Source: Alphaproteobacteria bacterium (GTDB lineage: Bacteria > Pseudomonadota > Alphaproteobacteria > MPNO01 > UBA830). Taken from it: DNA of 64,000 nucleotides. The translations under genes and the position numbers were made by a program. A model generated the notes under the pieces. It searched no databases and was not told the origin of the DNA. It worked only from the letters and a program-made list of their open reading frames with translations. The first letter of the stretch is position 1, and each line of letters opens with the position of its first letter. This document shows, one piece after another, positions 1 to 64,000 of the stretch. The DNA lies in the NCBI GenBank assembly GCA_964291215.2, contig OZ219791.1:2592001-2656000 (forward strand). The letters are read 5' to 3'.

Positions 1-60
1 CGCGTTCGGAGCATGGAGTTGGATTACGCAACCTGATGTCTGGAAATTGTCGTGAAGCTG

Positions 61-1203
61 TCAGTCATCGAGCTGTTCCCATTTGATGTATGCCTTGGTT
101 TCGGTTTCCCATTTTTCGTCGATGAGGACCGCGGTTGAGAGGCGCTCCAACGAGGCGAGGTTCGGAAAGACCCTGACTTTGGAGGTGCGCCGCTTGAGCT
201 CTTGCTGGATCGGCCGCTCGATACCGTTCGAGGTTCGCATACGTTTGCGGTGAGCATCGGGCAAGGTGAAGACAGCGAGCCCCTCGGGCGCATTCTTTTC
301 CAGCCAGTCTGCGAAGCCTGGATGCTTGTCGCGATAGCTGGCCACGAGGGCGCCCAGTTCAGCCTCGGCGGTTTGGAGTGAGGACGCATGGCTCCGAGCT
401 GTTTTCCAATACGTTTCCTGATGTCATTGTTCGGTGCGTGCTGCACGGCGTTTTGCGCCAAGTGGAACTGGCAGCGCTGCCATGTCGCCGCGCCCAGCAC
501 CGCGCGTCGTGCCGCTTTCAGCCCGGCATGGTCATCCGAGACGATGAAGGTCGTACCATGCAGGGCTAGCAAGCTTTCCAGGAAGGCTCTCCAATGGACC
601 TCGGCCTCGGAGAGCGCCACAGAGAGCCCCAGAACGTGCCTGCAGCCCCTATTCCGATGGCCGAGAGCACTGCAACATCGCGCACAACGCCGTCATGGCG
701 GGCTTTTTCGTAGCGCGCATCCAGGATCAGGTATTTCATCAGCCCAAGGGGCCGGTTGCGCCAGGCGGCGAGTTCTTCATCGAGCAACCTGGTGGCCCGG
801 CTGACCTGAGAAGAGGACAGGCTTTCGATCCCGAACTCGCGCATTACATCTTGCCGCGTGGAAACACCCTTGATGTACATCTCGGCTACAGCCAGCATGA
901 CGGCGCGAGAAGATCGCTGGCCGCGTTCAAGCGACTGGGGATAGAACGGATCGTCCCCGTGACCGGCCGTCTTTGGCACCTGAACGGTAACAGGGGGGTG
1001 TCGATCCGTTTGGGCTTGTAGCCGTTGGCATAGCCCTGTCGTTCCGGTGTCCGTTCGTAGCGGCCCGCTTTCAAGTGCTGCTCGCGCTCGATTTGCATCG
1101 CAAGCTCGAAGAGCTGACCAAAGATCCGCCCCAGATCCGTTGCTCCGTTTGCGATCAGATGTTCCAAAACGGCCTCAATCGTCGTAGTGTGTCGCAGGTC
1201 CAT
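61..1203 (-). pseudogene. IS256 (Mutator) transposase, frameshifted
   Basis: Motifs spread over four ORFs: MDLRHTTTIEAVLEHL..YERTPERQGYANGYKPK, EMYIKGVSTR, YLILDARYEK, IVSDDHAGLKAA..WQRCQFH, RMRTSNGIER..QELKRRT. Confidence 0.88.
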
Positions 1204-1284
1204 TCGCTTCCTCCATGGTAACTGCTCACCCCCTGGTTCCGGCTTGATGTCGGGGTAGAGCAACGAACGGGTTTTCGTGGAGAT

Positions 1285-1313
1285 TTGACACTGCATGCCG
1301 ATTCGCTTAGTGG
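1285..1313 (+). promoter_or_regulatory. Putative sigma70 promoter of the IS66 MTase-transposase operon
   Basis: TTGACA-17 nt-TAGTGG upstream of the GTG at 1342. Conserved in the copies near 38500, 42170 and 53270. Confidence 0.5.
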
Positions 1314-1341
1314 TGGTCATCGAGAACGACGGGGACCGCCA

Positions 1342-1470
1342 GTGGGCTACTTTGGATCGAAGGCGACGAGCGGGCTGTGCCAGCTGCTTCCGGGGCTCCA
1401 GCCTCCGCATGATCTGTATGTGGAAACGCATCTCGGAGGCGGCGCGCTGATGAAGCGCAAGGCCGGGTGA
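1342..1470 (+). pseudogene. Internally deleted Dam-like DNA adenine methyltransferase (N-terminal remnant)
   Basis: GYFGSKATSGLCQ..PPHDLYVETHLGGGALMKRKA corresponds to motifs X and I of alpha-class N6-adenine MTases. Its stop overlaps the transposase ATG (TGATG). Confidence 0.72.
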
Positions 1471-2849
1471 TGGCGACGGTCAACGCAGCGTCGCTGCGCG
1501 AGGAGTTCGAAGCGGCCAAGACCCGGATCGCGGCGCTGCGTGCGGCCGGCAAGGTGGCGGAAGAGGCCGTGATCCGCGTCCTCGTCATCCTGCTCGACAT
1601 CATCATCGTCGTCCTTCTGGAGAAGACCACGCGCAAAACGAGCCGGAACTCCGGTCTGCCGCCGTCACAGACGGACAAGGACGAGAGCGTGCCGGAAGCA
1701 ACGGCAAGGGCCCGAAGCCGAACCGGCAGATGGGCGACAACCTGCGCAAGACCATCGTCGAGGAGACGGTCGCGGCCTGCGACGCCTGCGGCGCTGACAT
1801 CGACGGCCCCGTCGATCGGGAGCGCCGCGTCCTCTACGACATCGTGTTCGAGGTCGTCGAGCGCCGCGCCGAGATCAAGGAATGTCCGAAGTGCAAGGCC
1901 CGGACCAAGGGCCGGTTCCCCGACAACATCCCGTGCAGTACGGCATCGGCATCCAGGCCCTCGTCATCAACCTGCTGGTCGCCCAAATGCTGTCCCTGCG
2001 CCGTGCCGTCGCGTTCGTGCAGGCGATCTCCGGCATCAAGCTCTCCGAGGCAACCTGCCTCGGCTATGCTTTCACGATGCGTCATGGGAGGAGGCCGCCG
2101 TGGCGCACCTCCTGCAACGCCCAGCCCTGCATGTCGACGAGACCGGATTTCGGATCAACAGTAAGTGGCTTCATGTCGTGGGACCCTGACGTGCAAGTTC
2201 CCGCACCGCAAGCGCGGCCGGGAGGCAATCGAAGAGATCGGCATCATCCCGCGCTACAAGGGCGTCCTGGTCCACGACTGCTGGGCCTCGTACATGGGCT
2301 ATGACCAGTGTAGCCACCAGCTGTGCGGCAGCCACCTGCTGCGCGAACTGACCTTTGTCGTCGAGGCTACCGCTGGGCGCGGCTGATGAAGAGCCTGCTC
2401 CGCGAGGTCTGCCACAAGGTCAACAAGAGCGCATCCAAGACCCTGAACGACGCCGGGCGCAAGCGCTACCGCACCATCAGGGCGCCAGGGAACTGCCCGA
2501 TATCCTGCCGCCGCCAAAAGGAAAACGTGGACGCAAGTCCGACGCGCACAACCTGCACGAACGTCTTGTGAAACACGAAAAGTCAGTCCTGCGCTTCACA
2601 GACGACCCCAACGTCAGCTTCACCAACAATGCCGGAGAACAGAAGATCAGGATGGCAAAGGTCAAGCTCAAGGTGTCCGGATGCTTCCGCACCATGCTCC
2701 ACGCAAAAGCATGGTGCCGGAGCTCAAGCTACCTCACCTCCATGGCCGCACTCGGCTACAACCCACTCGTCGCCACCCAGATCGCCCTCGACGGAAAAGC
2801 CGCAGACATCATCAACGAGCACTATGAATCAGAACCCAACAAGGGGTGA
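1470..2849 (+). pseudogene. IS66-family single-ORF transposase, frameshifted
   Basis: RKTSRNSGLPPS, zinc-finger CDACG..CPKC, LHVDETGFRI..WLHV, VLVHDCWASY, HQLCGSHLLREL, VSFTNNAGEQKIRMAKVKLKVSGCFRT. Confidence 0.88.
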
Positions 2850-2857
2850 GTAGATAC

Positions 2858-3412
2858 CCTCAAGGAATGGAACGCATCGTGCAGAGCGTCACGTGGTGGA
2901 GTAAAGACGCTCTTCCGGGTTCCTCTTCGCTACCTGCGTTCAGCCGCCTGTGACCCCCGCTTCTGCGCGCGGCGCGGGCTTTGGCCAATCGCATTGCCCT
3001 TCCCTCCAGCAACTCCGCAGGCTCCGAAGAACCCTTGTTCGCCGCCTTCAACGGTACTATGGCCGGATCTGACTTCTCGTTCATCATCGGTTTACGGAAT
3101 AGTTCCTTTCCTCTGCGGCCCCTCCACGACAGAGGGGCGATTGAAAGACCTCCCAGGTCCCTGCTTCGGCGCGTGCCATGGTTCTCGGACCCCGCGGAGC
3201 CCCCGCTCGCCTCACCAACGCGGCTCGTTGCCTTCGGCCACGACCTCGGCACTCCGGTTTCAAAGCATCTCGTGGCTCAATAGCCCGGCCTGCCGCTCCC
3301 CAACGCTTCGCCTGACGCCTCACGACGCATGGTTCACGGAGAAAGTGGTGGTTAGCCTCTCTTCCTGCCGGGACTTGCACCCGGCAACATTCCACCAGTT
3401 AGCCTGGCGCAC
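2858..3412 (-). mobile_element. Group II intron, 5' fragment, truncated by an IS66 right end
   Basis: Starts GTGCGCCAGG on the minus strand at 3412. Near-identical to 39213-39780 and 50202-50713. Confidence 0.85.
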
Positions 3413-3703
3413 CCAACGTCAGCTTCACCAACAATGCCGGAGAACAGAAGATCAGGATGGCAAAGGTCAAGCTCAAGGTGTCCGGATGCTTCCGCTCCAC
3501 GCAAAAGCATGGTGCCGGGGCTCAAGCTACCTCACCTCCATGGTGGCACTCGGCTACAACCCACTCGTCGCCACCCAGATCGCCCTCGACGGAAAAGCCG
3601 CAGACATCATCAACGAGCACTACGACCAATCAGAACCCAATTAGGGGTGAGTAGATACCCTCCATGAATGTTTTACAACTCCATGGGATAGCACGATGGC
3701 GCC

Positions 3704-3740
3704 GCGTTTCACTGGGGGGGCTAGCCCCCCAGTGAAACGC
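3704..3740. repeat. Near-perfect 37-bp palindrome inside the IS256 leader
   Basis: GCGTTTCACT-G7-CTAG-C6-AGTGAAACGC. Confidence 0.85.
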
Positions 3741-3926
3741 CTCAAAGCGCAAACCTCAGACAAATTTCCAGACATCAAGTTACAGTACCTGGAGTTAGTT
3801 TGTCTTCGCGGAAGGTGGCGTCGCGGACATGATGATGGCTCTCAACTACCCAGTGTCCGCGATTCCATGCGAGCAGCTGTTGCGGCGAGGCGCGCTCGAC
3901 CGAGCATCCATGTTTCTTGGCAAGGT

Positions 3927-4093
3927 GTATCTACTCACCCCTCTACTTATGACGAAGATCGATCCGCTTCTTGTCAGCCGGAACACGCACCTCCGGTCAT
4001 CGGTCGCGAGCGAGTTAAAGGGGCAAGGGAAAATGCCGGATCCGAACCCGTCAGGAAAAACGATTCGTCATCAGTAGAGGGGTGAGTAGATAC
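3927..4093. mobile_element. 167-bp MITE-like unit bounded by two inverted IS66-type right ends
   Basis: GTATCTACTCACCCCTCTACT(T/G)ATGACGAA inverted repeat (30 bp, one mismatch). No TSD visible. Confidence 0.7.
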
Positions 4094-4354
4094 ATCTCAC
4101 GCAGATAATTCTCCTGCGTGCCAGACGACAGCCCCTTCATCGTCTCGACCGTCTTCTGGCGTAGAGGGGAAACGTCCCTTGTCTCTCACTCCCTGGTTGA
4201 TAGTCCTCCCGAACAGTCGGGAGCCTAGGAAGTGTGGCGCCTCGATCAGATCATCGAAACATCAGGAACGACGATCTCTCAACACAACCACTCACATCGA
4301 TCGCTCAGAACAGTGCTCGATCACAAGCACCCATGGCCGCGAAGCGGCCTTCGT

Positions 4355-4477
4355 CCAAAAAATCCGCTGCCCCTTCCATCACGACAACGGATACTACGCC
4401 GCTTCACAAAAAGCCAGCGAAAATGCGAATCATCCTGAACAAGCGGAATCAATCCTTTCAACAAACCTGGCGTGGGA
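4355..4477 (-). repeat. Left terminus of a DUF4338-encoding mobile element (isolated remnant)
   Basis: Matches 9650-9770 and the reverse complement of 43999-44115. All three end abruptly at ACAAACCTGGCGTGGGA. Confidence 0.65.
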
Positions 4478-4619
4478 TCACGGTGGCCTCGGGTTGATCC
4501 AATGTTGATCGGATCGGCAGGGGGAGTGTAGTCTATGACGATGGGCATCCTGACAGGGTGCGCCGGTCTTGTACGGCCCGGCGCCCGCCGGACCAGACGC
4601 ATAACGGAGATACAATCCT

Positions 4620-5516
4620 ATGGCCTTTCGCACTCTGGCGGCCGTGGCCACTGTTTTCGCCCTTGCGGCGTGTGGCGGGGGCGGCAGCGCTTCCAACGGA
4701 GGCCCCAACAATCCCGGCGCGGCACTTGATCAAATCCGGGCATTGACCAATGCCGCGTCGCCGGCAGAAACGGTAGGAGACCAAGACGCGCGTGCTCCCG
4801 GCATAACCTCGCGCGCCGACTCCCTGCTTGTCACCACGATACATGCAGAGACGAGCGCGAGGGAAATTCCCACCTTCACCCTTCGGGCTTCGTGTTCGGG
4901 AACGGCATGCACGTTTAGCGAACCCAGAACCGGATATTCGGCTACCATCCGCCTGTCCGATTTTGAGTTCGTATCCGCCACCGAACATGCGGTTGGCACG
5001 AAGCACGGCGTCACGCTCGTCAGGTCGTCCGGACGCCATGACGGAACGGACTTCCGCGGGCTCGGTGGATGGATGAACCACAGCGGGTTCTTTGTGCGAG
5101 ACGAGCGGTCCACCGTTGATGGCATACGGATAGATGGTCGAAGTGGCGTCGTCGGTGGCGATCTGACGGGGTCGCGACCGCTCGGAAGCGCGACATGGCA
5201 GGGTTTGATGGTCGGCACCCCGGCCACGGGCGCGGGCGGTGGCGACAGGCTTCAGGGCGATGCGAGCCTGACGTACGACATGAGCTCCCGAACGCTGGAT
5301 GCCGCGTTCACGGACATTCAGAACATCGACCGGCTCCGCGCTCACTCTGTCTCTACCGTTCGCTTCGCCAGTGTCTCTGTAGGCGCGGACGGGAAGTTCC
5401 GAGCCGGTGCCACGGGCAACCACATTCAGGGCGGCTTCTACGGTTCCGGCCATGCCGAGGCGACGGGCGTCTTCGAGCAGCAGAACATCGTCGGAGCCTT
5501 CGGCGCTCGGCAGTAG
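4620..5516 (+). CDS. Surface lipoprotein with TbpB-like C-terminal beta-barrel
   Basis: Lipobox LAAC followed by a Gly/Ser tether. GSATWQGLMVG and C-terminal IQGGFYGSGHAEATGVF..IVGAFGARQ resemble transferrin-binding-protein-like barrels. GGAG RBS. Confidence 0.72.
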   Translation: MAFRTLAAVATVFALAACGGGGSASNGGPNNPGAALDQIRALTNAASPAETVGDQDARAPGITSRADSLLVTTIHAETSAREIPTFTLRASCSGTACTFSEPRTGYSATIRLSDFEFVSATEHAVGTKHGVTLVRSSGRHDGTDFRGLGGWMNHSGFFVRDERSTVDGIRIDGRSGVVGGDLTGSRPLGSATWQGLMVGTPATGAGGGDRLQGDASLTYDMSSRTLDAAFTDIQNIDRLRAHSVSTVRFASVSVGADGKFRAGATGNHIQGGFYGSGHAEATGVFEQQNIVGAFGARQ

Positions 5517-6010
5517 CCGGGCTTGGCCCTGGCGGTCATGATGGCCATGGCGCTTGCCCGGGCGCGCGCCGGCCGCGTCAGGCAGATGAGGTCCTTCGTC
5601 GGCGCCGTGCCTTACCGCGACACAAGCTGAACCCTCTTCTGTCTCCGAAATCGTCAATCGGACCGCCGGGCTGCCGCCGGCACAGGCGAGACCGTGACTG
5701 TCGTTACGTAATGTTGTCTTATCGTTCTGGTTGTATCGCGGAAATCAACACCATTGCTCGCCTCCAAAGCCCGGATAAACGGAGCACTGCCACGCCACGA
5801 CACCTCATGTAACTCCGAAGACCTCACAGCCCACACGCACGGTGATCCCATGCTGCTAATCTGGTGACGACTAGCGAGATTTTCTCAGTTTGCGTCGCGC
5901 TGCAATCGTGCGCCAAGGCTCGATGGGGCCTTCTTGGCACGAAAATTGCGATCAAGGAGGCGATCTGTGATGAGCCGAGTCCCAACGCATTCGGATTTCG
6001 CGTCTCCGAA

Positions 6011-7600
6011 TCAGTGCCCGCGCGGAAATGACCGTTTTGGCTGCGATTCCGGCGAAATTTCTGGTTTGATCGCCCTTCCAGGTCCCGCTCCGTTTTCGGG
6101 GAGATTCCTGCTGATTCGCGGCGGTATCAGGGCTCTTCCAGCCGAGAAGCCGGACGAGCGGCTCCGTTCCCGCTCCCGGCGGGTTTCGCGGGTGGGGTGG
6201 AGGGATGCTGCCGTCAGGCGGCGCGTTTTCGTCGTCGTCGGGCCTGGGCTTGGGCCGTCTGTGCAACAGCAGGCGGTGGACATTGAAGGCGACCATGGAC
6301 AGCGCCACCATCCGCGCCGTCCGCCCCACAGGACCCGGTCCATGCCGCGTTGCTCAAGATTGTTGATCGCCGACTCCACGGCCGGATGCTGTCGGCGCAT
6401 CTCCCGGAATGTCGGGTCAGCTTCCCGTTCCGCCCGACCAGGCTTTCCCTTCTTCGGCAGCTCGTCCAGTGCAATCCGGTTGGAGGGGCTGTGGAACCCG
6501 CGATCGAAACTGCACAGGCCGGGGTAGCGAGCCTGTACTTCCCGGATCATGGGCACCGCATGGTCCACGTCACTGCCCTCCCACAGGATCCGGTGGTGCA
6601 GGAGGAAGCCGTGCTGGTCCTCCAGCATGGCCACCGGCACGCCGAGTTCCACCGGCACTTGCCCTTCACGCACCAGCGCTCCTCGAAGATCGAAAACACC
6701 CTCTCTTCCTGCGGGATCTTCTCGCCTTGGGCGGCGGTCCACCTGGTCGATCTGCCGGCGGGCATGGTTGAGGTACGATTTGATCTTGAGAATCCTGAAG
6801 GCCCCGACGCCCTTCTCCACAACCGTCTCTTGCGCTCCAACTCCCGGCTGTCGTCGAGGTACCATCCTCCGAAAAGGCCCGCCGGGTCTCTTCTGAAAGC
6901 GCTTCCCGCGGCTCCGATGCTGCCACTGCCGTCACCCCCGCGAGCACGGCTGCGCGGCCGCACCAGACAGCGCATCCCACAGCAGGTTGACGTCCGTCGG
7001 GTAGTGCACCTCACCACAAACGAATCGCAGCGGCCCCGCAAGGGACCGTCCGACTTGCGCTTGCGGACCATCGCATGGCCGCTCCCCGCCACCAGATGAG
7101 ATGCCTTCTCCAGCACTTCCGGCGTCAGATGGCTCACGTTCTCCAGCACCGTCCGATAGCTGTACCTCGTGTTGTCCCGGATATCGCCGTGGTCCGGGAA
7201 CTTCCGAACCGTCTCGTTCACCAGCTCGTGCAGATGATCGAGCCCAGGCCCTGCTTCAGGACACCAGGATCTTCCACAACGCCGGGACGCGCTTTCCTGT
7301 GGGACACTCCCGGAAGGATCCCCTCCTCCAGGATCTTGAACAGCCGGGTCGGCATACACGTGCTGAATCCCGCGCATGTCATCCCGCGAGTCTTCGCTGA
7401 GATCGATCTTCTCGATCGCAACCTGGCCCAATTCCAGCTGCGGAACGTTTCGCATGGCAATTCTCGCGAAGTTTTCCGAAAATCCGGCGGATTTCCGGTC
7501 TGATCGGCCAATTCCCGCCCCAAGGCGGGATTATTCGTCCCCTTTATATCAGGATTTCACCAAAAAAATCAAGCGATTTTATATTTTTTCCAGGCACTAA
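6011..7600 (-). mobile_element. ISNCY/IS5-like DDE element with frameshifted transposase (6011-7455)
   Basis: GRCDSFVV, VFSIFEE..WCVKGK, VPVELGVPVAMLEDQHGF, CSFDRGFHSP, RRQHPAVESAINNLEQRG. Ends resemble an imperfect AGTGCC..GGAAA IR. Confidence 0.7.
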
Positions 7601-7731
7601 CTCGGTGACGACATGAAGCGATTGGGTCCTGCCGTCGACCCGGAAGCCGGTTTCGTCGACATGCAGCGTTGGGCGTTCCAGCAGCTCGGCGATGGCGGCC
7701 TGCTCCCATGAGTGCAGCGCGTCATGCAGGC

Positions 7732-7918
7732 CAGGACTTTCCTACGCTGCATTCGATCTTACCGACTGCTGATGGAGGGAGGTTGCACAGCCTGCCGGGT
7801 TTTCCGGCCGCGGGGCCGTCCACGGGTCGCCGCAGCCGGAAAACCTGGCAAGAATGCGGAAATTTGTGCCCCGTTCAGCGGTCATTCAATACATCAACCA
7901 CAGCGTGGGAAAGTCTTG
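7732..7918. mobile_element. 187-bp MITE
   Basis: 18-bp IR CAGGACTTTCCTACGCTG / CAGCGTGGGAAAGTCTTG (16/18). 9-bp TSD CATGCAGGC at 7723-7731 and 7919-7927. Internal hairpin at about 7793-7850. Confidence 0.85.
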
Positions 7919-8283
7919 CATGCAGGCGCCTGACGTAGCAGAGGCAGGTGGCCTCGGAGAGGTCGGTACCGCAGGCGTCGCAGGCCTCGACGGCGACTGT
8001 CTCCTCGACGACGGTTTTCCGGAGGTTGTCGTCTGTCTGGAGGTTCGGCTTCGGGCCCTTGCCGCTGGCGCCCTTGCGCCGCTCGTCCTTGTCCGTCTAC
8101 GACGGCGGAAGGCCGGAGTCGGCGCCGGTCTTGCGGGTTGTCTTCTCCAGCAGGACGGCAAGCAGGATGCTCGGCAAGGTAAACAGTACGCGGATCACGT
8201 CATCGGCCTCTTTGGATATCTTGCCGGCAGCGCCGCGGTCCTGGCCGCCTCGAACGCCTCGCGCGCCGTGTTGACCGTCGCCA

Positions 8284-9421
8284 TCACCCGGCCTCAACAG
8301 TCATGATCGCCGCGAGCATCGCCCGGCGGCATCTTCCGGTAGCCCGCCGCCCGGCCTTGCGCTTGATGCGCTGACGGTCCGTGCGGTTCCGCCCGGCATC
8401 GCCGGCCGAGTGCATCCGCCCGGGCTCGAAGTCGAGCCACACCACCTCGGTGCGGACCCGGGTCGTCACCTGCACGGCGATGCGGCGCCAGTCCCGCAGG
8501 GTGAAAGTTTCGTATGGCACGGTTGCAGGCTCAGTACCATTTGTTCATCTCACAGTGCCGGGGTGTGATTTGGGCTGATGTTGTCGTTGGCTGGTGCGCC
8601 GTCTGCACCGATCATGGCCGTCCACGCGCTCTCGAAGCGGTCGGGCAGGGTGCGGAAGGTGATTGTCCGCCGACGATGCGCCAGCGCATGCCGGAGCGTT
8701 TCATGCGCTGTGTGACGAGGGTCTTGTTTGCCGCCTCGACAATTCCCGAGCCGGTTGCTTCAGCGCGTGGTAGCGCATGCGGTAGCGATGTTTGCGGAAG
8801 AAGGACAGTTCCCTGTCGACATCGGCCCGTTGGCTCCGCGGTGTCGCGAAGGTGGCGCAGCGTCCGGATCACCCTGTCGATGCCGCGGGGGTCGTGACAA
8901 AATCCTGTCCTGAAACGGGCGATTGTCACGAAAACCCGTTTTCGCCGCTGCCTTGCGACCGCACAACCGTGTTAAATCAATGATTTGAATTCGACATATG
9001 AGAACTGCACCCGTCCCGCAGCAGGTCGTCGTACAACGCCGAGGGGTGGCCCGAGACCATCGCCTGACACGGCAGCCCCTTGAGCAGTTCAAGGAGTTCG
9101 ACATGGTCGGCTTCGGTGTAGTTGTGGCGGTACCGCCGCTTCGACCGGCGGGTCGCCTGCAGGGGTCGCTGCAGACCAGTTCCGTGCCCCGGAATACAAG
9201 GCCGGCCAGAACCGCGTGGGCGCAGCCGTGGATCAGTTTCACCGGATAGTCGCACCCGAATCCGTCCAGCGCTCGCCGGTCGATCCCGATAGAGCACGGC
9301 GCCTTGCGCTTCATCAGCGCGCCGCCTCCCGGATGCGTTTCCACATACAGATCATGCGGAGGCTGGAGCCCAAGAAGCAGTTGGCACAGCCCGCTCGCGC
9401 CTTCGATCCAAAGTAGCCCAC
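8284..9421 (-). pseudogene. Dam-like (D12 class) DNA adenine methyltransferase, split by a MITE
   Basis: GYFGSKA..ETHPGGGALMKRKAP.SIGID..LIHGCAH..TELVCSDP / RRYRHNYTEADHVELLELLKGLPCQAMVSGHPSALYDDLLRD / WRRIAVQVTT..RTEVVWLDF..DRQRIKRKA. Confidence 0.75.
8499..9012 (-). mobile_element. 514-bp non-autonomous ISKra4/ISLre2-like deletion derivative
   Basis: IR GGGTGAAAGTTTCGTATG / CATATGAGAACTGCACCC. 8-bp TSD GTCCCGCA (8491-8498, 9013-9020). Retains transposase C-terminal motif GSGIVEAANKTLVTQRMKRSGMRW. Confidence 0.82.
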
Positions 9422-9545
9422 CGGTACTCCCCGTCGCTCTCGATGACCACCACTAACCGAATCAGCCTACAGTGCCAAATCTCCACGAAACCCCGTTCGT
9501 TGCTCTACCCTGACATCAAGCCGGAACCAGGGGGTGAGCAGATAC

Positions 9546-9770
9546 AAACCAGGATAGTGATGACGGTCAATGACACGATTCCAGCGACACCAGGCCGTGC
9601 AAGGCGCACAACCACATCCCGGAGCGCAAAACCCTCCGGAGTTGTCTCAAAAAAATCCGCTGCCCCTTCCATCACAACAACGGATGCTACGCCGCTTCAC
9701 GGAAAGTCGGCAAAAATGCGAATCATCCGGAACAAGCGGAACCAATCCTTCCAACAAACCTGGCGTGGGA
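9546..9770 (-). mobile_element. Left end plus DUF4338 N-terminus of an unassigned element, truncated by IS66
   Basis: Reverse complement matches 43999-44210 (FFETTPEGFALRDVVVRLARP..RWNRVIDRHHYPGF). Confidence 0.65.
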
Positions 9771-9904
9771 CCGCCGTGGTAGCCGGTGGCTGCCCGTTGC
9801 CCGTCCGGTTCGAAAACGGGATAATCCGCGCTGTGGGTGCAGCACGCCGGAAGCGGATGCGGTGGGGGCGCATCCATTCGGAACCAGGTTCATGGGGGCA
9901 TGAC

Positions 9905-11020
9905 ATGCCGGTCAGGCGGATCGCCATCTTCGGCGCTGGCGGTGGTGGCACGTCGGCGGCAGCCCATTTGACGACCCTCGGATTCGAGATACGGCTCTAC
10001 AGCCAGGACCGGGAGGCACTCGCGCCGCTTCGGGATATCGGCGGCATCCACTACACGGCGCCGTTCGGCGACGGATTTGCTTCGTTCGCGATGATCACCG
10101 ACGATGCCGGGGCGGCTATGGACGGTGCCGAGATGGTAATGATCGTGAGTCCTGCGCACCTCCACGAGAAGTGGGTCGCCACGGTCGCGCCGCATCTGAC
10201 CGAGGATCAGGTTCTTTTCGTCTCGCCGGGGCACACGCTGCTCCTGATCCCGCACGTGCTCCGCGAGCACGGGATCCGGAACCCCGTATTTTGCGAGACC
10301 GCGACACTGCCCTATCTCTGCCGACGCATCGAACCGGCGAAATGCCGGATCTCGCGGGTGTCGGACTTCATGGTGTTCGGTGGCTTTCCCGGCCGCGAGA
10401 CCGGGCGCCTGCACGAGATCGTCAGGACCGTCTATCCCGCGGTACAGCCGTTTTCCAATGTCCTCGAAACCGTATTCCCCTACGGCAATGCCATTCACCA
10501 CCCGCCGGCGGTGCTGTGCAATGCCGGGCGCATCGAAGCGACCGGTGGCGATTTCCGCCACTATTACGACGGCATCACGCCGTCGGTCGGGCGGTTGATC
10601 GATGCCGTCGATCGTGAGCGGCTCGCGGTGGCGGAGGCGCTCGGTGCCCGGACCATGCCGTTTGTCGAGCTGTTCTGGCGCATGGGCTACACCACCGACG
10701 AAGCCGGTGCCTCCGGCCTTGCCTACGAAGCTTTTCACCAGAGCGAGCCCGACCGGTGGATCATGGCGCCAACCAGCCTCGATCATCGCTACCTGCTCGA
10801 AGACGTGCCCTACGGCCACCTGGTCTATTCCGAACTCGGCCGCCTCGCCGGCGTGCCGACACCGACGATCGATCACGTCATTCATCTCGCCTCGGTGATC
10901 CTCGGCCGGGATTTCCGGGCCGAGGGGCTGACGCTGGCCCGGATGGGGTTCGGCGACATCACCCGCGATGCCTTCCTGGCGCTGTTGGAACATGGTTTCG
11001 AGGAGGGTGATTTGCGATGA
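9905..11020 (+). CDS. NAD/NADP octopine/nopaline (opine) dehydrogenase family protein
   Basis: Rossmann IAIFGAGGGG, ETATLPY, NAIHHPP, HRYLLEDVPYG, GVPTPTID. Start placed at MPVRR; the upstream part of the 525-aa ORF is IS sequence. Confidence 0.88.
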   Translation: MPVRRIAIFGAGGGGTSAAAHLTTLGFEIRLYSQDREALAPLRDIGGIHYTAPFGDGFASFAMITDDAGAAMDGAEMVMIVSPAHLHEKWVATVAPHLTEDQVLFVSPGHTLLLIPHVLREHGIRNPVFCETATLPYLCRRIEPAKCRISRVSDFMVFGGFPGRETGRLHEIVRTVYPAVQPFSNVLETVFPYGNAIHHPPAVLCNAGRIEATGGDFRHYYDGITPSVGRLIDAVDRERLAVAEALGARTMPFVELFWRMGYTTDEAGASGLAYEAFHQSEPDRWIMAPTSLDHRYLLEDVPYGHLVYSELGRLAGVPTPTIDHVIHLASVILGRDFRAEGLTLARMGFGDITRDAFLALLEHGFEEGDLR

Positions 11021-12358
11021 GTGCCGGAGTGGGCGTGCGGTTCGACGGGTTCGACACGGTGGGAGATACGGTCGAGACCGCAGCCCTGGCAGAGGAGGCG
11101 GGTGCCGACACTATCTGGATGGCCGAGCATCTCGGCTACCGGGCGGCGACGGTGTCGTGCATGGCATTCCTTCAGTGCACGCGCCACCGTCATTCCGACC
11201 GCGGTGATGCCGTATCTCTGGCACCCGATGCCGACGGCCATGCAGTTCGCCATCATGGCCGAGCTCTCGCCCGGACGAGTTGGCATCTGCGTGTCGGTCG
11301 GCAACCTCCTGAACCTGCGGGAGTCGGACGTTTTGATGCCGCAGCATCCGGTTCGCGTGATCCGCGAGTATGTCGAGGCCCTGCGGGCACTCTGGGCTGG
11401 CGAGACGGTCGAACAGGAAGGTCTGGTCTGGCAGCTTCGCGGTGCCAGTTTTGCGTTCCGGCCGCCGCAGGAGATACCGGTCTTCGTTGCCCCCACCGGC
11501 CCCCGGGTGCTGGAGCTGGCCGGGCGGATGCCGACGGCGTGCTGTTTTCAGGCGGCCTGTTGCTGGCTTACACGCGGCGTTGCGCCGAACTTCAGAGGTC
11601 CTGACCTCGTGAGTTGACTTGATCAGTCCGTGATCCCTTTTTCCCAGTACAATGAATGATTTGACCGGTTTTGTGCTTGACAACAGAGTCGCATCGTGGT
11701 CCAATATAATGTGATGCCTGTAATGGGATGATCCCGACCCTGAACACGTTCGCGATGTACCCGTCTGAAGCCTCGTCCCGATCGGAACCTCGTGCTTCTC
11801 CCTTGCCAACGTTGACGTACCGACCGTCTTGTTCTCGAACCTGAAGCCCTTCGACTGCCAGACAACGCACGCAAACTCGGCCTGGAAGCATCCCCCTGAT
11901 TTGGAAACATCGAAGCCGAGGTCAGGATGTCTGAACTTGCCGATGCGGGCGTCAGGGAGGCTGGCCGCAGCACGGACGAAGTACGAAAGGCGGGGTTCGT
12001 GTATTTCGCCTGTTCGGAGGACGGCGACGCCCCCATCGAAGCCAACAGGCTCAAGCTTGCCTTCCTGTTCCGGAACTCCGCGCAGGCCGAGAATATCCGC
12101 TCGATCGATATCCCGCTCGATCACGAGGCGATCATGGAACTGGTCCGCGACCGCGAACTCGAAAAGGCGGCGAGGCTGATCCCGGCGGAAGCGGTGGCGC
12201 AGTTCAGCGTTGCCGGCACGCCCGACGCCTGCCGTGCGGGACTGCAGGCCTATATCGATGCCGGGGTCGACATGCCCGTCATCAAGGTGACGGGCTCGCG
12301 CGAAGAGAGGCGGCTGGCGCTCGACGTGATTCGGGATTTCAACGCCGGCAGAAGCTGA
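11017..12358 (+). pseudogene. LLM-class (luciferase-like) flavin-dependent oxidoreductase, interrupted by a MITE and frameshifted
   Basis: AEEAGADTIWMAEHLG, ELSPGRV, IPVFVAPTGPRVLELAG, ADGVLF, AGTPDACRAGLQAYIDAGVD. The frame rejoins as CAEL|ADAGVREAGR once 11593-11938 is removed. Confidence 0.82.
11593..11933. mobile_element. 341-bp MITE (possibly IS1634-derived)
   Basis: 17-bp IR CAGAGGTCCTGACCTCG / CGAGGTCAGGATGTCTG (15/17). 5-bp TSD AACTT at 11588-11592 and 11934-11938. Confidence 0.85.
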
Positions 12359-12567
12359 GGCCGGCAAAGACATCGTTCCGGGTTGTCACGCTGCGCCGGC
12401 CTGCGCGTCTCCCTTCCAATTGCCGTGCGCATGTCCCTGTCCTGGAAGGTGCAAGTTCCCGACTCGGCGGAACGTCCCAGTCTGGTTCTTGTCCCTCAGG
12501 ATGACACGGACGGGGGCATGGTCCTGTCCGGCTTGACGATCCGCCCCGGGCATGAATCGCCGTCTCG

Positions 12568-13287
12568 TCAGAGCGTGCCCAGCTCGCGGGCAGCAGGCGT
12601 GTGACCTGCGATCTCGAGAATCAGCTTCTTCAGTATTGCGTCTGCAAACGTCCGCCGGCTCTTGGCCTCGATGACGAAGGATCGCGGGCCGCCGGCGATG
12701 TTCGCCCTGTAGTAGTCCGGCAGCTGCGGCATGCCCGGCCGTTCGATGACGAGGCCGTTGATCGTGAAACCGTGGGCGAGGGCGGCGGCGCGCGCTTCGC
12801 CGATGGTCACGATACCGACGGTGTCGGGCCCGTCGCCCGAGACGTCGATGACCTTCCGCGTGCCGTCGAAATCGTTGCCAAGCGCGGTCTCGGCGGCGGT
12901 GGCAACGGCTTCACCGATGGCGTTGCCGCCTGCGCAATAGTCCCGCGGTGCCGTCAGGATGCGCGCGCCGATGGCCTTCGCCGAGGCCGCATCGTCGATC
13001 CTGGTCCAGCCGACGCGCTGCCAGATGCAGCCGGACCCGGCGAACTCGATGTAGGTGACCGCGATCGCGCGCAGGAAGCCGCTGGTGATCGCGCGCAGCA
13101 CCCGCGGATTGGCGAGGGCATCGGCGTAGCCCTGGCGCTGGAGCCGGAACTCTTCGTCGTCGATCGATCCCGAACCGTCGACCACGAACGCGAGTTCGAG
13201 ATCGACGGCACCGCGCCCGGTCTCGGCGGAAGCCGCGAACGCGGACCCGGCGCAGAGCATCACCGCGGCTGCGAGACGGCGGATCAT
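12568..13287 (-). CDS. DUF1194 (vWA-fold) exported protein
   Basis: Signal peptide, VDLELAFVVDGSGSID..EFRLQRQGYA (MIDAS-like), RKVIDVSGDG, KKLILEIAG. Confidence 0.85.
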   Translation of the reverse strand: MIRRLAAAVMLCAGSAFAASAETGRGAVDLELAFVVDGSGSIDDEEFRLQRQGYADALANPRVLRAITSGFLRAIAVTYIEFAGSGCIWQRVGWTRIDDAASAKAIGARILTAPRDYCAGGNAIGEAVATAAETALGNDFDGTRKVIDVSGDGPDTVGIVTIGEARAAALAHGFTINGLVIERPGMPQLPDYYRANIAGGPRSFVIEAKSRRTFADAILKKLILEIAGHTPAARELGTL

Positions 13288-13673
13288 TCCGGCCCTGCCG
13301 CCCAGACATCGACCTCAACCAGCATTTCCGGCTGGGCGAGGGCGGAAATGCAAAGGAGCGTCGATGTTGGCTTGTGGTCGCCGAGAAACCGGTCACGTAT
13401 CGCCATGTGGGCATCGCGCCAGCGCGGATCGGTCAGGTACTGGACGACCTTGACGATGTTGCCGACGCCCATGTCCTGCGCTTCGAGGCAGGCAACCACG
13501 TTGCTCCAGGCCGCTTCCGTCTGCGCCTCGACGCCGTCGGGAATACTGCCGTCCGGCAGGGTTCCGACCTGTCCCGAAAGGGCGACGATGCGGTAACCCG
13601 GCGGTACGGACATGGAATGGATGTAGTGCCGGGCGGGCGGGGCGATGCCGTCCGGGTTCAGGGGGTTGAACAT
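13284..13673 (-). CDS. RidA/YjgF family enamine deaminase
   Basis: LSGQVG, EAQTEAAWSNV, PTSTLLCISALAQPEMLVEVD. GGAGG RBS before MFNPLNP. Confidence 0.85.
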   Translation of the reverse strand: MFNPLNPDGIAPPARHYIHSMSVPPGYRIVALSGQVGTLPDGSIPDGVEAQTEAAWSNVVACLEAQDMGVGNIVKVVQYLTDPRWRDAHMAIRDRFLGDHKPTSTLLCISALAQPEMLVEVDVWAAGPE

Positions 13674-13838
13674 GGTTGTCCTCCCGAAGGATGTCTGTCG
13701 GGCCGGCTGCAGCTGCGTCCCGGCGCATCGCGCCGTCCGGAAAATTCGGGAACCGCACCTCCGACGGCGCCACTCTAGCACATAGCCCGGGACGGTAGGT
13801 GCCGCTGGCCGGAGCGGCAGCAGGGCACGGAGACCCGG

Positions 13839-13867
13839 CTGACATTCCGGAAAAAAGGGAGTATACT
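13839..13867 (+). promoter_or_regulatory. Putative sigma70 promoter of the hydantoinase operon
   Basis: CTGACA-17 nt-TATACT. The -10 lies in the palindrome AGTATACT, a possible repressor (MarR) site by inference. Confidence 0.5.
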
Positions 13868-13908
13868 GCGTAATTGTGCGTGGCGCGGATGTGAGGGAAG
13901 GCGGCAGC

Positions 13909-15990
13909 ATGGCGGCCAGCATCCATAATCCTCCCTGGCGGGTCGGGGTAGATGTCGGCGGAACCTTCACCGACCTTGTGATCGCCGATGGCGACGGGCG
14001 CACCGATGTCTTCAAGGTGCCCTCGGTGCCCGAGGATCCGGGCGAGGGCGTGATCGCGGCGCTTGACCTTGCCTGCGGTGCGCTGGAGCTGACGCGCGCT
14101 GCGTTTCTTGCCGACTGCCAGTTCTTCCTGCACGGTTCAACGGTTGCCACCAACACCCTCCTTGAGGGCAAGGGCGCCCGCGTGGGGCTCCTGACAACCA
14201 GCGGATTTCGCGACAGCCTCGAAGCCCGCCGTGGCCTGCGCAAGGACCCGTGGGACCACCGGACACCCTATCCGCCGGTGCTGGTGCCGCGCTATCTGCG
14301 GCGCCCGGTCTCGGGACGCATCGATGCCCGCGGCCGCGAGATCGAGCCTCTCGACGCCGGCGACGTGCGCGCGGCGTGCCGCGTCTTTCGCGACGAGGGT
14401 GTCGAATCCGTTGCCATCTGCCTTCTCAACAGCTTCGTCAATTCCGCGCACGAGCGGGCGGCGTCCGAGATCGTGCGCGAGGAAGCGGTCTGCGATTCGA
14501 TCTCGGTGTCGTCCGAGATCGTGCCGATAATGGGAGAATACGAGCGCAGTTCGACGACGGCCGTCAACGCCTATGTCATGCCGCGCGTCGCGACCTACCT
14601 GCGGGCGCTGCAGGACCGGCTCATCGCGATGGGTCTCGGCACCAAGCTCCTCATGCTGCAGAGCAACGGCGGCGGCGCATCCCTCGACCAGCTGATCCTC
14701 AGGCCGGTCAACCTGCTGCTGTCGGGACCGTCGGCGGGCGTCGGCGCGATGCAGCGGCTCGCCGAGGAGATCGGCGAGGGCAATCTTGTGAGCATGGAGA
14801 TCGGCGGCACCAGCTGCGACGTCATGCTGATGCACGAGGGCCGCGTGGCGATCACCGACGCGCTGTCGGTCGCCGACTATGACCTCGTCACGCCTTCGGT
14901 CGATATCCACACCGTGGGCGCCGGCGGCGGCACCATCGCCGGCACCGACCAGGCAGGCATGCTCTATGCCGGCCCCCGCGGCGCCGGGGCGCGGCCGGGC
15001 CCGGCGGCCTACGGGCTGGGCGGAACCCTGCCCACGGTCACCGACGCCCACCTCGTTCTCGGTCGGCTGCGTCCGGGACCATATGCCGGGGGCTTGGTAA
15101 CACTGGACCTTGAAAGGGCGGAAGCGGCAATCGACCGCGAGGTCGCGGGGCCGCTCGGACTCGCGCGAACCGAGGCCGCGGCCGGAATTATCCGTGTTGT
15201 CGAACAGAACCTGTTGCATGCGGTCGAGCGCATAAGCATCCAGCGCGGCTACAACCCGGGCCGCTTCATGCTGATTGCCTGCGGCGGTGCCGGGCCCATG
15301 CACGGCGCGAGTGTCGGACGCCGTCTCGGCGCGCGGGCGGTCTACGCGCCGCGCCAGGCCGGCGCGTTCTGCGCCATCGGCATGCAGCACGCCGACGTGC
15401 GGCGGGACTTCGTCCAGGTGCTGATGCGCTGGCTCGACGACGGCATTGTCCCGTTTCTTGCCGAGGGCTATGCCAGTCTCGAGACACAGGCGCGGATGGC
15501 GCTCGGCGAGGAGGGTTTCGGGCCCGACGACATGGTGTTCGGGCGCGAGCTCGACCTTCATTACGAGGGCCAGCAGTGGGACGTCCGCGTGGCCGTCGGC
15601 GACGATGCGGACGCCGATGCGATCCGGGCGGCGTTCGAGGCGGAATACGATCGTCAGTTCGGCCACACCAACCCCACCGGCCGCGTCAATGTCGCCAAGC
15701 TCAGGGTTGTCGGCATCGGCCGGCTGCCGCCGCTTCGGGAACCCGGGTTCCCCGAGGCCGACCGGCCGGCGGCCCCCGCAGACATGCGCCCCGTCTACGC
15801 CGAGGAAGCCGGCGCCTTCCTCGAGACGCCGGTCTACGCAGGCGCCGGCCTCCGTCACGGCCATGGTTTCGACGGTCCCGCCGTGATCGAGGAGGAGACC
15901 ACGACTGTGCTCGTCGGCCCCCGCGACCGGGTTGTCGTCGACAGGCTCGACAACTACCTGATATCGTTCGACCTTGGGGAGGAGGCATGA
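13909..15990 (+). CDS. Hydantoinase/oxoprolinase subunit A (ATP-binding)
   Basis: RVGVDVGGTFTD, HGSTVATNTLLE, SGPSAG, EIGGTSCD, VGAGGGTIA, PTVTDA, GGAGPMH. Confidence 0.92.
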   Translation: MAASIHNPPWRVGVDVGGTFTDLVIADGDGRTDVFKVPSVPEDPGEGVIAALDLACGALELTRAAFLADCQFFLHGSTVATNTLLEGKGARVGLLTTSGFRDSLEARRGLRKDPWDHRTPYPPVLVPRYLRRPVSGRIDARGREIEPLDAGDVRAACRVFRDEGVESVAICLLNSFVNSAHERAASEIVREEAVCDSISVSSEIVPIMGEYERSSTTAVNAYVMPRVATYLRALQDRLIAMGLGTKLLMLQSNGGGASLDQLILRPVNLLLSGPSAGVGAMQRLAEEIGEGNLVSMEIGGTSCDVMLMHEGRVAITDALSVADYDLVTPSVDIHTVGAGGGTIAGTDQAGMLYAGPRGAGARPGPAAYGLGGTLPTVTDAHLVLGRLRPGPYAGGLVTLDLERAEAAIDREVAGPLGLARTEAAAGIIRVVEQNLLHAVERISIQRGYNPGRFMLIACGGAGPMHGASVGRRLGARAVYAPRQAGAFCAIGMQHADVRRDFVQVLMRWLDDGIVPFLAEGYASLETQARMALGEEGFGPDDMVFGRELDLHYEGQQWDVRVAVGDDADADAIRAAFEAEYDRQFGHTNPTGRVNVAKLRVVGIGRLPPLREPGFPEADRPAAPADMRPVYAEEAGAFLETPVYAGAGLRHGHGFDGPAVIEEETTTVLVGPRDRVVVDRLDNYLISFDLGEEA

Positions 15991-17753
15991 TGGACCCATC
16001 ACCGGAAGCTCCAGACCAGGTTCTCGATCCGGTCATCCTCGCCCTGACCCAGAACCGGCTTGACCACATATCCCACCAGATGGGCTGGGTCATGCTGCGC
16101 ACCGCGCGAAGCCCGATCTTCAGCCAGGCCCACGACTTCTCGTGTTTCATCGCCGGCCCCTCGGGAGAGGTGGTCAGTCAGGCGGACGGCATCCCGATTC
16201 ATACCGGCAGCGGCGGCTTCGGCGTACGTGCCATCCTCAGGGACTTCGGCGACGAGATTTCCGAAGGCGATGTGTTCCTGCTCAACGACCCCTGGGCAGC
16301 CGGTGGCAACCACCTGCCGGACTGGGTCGTCGCACGGCCGGTCTTTGTCGACGACCGCATGGTTGGGCTGACCTGCAACCGTGCCCATCAGTCGGATATC
16401 GGCGGCGGCGCCGCCGGCGCTTACAACCCGGCCGCGACTGAAGTCTTCGAGGAAGGCATCCGCCTGCCGGTGCTCCGGCTCGTCGAGGCCGGAAAGACGC
16501 GGAACGACCTCTGGAAACTTCTGCTCCTGAACACGCGCACACCGCATCTTCTCGACGGCGATCTCCGCGCCATGCTGGGCTCGACCCGGATCGGCATGGA
16601 GCGCGTCGCGGCGCTGGTCGAGGAGCTCGGAACCGGCGAGGCGTTGCGCTACTTCTCCGGCGTTCTCGACCATGCCGACCGTTCGGTGCGCCGCGAAATC
16701 ATGCGCCTGCCCGACGGCGTCTACCGGGGCGAGGACCGGTCCGACAACGACTGCTTCGAGATCCGCGACGTGGTGGTGCGGGTGACGCTGACCATTGACG
16801 GAGACCGCATGACGGTCGACTTCACCGGGACCGATCCGCAGATCAGGGGGTTCAAGAACTCGTCGCTCGGCAACACCTATTCGGCCGTCTTTACCGCGCT
16901 GTCGTCGTTCCTCGATCCCGATCTGCCGCACAATGAGGGCGCCTTCCGTTGCGTCGAGGTGATCGCGCCGGAAGGCACGATCGTCAATGCCCGCGAGGGC
17001 GCGTCGACGACCATGTGCACGGTGTTCTGCGCCCACGAGATCATTCACGCGGTGTGGAAGGCGCTCGCTCAGGCCAATCCCGGGCGTGGCTGTGCCGGCT
17101 GGGCGAAGAACGTGTTCGGCCTGTCGGTGGGGCGCGAGGAGAACGGCCTGCCCTATGTTTTCTATCACGGTGCGGCATCGGCCGGCAGCGGCGCCGTCGA
17201 CGGCCGCGACGGCTTCAACCAGATTGGCCATGTCTGCACGCTCGGCGGGCTGACGATGCCCAACATCGAGGCCTATGAGCAGCTCTACCCGGTGCGCTTC
17301 TACCGCCAGGAGTTCCGCCTCGATGCGGCGGGGCCCGGTGAGTGGCGGGGCGGAAGCGGATGCGACTACGAGGTCGAGATCGAGACCCCGGCCGTCCATT
17401 CCTTCCGCGGCGAGGGGCTCGGTTACGAGACCGGTTACGGCATCAATGGCGGCGGCGGCGGTGCGCCCGGCGAAATGCGGCTACGCTACGCCGACGGCCG
17501 CACCGAGGAGGCGCCGAAGTTCGGGCTGCGTCCCACCGGCCCGGTGCGCTTCGTGACGCAGTCGCCGGGCGGCGGCGGCTACGGCGATCCGTTGGCGCGC
17601 GATCCGGAACGGGTGCTGCGCGACTGGCGCGACGGCCTCATTTCGGAGGTTGTGATGCGCGGAACGTACGGGGTCGTCGCCGGCGGCGACGGCCGATCGG
17701 TTGATGCCGCGGGAACCGCGACGCTGAGGGAAATGATGCTCGCGGAGCGGTGA
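15987..17753 (+). CDS. Hydantoinase B/oxoprolinase subunit
   Basis: RTARSPIF..HDFSC, NDPWAAGGNHLPD, HQSDIGG, EEGIRLP, PGGGGYGDP. ATGA overlap with subunit A. Confidence 0.92.
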   Translation: MMDPSPEAPDQVLDPVILALTQNRLDHISHQMGWVMLRTARSPIFSQAHDFSCFIAGPSGEVVSQADGIPIHTGSGGFGVRAILRDFGDEISEGDVFLLNDPWAAGGNHLPDWVVARPVFVDDRMVGLTCNRAHQSDIGGGAAGAYNPAATEVFEEGIRLPVLRLVEAGKTRNDLWKLLLLNTRTPHLLDGDLRAMLGSTRIGMERVAALVEELGTGEALRYFSGVLDHADRSVRREIMRLPDGVYRGEDRSDNDCFEIRDVVVRVTLTIDGDRMTVDFTGTDPQIRGFKNSSLGNTYSAVFTALSSFLDPDLPHNEGAFRCVEVIAPEGTIVNAREGASTTMCTVFCAHEIIHAVWKALAQANPGRGCAGWAKNVFGLSVGREENGLPYVFYHGAASAGSGAVDGRDGFNQIGHVCTLGGLTMPNIEAYEQLYPVRFYRQEFRLDAAGPGEWRGGSGCDYEVEIETPAVHSFRGEGLGYETGYGINGGGGGAPGEMRLRYADGRTEEAPKFGLRPTGPVRFVTQSPGGGGYGDPLARDPERVLRDWRDGLISEVVMRGTYGVVAGGDGRSVDAAGTATLREMMLAER

Positions 17754-17808
17754 CGACGGCCGCTGCCCGCGGAGCCATGGACTGTGAACGGACGGAGGAG
17801 ACGAAATA

Positions 17809-19143
17809 ATGGCTGACCTGACGACGGAATTCTGCGGCGTTCCCTTCAAGAACCCGGTGGTGGTCGCCTCGCTCGAGACCACCAACAGCCCGGACCTCAT
17901 GAAGCAGGCGTTCGACTACGGCGCTGCCGGTGCGATCATCAAGACCCTGACCGACATCGACGACATGGCCGTGCTGACCATGAATTCGAAGTACTGCATC
18001 ATGGACGACCGTGGCGACATCATCCGCGGCAAGGTGCCTCGGGACTTCAAGTTCTACAGCCGGTCCGGCTATTCGAGCACCTACTACAAGGACTGGATCC
18101 CGCATCTCAAGGAGATCGGCGCCTATGCCCGCGACCGTGACGCCCATCTGATCGGCAGCGCCGGAGCTAGGGACATAGACGGCTGGAAGGATATCTGCCG
18201 CATCTTCGAGGATTGCGGCCTGCCGATGGTCGAGCTGAACTTCGGGTGTCCGCATCCGGCGATGATGCCCGGTGTCCACGGCGGCAGCATGATCGGCCAG
18301 GTCGCTGACGTTGCCCACGAGGTGACGCGTCAGGTTTGCGAGGCGGTGGAGATTCCGGTGATGATCAAGCTCACTCCGGATCAGACCACGCCGGTCGAGA
18401 TCGCCAAAGCCGTCAAGGAGGCCGGCGCCGCGGCTGTGACGGCGACCAACCGCTATACCGGCTTCGCGGTCGACATCGAGACCGGGCAGCCCCGGCTCGG
18501 CGGTCCGGCCGGGATCGGCGGAACTTGGACCAAGCCGTTGACGCTGCGCTACATCCACAACATCTATCGCGATGTCGGCATTCCGATCGCCGGCTCGAAC
18601 GGGATTTTCGATCACCGCGATGTCGTCGAGTTTCTGATGACCGGCTCGGACATCGTCGAGGTCGGATCGGTGCTGATGATCAAGGGGATGAAGTGGCTGC
18701 CGAATATTATCGAGGGGCTCGAGCGTTTCATGGACGACCACGGATACCCGGACCTCAAATCGATGCGCGGCATCGCCACCAAGGCCTCGGTGCAGGACTA
18801 TTCGGATCAATTCCGCAAGGCGCGCATCCACGCCGCGGTCAATCACGACACTTGCCAGAATCCGACCTGCAACATCTGCGTGCAGATGTGCTTCTATGAG
18901 GCCCTGTCCCAGAACCCGGCCGGCAGCATCGATGTGCATCCCGACACCTGCATCGGCTGCGAACTGTGCCTCGACGTCTGCCCCTTCGATTCTATCTCGA
19001 TGGAACCGACGACCGCGCAGCAGATGGCGGAGGAGTATTTCAGGATTCCCGACGGCGTCTACGAGAAGCCCGGGAAGTTTGCGACCCGCCGCAACAACAT
19101 GGAGACCATCCGGCTGAACAGCGCCGGCCTGGCGGCGGAATAG
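17809..19143 (+). CDS. Dihydropyrimidine dehydrogenase PreA-like flavoprotein (DHODH barrel + 2x[4Fe-4S])
   Basis: FKNPVVVAS, VELNFGCPH, VMIKLTP, TATN, C-terminal CQNPTCNICVQMC and CIGCELCLDVCP. Confidence 0.82.
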   Translation: MADLTTEFCGVPFKNPVVVASLETTNSPDLMKQAFDYGAAGAIIKTLTDIDDMAVLTMNSKYCIMDDRGDIIRGKVPRDFKFYSRSGYSSTYYKDWIPHLKEIGAYARDRDAHLIGSAGARDIDGWKDICRIFEDCGLPMVELNFGCPHPAMMPGVHGGSMIGQVADVAHEVTRQVCEAVEIPVMIKLTPDQTTPVEIAKAVKEAGAAAVTATNRYTGFAVDIETGQPRLGGPAGIGGTWTKPLTLRYIHNIYRDVGIPIAGSNGIFDHRDVVEFLMTGSDIVEVGSVLMIKGMKWLPNIIEGLERFMDDHGYPDLKSMRGIATKASVQDYSDQFRKARIHAAVNHDTCQNPTCNICVQMCFYEALSQNPAGSIDVHPDTCIGCELCLDVCPFDSISMEPTTAQQMAEEYFRIPDGVYEKPGKFATRRNNMETIRLNSAGLAAE

Positions 19144-19177
19144 TCCTCGGCGTACCGCGGACGGGGTTGCTGGAAGG

Positions 19178-19684
19178 TCAGCTGGCCCGTCGCGGAGGCG
19201 GCCGTCCGGTGTCGCTTCCGGCCATCATCTTGCGCATGAGGCTCATCAGGCGGGCGTTCTCGGCGTTCGACAGGCCGCCCGTCAGGCGCTGCTGGGCGCG
19301 TTCCATCGCGTCGTGGGCGCCTTCCACGAAACGGCGGCCTTCGGGCGTGATGCGGGCGAGCCGCATGCGACGGTCGCTGGGGTTGGCGACGCGTTCGATA
19401 TGGCCGCGCCGCTCAAGGCGGCGGATGACGTCGGCGGCATTGGTGCGGTCTATCCCGACTTCGCCCGCGACCGAGGCCTGATCGAGGGCGCGGCCGCGGT
19501 AGAGGACGCTGAGCACCGCGTACTGCACCGGGGTCACGTCATGGGCGCGGCACTCTTCGAGAAACAGCGCGGCATGCAGCTGGTGGAGACGCCGGATCAA
19601 GAAACCGGGCCGCGACCAGAGATCGGTATAGGCCGTCTCGTCGCCATCGGCCGGCCGGCCGCTGCGGGGTGTCTCGTCAGCCAT
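19178..19684 (-). CDS. MarR-family transcriptional regulator
   Basis: PGFLIRRLHQ..TPVQYAVL..DRTNAADVIRRLERRGHIER..DRR..ITPEGR. Confidence 0.88.
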   Translation of the reverse strand: MADETPRSGRPADGDETAYTDLWSRPGFLIRRLHQLHAALFLEECRAHDVTPVQYAVLSVLYRGRALDQASVAGEVGIDRTNAADVIRRLERRGHIERVANPSDRRMRLARITPEGRRFVEGAHDAMERAQQRLTGGLSNAENARLMSLMRKMMAGSDTGRPPPRRAS

Positions 19685-19858
19685 GGAGGGGATCCTGTCG
19701 CACGGTTCGGGCGGCAGCATATCGGATAGCGGCCGCAAGCGCAGCAGTGTTTCCGACATCGTCCGGCACGGCGTTGTGTCGGGCCGCGCAAAAGCTACAA
19801 TCCAAATCGATCAGGGGTACTTTGGAATCCGGTTGACCGGAAAGAGGAGGCACTTGCG

Positions 19859-20884
19859 ATGACGGCGTGTTTCACATCAAGGCTTGCGGCTGCAGCGGTT
19901 GCCGGCACCGTCGCATTCGGTGCGCATTCGGTATCGGCGCAGGGGATTCTCAAGGCGGATACGACCGGTGTCGGCGGTGTAAACCACACGCTGTTCATCG
20001 TCCTCGCCAACATCCTCCAGAAAAAGGCGGGGATAACCCTCCAGGTCAACGAGGGCCAGACCCTGACCCGGTCTGCCCTCAAGCTTGGCCAGGGAAAGAT
20101 CGACATGCAGCCTCTGCCGCCGGTGATCACACCCTGGCTCCGAACCGGCACGAGGATGTACAAGAAGGCTCCCGACATCGCCAAGAAGGCAGTGGCGAAC
20201 ATCCGGCTCATCACCGCCTACGGAGCCGGCGTTCGTCACTACATCGTCTGGGCTGATTCGGGCATCAGGACATTCGCCGACCTGAAGGGCAGACGGGTAT
20301 TCGTCGGGCCGCCCGTCGGCGGCGCGTCACCCGTCGCGAAGGCCGTTGTCCGGCTCATGGCCGGTCTGAATGCGGGCAAGGACTATACCGAGGTTCGCTT
20401 GCCGTGGAACGCCGGCATTCAGGCCATGCTCGATGGCAAGATCGATGCCTTCATCCGGCCCGCGGGCATCGGTGCGGCCACGATCGATCAGCTTGGCGCA
20501 AAGCGGAAGTTCTGGCTCCTGGACGTGGAGAACCCACTCAACAAGGCCACATTCAAGAAATTTCTCGGCGGTGGCGGCCGAGGGCTGAACGTGGTGCCCG
20601 CCGGCACCTACAAGAATCAGGCCAACAACGACAAGGATGTGCTGACGGACGGCTTTCGCCACCAGCTCGCCGTCCGCAAGGGCCTCTCCGACGAGCTTGT
20701 ATACAAGATCACCCGCACGTTGTTCGAGAATCTTCCCGAGATGCACAAGGCGGCTGCCATCCTGAAGGACGTCTCGCTTGACGATGTGTTCTCGTTGGCC
20801 AACGTGCCGCTCCATCCGGGCGCCGTGAAGTACTACAGGGAGATCGGCAAGAAGATTCCGGCAAAGCTGACGCCAGCCGGCTAG
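19859..20884 (+). CDS. TAXI-family TRAP transporter solute receptor
   Basis: Signal peptide, DSGIRTFADLKGRRVFVGPPVGG, DELVYKITRTLFEN, VPLHPGAVKYYRE. Confidence 0.88.
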   Translation: MTACFTSRLAAAAVAGTVAFGAHSVSAQGILKADTTGVGGVNHTLFIVLANILQKKAGITLQVNEGQTLTRSALKLGQGKIDMQPLPPVITPWLRTGTRMYKKAPDIAKKAVANIRLITAYGAGVRHYIVWADSGIRTFADLKGRRVFVGPPVGGASPVAKAVVRLMAGLNAGKDYTEVRLPWNAGIQAMLDGKIDAFIRPAGIGAATIDQLGAKRKFWLLDVENPLNKATFKKFLGGGGRGLNVVPAGTYKNQANNDKDVLTDGFRHQLAVRKGLSDELVYKITRTLFENLPEMHKAAAILKDVSLDDVFSLANVPLHPGAVKYYREIGKKIPAKLTPAG

Positions 20885-20955
20885 ATCCGCCACCGGGCGG
20901 CGCGGTACCGGCACCGTCGGCAGGCGGCCGTCCAATCACATGATCGGCAGGATTC

Positions 20956-22911
20956 GTGAACGGGCAGGCTGACCGGATCCGGCGTCTGGTCCGCTACGCG
21001 GCCTTTGCCGTCGCCGCGTTGCTGGCCGTCGTCGGCATCACGAACTCCATGCCGACCTACGGGTTCATCCCGCGGCTCGGACCCTATCCCTCGATCGTCC
21101 TCCGCCCTCTCTTCCTCGGTGCGGCCATCTTCCTCGTGATCGCGAGCAACCCGTTCGCGCGCACCTTCGCCGAGAGATGGCCGCATCTCCGCTGGCTCGG
21201 CCGCCTGGTCGACATCGCCGTCCTGGGCCTTGGATGGTATGTGCTCTGGGTCTATTACCAGGTCCAGATCGAGGCGCAAACGCTCGGTTTCGGCGAGATC
21301 GGCCTCTACCATTTCGGTGTCTCGCTGCTCGCCGCGTCGGTGTTCATCATTCTCAGCTGGAAGGTGTGGGGCGCGCCGCTGTCTGTCGTCGGAATCATCG
21401 CGCTGATCTACTTCTATACCGGTGAGCACTGGCCGTGGATCTTGGAGACCGCACGGGTCGATCTGTCCGAGACGTCCGAAGACCTCTGGTTCAACCAGGG
21501 CGACGGCATCCTCGGTACCATCATGGGGATCATCATCTTCACCGTGTTTCCGTTCATCATGCTCGGGACCATGCTCGAACGGACGGGCGGCGGCCGCTCG
21601 CTGATCAAGCTCGCGGTGCATGTGACCCGGGGATTCCGGGGCGGGCCGGCCCATGCGGCGATTCTCGCCTCGGGTCTCTTCGGGACCATGTCGGGCGGCG
21701 CCGTCACCAATGTCGTCGCCACCGGAGTGATCACCATCCCGATGATCAAGCAGCGTGGTTTTTCTCCGGCTTTCGCTGGCGGTGTCGAGGCCACCGCATC
21801 AAGCGCCGGGCAGATCATGCCGCCGATCATGGGTGCGGCCGCCATCGTCATGTCAGACCTGACCGGCATTCCCTACCTGACGATCATTGTCGCGGCGCTG
21901 CTCCCGGCTCTTGCCTACTACACCAGCCTGTTCACGAGCGTCGTCTTCGAGGCGCGCCGCCTTGGCGTCGAGGCGGAAAGCGAGGATCTCGACCGCCCCG
22001 ATCTCAAGGTCGATCGCCAGGATTACGTCAACCTCGTGATGGTCATCGTCCCGATCGGCGTCGTCATCGCCGCGTTGCTCGAGGGTCTGTCCGCGGCCGG
22101 CGCCGGCATGACCGCCTTCTTTTCGATCATTCCGCTCAGCTTCTTGAATCCCGAGCTCCGCAGACGACCGTTCATGATCGTCGAGGCACTCTCGCAGGCC
22201 GGGCTAACCTTCGGCCGGCTCCTGATGGCGATCGCCGTGGTCGGTATCGTCGTCGCGGTCCTCGGCGCCACCGGTCTGCCGCAGGACTTCGTGACCCTGA
22301 TCAACGAGGTATCGGGCGGCAGCCTGTTCGTGACCCTGATCGTGACCGGGATCGCGGCGCTGATGCTGGGCATGGGCATGCCTACGCTGCCCGCCTATCT
22401 GACGATCGTCCTCATTCTCGGCCCGGCGATGCAGACGCTCGGGCTGACGGTCCTGGCGGCGCACCTCTTCGTGCTCTATTACGCGGTCGCCTCGTCGATA
22501 ACGCCGCCCGTGGCCGTAGCGGCCTACGCGGCTGCGTCGATCGCCGATGCTCCGCCCATCCGGACGGCAATGATGGCGTTGCGCGTCGGGCTGGTGAAGT
22601 TCGCGGTTCCGTTCATTTTCGCCTACTACCCGACGCTGCTTCTGGTTCCGATCGTCTTTCCCGATGGTGAGAGCTTTAGCTGGGTCGATTTCATCTCGAT
22701 CCTCTTCAGGCTTCTGGTCTTCATATATCTGGTCTCGAGCGCCGTCATCGCTTTCGACCAGCGGCGGTTGCCGCCCTGGGAGACGGTCCTGCGGATTCTG
22801 CTTGCGGGCGCGGTCGTAATCACGTGGCCGGTCGTGCACTGGCCTGCGACGGCGGCCGCCTTTGCCCTGGTCGGGTGGCACCAGCTTTCGTTCGGCCGCC
22901 GCCGGCAATGA
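20956..22911 (+). CDS. TRAP transporter fused 4TM/12TM permease
   Basis: RGGPAHAAILASGLFGTMSGGAVTNVVATG, GQIMPPIMGAAA, LGMGMPTLPAY, SITPPVAVAAY. Confidence 0.9.
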   Translation: MNGQADRIRRLVRYAAFAVAALLAVVGITNSMPTYGFIPRLGPYPSIVLRPLFLGAAIFLVIASNPFARTFAERWPHLRWLGRLVDIAVLGLGWYVLWVYYQVQIEAQTLGFGEIGLYHFGVSLLAASVFIILSWKVWGAPLSVVGIIALIYFYTGEHWPWILETARVDLSETSEDLWFNQGDGILGTIMGIIIFTVFPFIMLGTMLERTGGGRSLIKLAVHVTRGFRGGPAHAAILASGLFGTMSGGAVTNVVATGVITIPMIKQRGFSPAFAGGVEATASSAGQIMPPIMGAAAIVMSDLTGIPYLTIIVAALLPALAYYTSLFTSVVFEARRLGVEAESEDLDRPDLKVDRQDYVNLVMVIVPIGVVIAALLEGLSAAGAGMTAFFSIIPLSFLNPELRRRPFMIVEALSQAGLTFGRLLMAIAVVGIVVAVLGATGLPQDFVTLINEVSGGSLFVTLIVTGIAALMLGMGMPTLPAYLTIVLILGPAMQTLGLTVLAAHLFVLYYAVASSITPPVAVAAYAAASIADAPPIRTAMMALRVGLVKFAVPFIFAYYPTLLLVPIVFPDGESFSWVDFISILFRLLVFIYLVSSAVIAFDQRRLPPWETVLRILLAGAVVITWPVVHWPATAAAFALVGWHQLSFGRRRQ

Positions 22912-23272
22912 GTGGCAGGCGGTCCCGGAGCCTGCCCGACAACGGCTCGTCTCCGGTCCCGGGAATCGCACGTGCTGCTTGGGATCCATGGCCCGCGCAC
23001 CCGGCGCCCCGCCTCGGCGGGCTCCGCGGCCCCGTTCACGTCACCTGCAGTCCGGCTCGCGTCGTGATGTTTGCGCTGGTGGCTGCCAGCTGCGCGAGCA
23101 GATCGTCGTCATCGAACGCTGTCATCGGGACGTGGCGTGAACCAAAGATGCGCGCGAACAGTTCCAGGGCGCAGGAAGCGCGCCGGCGCGTTCGCCGGGC
23201 CGCTGGCCCGGAGCCTGCTGCGCAGGGTATCATGGTACCGTAGCAGCAGGCTGCAGGAACGGGGGCATCACG

Positions 23273-23968
23273 ATGGCAAAGGCCAAGTCCGAACTGCGCA
23301 GAAAGCTCGAAGCGGCGGTCGATGAGCGGCACTGCGCCGATCATCCGATGTGGGACAAACTCGCGGCCGGGGAGTTGAGCCGCAATGCCTGCATGGGCTG
23401 GGCGGTGGAACACTATCACTGGATCTCGAACATGCTGCGGGAGGCGACGTTCAGCATATGCGCCAAGGCGCCCGAGGACGCGATCGCCCTGGAACTCGAG
23501 AACTATCGTGAAGAGGAGGATCCGGAAGAGCCGCACATGGATATCGTGCTCAGGTTCGCGGAAGCCAATGGCGCCGACCTCGCCGCGGTGCGTGGCGGCG
23601 AGGGCCTGCCGACGACCCGGTCGTGGGCGGCCTGGCTCAGGCAGGTGGCAAGGGATGAGCCATGGTATTGCGGGATCGCCGCCATCCGCGTTGGCACCGA
23701 ATCCCAGTCGCCGCGTCTCTACAGCCGCGTGCTGCCGTCATTGCGCGAGAACTACGGCTATGACGAGGATGCGATCAAGCATTTCTGGCTCCATTCCGAA
23801 GTTGATATCGAGCATGGAGACCGCGGGTTCGCGCTTCTCGACAGGCACTGCACGACGCCGGAAATGCAGGCGGCCGCGATCCATTTTGCCCGCCAGAGCG
23901 CACGCATGCGCTGGTTCTATTTCGACGGCATTTACCTTCACTACGAGATGGGTTACGCATTGCAGTGA
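23273..23968 (+). CDS. Heme-oxygenase-like diiron protein (PqqC/CADD/TenA superfamily)
   Basis: HCADHPMW, ENYREEE..H, GTESQ, FWLHSEVDIEHG give the E/H ligand pattern of CADD/PqqC-like proteins. Confidence 0.78.
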   Translation: MAKAKSELRRKLEAAVDERHCADHPMWDKLAAGELSRNACMGWAVEHYHWISNMLREATFSICAKAPEDAIALELENYREEEDPEEPHMDIVLRFAEANGADLAAVRGGEGLPTTRSWAAWLRQVARDEPWYCGIAAIRVGTESQSPRLYSRVLPSLRENYGYDEDAIKHFWLHSEVDIEHGDRGFALLDRHCTTPEMQAAAIHFARQSARMRWFYFDGIYLHYEMGYALQ

Positions 23969-24043
23969 CCGAAGCCCGTCGCGGCGCCGGCGTGCTGCCG
24001 GACCGTGGCGTGCATGCGTGAACAGCAACGGGAGAATCGGATC

Positions 24044-24907
24044 ATGCGTCTTGTTTCATTCAGGAAGGGCGGAACGGCTCGGATTGGCGTGCGGACGGAC
24101 GCAGGTCTCGTGGATCTCTCCGCCGTTGACGACAGCCTGCCGACCGACATGAAGGCTTTGCTCGCGAAGGGCAAGGGTGCCCTCCAGCGCGCCGGGCGTG
24201 CGGCCCGGAAGGCGCCGGCCAAGGCCCTGGTGACCGGCCGGATCAACTATCTGCCACCCGTCCCCGACCCGCAGAAGATCATCTGCATCGGCCTGAACTA
24301 CAAGGATCACGCAGCCGAGGCCGGGCTCACGGTTCCGTCCTATCCCGTGATATTCGTCCGTTTCCCGACCTCCATGGTCGCTCACGGCCAGCCGCTGATC
24401 GCGCCCCGCGCGTCCCGCCATTACGATTACGAGGCGGAGCTCGTTGCGGTCATCGGCCGCAAGGCGCGCAACGTCAAGAAGAGCGAGGCGCTTGATTACG
24501 TTGCCGGATATTCGATCTTCAACGAGGGGTCGATCCGCGACTACCAGATGAAGGCGTCGCAGTGGACCGTGGGCAAGAACTTCGATGCTACCGGATCATT
24601 CGGCCCCGAGATCGTGACTGCCGACGAGCTGCCTGCCGGAGCGAAGGGACTGGGCATCCAGTGCCGTGTCAACGGCCAGGTGCTGCAAGATTCGAACACG
24701 AGGGAAATGATCTTCGACGTCAGGGCGCTGGTCTACCAGGCAGCACGCGCGTTCACCCTGCTTCCCGGCGATATCATCGTGACCGGAACCCCGGCCGGGG
24801 TCGGCTTTGTCCGCAAGCCGCCGATCTATCTGAGGAATGGCGATGTCTGCGAGATCGAAATCGAAAAGATCGGGATACTGTCGAACCCGGTCCAAAAGGA
24901 AAAATAG
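24044..24907 (+). CDS. Fumarylacetoacetate hydrolase family protein
   Basis: KIICIGLNYKDHAAE, DYEAELVAVIG, QWTVGKNFD, LLPGDIIVTGTPAGVG. Confidence 0.92.
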   Translation: MRLVSFRKGGTARIGVRTDAGLVDLSAVDDSLPTDMKALLAKGKGALQRAGRAARKAPAKALVTGRINYLPPVPDPQKIICIGLNYKDHAAEAGLTVPSYPVIFVRFPTSMVAHGQPLIAPRASRHYDYEAELVAVIGRKARNVKKSEALDYVAGYSIFNEGSIRDYQMKASQWTVGKNFDATGSFGPEIVTADELPAGAKGLGIQCRVNGQVLQDSNTREMIFDVRALVYQAARAFTLLPGDIIVTGTPAGVGFVRKPPIYLRNGDVCEIEIEKIGILSNPVQKEK

Positions 24908-24997
24908 GGCCTGTCCCCTGCCGGAAGCCCGGTGGCAGGCAGGGCGCCTCGGCGCTCGCCACGCCGTCGGAACTGCGCCGGCGCGGGAGATGGGGCC

Positions 24998-25729
24998 ATG
25001 AGACCCCTGCGTCTTGCCGTACTGGTTGCGGCAGTGGTCGTTGCCGCATCGGCATCCCAGGCCGGCGACCGGCGGGCCGTGGTCGAGCTCTTCACCTCGC
25101 AGAGTTGCTATTCCTGCCCGCCGGCCGAGAGCTTCCTGGGTGAACTCGCCGCCCGCGACGATGTGCTCGCCCTTGAATTCCATGTCGACTACTGGGACAG
25201 CCTGGTCTACGGTTCCGCCGGGAGATGGCGGGACGTGTTCTCGAAACGCGCCTACACCGAACGTCAGGTTGTCTACAACCGCCGTATCCGCGGCCGGTCC
25301 GGGGTCTATACCCCGCAGATGGTCATCAACGGGCAGCGCGAGGCGGTCGGGTCGGATCGCGGCGCGGTGCTGTCCGCAATCGCCGATACCCGGGACGTCG
25401 ACGGCGTCGACGTGAGGATCACTCTCGCGCCCGGCAAGGGGGCGCGTGTTGACCTGTCCGGCAAAGCCGCGCCCGTTGCGGTCTGGCTCGTGCGCTTCAT
25501 TGACAGCAGCTTGACGAAGGTTCGGGCCGGTGAGAACAAGGGCAAGGATCTCGTCAACCATCATGTGGTCACCGAACTCCGACACGTCGGTCGCTGGGAC
25601 GGACGCGAGGCGACCCTGTCGATTCCGGATCTTGCGCTGGCCCGGGGCGAAGGTTGCGCGGTGCTCGTGCAGGACCGGCGCCAGGGCCCCGTGATCGGCG
25701 CCGCGCTCTGTCCCGAACCGGTGTCCTGA
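24998..25729 (+). CDS. DUF1223 thioredoxin-like exported protein
   Basis: VVELFTSQSCYSCPPA, HVDYWD, YTPQMVING, GENKG. Confidence 0.88.
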   Translation: MRPLRLAVLVAAVVVAASASQAGDRRAVVELFTSQSCYSCPPAESFLGELAARDDVLALEFHVDYWDSLVYGSAGRWRDVFSKRAYTERQVVYNRRIRGRSGVYTPQMVINGQREAVGSDRGAVLSAIADTRDVDGVDVRITLAPGKGARVDLSGKAAPVAVWLVRFIDSSLTKVRAGENKGKDLVNHHVVTELRHVGRWDGREATLSIPDLALARGEGCAVLVQDRRQGPVIGAALCPEPVS

Positions 25730-25815
25730 GCCCGTCCCGCAGGCGGGACCGCTGACTGCTCCGGAAGCTCCGCGCCGCCGGTAGCGTCACGCGTGCGGCG
25801 GGTCGCGCCTGCCCG

Positions 25816-28992
<3,177 letters not shown>

Positions 28993-29084
28993 TGTCAAAT
29001 TCCGTCCGTCCGGGGTCGGCCGGGAGGTGGCGCCAGGCGCCGGCTCGCCGATGGAGCCCCGGGGCTGTGCTGCCCGCGGGCCCG

Positions 29085-29555
29085 CTAGAGGTCGCGCGCC
29101 GCCGCGAGAACCTCTTCGACATGGCCGGGCACCTTCACCTTGCGCCATTCGCGGCGGAGCGTACCGGTTTCGTCGATGAGGAATGTCGAACGTTCGATTC
29201 CCATGTACTTGCGTCCGTACATGGATTTCTCGACCCATGTGCCCCAGCTTTCGCAGACCTTGCCGTCCTCGTCTGAAAGCAGTGCGAACGGCAGGTCGTA
29301 CTTCGCCTTGAACTTGTCATGCCTTGCGACGCTGTCCTTGGAGACACCGATGATTTCGGTGTTGGCGTCGTCGAATTCGCCGATGGCATCGCGGAAAGCG
29401 CAAGCCTCCCTGGTGCAGCCCGTCGTGTCGTCCTTGGGGTAGAAATAGACGACCACATTCCTGCCCCTGAGGCCGGATAGCCTGATCTCCCGACCGCCAT
29501 CCGATGGTAGCGTGAAATCAGGTACTTTCCTGCCTTCCGTTGGCTGGGTTGCCAT
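29085..29555 (-). CDS. bcp: Thioredoxin-dependent peroxiredoxin (BCP)
   Basis: VVVYFYPKDDTTGCTREACAFRD, GIERSTFLID. Confidence 0.9.
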   Translation of the reverse strand: MATQPTEGRKVPDFTLPSDGGREIRLSGLRGRNVVVYFYPKDDTTGCTREACAFRDAIGEFDDANTEIIGVSKDSVARHDKFKAKYDLPFALLSDEDGKVCESWGTWVEKSMYGRKYMGIERSTFLIDETGTLRREWRKVKVPGHVEEVLAAARDL

Positions 29556-29753
29556 GCGTTTTCTCCTTGCGATCCTGTCGACCGCTCTCTATTGCGATTC
29601 CGCTCCCGGTTCAGCCCGGGGCTGTGCCGGCGCTGCCCGTCTCAACAGGTCACGGCGATCCGGGAACACGTCTGCAACAGACGGTAGCGGAGCCTCAACA
29701 GGGGTAGCGCGGGGATGAGCCCCGTTCCATGCACGGGGGGCGGCCGGGACACG

Positions 29754-30101
29754 CTATTGAGGATTGGCGAGCTCGACGTTGATGCCGTTGGTGTTGAGAT
29801 ACTCGATCAGTTCGCCGGTCTCGAACATCTCGCGGATGATGTCGCAGCCGCCGATGAATTCGCCCTTGACATAGAGCTGCGGAATCGTCGGCCAGTCCGA
29901 GAACGCCTTGATGCCCTCGCGCACTTCCGGATCCGAGAGCACGTCGATGCCTTTGAACTGCACCCCGAGATTGCTCAGGACCTGGACGCAGACGGACGAA
30001 AAGCCGCACTGTGGGAACACCGGTGTGCCCTTCATGAAGAGGACGACCGGGTTATCGTCGATTTCCTTCCTTATGCGCTGGAAGACCGGATTTTCGTTCA
30101 T
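29754..30101 (-). CDS. grxD: Monothiol glutaredoxin Grx4
   Basis: [34 protein letters not shown]. Confidence 0.95.
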
Positions 30102-30129
30102 GTCGCGTTTTCCTCTCGTGCGATGTTGT

Positions 30130-30372
30130 TCAGTCGCCGGACGCGGGCGTTCCGGTCTGCAGCGCAAGCGCGTGCAACTCGTCGCCCATCCGCCCCTTTA
30201 GCGCTTGGTAGACCATCTGGTGCTGTTGTACGCGTGTCTTGCCCCTGAAGGCAGCCGACACTACCAGCGCGGCATAGTGATCGCCGTCGCCAGCCAGATC
30301 CTGGATCGTGACCTCTGCATCCGGCAGGCCGTCCTTGATCAGGCTCTCGATCTCGGCGGCATTCATGGGCAT
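30130..30372 (-). CDS. BolA/IbaG family protein
   Basis: [31 protein letters not shown]; sits next to grxD. Confidence 0.92.
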
Positions 30373-30391
30373 CGCGTACCTTCCCGCGCTT

Positions 30392-32614
<2,223 letters not shown>

Positions 32615-32630
32615 CTGCGGCAGGAGGTCG

Positions 32631-33329
32631 TCAGGGTGCCCGCGCCAGCATGTCGGCGAGGGCGTCGAACATCGGACGCCCGTCGCACCCGCCGAGCAGC
32701 GGATCGGCCAGCCGTTCCGGGTGCGGCATCATGCCGAGGACGTTGCGCCCGCGGTTGAGAATGCCCGCGATATTGCGTGCCGATCCGTTGGGGTTCGCCC
32801 CGTCGCCGCGGCCGCCAGCCGGGTCGCAGTAGCGAAATGCGACCCGGTTCTCGCCTTCTAGCTCGTCGAGCACCGCCTCCGGCGCGTGGTAATTGCCCTC
32901 GTTGTGGGCAACGGGGATGCGTACGGTCTGGTCGTGTTTGTAGCGGCAGGTGAAGACCGTATCGGCTGCTTCGATGCGAAGGAAGACATCGCGGCAGACG
33001 AAGCGGAGGCCGGCGTTTCGCATCAGCACGCCGGGCAGCAGGCGGCATTCGACGAGAATCTGGAAACCGTTGCAGATTCCTAGGACCGGCACACCGGATT
33101 TCGCGCGGGCTGCGACCTCGCGCATGACCGGTGAATGCGCGGCCATTGCCCCGGCGCGCAGGTAGTCGCCGTAGGAGAACCCGCCGGGGATGACGATGAG
33201 GCCGACCCTGGGCAATTCGGGGTCGCGGTGCCAGTGCATGACCGGGTCCTCGCCAGTGCTGTGGCGCAGCGCCACGCGCGCGTCGCGATCGCAGTTGGAA
33301 CCGGGCGACACGATGACGGCGGCTTTCAT
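32631..33329 (-). CDS. purQ: FGAM synthase glutaminase subunit PurQ
   Basis: [36 protein letters not shown]. Confidence 0.95.
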
Positions 33330-33568
33330 GGGTCGATGTCGATTTCGTAGTTCTCGATCACCGTATTGGCCAGCAGGCGCTCGCACATGTCGGCGACGAC
33401 GGTGCGCGCCTGGCCGATGTCGGTTTCCGACAGTTCGAGTTCGAGATACTTGCCCTGGCGAACTCCGGTTACCGACGAGAATCCCAGCCCGTGCAGGGCA
33501 TGTGCCACGGCCTTGCCCTGCGGGTCAAGAACGCCGTTCTTGAGCGTGATGTGGATGCGCACCTTCAT
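33326..33568 (-). CDS. purS: FGAM synthase subunit PurS
   Basis: [24 protein letters not shown]. Confidence 0.95.
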
Positions 33569-33863
33569 GGGTTCATGTTTACCCTGTGCGCCTGCGAATC
33601 GCACCTGTCGTTTCGGATGGCCGGCGGCGCCATGTCGTGTTGTGCCGTTCTGCGCGTTGGAGGGAAAGGGCCGATCTCGCTCCTTGGCGCAGTGGCAAGC
33701 CGGGAGCATTGGTCCTCAACTGTCCGTGGTCCCGATCGCGAACGGGCGACCGCGGATCCGGAATCGATCCCGCTGAGCAGTTTGGCCTCGAATCCCGGCC
33801 CGATCTTGACCCGCGATCCCGGCCTCGTATAGTTCGGGAGCCAAAGGACCGGAAGGGAAAGTC

Positions 33864-34886
33864 ATGACCTCTCGACATCTCAGATCCGTACTCTGCGGAG
33901 CGGCGCTTGCCGCTGCCATTGCCGGCGCCGCCGAGGCCCAGACATTCCGCTTCAGCCAATGGCTGCCTGCCGGACACTTCACCCAGCGTGACGTGATGCA
34001 TGTCTATTTCAAGGACATAGAGAAGGCCACGCAGGGGCGCGTGAAGATCCAGCCCACGGCCAAGGGACTTGGCGCCCCGCCGCGCCAGTACCAGCTCGCT
34101 GTGGACGGAATCGCCGACGTCATCTTCGTGCCGCACGGCTATACTCCCGGCGTGCACCCCCTCAGCGAAATTGCCGAGCTGCCCTTCATGACCCGCAATG
34201 CAGAAGCCAACTCCGTGGCCTACTGGCGCGTCTTCAAGAAGATCCTGCAGCCGGCAGGCATGCACAAGGGCGTGCATACACTGTCCGTCCACGTTCACCC
34301 GGCGGGCCATCTCTACAACAACAAGCGCGAGATCTGGACCCTCGATGGCTTCAAGGGGCTGAAGTTCCGCTCGACGACATTCTTCGTCTCCGAAGCGCTC
34401 AAGAAATTCGGCGCCGTGCCGGTCGCAGGCCCGGTGACAGCGCTGCGCGACGGCCTTGCCAGGGGCGTCTATGACGGGACATCGTTCACCGACGAGGCGA
34501 TCTACAACTTCAAAATCAACAAGTTCGTCAAGTACGTCACCCGCTTCCCCGGCGGGCTCTACAACACCAGCTTCGTCGTTGCCATGAACAGCCGCGCATG
34601 GGACAAGATCTCGGAGGCCGACCAGGCCAAGGTGATGGAGTTGTCCGGCGAGACCTACGCCAAGCGCATCGGCCGGATATGGGATGAGCACGAGAATGCG
34701 GCCGTGCCGAAGCTGAAGGCTGACGGAGTCGTTACTCGCGAACTCGAGGGCGAGACGCTCGCCACGGTCAAGAAGATGTTATCCGGCTTCGAGACGGGCT
34801 GGATTGCGAAGGTGAAGAAAGTCGGCGTCGACGGGGCAGCTGCGATCAAGATGTTCCGCGACGAGGTGGCGACTTACGGCTCCTGA
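33864..34886 (+). CDS. TRAP transporter substrate-binding protein (DctP family)
   Basis: Signal peptide, FRFSQWLP, DGIADV, ELPF, FKGLKFRS, MNSRAWDKIS. Confidence 0.9.
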   Translation: MTSRHLRSVLCGAALAAAIAGAAEAQTFRFSQWLPAGHFTQRDVMHVYFKDIEKATQGRVKIQPTAKGLGAPPRQYQLAVDGIADVIFVPHGYTPGVHPLSEIAELPFMTRNAEANSVAYWRVFKKILQPAGMHKGVHTLSVHVHPAGHLYNNKREIWTLDGFKGLKFRSTTFFVSEALKKFGAVPVAGPVTALRDGLARGVYDGTSFTDEAIYNFKINKFVKYVTRFPGGLYNTSFVVAMNSRAWDKISEADQAKVMELSGETYAKRIGRIWDEHENAAVPKLKADGVVTRELEGETLATVKKMLSGFETGWIAKVKKVGVDGAAAIKMFRDEVATYGS

Positions 34887-34916
34887 CCGCCGCAGCCGAT
34901 TCTGCGGCCGCCGCGT

Positions 34917-35462
34917 ATGCAGCAGATTGTCGAGTTCACCGGCCGGACGGCGTCCGACAGGCTCCTGCAACGTGTCGTGAACATGCTGGACCGCTCGCTG
35001 GGTATCGTCCTTGCGGTCCTCATGTTCGCGATGATGGTGCTGACGTTTTTCGATGTCGTCGGTCGCCAGGGCTTCAACGCTCCGATCAGCGGAAGCAACG
35101 AGCTGACCGAGATCGCGATGGGCTTTGTTGTCTATGCGGGCCTGCCCCTGGTCTGCATACGCCGCGAGCACATCACGATCGGACTTCTCGGAAATCTGCT
35201 GCGCGGGCGGGTGCGACGGTTCCAGCATGTCGCGCTTGATCTCGTGCTTGCGGCGGCGACCTTCATCTGGGCGCGCCAGGTGTGGCTCCAGGGCGAATCC
35301 CTGCTCAATTCCAATGCGGTGCTGATGTTCCTGCAAATCAGCGTCGCACCCTACGTCTTCGCGATGAGCGGCCTGACCTTCTTCTCGTCGTTACTCTTCC
35401 TTCTCCTCGCTTGGTGCCGCCTGCGCGGTGCCGAGCCGGGACCTCCGGTCGCAACGGGCTAG
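34917..35462 (+). CDS. TRAP transporter small permease (DctQ)
   Basis: DVVGRQGFNAPISGSNELTE..GLP..REHITI; four TM segments. The stop TAG overlaps the IS630 TA target. Confidence 0.88.
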   Translation: MQQIVEFTGRTASDRLLQRVVNMLDRSLGIVLAVLMFAMMVLTFFDVVGRQGFNAPISGSNELTEIAMGFVVYAGLPLVCIRREHITIGLLGNLLRGRVRRFQHVALDLVLAAATFIWARQVWLQGESLLNSNAVLMFLQISVAPYVFAMSGLTFFSSLLFLLLAWCRLRGAEPGPPVATG

Positions 35463-36742
35463 TAGTCCACCGGCATTGTATTGATGGTTTTGTGGGTAGT
35501 ATTTCCGTGTCGGCGTTCGTTGGAATCCGGACAGTGCCGATATCCACACGGGCAGATGCCGAACAGGCAGGCAGCCGCAGCCCCATGCGCAGGTCCGGAC
35601 AACGGGCATGCCCGCAGGTCTTCGGCGCAATGACAGGAGCAGCGCATATGGCCAACTCTCGGGGCAGGAAGCTCTACCGCGTGACCCTTTCGGCGCAGGA
35701 GCGCCGGGATCTGAAGGCGATTGTCGACGGCACCGGGGCTGCCTGGCGTCGGCGCCGGGCACAGGTCCTGATGCTGGCTGACGAGGGGGCGCTCGGCTTG
35801 TCGATGCCGACATTGCGCAAGGGCTGGGCATCGGCACGGCGACGGTCGAGCGTTTGCGCAAGCGCTGCGTTCTGGAGGGGCTGGACGCCGCCCTCAGCCG
35901 CAAGGAGCAGGTGAACCGTCGGCCGAAACGGCTGGACGGGGCGATGGAAGCGAAGCTGGTCGCCCTGGCCTGCTCATCCCCGCCCGAGGGCTGTGCCCGC
36001 TGGACGCTGAAGCTGCTCGCCGGCCGTCTGGTGGAGATGGAGATCGTCGAGCGCATTTCGGAAGAGACGGTCAGGAAGACGCTAAAAAAAAGGAGATCAA
36101 GCCGTGGCTGAACTGGTGCATTCCACCGCACCGGAGCGCACAGTTCGTGGCAGCGATGGAGGATGTGCTTGACATTTATCAGCGGGACTTTGCCAGGGAC
36201 GAGGTGCTGGTGTGCATGGATGAAACCAGCCGGCAGCAGACGAAGGAAACCCGCATCCCCCGGTCAGCCGGAGGTGGTCGACTATGAATATGAGCGCAAC
36301 GGTACGGCCAACCTCTTCATGGCCTTTGCGCCCAACGAAAACTGGCGCACGGTGAAAGTCACCGACCGTCGCGGGACTGGGCGCACTTCATCCGGGAGCT
36401 TGCCGACGACCATTTCCCCGACAAGAAGATCGTGCTGGACAATCTGAACACGCACAGTCACTGTATGAAGCCTTCGAGCCCGAGGAGGCGGGTACGAAAG
36501 CGGTTCGAGTTTCGCTATACGCCGAAGCATGGAAGCTGGCTCAACATGGCCGAGATCGGTGCGCTGTCGTGGCAGTGCCTTCGGCGACGCATTCCCGACC
36601 GCGACACCATGCTGCGGGAGACCGTGGCGTGGGTCGAGCGTCGCAATGCGGCCGATGTCACTGTCGACTGGCGTTTCACGACGAAGGATGCCCGGACGAA
36701 ACTGAAGTCACTATATCCTTCAATCCAATAATGCCAGACTAC
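35462..36742 (+). mobile_element. IS630-family element (decayed), copy 1
   Basis: TA duplication within a CTAG target. Ends GTAGTCC / GACTAC. OrfA HTH (ARWTLKLLA), A-run frameshift site near 36083, OrfB MDET..DYEYERNGT..LDNLNTH..YTPKHGSWLNMAE. Confidence 0.88.
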
Positions 36743-37034
36743 TAGGTCTGCCGTGTAGACATAGATCTGCCGTATCGACTCACGCCTACTGATCACGAAT
36801 CGTTTTTCCTGACGGCGTTCGAGGCAGACATCTTCTCTTGCCACCTTTACTTGCTCGCTGCCGACGACCGGATGTGCGGGCTCCGATTGGCAAGAAGCGG
36901 TCCGGTCTTCGTCTTGAACTCCACTTTCCGGCCCGCGCCGACATCGCGTGTCAACCGTGCTGGCCGGTGGTGCAGGTTCTGTTGGCGGCCTTTCCATTCC
37001 GCCGGAAATTTCCGTTTGACACTGTAGGAGAAAC

Positions 37035-38572
37035 GTATCTACTCATCCCTAGTTGGGTTCTGATTGGTCGTAGTGCTCGTTGATGATGTCTGCGGCTTTT
37101 CCGTCGAGGGCGATCTGGGTTGCGACGTGATGATTGTAGCCGAGTGCGGCCATGGAGGTGAGGTAGCTTGAGCCCCGGCACCATGCTTTTGCGTGGAGCG
37201 GAAGCATCCGGGCACCTTGACCTTTGCCATCCTGATCTTCTGTTCTCCGGCATTGTTGGTGAAGCTGGCATCGGAGTCGTCCGTGAAGCGCAGGTTTTCG
37301 TGTTTCACGAGACGTTCGTGCAGGTTGTGCGCGTCGGACTTGCGTCCACGTTTTCCTTTCGGCGGGATGTCGGGCAGTTCCCTGGCGCCCTGATGGTGCG
37401 GTAGCGCTTGCGCCCGGCGTCGTTCAGGGTTTTGGATGCGCTCTTGTTGACCTTGTGGCAGACCTCGCGGAGCAGGCTCTTCATCAGTCGCGCGGTAGCC
37501 TCGACGACAAAGGTCAGTTCGCGCAGCAGGTGGCTGCCGCACAACTGGTGACTACACTGCCATGTACGAGGCCCAGGACGCCCTTGTAGCACGGGATGAT
37601 GCCGATCTCTTGCCTCTCGGCCGCGCTTGCGGTGCGGGAACTTGCACGTCAGGGTCCCACGACATGGAGCCACTTGCTGTTGATCCGAAATCGTCGACAT
37701 CGGGCGTTGCAGGAGGTGCGCCACGGCGGCCTCCTCCCATGACGCATCGTGAAAGCATGGCCGAGGCCTCGGAGAGCTTGATGCCGGAGACCGCCTGCAC
37801 GAGCGCGACGGCGCAGGGACAGCATCTGGGCGACCAGCAGGTTGATGACGAGGGCCTGGATGCCGTACTGCACGGGATGTTGTCGGGGAACCGGCCCTTG
37901 CACTTCGGGCATTCCTCGGCGTCGATGCGGCGCGACCTCGAACACGATGTCGTGCGGCGCTCGACGGGGTCGACGCCGTCGGCGCCGCAGGCGTCGCAGG
38001 CCGCGACCGTCTCCTCGACGATGGTCTTGCGCAGGTTGTCGCCCATCTGCTGGTTTGGCTTCAGGCCGTTGCTCCCGGCACGCTCTTGTCCGTCTGTGAC
38101 GGCGGCAGACCGGAGTTCCGGCTCGTGCGTGGTCTTCTCCAGAAGGACGACGATGAGGATGTCGAGCAGGAGGACGCGGATCACGGCATCTTCCGCCACC
38201 TTGCCGGCAGCGCCGCGGTCTTGGCCGCTTCGAACTCCTCGCGCGCCGCCCGTCGCCATCACCCGGCCTCGCCGCGAGCATTGCCTGGCGCTCGCCCGGC
38301 GGCATCTTCCGGTACTCCGCCGCCCGGCCTTGCGCTTCATCAGCACGCCGCCTTCGAGATGCGTTTCCACATACAGATCATGCGGAGGCTGGAGCCCCGG
38401 AAGCAGCTGGCACAGCCCGCTCGTCGCCTTCGATCCAAAGTAGCCCACTGGCGGTCCCCATCGTTCTCGATGACCACCACTAAGCGAATCGGCATGCAGT
38501 GTCAAATCTCCACGTAAACCCGTTCGTTGCTCTACCCCGGCATCAAGCCGGAACCAGGGGGTGAGCAGTTAC
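37035..38572 (-). mobile_element. IS66-like MTase-deletion copy (intron-free, decayed)
   Basis: Both IRs present. TSD GGAGAAAC / AGAGAAAC (7/8). Confidence 0.86.
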
Positions 38573-38972
38573 AGAGAAACCTTCTACGGGACTGGCCATC
38601 GGGGCGGATCGCGTCGGAGGCGGTGATGGCGGCATGGTACGGATCGAAGGCGACGACGGGTCTTTGCCAGGCGATCGTCGCAGCGATGCCGCCGCATGAC
38701 GTGTACATCGAGGCGTTCCTTGGAGGCGGCGCGATCATGAAGCGCAAGCCGCCGGTGCTGCGCAGCATCGGCATCGACCTCAATCGCCGGGCGATCGACA
38801 CCTTCCGTTGCGACCACCCGGTCGAACTTCACCATGACTGCGCCCTGCGCTTTCTCGCGACCTTCGCGTTCCAGGGCCGCGAACTGGTCTACTGCGACCC
38901 GTGCAGTCGACGCGCAGGTCGCAGCGCCGCTACCGCTTCGACTGCACGGACGACGACCATGTTGCGCTCCTC

Positions 38973-41900
38973 GTATCTACTCACCCCTAGTTGGGTTCTG
39001 ATTGGTCGTAGTGCTCGTTGATGATGTCTGCGGCTTTTCCGTCGAGGGCGATCTGGGTGGCGACGAGTGGGTTGTAGCCGAGTGCGGCCATGGAGGTGAG
39101 GTAGCTTGAGCCCCGGCACCATGCTTTTGCGTGGAGCGGAAGCATCCGGACACCTTGAGCTTTGCCATCCTGATCTTCTGTTCTCCGGCATTGTTGGTGA
39201 AGCTGACGTCGGGTGCGCCAGGCTAACTGGTGGAATGTTGCCGGGTGCAAGTCCCGGCAGGAAGAGAGGCTAACCACCACTTTCTCCGTGAACCATGCGT
39301 CGTGAGGCGTCAGGCGAAGCGTTGGGGAGCGGCAGGCCGGGCTATTGAGCCACGAGATGCTTTGAAACCGGAGTGCCGAGGTCGTGGCCGAAGGCAACAC
39401 CCCGCGAGCCGCGTTGGTGAGGCGAGCGGGGGCTCCGCGGGGTCCGAGAACCATGGCCGAAGCAGGGACCTGGGAGGTCTTTCAATCGCCCCTCTGTCGT
39501 GGAGGGGCCGCAGAGGAAAGGAACTATTCCGTAAACCGATGATGAACGAGAAGTCAGATTCGGCCATAGTACCGCTGAAGGCAGCGAACAAAGGTTCTCC
39601 GGAGCCTGCGGAGTTGCTGGAGGGAAGGCCAAGGGCAATGCGATTGGCCAAAGCCCGCGCCGCGCGCAGAAGCGGGGGTCACAGGCGGCTGAACGCAGGT
39701 AGCGAAGAGGAACCCGGAAGAGCGTCTTGTGGCGCTACTCCACCACGTGATGTCCTGCACGACGCGTTCCATTCCTTGAGGAAGGACGCGGCGGCGGGCG
39801 CGGACGGCGTTGTGTGGCAAGCGTACGCGGAAGGGGTGGGAGACCGTCTGGTTGACCTACACGACCGTGTGCACAGGGGTGCGTACCGAGCGCCTCCAGG
39901 GTCTACATTCCCAAGGAGGATGGAGGGCAACGACCGCTTGGCATTGCCTCGGACAAGATTCTTCAGCGGGCAGTGTGATTCTGGTACCGCTCTACGAAAC
40001 GGAGTTCCTCGGTTTCAGCTACGGTTTCCGGCCGGGGCGCATCACGCGCTCGACGCCGTCACGGTGGAACGGCGGAAGGTCAACTGGATCGTTGACGCCC
40101 GTGGGTTCTTCGACAATCTCGACCGCGACCATCTGATTGCGATGCTCGAGAAACGGATCGGGGGGTTATCCGGCTGATCATCAAGTGGCTGAACGCCGGC
40201 GTCATGGAAGGGACCGACTGGCAAGGGAACACCGCAGGGGGCGATTGTATCGCCCTGCCTCGCGAACGTTTACCTGCACTACGTGCGACTGGTTCCAGAA
40301 CCACTGGCGCAAGCGGATGGCTGGAGGTGACACGATCATTATGCGGACGACTTCGTGTGCGGCTTTCAGCATCTGGGCGATGCGCAGCGCTTTCTCCGGG
40401 ACCTTGGGGAGAGGCTGGCCCACTTGAACTGCACCCGGAAAATCATCGAGTTCGGTCGGTTTGCCAGAGCGAACCGCCGGAAGCAGGGCAAGACGTTCGA
40501 CTTCCTCGGCATGACGCACTTCTGCGAACAGACGAGGAAAGGCAGGTTCAGGGTCGGTCGCAAACCGTCTCGCAAACGGGCACCCTGCGGCGGATCAAGG
40601 GGGCCTTGCGCATGCGATGGCACGACAACCGGCACGAAACGGCCAAGTGGTGAGTCATCAACGGCTGGCTCAACTACTACGCCGTCCCGGGAAGCAGTCA
40701 ATCCCTGCAGGGGTTCATACACCAATGCAAACGGCTGCGTGCCCTTCGGCGACGCTCCCAAAAGGACTTCACCGGGGACATAGACACCCTTGCCGCCGCC
40801 CACTGAGCCAGCATCCGCCACCCGTGGCCAAACCAGCGCCTTGTCGTCAGGGGAGGAGCCGGATGCGAACAGCGCATGTCCGGTTCTGTGCGGGGGGACC
40901 GGGGCAACCCGGTTCCCTACCGCAATGGTTGTCTATGAAGCGCAGGTTTTCGTGTTTCACGAGACGTTCGTGCAGGTTGTGCGCGTCGGACTTGCGTCCA
41001 CGTTTTCCTTTCGTCGGGATGTCGGGCAGTTCCCTGGCGCCCTGATGGTGCGGTAGCGCTTGCGCCCGGCGTCGTTCAGGGTCTTGGATGCGCTCTTGTT
41101 GACCTTGTGGCAGACCTCGCGGAGCAGGCTCTTCATCAGTCGCGCGGTAGCCTCGACGACAAAGGTCAGTTCGCGCAGCAGGTGGCTGCCGCACAACTGG
41201 TGGCTACACTGCCATGTACGAGGCCCAAGACGCCCTTGTAGCACGGGCCGATCTCTTGCCTCCCGGCCGCGCTTGCGGTGCGGGAACTTGCACGTCAGGG
41301 TCCCACGACATGGAGCCACTTGCTGTTGATCCGAAAGCCGGTTTCATCGACATCGGGCGTTGCAGGAGGTGCGCCACGGCAGCCTCCTCCCATGACGCAT
41401 CGTGAAAGCATAGCCGAGGCCTCGGAGAGCTTGATGCCGGAGATCGCCTGCACGAGCGCGACGGCGCAGGGACAGTATCTGGGCGACCAGCAGGTTGATG
41501 ACGAGGGCCTGGATGCCGATGCCGTACTGCACGGGATGTTGTCGGGGAACCGGCCCTTGCACTTCGGGCATTCCTCGGCGTCGACGCGGCGCTCGACGAC
41601 CTCGAATACGATGTCGTGCGGCGCTCCCGATCGACGGGGCCGTCGATGTCGGCGCCGCAGGCGTCGCAGGCCGCGACCGTCTCCTCGACGATGGTCTTGC
41701 GCAGATTGTCGCCCATCTGCTGGTTCGGCTTCGGGCCGTTGCCCCCGGCACGCTCTTGTCCGTCTGTGACGGCGGCAGACCGGAGTTCCGGCTCGTGCGT
41801 GGTCTTCTCCAGAAGAACGACGTTGAGGATGACGAAGACGCGGATCACGGCCTCTTTCGGCACCTTGCCGGCCGCACGCAGCGCCGCGGTCTTGGTTGCT

Positions 41901-42242
41901 TCGAACTCCTCGCGCGCCGCCCGTCGCCATCACCCGGCCTCGACGGTCGCCGCAAGCATCGCCTGGCGCTCGCCCGGCGGCATCTTCCGGTACTCCGCCT
42001 TGCGCTTCATCAGCACGCCGCCTCCGAGATGCGTTTCCACATACAGATCATGCGGGGGCTGGAGCCCCGGAAGCAGCTGGCACAGCCCACTCGTCGCCTT
42101 CGATCCAAAGTAGCCCACTGGCGGTCCCCGTCGTTCTCGATTACCACCACTAAACGAATCGGCTTGCAGTGTCAAATCTCCACGAAAACCCGTTCATTAC
42201 TCTACCCCGACATCAAGCCGGAACCAGGGGGTGAGCAGTTAC
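38973..42242 (-). mobile_element. IS66-like MTase-deletion copy carrying a group II intron
   Basis: Both IRs present. Perfect 8-bp TSD CGCTCCTC (38965-38972, 42243-42250). Confidence 0.9.
39213..40926 (+). mobile_element. Group II intron with decayed reverse transcriptase/maturase ORF
   Basis: 5' GTGCG; domain V GAGCCGGATGCG..CGCATGTCCGGTTC; 3' CCCTACCGCAAT. RT motifs FLGFSYGFRPG, VNWIVDA.GFFD, GTPQG, YADDFVCGF, TFDFLGMTH. No endonuclease domain seen. Confidence 0.9.
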
Positions 42243-42558
42243 CGCTCCTCGACATCCTGAAGTCGCTGCCGTGCCAGGTGATGATCTCCGGCTATCCCTC
42301 GCCTCTCTACGACACCCACCTCGCCGGCTGGCGCTCGGCCGAGATCCAGGTCAACAACCAGGCCTGCGTCGTCACCGAGAAGCTGTGGTTCAACTTCGTA
42401 CCGGGCCGGCCGCACTGGCACAGCTGCGCGGGCAGGAACTCGATCGACCGCCAGCGTATCAAGCGCCTCGCAGAGAGCTGGGCGCGGCGCTACCGGGCGA
42501 TGCCCGAGAGCGAGCGGCTCGCGGTGCTGGCGGCGGTCATGGCGGTGGAGGCGCAGTG

Positions 42559-43039
42559 ATGGCAAGCGTGAACGGCGCATTCCTGCGCCAGGAGTTCGAC
42601 GCCTTCCGGAAGCGGTTCCACGATCTCCGCAAGCAGGCAAGGTCAGCCCGGAGTGCGAGGCGCTGGCCATGCTCGACTTCTCGACCGCCGCATGGAGACT
42701 GGCGCCCCGGGACGCCTTCACCGGATGGACGCCGGAGCAGCGCGAAAGGAACCTGCCCCTCGTGATCGACGATTCGAGATAGCTGATGCTCCCATCGCTC
42801 ACCGTCCCGAACCTTCGCACCCATATCCTCTCGCTCGTCCGCAAGCGGCTGCCCGGGGACCGGACCGCGCGCTGCAACACCATGTCCGTGCCCTGCGAGA
42901 CCTTGGTCGAGGTCCCGCGCGGCGGCGTCTGCCGGCCGCGTCGGAACAACCAGCGGCCGCTACGAGCGACATGACAGAAGCCGAAGAAGGACATCTGACC
43001 CGCTCCGCAAGGACTGGAAGCGGACCCTCAATCGCTGAA
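42559..43039 (+). pseudogene. Coiled-coil N-terminus plus DUF4338 (DruA-like) C-terminal remnant
   Basis: MASVNGAFLRQEFDAFRKRFHDLRKQ (TGATG overlap with the MTase), then LPSLTVPNLRTHILSLVRKRLPGD..CETLVEVPR..VGTTSGR..KPKKDI..LRKDWKRTLNR. Confidence 0.6.
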
Positions 43040-43255
43040 CCCTGCAACCGGCACGGGATGGCGCTCAGCTCCTCCTCCGCAGCGGCGGCAATGGTGCATA
43101 CGAATGAGAAATCGGACGGGTGCCGGAAGCAGCGCCGCCGATGCGCTCGGTACAGAATGGTCGTGCAGACGGGTTGGCGAAGGTCCCGCACCCAAGCAGA
43201 AATCCGTAGAGATGGACCTCGGCATGTGCCGACCGCGCTGGATGCAGGGACTATT

Positions 43256-43651
43256 TCAGGCGAATGTCGTCACACCTTCGGCGGCCTCGTTCAGGCGCCG
43301 CTCGAGGCTCGCCAGCGCATAGCCCTCGCGAACCGCAAGCGCCAGATAACTCGCATCGTAGGCGCTCAACCGATGGGCGCGCGCCAGCGCTATGACCGCA
43401 CCGTCGTCCGTTTCGCCCGGGCAGACGATGGGAAGACGACGCAGCCGCGCCATGGAGGCGTCGGCGTGGCGCCCGTCGATCCGCCCCCGGCGTTCCACGT
43501 TCAGGAGCAGGTTGCGCAATCCGTGCCAGAACACACCCGGCACCTTCGCCGTCTCGGCGCCCAGCCGGTCCAGTGCAATGTCGGCCACCGCCGCGTCTTC
43601 GTCCGGCAGGGCCCAGGCCGCGGCGACCGAAGCGTCGGGAACGAATGCCAT
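43256..43651 (-). CDS. VapC-family PIN-domain toxin
   Basis: FVPDASVAAAW, LRNLLLNVERRGR, LARAHRLSAYDASYLALA; coupled to the antitoxin. Confidence 0.85.
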   Translation of the reverse strand: MAFVPDASVAAAWALPDEDAAVADIALDRLGAETAKVPGVFWHGLRNLLLNVERRGRIDGRHADASMARLRRLPIVCPGETDDGAVIALARAHRLSAYDASYLALAVREGYALASLERRLNEAAEGVTTFA

Positions 43652-43893
43652 CAGCGCGCGTGTCCCTCATGACGCCAAGCCAGAAGCTCCGCCGTCGTCA
43701 CCGCCTGCTGCTTCGTGCGTTCCCGGCGCAGCGTCGCACCGAGCGCGACATGTTCGTTCTCGCTGGCGACCCGCGTCACACGGGCGACCGGCGTCGTGCC
43801 GCGACAGATCACCAGATCCTCACCCGACTCCACCGCCGCCAACAGCGCGGAAAGGTGGGTCTTGGCCTCCCCGATCTTCACATGCCGTGTCAT
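43651..43893 (-). CDS. Phd/YefM-family antitoxin
   Basis: VKIGEAKTHLSALLAAVESGEDLVICRGTTPVARV. Confidence 0.88.
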   Translation of the reverse strand: MTRHVKIGEAKTHLSALLAAVESGEDLVICRGTTPVARVTRVASENEHVALGATLRRERTKQQAVTTAELLAWRHEGHAR

Positions 43894-43998
43894 CGCCTTC
43901 CCGCCGCTCGCGCTATCCTCACCGAAAAATTCGCCTTGGGGGCAAGGATAACGCCGCCACCGGCTTGATCAAGCACTTGGGCCGATGGCCCAAGACGA

Positions 43999-44520
43999 TC
44001 CCACGCCAGGTTTGTTGGAAGGATTGGTTCCGCTTGTTCAGGATGATTCGCATTTTCGCTGGCTTTTTGTGAAGCGGCGCAGTATCCGTTGTCGTGGAGG
44101 CAGCGGATTTTTTTGAGACGACTCCGGAGGGTTTTGCGCTCCGGGATGTGGTTGTGCGCCTTGCGCGGCCTGATGTCGCTGGAACCGTGCGGTTGACGGT
44201 ATCTTGGTTTCAAGCAGTTTGCCGGTCGAGGTCTGCGTGTTCACCTGGCGCGGGCGGTGGATTGGCGCTGCGGGCTGGCAGACGGGCGCCCTCGGCTGCG
44301 CACCCGTTGGCTGGCGCCGCGAGGAACAGTTCAGGCGGTTGCCGGGAACAACACGAGGTTTGTTGTTCCTGGTGGTCGCCGGGTTTTTCCGGGCCTCGTT
44401 TGCGTTGTCGCGGATGGTGCGGCGGCGACCGGGAGGCTGCCGTTGCTTGTTGCGGAGAAGTTTGTCTCGCCGACGAAGTTCAGCGGCGCCATGTACAAGG
44501 CGGCGAGCTGGGAGTGCGTT
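43999..44520 (+). mobile_element. Left end plus decayed DUF4338 ORF of an unassigned element
   Basis: Terminus TCCCACGCCAGGTTTG shared with 4477 and 9770. MEAADFFETTPEG..YLGFKQFAGRGLR..WIGAAGWQTGA..VGWRREEQFRRL..NNTRF..LLVAEKFVS..GAMYKAASW. Confidence 0.65.
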
Positions 44521-45047
44521 GGCAGGTTCCGGCGAAGCGCTTGACGTCGACGAACGTCTCCGCGAGGAACACCGGGTATCCGTGCGCGGCCTCGATGTTG
44601 GCGGACAGCCGTCGAAGGCTCAGGCCGAGCACGCGGGACGCCAGGTTCGGCATCCCCCTCGGGCCAAGGATGACGAACCGGGAATTGTTCGCGATCAGAT
44701 GCAGGCGCCGGAATTGCTGCTCCGCAGCGATCCAGCGGTCGCGTGCAGCAAATTTGAACGCGCCCGGTCGCCAGCCGACCAGTGCCACCCAGGTCTAGCC
44801 GTGCAGGGCGACATGGCGCAGACCCTTTCCAATGATGCCGTGAAACCGCAGGTAGTGATGCTCCTTCACCAGGCGGTCCCAGAGCCGGTGCTCACGTGCG
44901 CCACGGGTCGGGCGCACCGTCACCTCGCGAAGGAGGGAATCCGGGGTCGCAAGTGTCGCCATGCCGGCACACTGCCACGGCGAAAACAGAATGTTCAGAC
45001 CAAAATCAGCATGCGCCGATCGCTGGGGCGACAACAGAATAGCCCTG
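44521..45047 (-). mobile_element. Left end plus DUF4338 domain of an ISAs1-like element (truncated)
   Basis: Begins CAGGGC at 45047 on the minus strand. MATLAT..LWDRLVKEHHYLRF..GLRH..LVGWRPGAFK..RDRWI..LIANNSRF..PNLASRVL..LAETFVD. Confidence 0.65.
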
Positions 45048-46639
45048 GTTTTCGGCCGTGGCTTGTCGAGACGTTTCTCGTGGATCAGTATGATGGGGCG
45101 AGCCCGTGCGCGGTGAACTTCGTGCGCATTGGCGCGACGGCGGGGCGCGGCCGTCAGGATCGCGAGAACCGGTGGGACAGGTCGGTAAAGTCGGTCTTCA
45201 TTTACGCGCTGTGCCGGCGCTGGCGGCGGCGTCTGAGGGTTCCGGAGGCGGCGCCTGCGCTGGCGCTCGATCCGGGCGAGGGACTTGGCGCGGATGTATG
45301 GGCGGCGAACGAGTTTGGAGGTGCGCAGTTGGGCGACAAGCGGTTGACGGCGCGGCTGGTCAAGAGCGAGACGCTGGCGTATCCAGAGTGCGCGATCAAT
45401 GCCAATGTCGAGAGCGACGAGGCTGCGGTGAACGGTTTCTACCGGCTGATCGAGCATCCTGCGGACTCGGAGGTGACGGCCGAGAACATCCTCGCGCCGC
45501 ATCGCGAGCGCACGGCCCGGCGTATGCGCGGGCAGTCGACGGTGCTCGCGATACAGGACGGCACCGATCTGAACTTCACGCGTCGTCCGTACGCCGATGG
45601 CCTTGAGATCATCGACCAGACCGCCGCTGCCGCCCCGGGATTGTACCTGACGCTTGCGGTGAACGGGGACGGGTTGCCGCTCGTCATGCTGCGCTTCGAC
45701 AAGGCGGATAGTACGTGCAAGACCCGGCGCTGGCTCGACGGGCTCGAGGACACGCTCCAGGCGACGCGCGCGCTGACGCGCAAGACGCGGGTAATCGCGG
45801 TGTGCGACCGCGACGCCAACTGTTTCGAGCTGTTCGATGCCCAGCGCCGGGCGCCGCGGGTCGAACTGCTGGTGCGGGTAAAGCACGACCGCTGCCTAGC
45901 CAGCGAACGGAAGCTGTTCGCGATCGTCAGCTCCGGCTCCGCCGCGGGCCTGGTCGAGCGCCTCGGTGAGCGCAGAAAGTCGAGCAAGATCAAGCCGCGC
46001 CCGGCGCGCGCAAAGCGTCTCGCGCACTGCGAGCTGCGCTTTTGCAAGGCTATCCTGCCGGCCACCGTCAAGAAGCCGGTCTCGGCCGTCCACCTCATCG
46101 AGCGCAACCCGCCCGGCAACGAGGACCCGATCCAGTGGTTCCTGCTCATCACCGTCGACAACGCCGCAACCGCCGCCGAGATGATCGGATATTATCTCCA
46201 AAGGTGGCGCGTCGAGGACTTCTTCAGGGTCCTCAATTCAGGCTGCCGAACCGAGTTCCTCATGTTCCGCACCGCCGACTGCCTGCAACGCGCCATCGCC
46301 ATCAACGCCGTCATCGCCTGGCGCATCATGGTCATGACCCTGCGGCAGGTTCCCGAGTGCGAGCCCGAACTGCTGTTCACCGATCACGAACTCAGCTTCC
46401 TGTGCCACTACGCCCTCAACAGTCGGCTCGATGCTCCCGACACGCGCGGCAACGCCGTCTGCCTCGTTGCCCATCTCGGCGGATACCGCGGGCGAACGCC
46501 CGACCCCGGAAACCAGATCATGTGGCAGGGCTACGGAACCCTCACGAAAGCCAACATCGGCCACAGAATCGGACGCGAATTTGGCTTCGAGGACGGCAAG
46601 CGATACAGGCTCGAACAGGTGCAAGAACATGTTGGATAG
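45048..46639 (+). pseudogene. IS4-family (Tn5/IS50-like) transposase with N-terminal DUF4338 remnant; 5' end lost
   Basis: FRPWLVETF..NFVRIGATAGRGRQD (DUF4338 C-terminus) in frame with WAANEFGGAQLGDKRL, LAIQDGTDLNF, VCDRDA, YLQRWRVEDFFRVLNSGC (YREK-like), VAHLGGY..PDPG..MWQG. Confidence 0.8.
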
Positions 46640-46670
46640 CAAACCTGTGCCTACACGGCAGGGCTAGACC

Positions 46671-47963
46671 GTGGAGGTGGTCCTTCTCGCCTTCGGCGCA
46701 TTGTTCGCGCTGCTGCTGCTCCAGGTGCCAATCGCCTTCGGGATGGCGATCGTCGGAACCGTTGGTTTCGGGTTCTATGTCGGCTTCGGACCGGCGTTTC
46801 GGAGCATAGGCAACGTCGCCACCGACATGGTCATGGTTTACGACTTCTCGGTGCTGCCGTTGTTCATCCTGATGGGCGCGTTCGTCGCCCGTTCCGGCAT
46901 TTCCCACGATCTCTACGACGCTTCGAACGCGTGGCTCGGCCACCGCCGCGGCGGGCTGGCAATGGCGACGGTGGTCGCCTGCGGCGGCTTCAGCGCCGTC
47001 TGTGGCTCGAGCCTCGCCACCGTCGCCACGATGTCGAAAGTCGCGATACCGTCGATGCGGAAGTTCGGGTACGACGAACGGCTGGCTACCGGCTCCATCG
47101 CCGCCGGCGGCACGCTCGGCATTCTCATCCCTCCAAGCGTTGCGCTCGTGTTCTACGGCATCATGACGGAGACCGACATCGGGCAGCTCTTTGCCGCGGG
47201 GATTATCCCCGGAATACTCGGGATCCTGCTTTATGCGGTGGCCGTCGGTGTCGTGACCCGGATCAATCCGGAACTCGGCCCACCGGGCGAGCGGCTGCCC
47301 TGGCGCGCCCGCGTGCGCGCCCTCAAGGGCATCTGGGGCATGCTGGTCCTGTTTGCGATCGTGATGGGCGGCATATATGGAGGGGTCTTCACGCCGACCG
47401 AGGCAGCCGGAATCGGCGCCTTTGGCGCCTTCGCCATCGCGCTGTTCCGGCGTCGGCTGACGCTGTCGCTCACCCTTGAAGCGCTGGCCGAAAGCGGGCG
47501 CACGACGGCGGTGCTTCTGGCCCTTCTCGTGGGCTCCCTCCTGTTTGCGAACTTCATCAACGTGGCGCGTGTCCCCAACGAGATAGCGGACTGGTTCGCA
47601 GCCATGAACGCGCCGCCGCTGATGGTGGTGGTGATCTGCATCGTCATTTACATACTGCTCGGCTGCATACTCGAGAGCATTTCGATGATGCTGCTCACCG
47701 TGCCGGTATTCTATCCGGTGATGCAGGCCATGGGCCTCGATCTCGTCTGGTTCGGCATTGTCGTCGTCGTGGTGATCGAGATCAGCCTGATCACGCCGCC
47801 GATCGGACTCAACGTCTTCGTGCTCAAGTCCATGCTGCCCGAGGTCGAGCTGACGCGAATCTTCCGTGGCGTGCTGCCGTTCATCGCCGCCGACATCATC
47901 CGCATCGCCCTGATCGTAGCGATACCGGGTCTTTCGCTCTTCCTCCCGCGCCTGCTTGAATAG
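46671..47963 (+). CDS. TRAP transporter large permease (DctM)
   Basis: LPLFILMG, CGSSLATVATM, GGTLGILIPPS, FTPTEAAG, ITPPIGLNVF. Confidence 0.92.
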   Translation: MEVVLLAFGALFALLLLQVPIAFGMAIVGTVGFGFYVGFGPAFRSIGNVATDMVMVYDFSVLPLFILMGAFVARSGISHDLYDASNAWLGHRRGGLAMATVVACGGFSAVCGSSLATVATMSKVAIPSMRKFGYDERLATGSIAAGGTLGILIPPSVALVFYGIMTETDIGQLFAAGIIPGILGILLYAVAVGVVTRINPELGPPGERLPWRARVRALKGIWGMLVLFAIVMGGIYGGVFTPTEAAGIGAFGAFAIALFRRRLTLSLTLEALAESGRTTAVLLALLVGSLLFANFINVARVPNEIADWFAAMNAPPLMVVVICIVIYILLGCILESISMMLLTVPVFYPVMQAMGLDLVWFGIVVVVVIEISLITPPIGLNVFVLKSMLPEVELTRIFRGVLPFIAADIIRIALIVAIPGLSLFLPRLLE

Positions 47964-48089
47964 CGGTATAGGTGCAGCGCCAGACGGTCCCGACCGTGAC
48001 CGTTCACAAACCGCGTCTCCGTTATTATGCTGACTGCCAGACCACGCGGGCCGGTCTGGATCCGGTTCGCGCCGCACCCGGAGGAAGCC

Positions 48090-48920
48090 GTGACATCAGT
48101 CAGCCAGGAGTTCCGCAATCTTCGGCACGTGGAGGCGCCGCTGACGTTTGCCGTCAGGGGCGGGGCCGTACCGATCAGCTTACCGTCCCGCCCCGGAGAG
48201 GGGACGGTCCACTATGAAGGCGATCATGAACAGGTGACGGTTTCGATCGCCGATGTCCGTTCCATGGCCGATGAACTCAGCCTCGACCGCCATGGATTCG
48301 CGCTGGTGCGCCATCGCTCCAAGGTCGATTTCTATGACGAGGCCCAGCGGACGGCGATCTACGAGACCGAGGTTGCCGAACTTCTGAAGCGGACCATCGG
48401 CGCACGTGACGTCATCGTATTCGATCACACGATCCGTGCCGACGACGATGAGACACGGACCCGGCACCTGGTGCGCGAACCGGTGCAGATGGTGCACAAC
48501 GACTATACCGACCGGTCGGCCCGCCAGCGGTTGCGCGATCTTATCGGCGACGAGCCGGCGGAAGAACTCATGCGGCGGCGTTTTGCGATTATCAATGTCT
48601 GGCGCGGCATCGGCGGGACTGTCGAGACCATGCCGCTGGCCCTCGCCGATGCGCGGACGATCGATCCCGCAGATCTCGTGCCGGTCGAACGCCGCGCTCA
48701 GGAACGCACGGGCGAGATCCAGCACCTCACCCACAATCCGGACCAGCAATGGTGCTACCTGCCGCGGGTCGAGCCCGATGAGGCGATCCTGATCAAGTGT
48801 TTCGATTCGGATGAGGGCTGCGCCCGCCTTTCGGCGCACACGGCGTTCGTGGACCCGACGACGCCGGCCGGCGCGCGGCCGCGTGAAAGCATCGAGACCC
48901 GGATGTTCGTCTTCTTCTGA
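48090..48920 (+). CDS. CmcJ/NvfI (AsaB-like) family oxidoreductase
   Basis: LDRHGF, VFDHTIR, VHNDYT, INVWR, PLALADART, AHTAFVDP, RESIETR. GGAGG RBS before GTG. Confidence 0.8.
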   Translation: MTSVSQEFRNLRHVEAPLTFAVRGGAVPISLPSRPGEGTVHYEGDHEQVTVSIADVRSMADELSLDRHGFALVRHRSKVDFYDEAQRTAIYETEVAELLKRTIGARDVIVFDHTIRADDDETRTRHLVREPVQMVHNDYTDRSARQRLRDLIGDEPAEELMRRRFAIINVWRGIGGTVETMPLALADARTIDPADLVPVERRAQERTGEIQHLTHNPDQQWCYLPRVEPDEAILIKCFDSDEGCARLSAHTAFVDPTTPAGARPRESIETRMFVFF

Positions 48921-48926
48921 ACAGCC

Positions 48927-49694
48927 CTACTGCACGGCGCTGGGGCCGGGAAGATCGCCAGGCCCGCCGCCCTCGGGCAGGATGCCGAGCCTGCGAGCCA
49001 CCTCCTGGTAGGCTTCCTCGACGCTTCCGAGATCGCGGCGGAACCTGTCCTTGTCCATGATCTCGTTGGTCGCGATATCCCACAGGCGGCAATTGTCGGG
49101 GCTGATCTCGTCAGCGACCACGAGGCGCATCTCGTCCTGATTCCACCAGCGTCCGAATTCAAGCTTGAAGTCGATCAGCCGGATGCCGACGGCAAGAAAC
49201 AGCCCCGAGAGGAAGTCGTTGGCCCTGAGGGACAGGTGCATCATCTCGTCGAGCTCCTGGGGTGAAGCCCATCCGAACGCGGCGATGTGCTCCTCGGCGA
49301 CCAGCGGGTCGTCGAGATCGTCCGCCTTGAAATAGAACTCGACGATCGACCGCGGCAGCGGCTCGCCTTCCTTGAGCCTGAAACGCTGGGTGATCGACCC
49401 GGCAGCAATGTTGCGCACGACCACCTCGATCGGAATGATCTCCACTTCGTGGACGAGTTGCTCGCGCATGTTCAGGCGGCGCACGAAATGCGTGGGAATC
49501 CCGACCTCCTTCAGGCGCAGCATCAGGTATTCCGAGATTCTGTTGTTAAGCACGCCCTTGCCGGTGATGACGCCCTTCTTCTTGTTGTTGAAGGCGCTCG
49601 CATCGTCCTTGAAATACTGAACGAGGGTGCCGGGCTCCGGCCCTTCGAAAAGGACTTTCGCCTTGCCCTCGTAGATCCGTCTGCGTCGGGCCAT
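48927..49694 (-). CDS. purC: SAICAR synthase
   Basis: [51 protein letters not shown]. Confidence 0.96.
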
Positions 49695-49968
49695 GATGGG
49701 TGTCCAGTCTGGAGAGGTGGGGCAGGGTGTCGCAGGGCGCTGAATATCTGATATATGGATTCTGGACGCCGGTCAATGACGGCGGCCAAGGAAATTGCTG
49801 AATTACGCTTCTCCGTGTCGGCTGTGGAAGCCGCGGTCGAAGCGTACCCGGCGGAGATCCACAAACCGGGTCTGTAAACTCTCTACCATCGGCACCGCGT
49901 GATCGACATCGCCGCCCTGCCCGGTGATTTCATGGCGCAAGATGAAACTGTGCTGTTCTTCCAGAATG

Positions 49969-52900
49969 GTATCTACTCACCCCTAGTTGGGTTCTGATTG
50001 GTCGTGGTGCTCGTTGATGATGTCTGCGGCTTTTCCGTCGAGGGCGGTCTGGGTGGCGACGTGATGATTGTAGCCGAGTGCGGCCATGGAGGTGAGGTAG
50101 CTTGGCACCATGCTTTTGCGTGGAGCGGAAGCATCCGGACACCTTGACCTTTGCCATCCTGATTTTCTGTTCTCCGGCATTGTTGGTGAAGCTGACGTCG
50201 GGTGCGCCAGGCAAACTGGTGGAATGTGGCCGGGTGCAAGTCCCGAGAGAGGCTAATTTCTCCGTGAACCATGCGTCGCCAGGCGAAGCGTTGGGGAGCG
50301 GCAGGCTATTGAGCCACGAGATGCTTTGAAACCGGAGTGCCGAGGTCGTGGCCGAAGGCAACGAGCCGCGTTGGTGAGGGGGGCTCCGCGGGGTCCGAGA
50401 ACCAGGGCACGCGCCGAAGCAGGGACCTGGGAGGTCTTGCCCCTCTGTCGTGGAGGGGCCGCAGAGGAAAGGAACTAATCCGTAAACCGATGATGAACGA
50501 GAAGTCAGATTCGGCCATAGTACCGTTGAAGGCGGCGAACAAGGGTTCTTCGGAGCCTGCGGAGTTGTTGGAGGGAAGGGCAATGCGGTTGGCCCGCGCC
50601 GCGCGCAGAAGCGGGGGTCACAGGCGGCTGAACGCAGGTAGCGAAGAGGAACCCGGAAGAGCGTCTTTACTCCACCACGTGACGTTCTGCACGATGCGTT
50701 CCATTCCTTGAGGAAGGACGCGGCGGCGGGGCGTTGTGTGGCAAACGTACGGGGTGGAACTGCCTGCACGCCCGTGTGCACAGGGGCGGGCGCCTCCAGG
50801 GTTTACATACCCAAGGAGGATGGAGGGCAACTTGCCTCGGACAAGATTCTTCAGCGGGCGGTGTGATTCTGGTGCCGCGAGACGGAGTTCCTCGGGTTTA
50901 GTTACGGCTTCCGGCCGGGGCGCATCATGCGCCGTCACGGTGGAACGGCGGAAGGTCAACTGGATCGTTGACGCTCGTGGGTTCTTCGACAATCTCGACC
51001 GCGACCATCTGGTTGCGATGCTCGGGAAACGGATCGGGGGGTCTGATCATCAAGTGACGCCGGCGTCATGGAAGGGACCGACTGGCAAGGGAACACCGCA
51101 AGGGGCGGCGCCCTGCCTTGCGAACCTGCACTACGTGCGACTGGTTCCAGAACCACTGGCGCAAGCGGGACACGATCATTATGCGGACGACTTCGTGTGC
51201 GGCTTTCAGAATCTGGGCGACGCTGGGACCTTGGGGAGAGACTGGCCCACTTGAACTGCACCCGGAAAATCATCGAGTTCGGTCGGTTTGCCAGAGCGAA
51301 CCGCCGGAAGCGTGGACAAGACGTTCGACTTCCTCGGCATGACGCACTTCTGCGAACAGACGAGGAAAGGCAGGTTCAGGGTCGGTCGCAAACGGGCACC
51401 CTGCGGCGGATCAAGGAGGCCTTGCGCATGCGGTGGCACGATAACCGGCACGAAACGGCCAAGTGGTGAGTTATCAACGGCTGCTACTACGCCGTTCCAG
51501 GAAGCAGCCTGCAGAAGTTCATACACCAATGCAAACAGCTGCGTGCCCTTCGGCGACGCTCCCAAAAGGACTTCACCGGGGACATAGACACCCTCACCGC
51601 TGCCCACTGAGCCCGTGGCCAAACCAGCGCCTTGTCGTCAGGGGAGGAGCGAACAGCGCACGTCCGGTTCTGTGCGGGGGGTAACCCGGTTCCCTACCGC
51701 GATGGTCGTCTGTGAAGCGCAGGTTTTCGTGTTTCACGAGACGTTCGTGCAGGGTATCTACTCACCCCTTGTTGGGTTCTGATTCATAGTGCTCGTTGAT
51801 GATGTCTGCGGCTTTTCCGTCGAGGGCGATCTGGGTGGCGACGAGTGGGTTGTAGCCGAGTGCGGCCATGGAGGTGAGGTAGCTTGAGCTCCGGCACCAT
51901 GCCTTTGCGTGGGGCATGGTGCGGAAGCATCCGGACACCTTGACCTTTGCCATCCTGATCTTCTGTTCTCCGGCATTGTTGGTGAAGCTGACGTTGGGGT
52001 CGTCTGTGAAGCGCAGGTTTTCGTGTTTCACGAGACGTTCGTGCAGGTTGTGCGCGTCGGACTTGCGTCCACGTTTTCCTTTCGGCGGCGGCGGGATATC
52101 GGGCAGTTCCCTGGCGCCCTGCGTGAGGATGGTGCGGTAGCGCTTGCGCACGGCCCGGCGTCGTTCAGGGTTTTGGATGCGCTCTTGTTGACCTTGTGGA
52201 AGACCTCGCGGAGCAGGCTCTTCATCAGTCGCGCCCAGCGGTAGCCTCGACGACAAAGGTCAGTTCGCGCAGCAGGTGGCTGCCGCACAACTGGTGGCTA
52301 CACTGGCCCATGTACGAGGCCCAGCAGTCAGGACGCCCTTGTAGCGCGGGATGATGCCGATCTCTTGCCTCCCGGCCGCGCTTGCGGTGCGGGAACTTGC
52401 ACGTCAGGGTCCCACGACATGGAGCCACTTACTGTTGATCCGAAATCGTCGACATCGGGCGTTGCAGGAGATGCGCCACGGCGGCCTCCTCCCATGACAC
52501 GAGCGCATCGTGAAAGCATAGCCGAGGCCTCGGAGAGCTTGATGCCGGAGATCGCCTGCACGAACGCGACGGCACGGCGCAGGGACAGCATTTGGGCGAC
52601 CAGCAGGTTGATGACGAGGGCCTGAATGCCGATGCCGTACTGCACGGGATGTTGTCGGGAAACCGGCCCCGGGCCTTGCACTTCGGGCATTCCTTGATCT
52701 CGGCGCGGCGCTCGACGACCTCGAACACGATGTCATAGAGGACGCGGCGCTCCCGATCGACGGGGCCGTCGATGTCAGCGTCGCAGGCCGCGACCGTCTC
52801 CTCGACGATGGTCTTGCGCAGGTTGTCGCCCATCTGCCGGTTCGGCTTCGGGCCCTTGCCGTTGCTTCCGGCACGCTCTCGTCCTTGTCCGTCTGTGACG

Positions 52901-53344
52901 GCGGCAGACCGGAGTTCCGGCTCGTGCGTAGTCTTCTCCAGAAGGACGACGATGAGGATGTCGAGCAGGATGACGAAGACGCGGATCACGGCCTCTTTCG
53001 GCACCTTGCCGGCCGCACGCAGCGCCGCGGTCTTGGCCGCTTCGAACTCCTCGCGCGCCGCGTTGACCGTCGCCATCACCCGGCCTCGACGGTCATGATC
53101 GTCGCGAGCATCGCCTGGCGCTCGCCCGGCGGCATCTTCCGGTACTCCGCCTTGCGCTTCATCAGCGCGCCGCCTCCGATGGCACAGCCCGCTCGTCGCC
53201 TTCGATCCAAAGTAGCTCACTGCCGGTCCCCGTCGTTCTCGATGACCACCACTAAACGAATCGGCCTGCAGTGTCAAATCTCCACGAAAACCCGTTCGTT
53301 GCTTTACCCCGACATCAAGCCGGAACCAGGGGGTGAGCAGTTAC
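49969..53344 (-). mobile_element. Tandem IS66-like composite: 3' remnant with intron (49969-51753) plus full decayed copy (51754-53344)
   Basis: IRR GTATCTACTCACCCC at 49969 and 51754; IRL ends at 53344. No TSD found. Confidence 0.85.
50202..51703 (+). mobile_element. Group II intron copy (more eroded)
   Basis: 5' GTGCG, 3' CCCTACCGCGAT, HYADDFVCGF; same target site as 39213. Confidence 0.88.
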
Positions 53345-53367
53345 CGAAGCACATATATTCTGTTTAG

Positions 53368-53777
53368 GGCCCGTCACGAAACAATCGCGTCTGTGTCGGG
53401 TGTTGGCAAGAGTGAATAGTTCCACTCGCCCTGGAATTTTGCGCGTTTGATGTCGAGGGCCTTTATCTCGGCATCCTTGATTCCCTTCGGACAGGTGTTT
53501 TCGTCGACATCGCAATAGACCTTGAGGCCGGTTTCGGTGGTGGTTGCTCTGATTCAGGCTGACGATGGTGGCCAGGTTGCGCAGCGGCTTGCCGCGCCAG
53601 TTCTGGCTGATGAACGAGAACAGGCGGTGTGCGGTTCCATTTGCTGGTGCCGGGCGGCAGACCATGATCTCGAGTTCCTTGGCGAACTTCTGCAGTTCGA
53701 CCTTCCACAGTCGGGCCCCGTTCGAGCCGCCACAGTCGGCGGTGATCAGCAGCCGCCCCAGGGTAGCGCTTGCGCCC
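53368..53777 (-). pseudogene. ISAzo13-family transposase C-terminal fragment
   Basis: RLLITADCGGSNG, WKVELQKFA, PPGTSKWN, HRLFSFISQNWRGKPL. Confidence 0.82.
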
Positions 53778-53779
53778 TA

Positions 53780-55001
53780 GTAGTCTAACATTATTGGATT
53801 GAGGGATATAGTGACTTCAGTTTCGTCCGGGCATCCTTCGTCGTGAAACGCCAGTCGACAGTGACATCGGCCGCATTGCGCCGTTCCACCCACGCCACGG
53901 TCTCCCGCAGCATGGTGTCGCGGTCGGGAATGCGTCGCCGAAGGCATTGCCGCGACAGCGCACCGATCTCGATCTCGGCCATGTTGAGCCAGCTTCCATG
54001 CTTCGGCGTATAGCGAAACTCGAACCGCTTTCGTACCCGCCTCCTCGGGCTCGAAGGCTTCATACAGTGACTGTGCGTGTTCAGATTGTCCGGCACGATC
54101 TTCCTGTCGGGGAAATGGTCGTCGGCAAGCTCCCGGATGAAGTGCGCCCAGTCCCGCGGCGGTCGGTGACTTTCACCGTGCGCCAGTTCTCGTTGGGCGC
54201 AAAGGCCATGAAGAGGTTGGCCGTGCCGTTGCGCTCATATTCATAGTTGACCACCTCCGGCTGACCGGAGGACGGGGGGTTTCCTTCGTCTGCTGCCGGC
54301 TGGTCTCAGCACCTCGTCCCTGGCAAAGTCCCGCTGATAAATGTCAAGCACATCCGCCGCCACGAACTGTGCGCTCCGGTGCGGTGGAATGCACCAGTTC
54401 AGCCACGGCTTGATCTCCTTTTTTTAGCGTCTTCCTGACCGTCTCTTCTGAAATGCGCTCGACAATCTCCATCTCCACCAGACGGCCGGCGAGCAGCTTC
54501 AGCGTCCAGCGCGCACAGCCCTCGGGCGGGGACGAACAGGGCGATCAGCTTCGCCTCCATCGCCCCCGTTTTGGCCGGCGGTTCACCTGCCCCTTGCGGC
54601 TGAGGGCGGCGTCCAGCCCCTTCAGGACGCAGCACTTGCGCAAGCGCTCAATCGTCGCCGTGCCCAGCCCTATGTCGGCATCGACAAGCGCCCCCTCAGC
54701 ATCAGGACCTGTGCCCGGCGCCAGGCGGCCCCGGTGCCGTCGACGATCGCCTTCAAATCCTGGCGCTCCTGCGTTGAAAGGGTCACGCGGTAGAGCTTCC
54801 TGCCCCGAGAGTTGGCCATATGCGCCGCTCCTGTCATTGCGCCGAAGACCTGCGGGCATGCCCGTTGTCCGGACCTGCACATGGGGCTGCCTGCCTGTTC
54901 GGCATCTGCCCGTGTGGATATCGGTACTGTCCGGATTCCAACGAACGCCGACACGAAAATACTACCCACAAAAAACCATCAATACAATGCCGGTGGACTA
55001 A
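53780..55001 (-). mobile_element. IS630-family element (decayed), copy 2
   Basis: Reverse-complement homolog of 35462-36742 with TA at both ends. Confidence 0.88.
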
Positions 55002-55197
55002 TAGGCCGAAGTTCCAAAGATGATCAGACCTAAATATCTTATAGAAATGACATTCGATACATTTCAGCGGTCTGAGTACACTATGGCTTCACGCCTAGGA
55101 GCTTGAATGCCCTTCTCTGGAGCAGCGTGGGCCGTGTGGTGACCTGGAAGGGTTCGGCGCCCGCAAGGCGGGGCGCCACGGTGTTGCGGGTGAGGCG

Positions 55198-55721
55198 AGA
55201 CCAGCCGGCAGCAGACGAAGGAAACCCGCATCCCCCGGTCAGCCGGAGGTGGTCGACTATGAACCCCCGAAACGGCACGGCCAACCTCTTCATGGCCTTT
55301 GCGCCCAACGAGAACTGGCGCACGGTGAAAGTCACCGACCGCCGCGGGACTGGGCGCACTTCATCCGGGAGCTTGCCGACGACCATTTCCCCGACAGGAA
55401 GATCGTGCTGGACAATCTGAACACGCACAGTCGCTGTATGAAGCCTTCGAGCCCGAGGAGGCGGGTGCGAAAGCGGTTCGAGTTTCGCTACACGCCGAAG
55501 CACGGGAGCTGGCTCAACATGGCCGAAATCGAGATCGGCGCGCTGTCGCGGCAGTGCCTTCGGCGACGTATTCCCGACCGTGACACCATGCGGCGGGAGA
55601 CGACAGCATGGGTGGAACGGCGCAATGCGGGCGATGTCACCGTCGACTGGCGTTTCACGACGAAGGATGCCCGGACGAAACTGAAGTCTCTATATCCATC
55701 AATCCAATAATGCCATACTAC
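55198..55721 (+). mobile_element. IS630-family element, 3' half (copy 3)
   Basis: LDNLNTH..YTPKHGSWLNMAEIE..KLKSLYPSIQ and the right end ACTAC-TAG. Confidence 0.85.
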
Positions 55722-55787
55722 TAGTTGTCGGGCGCAAGAAGGCTGCTGCCGATCTCGAGGGCAGGGCTCAGCAACGACTCCGTCCGG

Positions 55788-56624
55788 TCAGCATCCTGCG
55801 CCCGTCGGGTGCTTGCGAGGGCGCTCCGTGCGGTGGCAGAAAGCGGTGGCGGCAGCCGGTGGAGCGCCCTTCGCGTCGAGCGCCACAGGCAGGAAAGGGA
55901 CCTCGGACGGCGCGCCCGCCGCGAAAAGCCAGACCGGGCGGCGGGCGGAAAGACCCATGGCCGGAAGTGCGATCAGCGCGCTCGATACGGTGGCGAATCC
56001 GTGCTCGGTGAATATGCACATCGCCTCGTGCGGGCCGGTGCCCGGCGCATGTTCGGTGCTTGCAAGCAGAGTCTGCCAGTTGCTCCAGTCGCTCCGCTCG
56101 GGATCGGGATCGGGAGCGCTGTCGAATTTGGGCCTGAAATACGACAGCCGTGGCGATGCCGGGTCGTTGAGGTCCGCCGACGTTACCATCGACAGGCCTG
56201 CCGGCAGTTCGTGCGCCTCGACGGCACCGGCACCGGTGCTGCGCAGCCAGAAGCCGTCGCGGTTGTCGGCGATGACCATGTTGAACGAACGGTAGCTGGT
56301 GCCGTCGACCTGCGAGAGCGCGTCGGCAGCGGCATTGGCGTCGGCATGGTCGAGCGATTCCAGAACGAGTTCGCCGCGCGAACGCAGCAACGGATCGGGT
56401 CCCAGGGAATCGCGGCGGTTGAGAACCGCCGCGACCACGCCCTCATCGTTGAGGCCGAGCCACGTGCCGCCGGCGAGGCGGTCGATGCCGGCGACGACAT
56501 TGCTGCGGTCGCGCCAGTGGCGTGCCGGCGGGTCCCACGGACGGTCGACCATCTCGTCGCGGTTTGCCGCGAGGACGACCGGCCATTCGTGATCCGGGCG
56601 CCGCAGAGCGACTACCGTGCACAT
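55788..56624 (-). CDS. NRDE/TANGO2 family protein
   Basis: N-terminal MCT, LAANRDE, DRLAGGTWLGLN, RSRGELV. Confidence 0.88.
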   Translation of the reverse strand: MCTVVALRRPDHEWPVVLAANRDEMVDRPWDPPARHWRDRSNVVAGIDRLAGGTWLGLNDEGVVAAVLNRRDSLGPDPLLRSRGELVLESLDHADANAAADALSQVDGTSYRSFNMVIADNRDGFWLRSTGAGAVEAHELPAGLSMVTSADLNDPASPRLSYFRPKFDSAPDPDPERSDWSNWQTLLASTEHAPGTGPHEAMCIFTEHGFATVSSALIALPAMGLSARRPVWLFAAGAPSEVPFLPVALDAKGAPPAAATAFCHRTERPRKHPTGAGC

Positions 56625-56770
56625 GGGGGCGCCGCAGTCCGCGCGTCGCGCGGGCGCAGGGGGATTGGGGCGCTCACGCCGGACCTGTTGACAGACGTCT
56701 TGCGAGGAACGATCAATGGCATGGGTATCGCTGTTCAGCGGCCGGGTTGCAAAGAAAGGAGTCCGTCGCG

Positions 56771-57097
56771 ATGTCGACTTTCGATGAACGGGAAAAGAGC
56801 TTTGAGAGCAAGTACAAGCGCGAACAGGAAACGCTGTTCCGCGCAACGTCGCGGCGCAACCGTCTGCTCGGGCTGTGGGCGGCTGGTCAGTTCAACCTTG
56901 CCGACGACAAGGTGCAGGGCTATGCGAAGGAGGTCGTGCTTTCCGATTTCGAGGAGCCTGGCGACGACGACGTGATCCGCAAGGTTCTCAAGGACTTTGC
57001 CGATCACGGTATCGACATGGACGAAGCCCGGTTGCGCCGGCAAATGACGCACCTGATGGACGAGGCCGTCCGCCAGATCGAGTCCGAGGAAGACTGA
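56771..57097 (+). CDS. DUF1476 / F1Fo-ATPase inhibitor zeta subunit
   Basis: MSTFDEREKSFESKY..RRNRLLGLWAA..DFEEPGDDDVIRKV; AAAGGAG RBS. Confidence 0.88.
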   Translation: MSTFDEREKSFESKYKREQETLFRATSRRNRLLGLWAAGQFNLADDKVQGYAKEVVLSDFEEPGDDDVIRKVLKDFADHGIDMDEARLRRQMTHLMDEAVRQIESEED

Positions 57098-57144
57098 CCG
57101 GGCGGGGCGCAGCATCAGCTTCGCGCGCCGGCGTCCCGGCCGCC

Positions 57145-57750
57145 CTACGACGCGTCCTCCGCGGGATCCTGCAGGGCATCCGCCTCATCCTCCTCGGGAG
57201 CCGTCGCCACGTCGTCATTTTTCGGAGGCAGTGTCTCGTCATCCTCGATGTCGGCGTCCTGATCGGCACGCACACTCTCGCCCCGGGCCTGCATCTCGGC
57301 TTCCTCTTCAGAACGGGCGACATTCGTCGTCACCTCGACCGCCACCTCGGGATGGAGGCGGATGCGTACCTGGTGCAACCCGACCGTCTTGATCGGGTGG
57401 TCAAGCTGGATCTGACGGCGGTCCACGGTCACGCCGGCCTCGCAGACTGCGCCGGCGATGTCGCGCGTCGTCACCGACCCGTAGAGATGATCGTTGTCGC
57501 TGGCTTGGCGCACGATAACGACCGAGAAGTCCTCAAGCTTCTCGGCGACGTTCTGCGCCTCGGCGCGGTGTTCGAGATTCTCGGCCTCGAGCCGGGTGCG
57601 CCTTTCCTCGAACGAGGAGCGGTTTTCCGAGGTAGCGCGAAGCGCCTTTTTCTGTGGCAGCAAGTAGTTGCGTGCGTAACCCGGCCGGACGTTGACCACA
57701 TCGCCCATCTGTCCGAGTTTCTCCACGCGTTCCAGCAGTATCACTTCCAT
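57145..57750 (-). CDS. rplI: 50S ribosomal protein L9
   Basis: [46 protein letters not shown]. Confidence 0.96.
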
Positions 57751-58667
57751 TACTCTTCCCCCTGTTTCGTGCCGGCCGCGATGGTGCGTCTGCGTAGCCG
57801 CAGCCAGCGCTCGAGGATACCGAGCAGGCATGTCGGCAGCGCCGGCCATGCGGTGAATATCGTGAGCAGGTAGAACCCGCCGAGGGCCACGAGGCGGGCG
57901 GGCCAGTTCATCGTGATCGTGTGCACCACCGCGAGCCCGACAAGGAAGAACGGCAGGCTCGAAATGATCATTACGTTAGTGCCGATATAGGCGGCGGGGC
58001 CGCCGAGTAGCGACAGCGCCGCACCGAGCGTGAGCGTGCCGAGCGGCCACAGGGGAACGTCGATCTCGCGGAATCTGGTGTCGAGCCGGATCGGTATGCC
58101 CCAGCGGCGAACCGCGAGATAGGCGATGGCGCAGTTCGACCCGATCATCAGCATCCAGGAGGCACCCGCGATGCCGGGAAAGAGATGGATCAGCTGGTCC
58201 ACACCGCCGCCGCCGACGGCAAGTGTGATCGGTTTCAGAAACTCCCGGGTGGCATTCTGAAGCTCCGCGGGGGAGCCGCCGAAGACCAGCAGCGCGATGC
58301 CAAAGATGGCAAGACTGAACGCCGTGAGCATGCCGAGCAGGCGATCCATCGGATACCAGTGGGTCGAACCGTTGTCGTCCTCGCGCGAAGTGAGCGCGAA
58401 GTGGACGAGCGCCAGCACCGGGGCTGCCGAGGTGACAAGGAACAGCGAAAGCGCACCCACGCCTGGTGCAGCCAGCGCGATGATGACGGCTGCCACGGCT
58501 GCGGAGACGGTCGCCGGCATGATGCCGAATCCGAAACCGGTTGCCGCCACCGGCACCAACGCGAAGTAGGCCAGCAGGATGCCAGCCAGAGGTCCGAACG
58601 TCACCGAGAGGTGCAGCAAGGCCGTCACGATGCCTGCCCCGACAGGAATGAACTGTGCCCGCGACAT
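57750..58667 (-). CDS. DUF2232 (YybS-like) membrane protein
   Basis: Polytopic hydrophobic ORF with HWYP and [11 protein letters not shown]; usual position between rpsR and rplI. Confidence 0.75.
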
Positions 58668-58696
58668 GCTGGGCCTCCGGAAAACGCTCGGTGGCG

Positions 58697-58924
58697 TCAG
58701 TCCACCGAGAACGGCAGCAGCGCGAGCGTCCGAGCGCGCTTGATGGCCTTCGCCAGTTCCCGCTGCTTTTTCGCTGAAACGGCCGTGATTCGGCTTGGCA
58801 CTATCTTGCCGCGCTCCGACGTGAAACGCTGCAGCAGCTTGACGTTCTTGTAATCGATCCGAGGCGCATTGGCACCGGAAAACGGACAGCTCTTCGGCCG
58901 TCTGAAGAATGGCCGCCGGCTCAT
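58697..58924 (-). CDS. rpsR: 30S ribosomal protein S18
   Basis: [38 protein letters not shown]. Confidence 0.96.
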
Positions 58925-59409
58925 GTCGACGAATCCTCCCGCTTGTCAGCGCCGTTGCCGCGCTCTGTCGCTGCGTCCGCGCTCACCTCGGGCGTCGTTG
59001 CGGAGGTGGCGGGAGCCGCCTCTGCCTGCGCCTTGCCCGTGCCGCCGTCCTGCTGGTCGCGGCTCCTTCGGTTGCGGCCCCGGCCGCTCCGGCCCTGCAT
59101 CATGATCGACGGGCCTTCTTCAAGTTCGTCGACCCTGACGCTCATGAAGCGGATGATGTCCTCGCTCAGGCGCATGTTGCGCTCCATCTCCTTCAGCGCG
59201 TCCGCCGGCGCATCGAGATTGAGGAGGGAATAGTGACCCTTCCGGTTCTTCTTGATCCGGTAGGCCAAGGACTTGAGGCCCCAGTATTCCGTCTTCGTGA
59301 CCTCGCCGCCATTGTCGTCGATGATCTTCTTCAGGTCCGCGGTCAGCGTGTCGACCTGGCTGGCAGCAATGTCCGAGCGCGCGATATACACGCATTCGTA
59401 GTAAGGCAC
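58921..59409 (-). CDS. rpsF: 30S ribosomal protein S6
   Basis: GTG start with GGAG RBS; [29 protein letters not shown]; low-complexity C-terminal tail. Confidence 0.94.
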
Positions 59410-59508
59410 TTCGCTACTCCTGAGAGCACATCCGGCAGGCGTCCAGTTCGGCGACTGCTGTCGCACACCACATCCGGAAACCATGCGTGTCGTGTTGTGA
59501 AGGCCAGC

Positions 59509-59536
59509 ACTATACACGTTCACGGTTGTGGCGCAA
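59509..59536 (-). promoter_or_regulatory. Putative sigma70 promoter of the rpsF operon
   Basis: TTGCGC-16 nt-TATAGT about 100 nt upstream of rpsF. Confidence 0.55.
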
Positions 59537-59955
59537 GGGGTTCCTCACAGGACCATTCTGTTGTCGCGATCGGCGGCGGACAACCGTGTCAGAGTGGCCG
59601 TTCTTGAAGTTGGTGGCACCGTCTCAGGGCCGGAACCGGCATATCGACAACAAAATCCGCTCCCGAATGGACCTCCAGATCTGCCTACAACGCCCCCTCG
59701 TCGGACGAAACCGGACAAAAGAAGAGCCCTGGGGTTCCTCGTTTTCTTCCAGCCTTTCCCACGCGGCATTCAATTTTGCTGTCTTCTGCTGTTCGGAGGT
59801 TTCACAGGTCCAGCCCTGCCGGGTTTTCTGGCTTTGGGGCCGTCCACGGATCATTGCCGGCGGCGTTATCGGTGCGTGGGCGGGTTGTTTTCGGGGTGTG
59901 GGCGGGATGTGGGCGGCGTCCGGGAATCGGCTGGACGCTATTGGCGCTCAGGACC

Positions 59956-61185
59956 GGGTCAGAGCTGCGACGGCTTCCTGGCGGTCAAGCTGCAGCTGCC
60001 GCCGTGTTTCGGCGAGGCCTCGGCCTCGCGTCGGTTGGCGGAGATCACCGCGAGCGCGATGTTGTTGAGGCTGGCGCGGTTTGCGGGTCGGTGAGAAAGC
60101 GCAGGCCCCCGTCCTTGTGCTTGCGGAGCGGGAGCGCGAGGTTGTGACCGATGCGGCGTCTTTGTCGTCCGCGCCTTGCGGGCTGGAGCGGCGGCCTGTC
60201 TTCGTGGGAAGCGATGGCACGCTCGAGAATCCTGTCCCGGGCTTGCGAGATTCGGGCGCCCCGTGAAGCGGGCATGTCGCGGTTGTTCTTGCGGGCGAAG
60301 CGGGCGGCTCTGTTGGCACGGATGAGGAGCCGGTGCATCGCGGTGGCCCGGTCTTCCTTCTCGATCAGGGCCTGGAGTTCGTGCAGGTGATGGGCGTTGC
60401 AGGCGCCGTGGCGCACGCCCTCGAGAGCGAAGCAGGTGGCGTAGTCGTCATGGATGACGATGCCGTTGAGCTTCTCGTCGATGTGGCGGCGCCCGGAGGT
60501 GACGCGCAGGATGGTGAGCAGCGGGGTGCACGGCACATCGAGCCACCGGGTCCGGCCGGCGATGCGGATGCCGGTCTCGTCGAGGTGTTTGACCGGTGCC
60601 CGGGTGTGGATGATCTCTGCGACATGATCGAGGAAGCCCTTGAAGCGCCGGGCGGTGCGCTGGCTCATGGCGGCGATGGTGGCCTTTGAGATCCTGACCG
60701 CGAAGAGGTCGCTCATGACCTCGGCGACGCGCTGCTCGGGAATGAACCGGGCGTGCGACAGACCCACGCGGTGATGCGCGGCCCGTACCGGGGCGCCGTG
60801 CGGGAAGGCGCCTGTTGTCACGGTGGCGCAGGCGGCGCAAAGGCAGCGATGTTCGGTGACCTCGAGGGGCTGCGGCACGTCGAAGACCTACCGACAGACG
60901 GGTTCTGCGTGACGATCATCATCCGACAGCGGCGCGCCGCAGCCCTTGCAGGCGCAAGGATCATGATCGACGACGTGGTCCGGGCTTTCGGCCTGCTCCG
61001 GAGTGGTTCCCTTGTGGCTGGCCGCCGCCTGTCGGACTTGCGGCGCCGGCTCCGGGTGCGCTTCTTCCGGGGCCCGCTCTTTTTCTTCAGATCGTCGCTG
61101 GCCGGCGGCTTGGAGATGGTGGAGCTATCGAGCGCGGATAAGCGTTCGTTCGTGCGGTGAGGTGTTGTTGTTTTCGTCCGTTTGA
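59956..61185 (-). pseudogene. Second type of IS66-family transposase, decayed
   Basis: SKPPASDDLKK, VFDVPQPLEVTEHR, YGPRITA, VKHLDETGIRIAG, HGACNAHHLHEL, LRFLTDP..NNIALA. Confidence 0.8.
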
Positions 61186-61309
61186 CGGGCTTTTGTCAGG
61201 GAGTTCCAGCGTCACCCGGAGCGGTTTCGTGCGCCGGGATGCGCGGTGAGGTTGGCGGGCACTGGCGCCATGCGGTGTTTTCCGCATTGGTTGCGGTTTT
61301 GTCCCGGCG

Positions 61310-61501
61310 CTGCGGAGGAGGAGCTGAGCACCATCCTGTGCCGGTTGCAGGGTCCAGCGATTGAGGGTCCGCTTCCAGTCCTTGCGGAGCGGGCCAGATG
61401 TCCTTCTTCGGCTTCTGTCATGTCGGTCGTAGCGGCCGCTGGTTGTTCCGACACGGATCCGGCCCGCGGCCCGGCAGACGCCGCGGCACGGGACCTCGAC
61501 C
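61310..61501 (-). pseudogene. DUF4338 C-terminal remnant, homolog of 42905-43085
   Basis: Direct DNA similarity including GAAGCCGAAGAAGGACATCTG..CGCAAGGACTGGAAGCGGACCCTCAATCGC and the downstream noncoding sequence. Confidence 0.62.
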
Positions 61502-62027
61502 GGGTGAGAGTTTCGTATGGCACGGTTGCAGGCTTAGTACCATTTGTTCATCTCATGCGGCCAGTGCCGGGGTGTGATTTGGGCTGATGTTGTCGTTGGC
61601 TGGTGCGTCGTCTGCACCGATCATGGCCGCCCACGCGCTCTCGAAGCGGCCGGATTCGAGCAGGGCGCGGAAGGTGATTGTCCGCCGACGATGCGCCAGC
61701 GCATGCAGGAGCGTTTCGTGCGCTGTGTGACGAGGGTCTTGTTTGCCGCCTCGACAATTCCCGAGCCGGTTGCTTCAGCGCGTGGTAGCGCATGCGGTGG
61801 CGATGCTTGCGGAAGAAGGACAGTTCCCTGTCGATGTCGGCCCGTTGGCGCCGCGGTGTCGCGAAGGTGGCGCAGCGCCCGGATCACCCTGTCGATGCCG
61901 CGGGGGTCGTGACAAAATCCTGTCCTGAAACGGGCGATTGTCACGAAAACCCGTTTTCGCCGCTGCCTCGCGACCGCACAACCATGTTAAATCAATGACT
62001 TGGATTCGCCATACGAGAACCGCACCC
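61502..62027 (-). mobile_element. Second copy of the ISKra4/ISLre2-like non-autonomous element
   Basis: Colinear with 8499-9012, with the same IRs. No TSD. Confidence 0.82.
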
Positions 62028-62182
62028 GTCACAGGGCGCGGTTGTCGCTGCGCTCTGTCCTCGGAAAACCATGTCGGTAGGAAACGGCACCATTGCCCGG
62101 ATGCCACGGTCGTGAGACGGGTCGCAAGGACATCGCGCCCGCAGGCACGACACGCTGTTCTAATCAAAACGGAATTGTCTCA

Positions 62183-62425
62183 TCAGTACTGTCGATCGGC
62201 TATAGCGCAAACAACAGACTGGTGCTGGCGGGAAGTGTGGGGCTGCCTCGCTCGTTCGTCGGGTGGTTGCCATCGATCCAACAACAGACCCGCCTTTTTC
62301 GCGTCTTCGTAGCTCTCGATATCCTCGTGCCCGACTCGCGACGATCGCCAATGTCCGTCGATGCCAAGCCACCCTGGTCCTTTGAAAACCTTCCCGCACA
62401 CGGGGCACACCCTATTGCCCTTCAT
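62183..62425 (-). CDS. Small hypothetical protein with a putative C2H2-like zinc site
   Basis: MKGNRVCPVCGKVFKGPGWLGIDGHWRSSRVGHE; GGAGAG RBS; overlaps the upstream gene end. Confidence 0.5.
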   Translation of the reverse strand: MKGNRVCPVCGKVFKGPGWLGIDGHWRSSRVGHEDIESYEDAKKAGLLLDRWQPPDERARQPHTSRQHQSVVCAIADRQY

Positions 62426-62677
62426 CGTCCACTCTCCCGTCACACGGGAAATACGCCCGTAGCGCGAGGATAACCACAACTAAGCGGTGTGTGTCAAGCT
62501 TTTCGGGATTTCTTCGCATCCATATTCGCACGACATCCGCAACGTCTTTGTTAGTGCTTCCATATGTGCAGAACTTCAACTGTGGATCGAAACCGGTGTA
62601 GTCCCAAAGGTTCTCTAGAGCATCTCGAACACCTACGACGTACATCATAAAACCGAATTCCAGCGTTATTTCGTCAC

Positions 62678-63884
62678 CCCCGTTCCATAGTGAAGTGCAA
62701 CACATGATGGGCTGTGGCCATGTGTTTTTAGACGCATGATGTTGCGGAGCTGTCCAGCAGCGGCGAAAGTTCCTGTACAAGATGGAGGGAGCTTGTTCAT
62801 GTCCAAAGGCTACCGTCACCTACGAAGAGCGATGTCAGATTGAGGCGTTACAGAAAAGCGGTCTTTCACAAGGTGCGATTGCTCGGCAGCTGGGCCGATC
62901 AACAATTTTCCGGGAGATCAAGCGCAACACCGGGGGACGGGGTTACCGTCACAAGCAGGCGCAAAGGATGGCAGAAACGCAGGGCAGCCTCGTTTGTTTC
63001 TTGGCGGTTGACGCCTCGGGTTGAAGCTCAGAAAAAGCTGCGGGAGGGCCCCGAGCAGATCAGCGGCCGTTTTCGACTGGAGGGCCGTGGGTCGGCAACG
63101 GATCCATGATCGCCGAAGATCGGAGAGCCGGGGGCGTCTTGTGGAAGAAGCTTCGGCGGCGCGGCAAGAAGCCGAACTGGAAGGGCGGATGCCATTCCGG
63201 CCGGGTGGACATTTCCGAGCGCCCTGCGGAGGCAAAGGAACGGGTCGGCGACCGGGAGCCATCATCGGCAAAGCTCACGGTGGAACTGTCGTGTCGCTCG
63301 TGCCACGAAATACACCTTGCTGGGTGGACAGAAAGACACGGTCGGTTCGGTCATGATCCGCCTGCTCGGCTCTGGTGCGCTATTGGTCTGCACAATCACG
63401 TCAGACAACGGAGTTCGCAGACCACAGGCGTGTCGCACTTGACGCAGATTTCTTCTTCGCCTTTCCATTCCTGGGAGCGCGGCTTGAATGAGCACACCAA
63501 CGGCCTGGTGCGGGAGTACTTCCCGAAGGGCACGGACTTTCGCGCGACATGCAACGAAGATGTTCAGAAGGTGCAGGATCGGCTCAACACTCGGAAAGTC
63601 CTGGGATCGCCAACGGAGGTAATCTTGAAGTGAAACCGTCCTGACCATCTGCGTTCCGAAGCCGCAACGTGCAGCAGGGTCCATGCCGCGCGACGGCGAA
63701 ATAGTGACTTGAAGCCGACAAAGGCGTTGCATAAGCTCGATGTTGAAGGAACTGAAGCTGTTCCCAGGCGGAATCGAGAGGGGCAGAGGGGGAAAACTTG
63801 TGCAACACCCGGCCCTCATCTCCGTTCGGGCTACGCCCTCACTGCGATGAGGGCCGAGTGTTGCACTTCAGACTGGAAGTGGGG
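62678..63884 (+). mobile_element. IS30-family element, frameshifted transposase (62799-63633)
   Basis: IR core TGAAGTGCAACAC / GTGTTGCACTTCA. YEERCQIEAL..IARQLGRSTIFREIKRN, ISERP, DNG, HSWERGLNEHTNGLVREYFPKGTDF. Confidence 0.88.
63811..63855. repeat. Stem-loop near the IS30 right end
   Basis: GGCCCTCATC ... GATGAGGGCC, 10-bp perfect stem. Confidence 0.6.
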
Positions 63885-64000
63885 CAAACAACATATAGTA
63901 TATCGAGTGAGGCTGCCGCATAAATTTTGGCTTCAACTGACGCAAAAAATGCCAACTTGGGTTCAGGGAATTCGCGCGGCTGCGCCCCTCCACCTCCTGC

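Follow-up and report, generated by a model that had tools for sequence, protein, structure and literature searches.

At positions 7602–9545 of the window (the whole 64-kb stretch of DNA analysed) lies a decayed IS66 element whose transposase gene sits behind a small gene of Dam-type fold (Table 1). The first-pass annotation had described five copies of the element, and all five left ends (GTAACTGCTCACCCC type) are present, at 1218(+), 9545(−), 38572(−), 42242(−) and 53344(−). As it also stated, four of the five retain a right end, with none found for the 9545 copy, and three have target duplications, matching at 8 of 8 positions for 1218/3658 and 42242/38973 and at 7 of 8 for 38572/37035. The duplications of the 1218 and 42242 copies are visible only after allowing for internal group II intron remnants; for the 53344 copy, 2 of 8 positions match at either candidate end.

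The layout attributed to all five copies, a left inverted repeat, a promoter region, a Dam-fold ORF, a TGATG overlap and a single tnpC, is indeed shared, but the gene is intact in none of the other four, where it has been cut to a stub of ~40 codons with its last ~20 codons present or absent. Likewise, the methyltransferase described as nearly whole in the 9545 copy has the motifs listed for it, but these are spread over three reading frames rather than one. This copy is a pseudogene with several deletions of 1–11 bp, one of which removes the PY of DPPY, and it is split by a 513-bp insertion flanked by a 9-bp duplication. The overlap itself is as described (TGA/ATG at 8286–8282). In transposase subfamily this copy differs from the remaining four (tnp 5′ end 83% alike, cassette 93%). 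Its putative promoter has a −35 element of TTGGCA (TTGACA in most copies) at 9478–9473, a 17-bp spacer and a −10 position at 9455–9450, and its leader hairpin has decayed (z −0.5), compared with an intact hairpin in the 1218 copy (z −2.7).

Table 1 Features of the window
Feature	Position	Strand	Remarks
Left inverted repeat (IRL) of the IS66 element	9518..9545	−	family A
Putative promoter/operator position	9449..9478	−
Leader hairpin position	9413..9455	−	over the ribosome-binding site
Upf31-family (Dam-fold) pseudogene, 5′ part	9013..9421	−	GTG start; motifs X and I to VI; frameshifted; DPPY damaged
Pseudogene motifs	9418 to 8298	−	GYFGSK 9418, ETHPGGGA 9341, IGID 9290, SDP 9170, SGHPSALY 9054, TEVVW 8451, RQRIKRKA 8376, VEAG 8298
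Inserted IS remnant, 513 bp	8500..9012		9-bp target duplication 8491–8499 / 9013–9021
Pseudogene, 3′ part	8284..8499	−	motif VIII and C-terminal helical domain; TGA overlaps transposase ATG
5′ remnant of IS66 tnpC, subfamily A2	7602..8284	−	stops, deletions, insertion; cut at 7602; no right inverted repeat (IRR)
Family-A copy	1218..3658	+	40-codon stub cassette; inner IRR 2857, outer IRR 3658; perfect 8-bp duplication; group II intron remnant inside
Family-A copy	37035..38572	−	cassette deleted; both inverted repeats; duplication 7/8
Family-A copy	38973..42242	−	cassette deleted; group II intron remnant inside; perfect 8-bp duplication
Family-A copy	51754..53344	−	cassette deleted; IRR present; no duplication
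Further IRR-bearing piece	49969–51753		after the 51754..53344 copy
Fragment of another cassette variant	38600..38972	+	begins WYGSK, like the G036 element; lacks promoter and transposase
Second copy of the ~520-bp IS remnant	61502–62030
Group II intron remnants	2858–3411, 39213–40927, 50202–51753		reverse transcriptase with YADD motif; antisense to transposase
IS-like transposase remnant, decayed	6011–7600	−	adjoins and truncates the element at 7602

Other mobile remnants lie in and around these copies. The insertion within the pseudogene is a non-autonomous IS remnant of ~520 bp with a 9-bp duplication, which occurs twice in the window and in 22 near-full copies in the genome; it had no Pfam match, and from its motif we take the 513-bp remnant to be ISKra4-like. 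An empty form of the 8490–9013 insertion is present in three public runs. Remnants of a group II intron occupy the same transposase site in three of the five copies, and the shortest piece has 62 genome matches of at least 400 bp. The transposase remnant that truncates the element had no Pfam match at E 0.01. Contigs of one public run (X1), possibly from the source sample, agree with 8069–8379 without differences, and an assembly artefact is unlikely.

Intact elements in other genomes

In a survey of a genome collection we examined the best 80 of 311 loci, which came from 17 genomes (by record label, 15 Alphaproteobacteria, 1 Dehalococcoidia and 1 Binatia). The gene was whole in 77 of these 80, a count biased by the loci having been found through the gene; 67 had both ends, and 51 of the 67 had a perfect duplication. 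At 49 of the 80 loci a whole gene, both inverted repeats and a perfect 8-bp duplication are combined with a transposase frame that is 470 codons or longer. The small gene does, then, lie inside the repeats and duplications of intact IS66 elements elsewhere, the check that the first-pass annotation had proposed, and its remark that no cognate endonuclease is present also held, the intact elements having only two ORFs between their repeats. Membership of IS66 is supported by the transposase of locus L012 (Pfam PF03050, 132 bits; NCBIfam NF033517, 284 against a cut-off of 180), and the family-A transposase remnants are 47–55% identical to IS66 proteins above the cut-off. Among 79 metagenome loci, 56 had enough downstream DNA for Pfam and 39 of those had PF03050; by tblastn, 61 of the 79 matched an IS66 transposase anywhere in the locus, and 11 of the 18 misses had <300 bp downstream.

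The gene was found in 6 of 41 relatives (this genome included) and in 7 of 78 genomes of the order, and was absent from 300 other genomes of the phylum at E ≤ 1e-60. Five loci in the Dehalococcoidia-labelled record (L007, L010, L022, L024 and L060) encode a small protein 86–94% alike to the alphaproteobacterial ones, reflecting either transfer across phyla or misbinning. Homologues on plasmids and phages, at 43–56% identity, had no transposase alongside in the records examined, and one plasmid homologue adjoins a named IS1380 element; 134 of 196 plasmid homologues are on conjugative plasmids. The family annotated as 'DNA adenine methylase' comprises 3,691 proteins.

Two families with contrasting cassettes

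This genome (G000; 6.15 Mb in two contigs) contains two families of the element, both of 2.3–2.5 kb filled by two ORFs, with no room for tnpA or tnpB. Family A, that of the window, has 220 left ends; in 138 copies a right end follows at no more than 3.2 kb, and 95 of these show a perfect 8-bp duplication. Most of the small gene is missing from 167 of the 220. A single common deletion junction, which leaves 40 codons and the same TGATG overlap, is found in 113 copies (81 two-ended, 60 of these with perfect duplications), related deletions in a further 54, and 15 copies keep the gene interior. Two family-A genes are whole, both on truncated elements, and no two of 112 two-ended copies were identical on comparison, the divergence being ~3%. 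Family A went on moving after the small gene was lost in cis, and the small protein is dispensable in cis for movement. Family B numbers 12 copies, of which 10 retain the gene whole, at 99–100% identity; of the 11 that are two-ended, 10 are flanked by a perfect 8-bp duplication.

Across the genome, 136 distinct small deletions in family-A copies were compared: their lengths peak at 5–7 bp (67 deletions), and 35 of the 136 show microhomology of at least 3 bp compared with ~9% at random. Erosion of the same kind seems to have affected the window's remaining IS and intron fragments.

The numerical dominance of gene-deleted copies would fit a cassette that is simply a captured promoter and translation start, its protein a self-regulating passenger of little matter to the element. 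The junctions point the same way, since at 164 of 167 tnp can still be translated from the start of the cassette, through coupling or as a fusion, a count that stems from only about three primary deletions. We nevertheless consider such a passenger quite improbable: dN/dS was 0.09–0.24 in 13 of 13 pairs, indicating purifying selection, the gene is whole at nearly all of the surveyed (gene-found) loci, and a protein repressing the promoter that it shares with the coupled transposase must affect that transposase.

A shortened Dam fold homologous to Upf31

The first-pass assignment to Dam-like, alpha-class methyltransferases stands as to fold and the order of motif I before DPPY, but neither the target-recognition domain nor a score above the family cut-off was found. 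In a structure model (pLDDT 77), the best-matching folds are DpnM, Dam and T4Dam (Z 16.7, 16.7 and 15.8; rmsd 3.2, 2.2 and 1.8 over 150, 142 and 135 aligned residues). Residues 6–168 cover the entire Dam-type chains of 240–260 residues with the target-recognition domain missing; from motif I to DPPY there are 59 residues, ~90 fewer than the ~150 of DpnM. Two low-confidence helices follow at residues 181–216. The proposed PF02086 search gave 13–19.7 bits against a cut-off of 22 for three of four proteins and no match for the fourth, and TIGR00571 scored 24 against 115; some homologues carry a precomputed PF02086 label. A homodimer prediction scored 0.22 against a mark of 0.42, which speaks neither for nor against a dimer.

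The protein is homologous over its full length, C-terminal domain included, to Upf31 of plasmid pBP136 (97 of 222 residues identical, 44%; E 9e-64), and a second comparison gave 43%, both over 221–222 residues at E ~1e-63. The 675-bp pBP136 gene used here is presumably upf31, judging from its length and position. Upf31 was reported to repress its own promoter ~50-fold, from 4.76 to 0.09 XylE units, and the substitutions Y180A, F185A and W198A, in C-terminal aromatic residues, to abolish repression (Elg et al. 2025, PMC11997246). Among 121 close homologues, the matching positions hold F in 93 and W in 118. By analogy with Upf31, with which its identity is only 44%, the IS protein would repress its own transcription. 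The same study found neither GATC methylation nor an SMRT signal for Upf31, the SMRT test having been made by motif finding in E. coli ER2796 with an expression vector rather than the plasmid (PMC11997246). Methylation as the main function, as first supposed, is therefore not borne out, the homologue being an autorepressor without detected methylation. Across 214 homologues, however, the catalytic motifs are near-invariant (DPP in 214, Y in 211 and the motif I Glu in 211), which is beyond what a pure repressor should need and counts against the autorepressor reading.

Shielding from restriction, another role suggested at first pass, drew no support beyond these conserved motifs. It would make the protein a low-specificity adenine methylase protecting the element or its carrier DNA during transfer, like Hia5/Hin1523 of Mu-like prophages. 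The absent target-recognition domain could mean relaxed specificity, the homologues reside on plasmids, many of them conjugative, and on phages, PADLOC gave a weak type II methyltransferase match (E 9e-21), and tight autoregulation would suit a toxic methylase. We think it very unlikely all the same: broad marks would have been obvious in SMRT data for induced Upf31, in which none were reported (PMC11997246), Hia5 has a region of target-recognition length (residues ~80–170) that this protein lacks, and a single conserved operator points to specific binding.

A conserved operator at the promoter

The cassette begins with a sigma70-type promoter, TTGACA-17-TATGCT; of 92 distinct upstream regions, 85 have TTGACA with at most one mismatch. 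Overlapping it, in 80 of the 85, is a TAG-N10-CTA palindrome with an unconserved spacer; the fuller operator reads CA(A/G)CATAG-N10-CTATGCT, and positions 10–12 pair with 23–25 in 82–83 of 85. The upf31 repeat, CAGCATCG-N10-CGAGACTG, lies in the same promoter register as in the IS cassettes, and the inverted repeat of upf31 has been named its likely operator (PMC11997246). When the promoter and inverted repeats of four elements were searched, as had been suggested, each element had one operator at the promoter; the inverted repeats of the four contained no operator or Dam-like sites, and L119 had one loose extra match. Strict promoter matches downstream of the first, as a second promoter before tnpC would require, occurred at only 2 of 13 loci, and 4 of the 13 had no strict match at all.

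Similar sites precede homologues outside the IS elements. Of 73 distinct phage homologues, 41 have such sites upstream, compared with 9 of 670 control windows, as do 4 of 7 annotated plasmid and phage homologues, compared with 0 of 17,370 control positions, with one to three upstream where present; our operator pattern was not found for the other 32 of 73 and 3 of 7. In this genome, 12 of 13 core matches are family-B promoters, where shuffles gave 1–7. On a Xanthomonas plasmid (L084), two tandem operators precede the gene (3923–3974) and a perfect one lies at the gene end (4668), before the genes that follow, an arrangement like the clustered repeats of IncP-1beta plasmids.

Operator and protein appear to vary together. 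F181 is present at each of the 75 loci whose operator core is perfect, many of these being near-identical copies, and the 4 loci that lack F181 all have an imperfect core. Family A departs from the pattern, with a degenerate palindrome (operator core 4/8), a weak −10 and a non-aromatic residue 181, so that the equivalent of F185 is absent; repression may have been lost or its specificity changed. Compared with L086, the family-A gene has a dN/dS of 0.23–0.26, and purifying selection despite a degenerate operator would suggest changed specificity or another function. This co-change rests on G000 and L086; searches for the gene in 41 relatives, 78 genomes of the order and 300 of the phylum revealed family-A elements in this genome alone.

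At position 9 of the operator, 79 of 85 IS regions, upf31 and most of the phage sites shown have an adenine. It could be the target if the protein were an active, highly specific methylase of its own operator, whose mark sets promoter activity, a role that may coexist with repression. Such a switch would make expression of the transposase depend on replication or on entry into a cell without the mark, much as Dam does with IS10 and IS50. Consistent with this, the catalytic and SAM motifs stay near-invariant down to ~40% identity, Dam, DpnM and T4Dam head the fold matches, and a rare 26-bp site could have escaped SMRT motif finding in ER2796. Yet Upf31 was reported to show no methylation by SMRT or at GATC (PMC11997246), no target-recognition domain stands at the Dam position, and the adenine is gone from most family-A copies. 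We regard operator methylation as unlikely, though not negligibly so.

Between the −10 region and the ribosome-binding site a leader hairpin is predicted, with 81% of cells paired compared with 28–46% when slid, and 52 double changes compared with 24 in shuffles; this support is counting on a structure that we named ourselves, and RNAalifold returned no consensus pairs for the leader. The lower energy of the read-through form relative to the element's own transcript is partly an effect of length and is not proof. A leader structure hiding the Shine–Dalgarno sequence has been described for IS200 (PMC4513863).

One cassette, several transposases

The transposases that partner the cassette fall into groups only 20–30% alike, so a specific contact between protein and transposase is unlikely. 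At loci L134 and L115 the cassette genes are 91% alike and the transposases 22%; at L118 and L128 the genes are 76% alike with no transposase match, the L128 partner being a non-IS66 DDE protein. In a tree of 43 proteins, L115 falls within L113/L132/L134 (96/87) and family A within the family-B types (100/99), with bootstrap support unsettled and family A on a long branch, whereas the family-A transposase is closer to the L103 group (52–55% versus 30–36%). The promoter–operator–gene cassette has been exchanged between distant transposases.

A 3,212-bp element in genome G036, with 8-bp duplications, has the cassette before tnpC and tnpB at its far end on the opposite strand. The idea that the cassette stands in place of tnpA/tnpB fails here, as this element has both the cassette and tnpB. 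At L128 (164–2767) and L149, cassette and operator precede a DDE-like protein of 532 residues with candidate inverted repeats (14/20). That protein matched no Pfam or NCBIfam family; the nearest clusters to the L128 protein are labelled Mutator/ISL3, which we treat as a lead only, and the element is possibly of an unclassified IS family.

A probable portable autorepressor

The means by which an IS restrains its own transposase have been worked out in few families, with little study devoted to regulation in IS66. Of the roles first proposed for the small gene, regulation of transposase expression fared best, on the strength of the Upf31 homology and the conserved operator. We think its main role is probably that of an autorepressor that limits transposase expression from a borrowed promoter–operator–gene cassette. 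One mRNA from the TTGACA-17-TATGCT promoter would carry the small gene and tnpC, with the stop/start overlap coupling translation of the second to the first. The small protein, probably a dimer through its C-terminal helices, would bind the N10-spaced palindrome and close the promoter. Repression would act in trans, allowing a burst of transposase in a naive cell. The element's own transcript would start ~7 bases past the −10 box, so that the hairpin would be only partly formed, and on transcripts reading through from host promoters the hairpin would hide the ribosome-binding site. Elements with intact cassettes and operators are still present in many identical copies (22 in G036), so any such brake must be leaky.

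A bolder proposal, which we hold to be doubtful, combines repression with methylation: a Dam-derived protein without a target-recognition domain would be a portable transcription switch, both occupying and marking a 26-bp operator of its own. It would serve phages, plasmids and five or more transposase lineages, and in insertion sequences it would act as a brake on copy number with epigenetic memory. If that were true, loss of the brake would explain the growth of family A to >200 copies in G000, where family B, its cassette intact, has 12 copies against the 220 left ends of family A, a natural contrast from one genome only.

Under autorepression, a repressor cassette that moves between distant transposases would be an unusual solution to limiting transposase. 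The large 'DNA adenine methylase' family gains a concrete candidate binding site, and whether Upf31 is a repressor, a methylase or both is now directly testable with a short operator.

Comparison with known systems

Both parts of the element are of known kinds, an IS66 element and an Upf31-like protein; in the titles and abstract openings of the literature searched we found no description of their combination in this IS organisation (ISfinder and REBASE lay outside the search). Families A and B resemble single-ORF IS66 members such as ISGst1 in their PF03050/NF033517 transposase, GTAA-starting inverted repeats, 8-bp duplications and lack of tnpA and tnpB, an organisation that would fit the ISBst12-type grouping; the nearest named plasmid transposase carries an ISGst1 family annotation, at 36% identity. 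They differ from these in the extra promoter–operator–gene cassette between the left repeat and tnpC, to which it is coupled. Compared with classical three-gene IS66 elements, families A and B lack tnpA and tnpB, whereas the G036 element has tnpB.

The protein shares with Dam, DpnM and T4Dam (PF02086) the catalytic fold, motif I before motif IV and DPPY, but has ~90 fewer residues from motif I to motif IV and an added C-terminal helical pair, and scores below the cut-off. To Upf31 of IncP-1beta plasmids it is alike in length, two-domain build, motifs and a TTGACA promoter with an N10-spaced repeat. The half-sites differ, CA(A/G)CATAG in the IS compared with CAGCATCG in upf31, and the IS protein sits within an element that lacks KorB and is predicted to control the transposase. 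BLASTN of plasmids was reported to place Upf31 homologues almost only on IncP-1beta (PMC11997246); the family found here is much wider.

Orf121 of IS91 is likewise a small upstream ORF that overlaps the transposase gene, provides the promoter for both and lowers transposition (bioRxiv 10.1101/2025.01.24.634351). It is an unrelated protein of a rolling-circle element, and the abstract of that preprint mentions neither a methylase fold nor a portable operator. Some transporter IS (tIS) carry methyltransferases. In tIS and in methylase or restriction–modification units flanked by inverted repeats, an extra gene similarly lies inside IS ends (PMC9330008, PMC2853133). Here, by contrast, the extra gene is upstream of the transposase gene, coupled to it and probably regulates it, and it has moved with its operator between transposase lineages.
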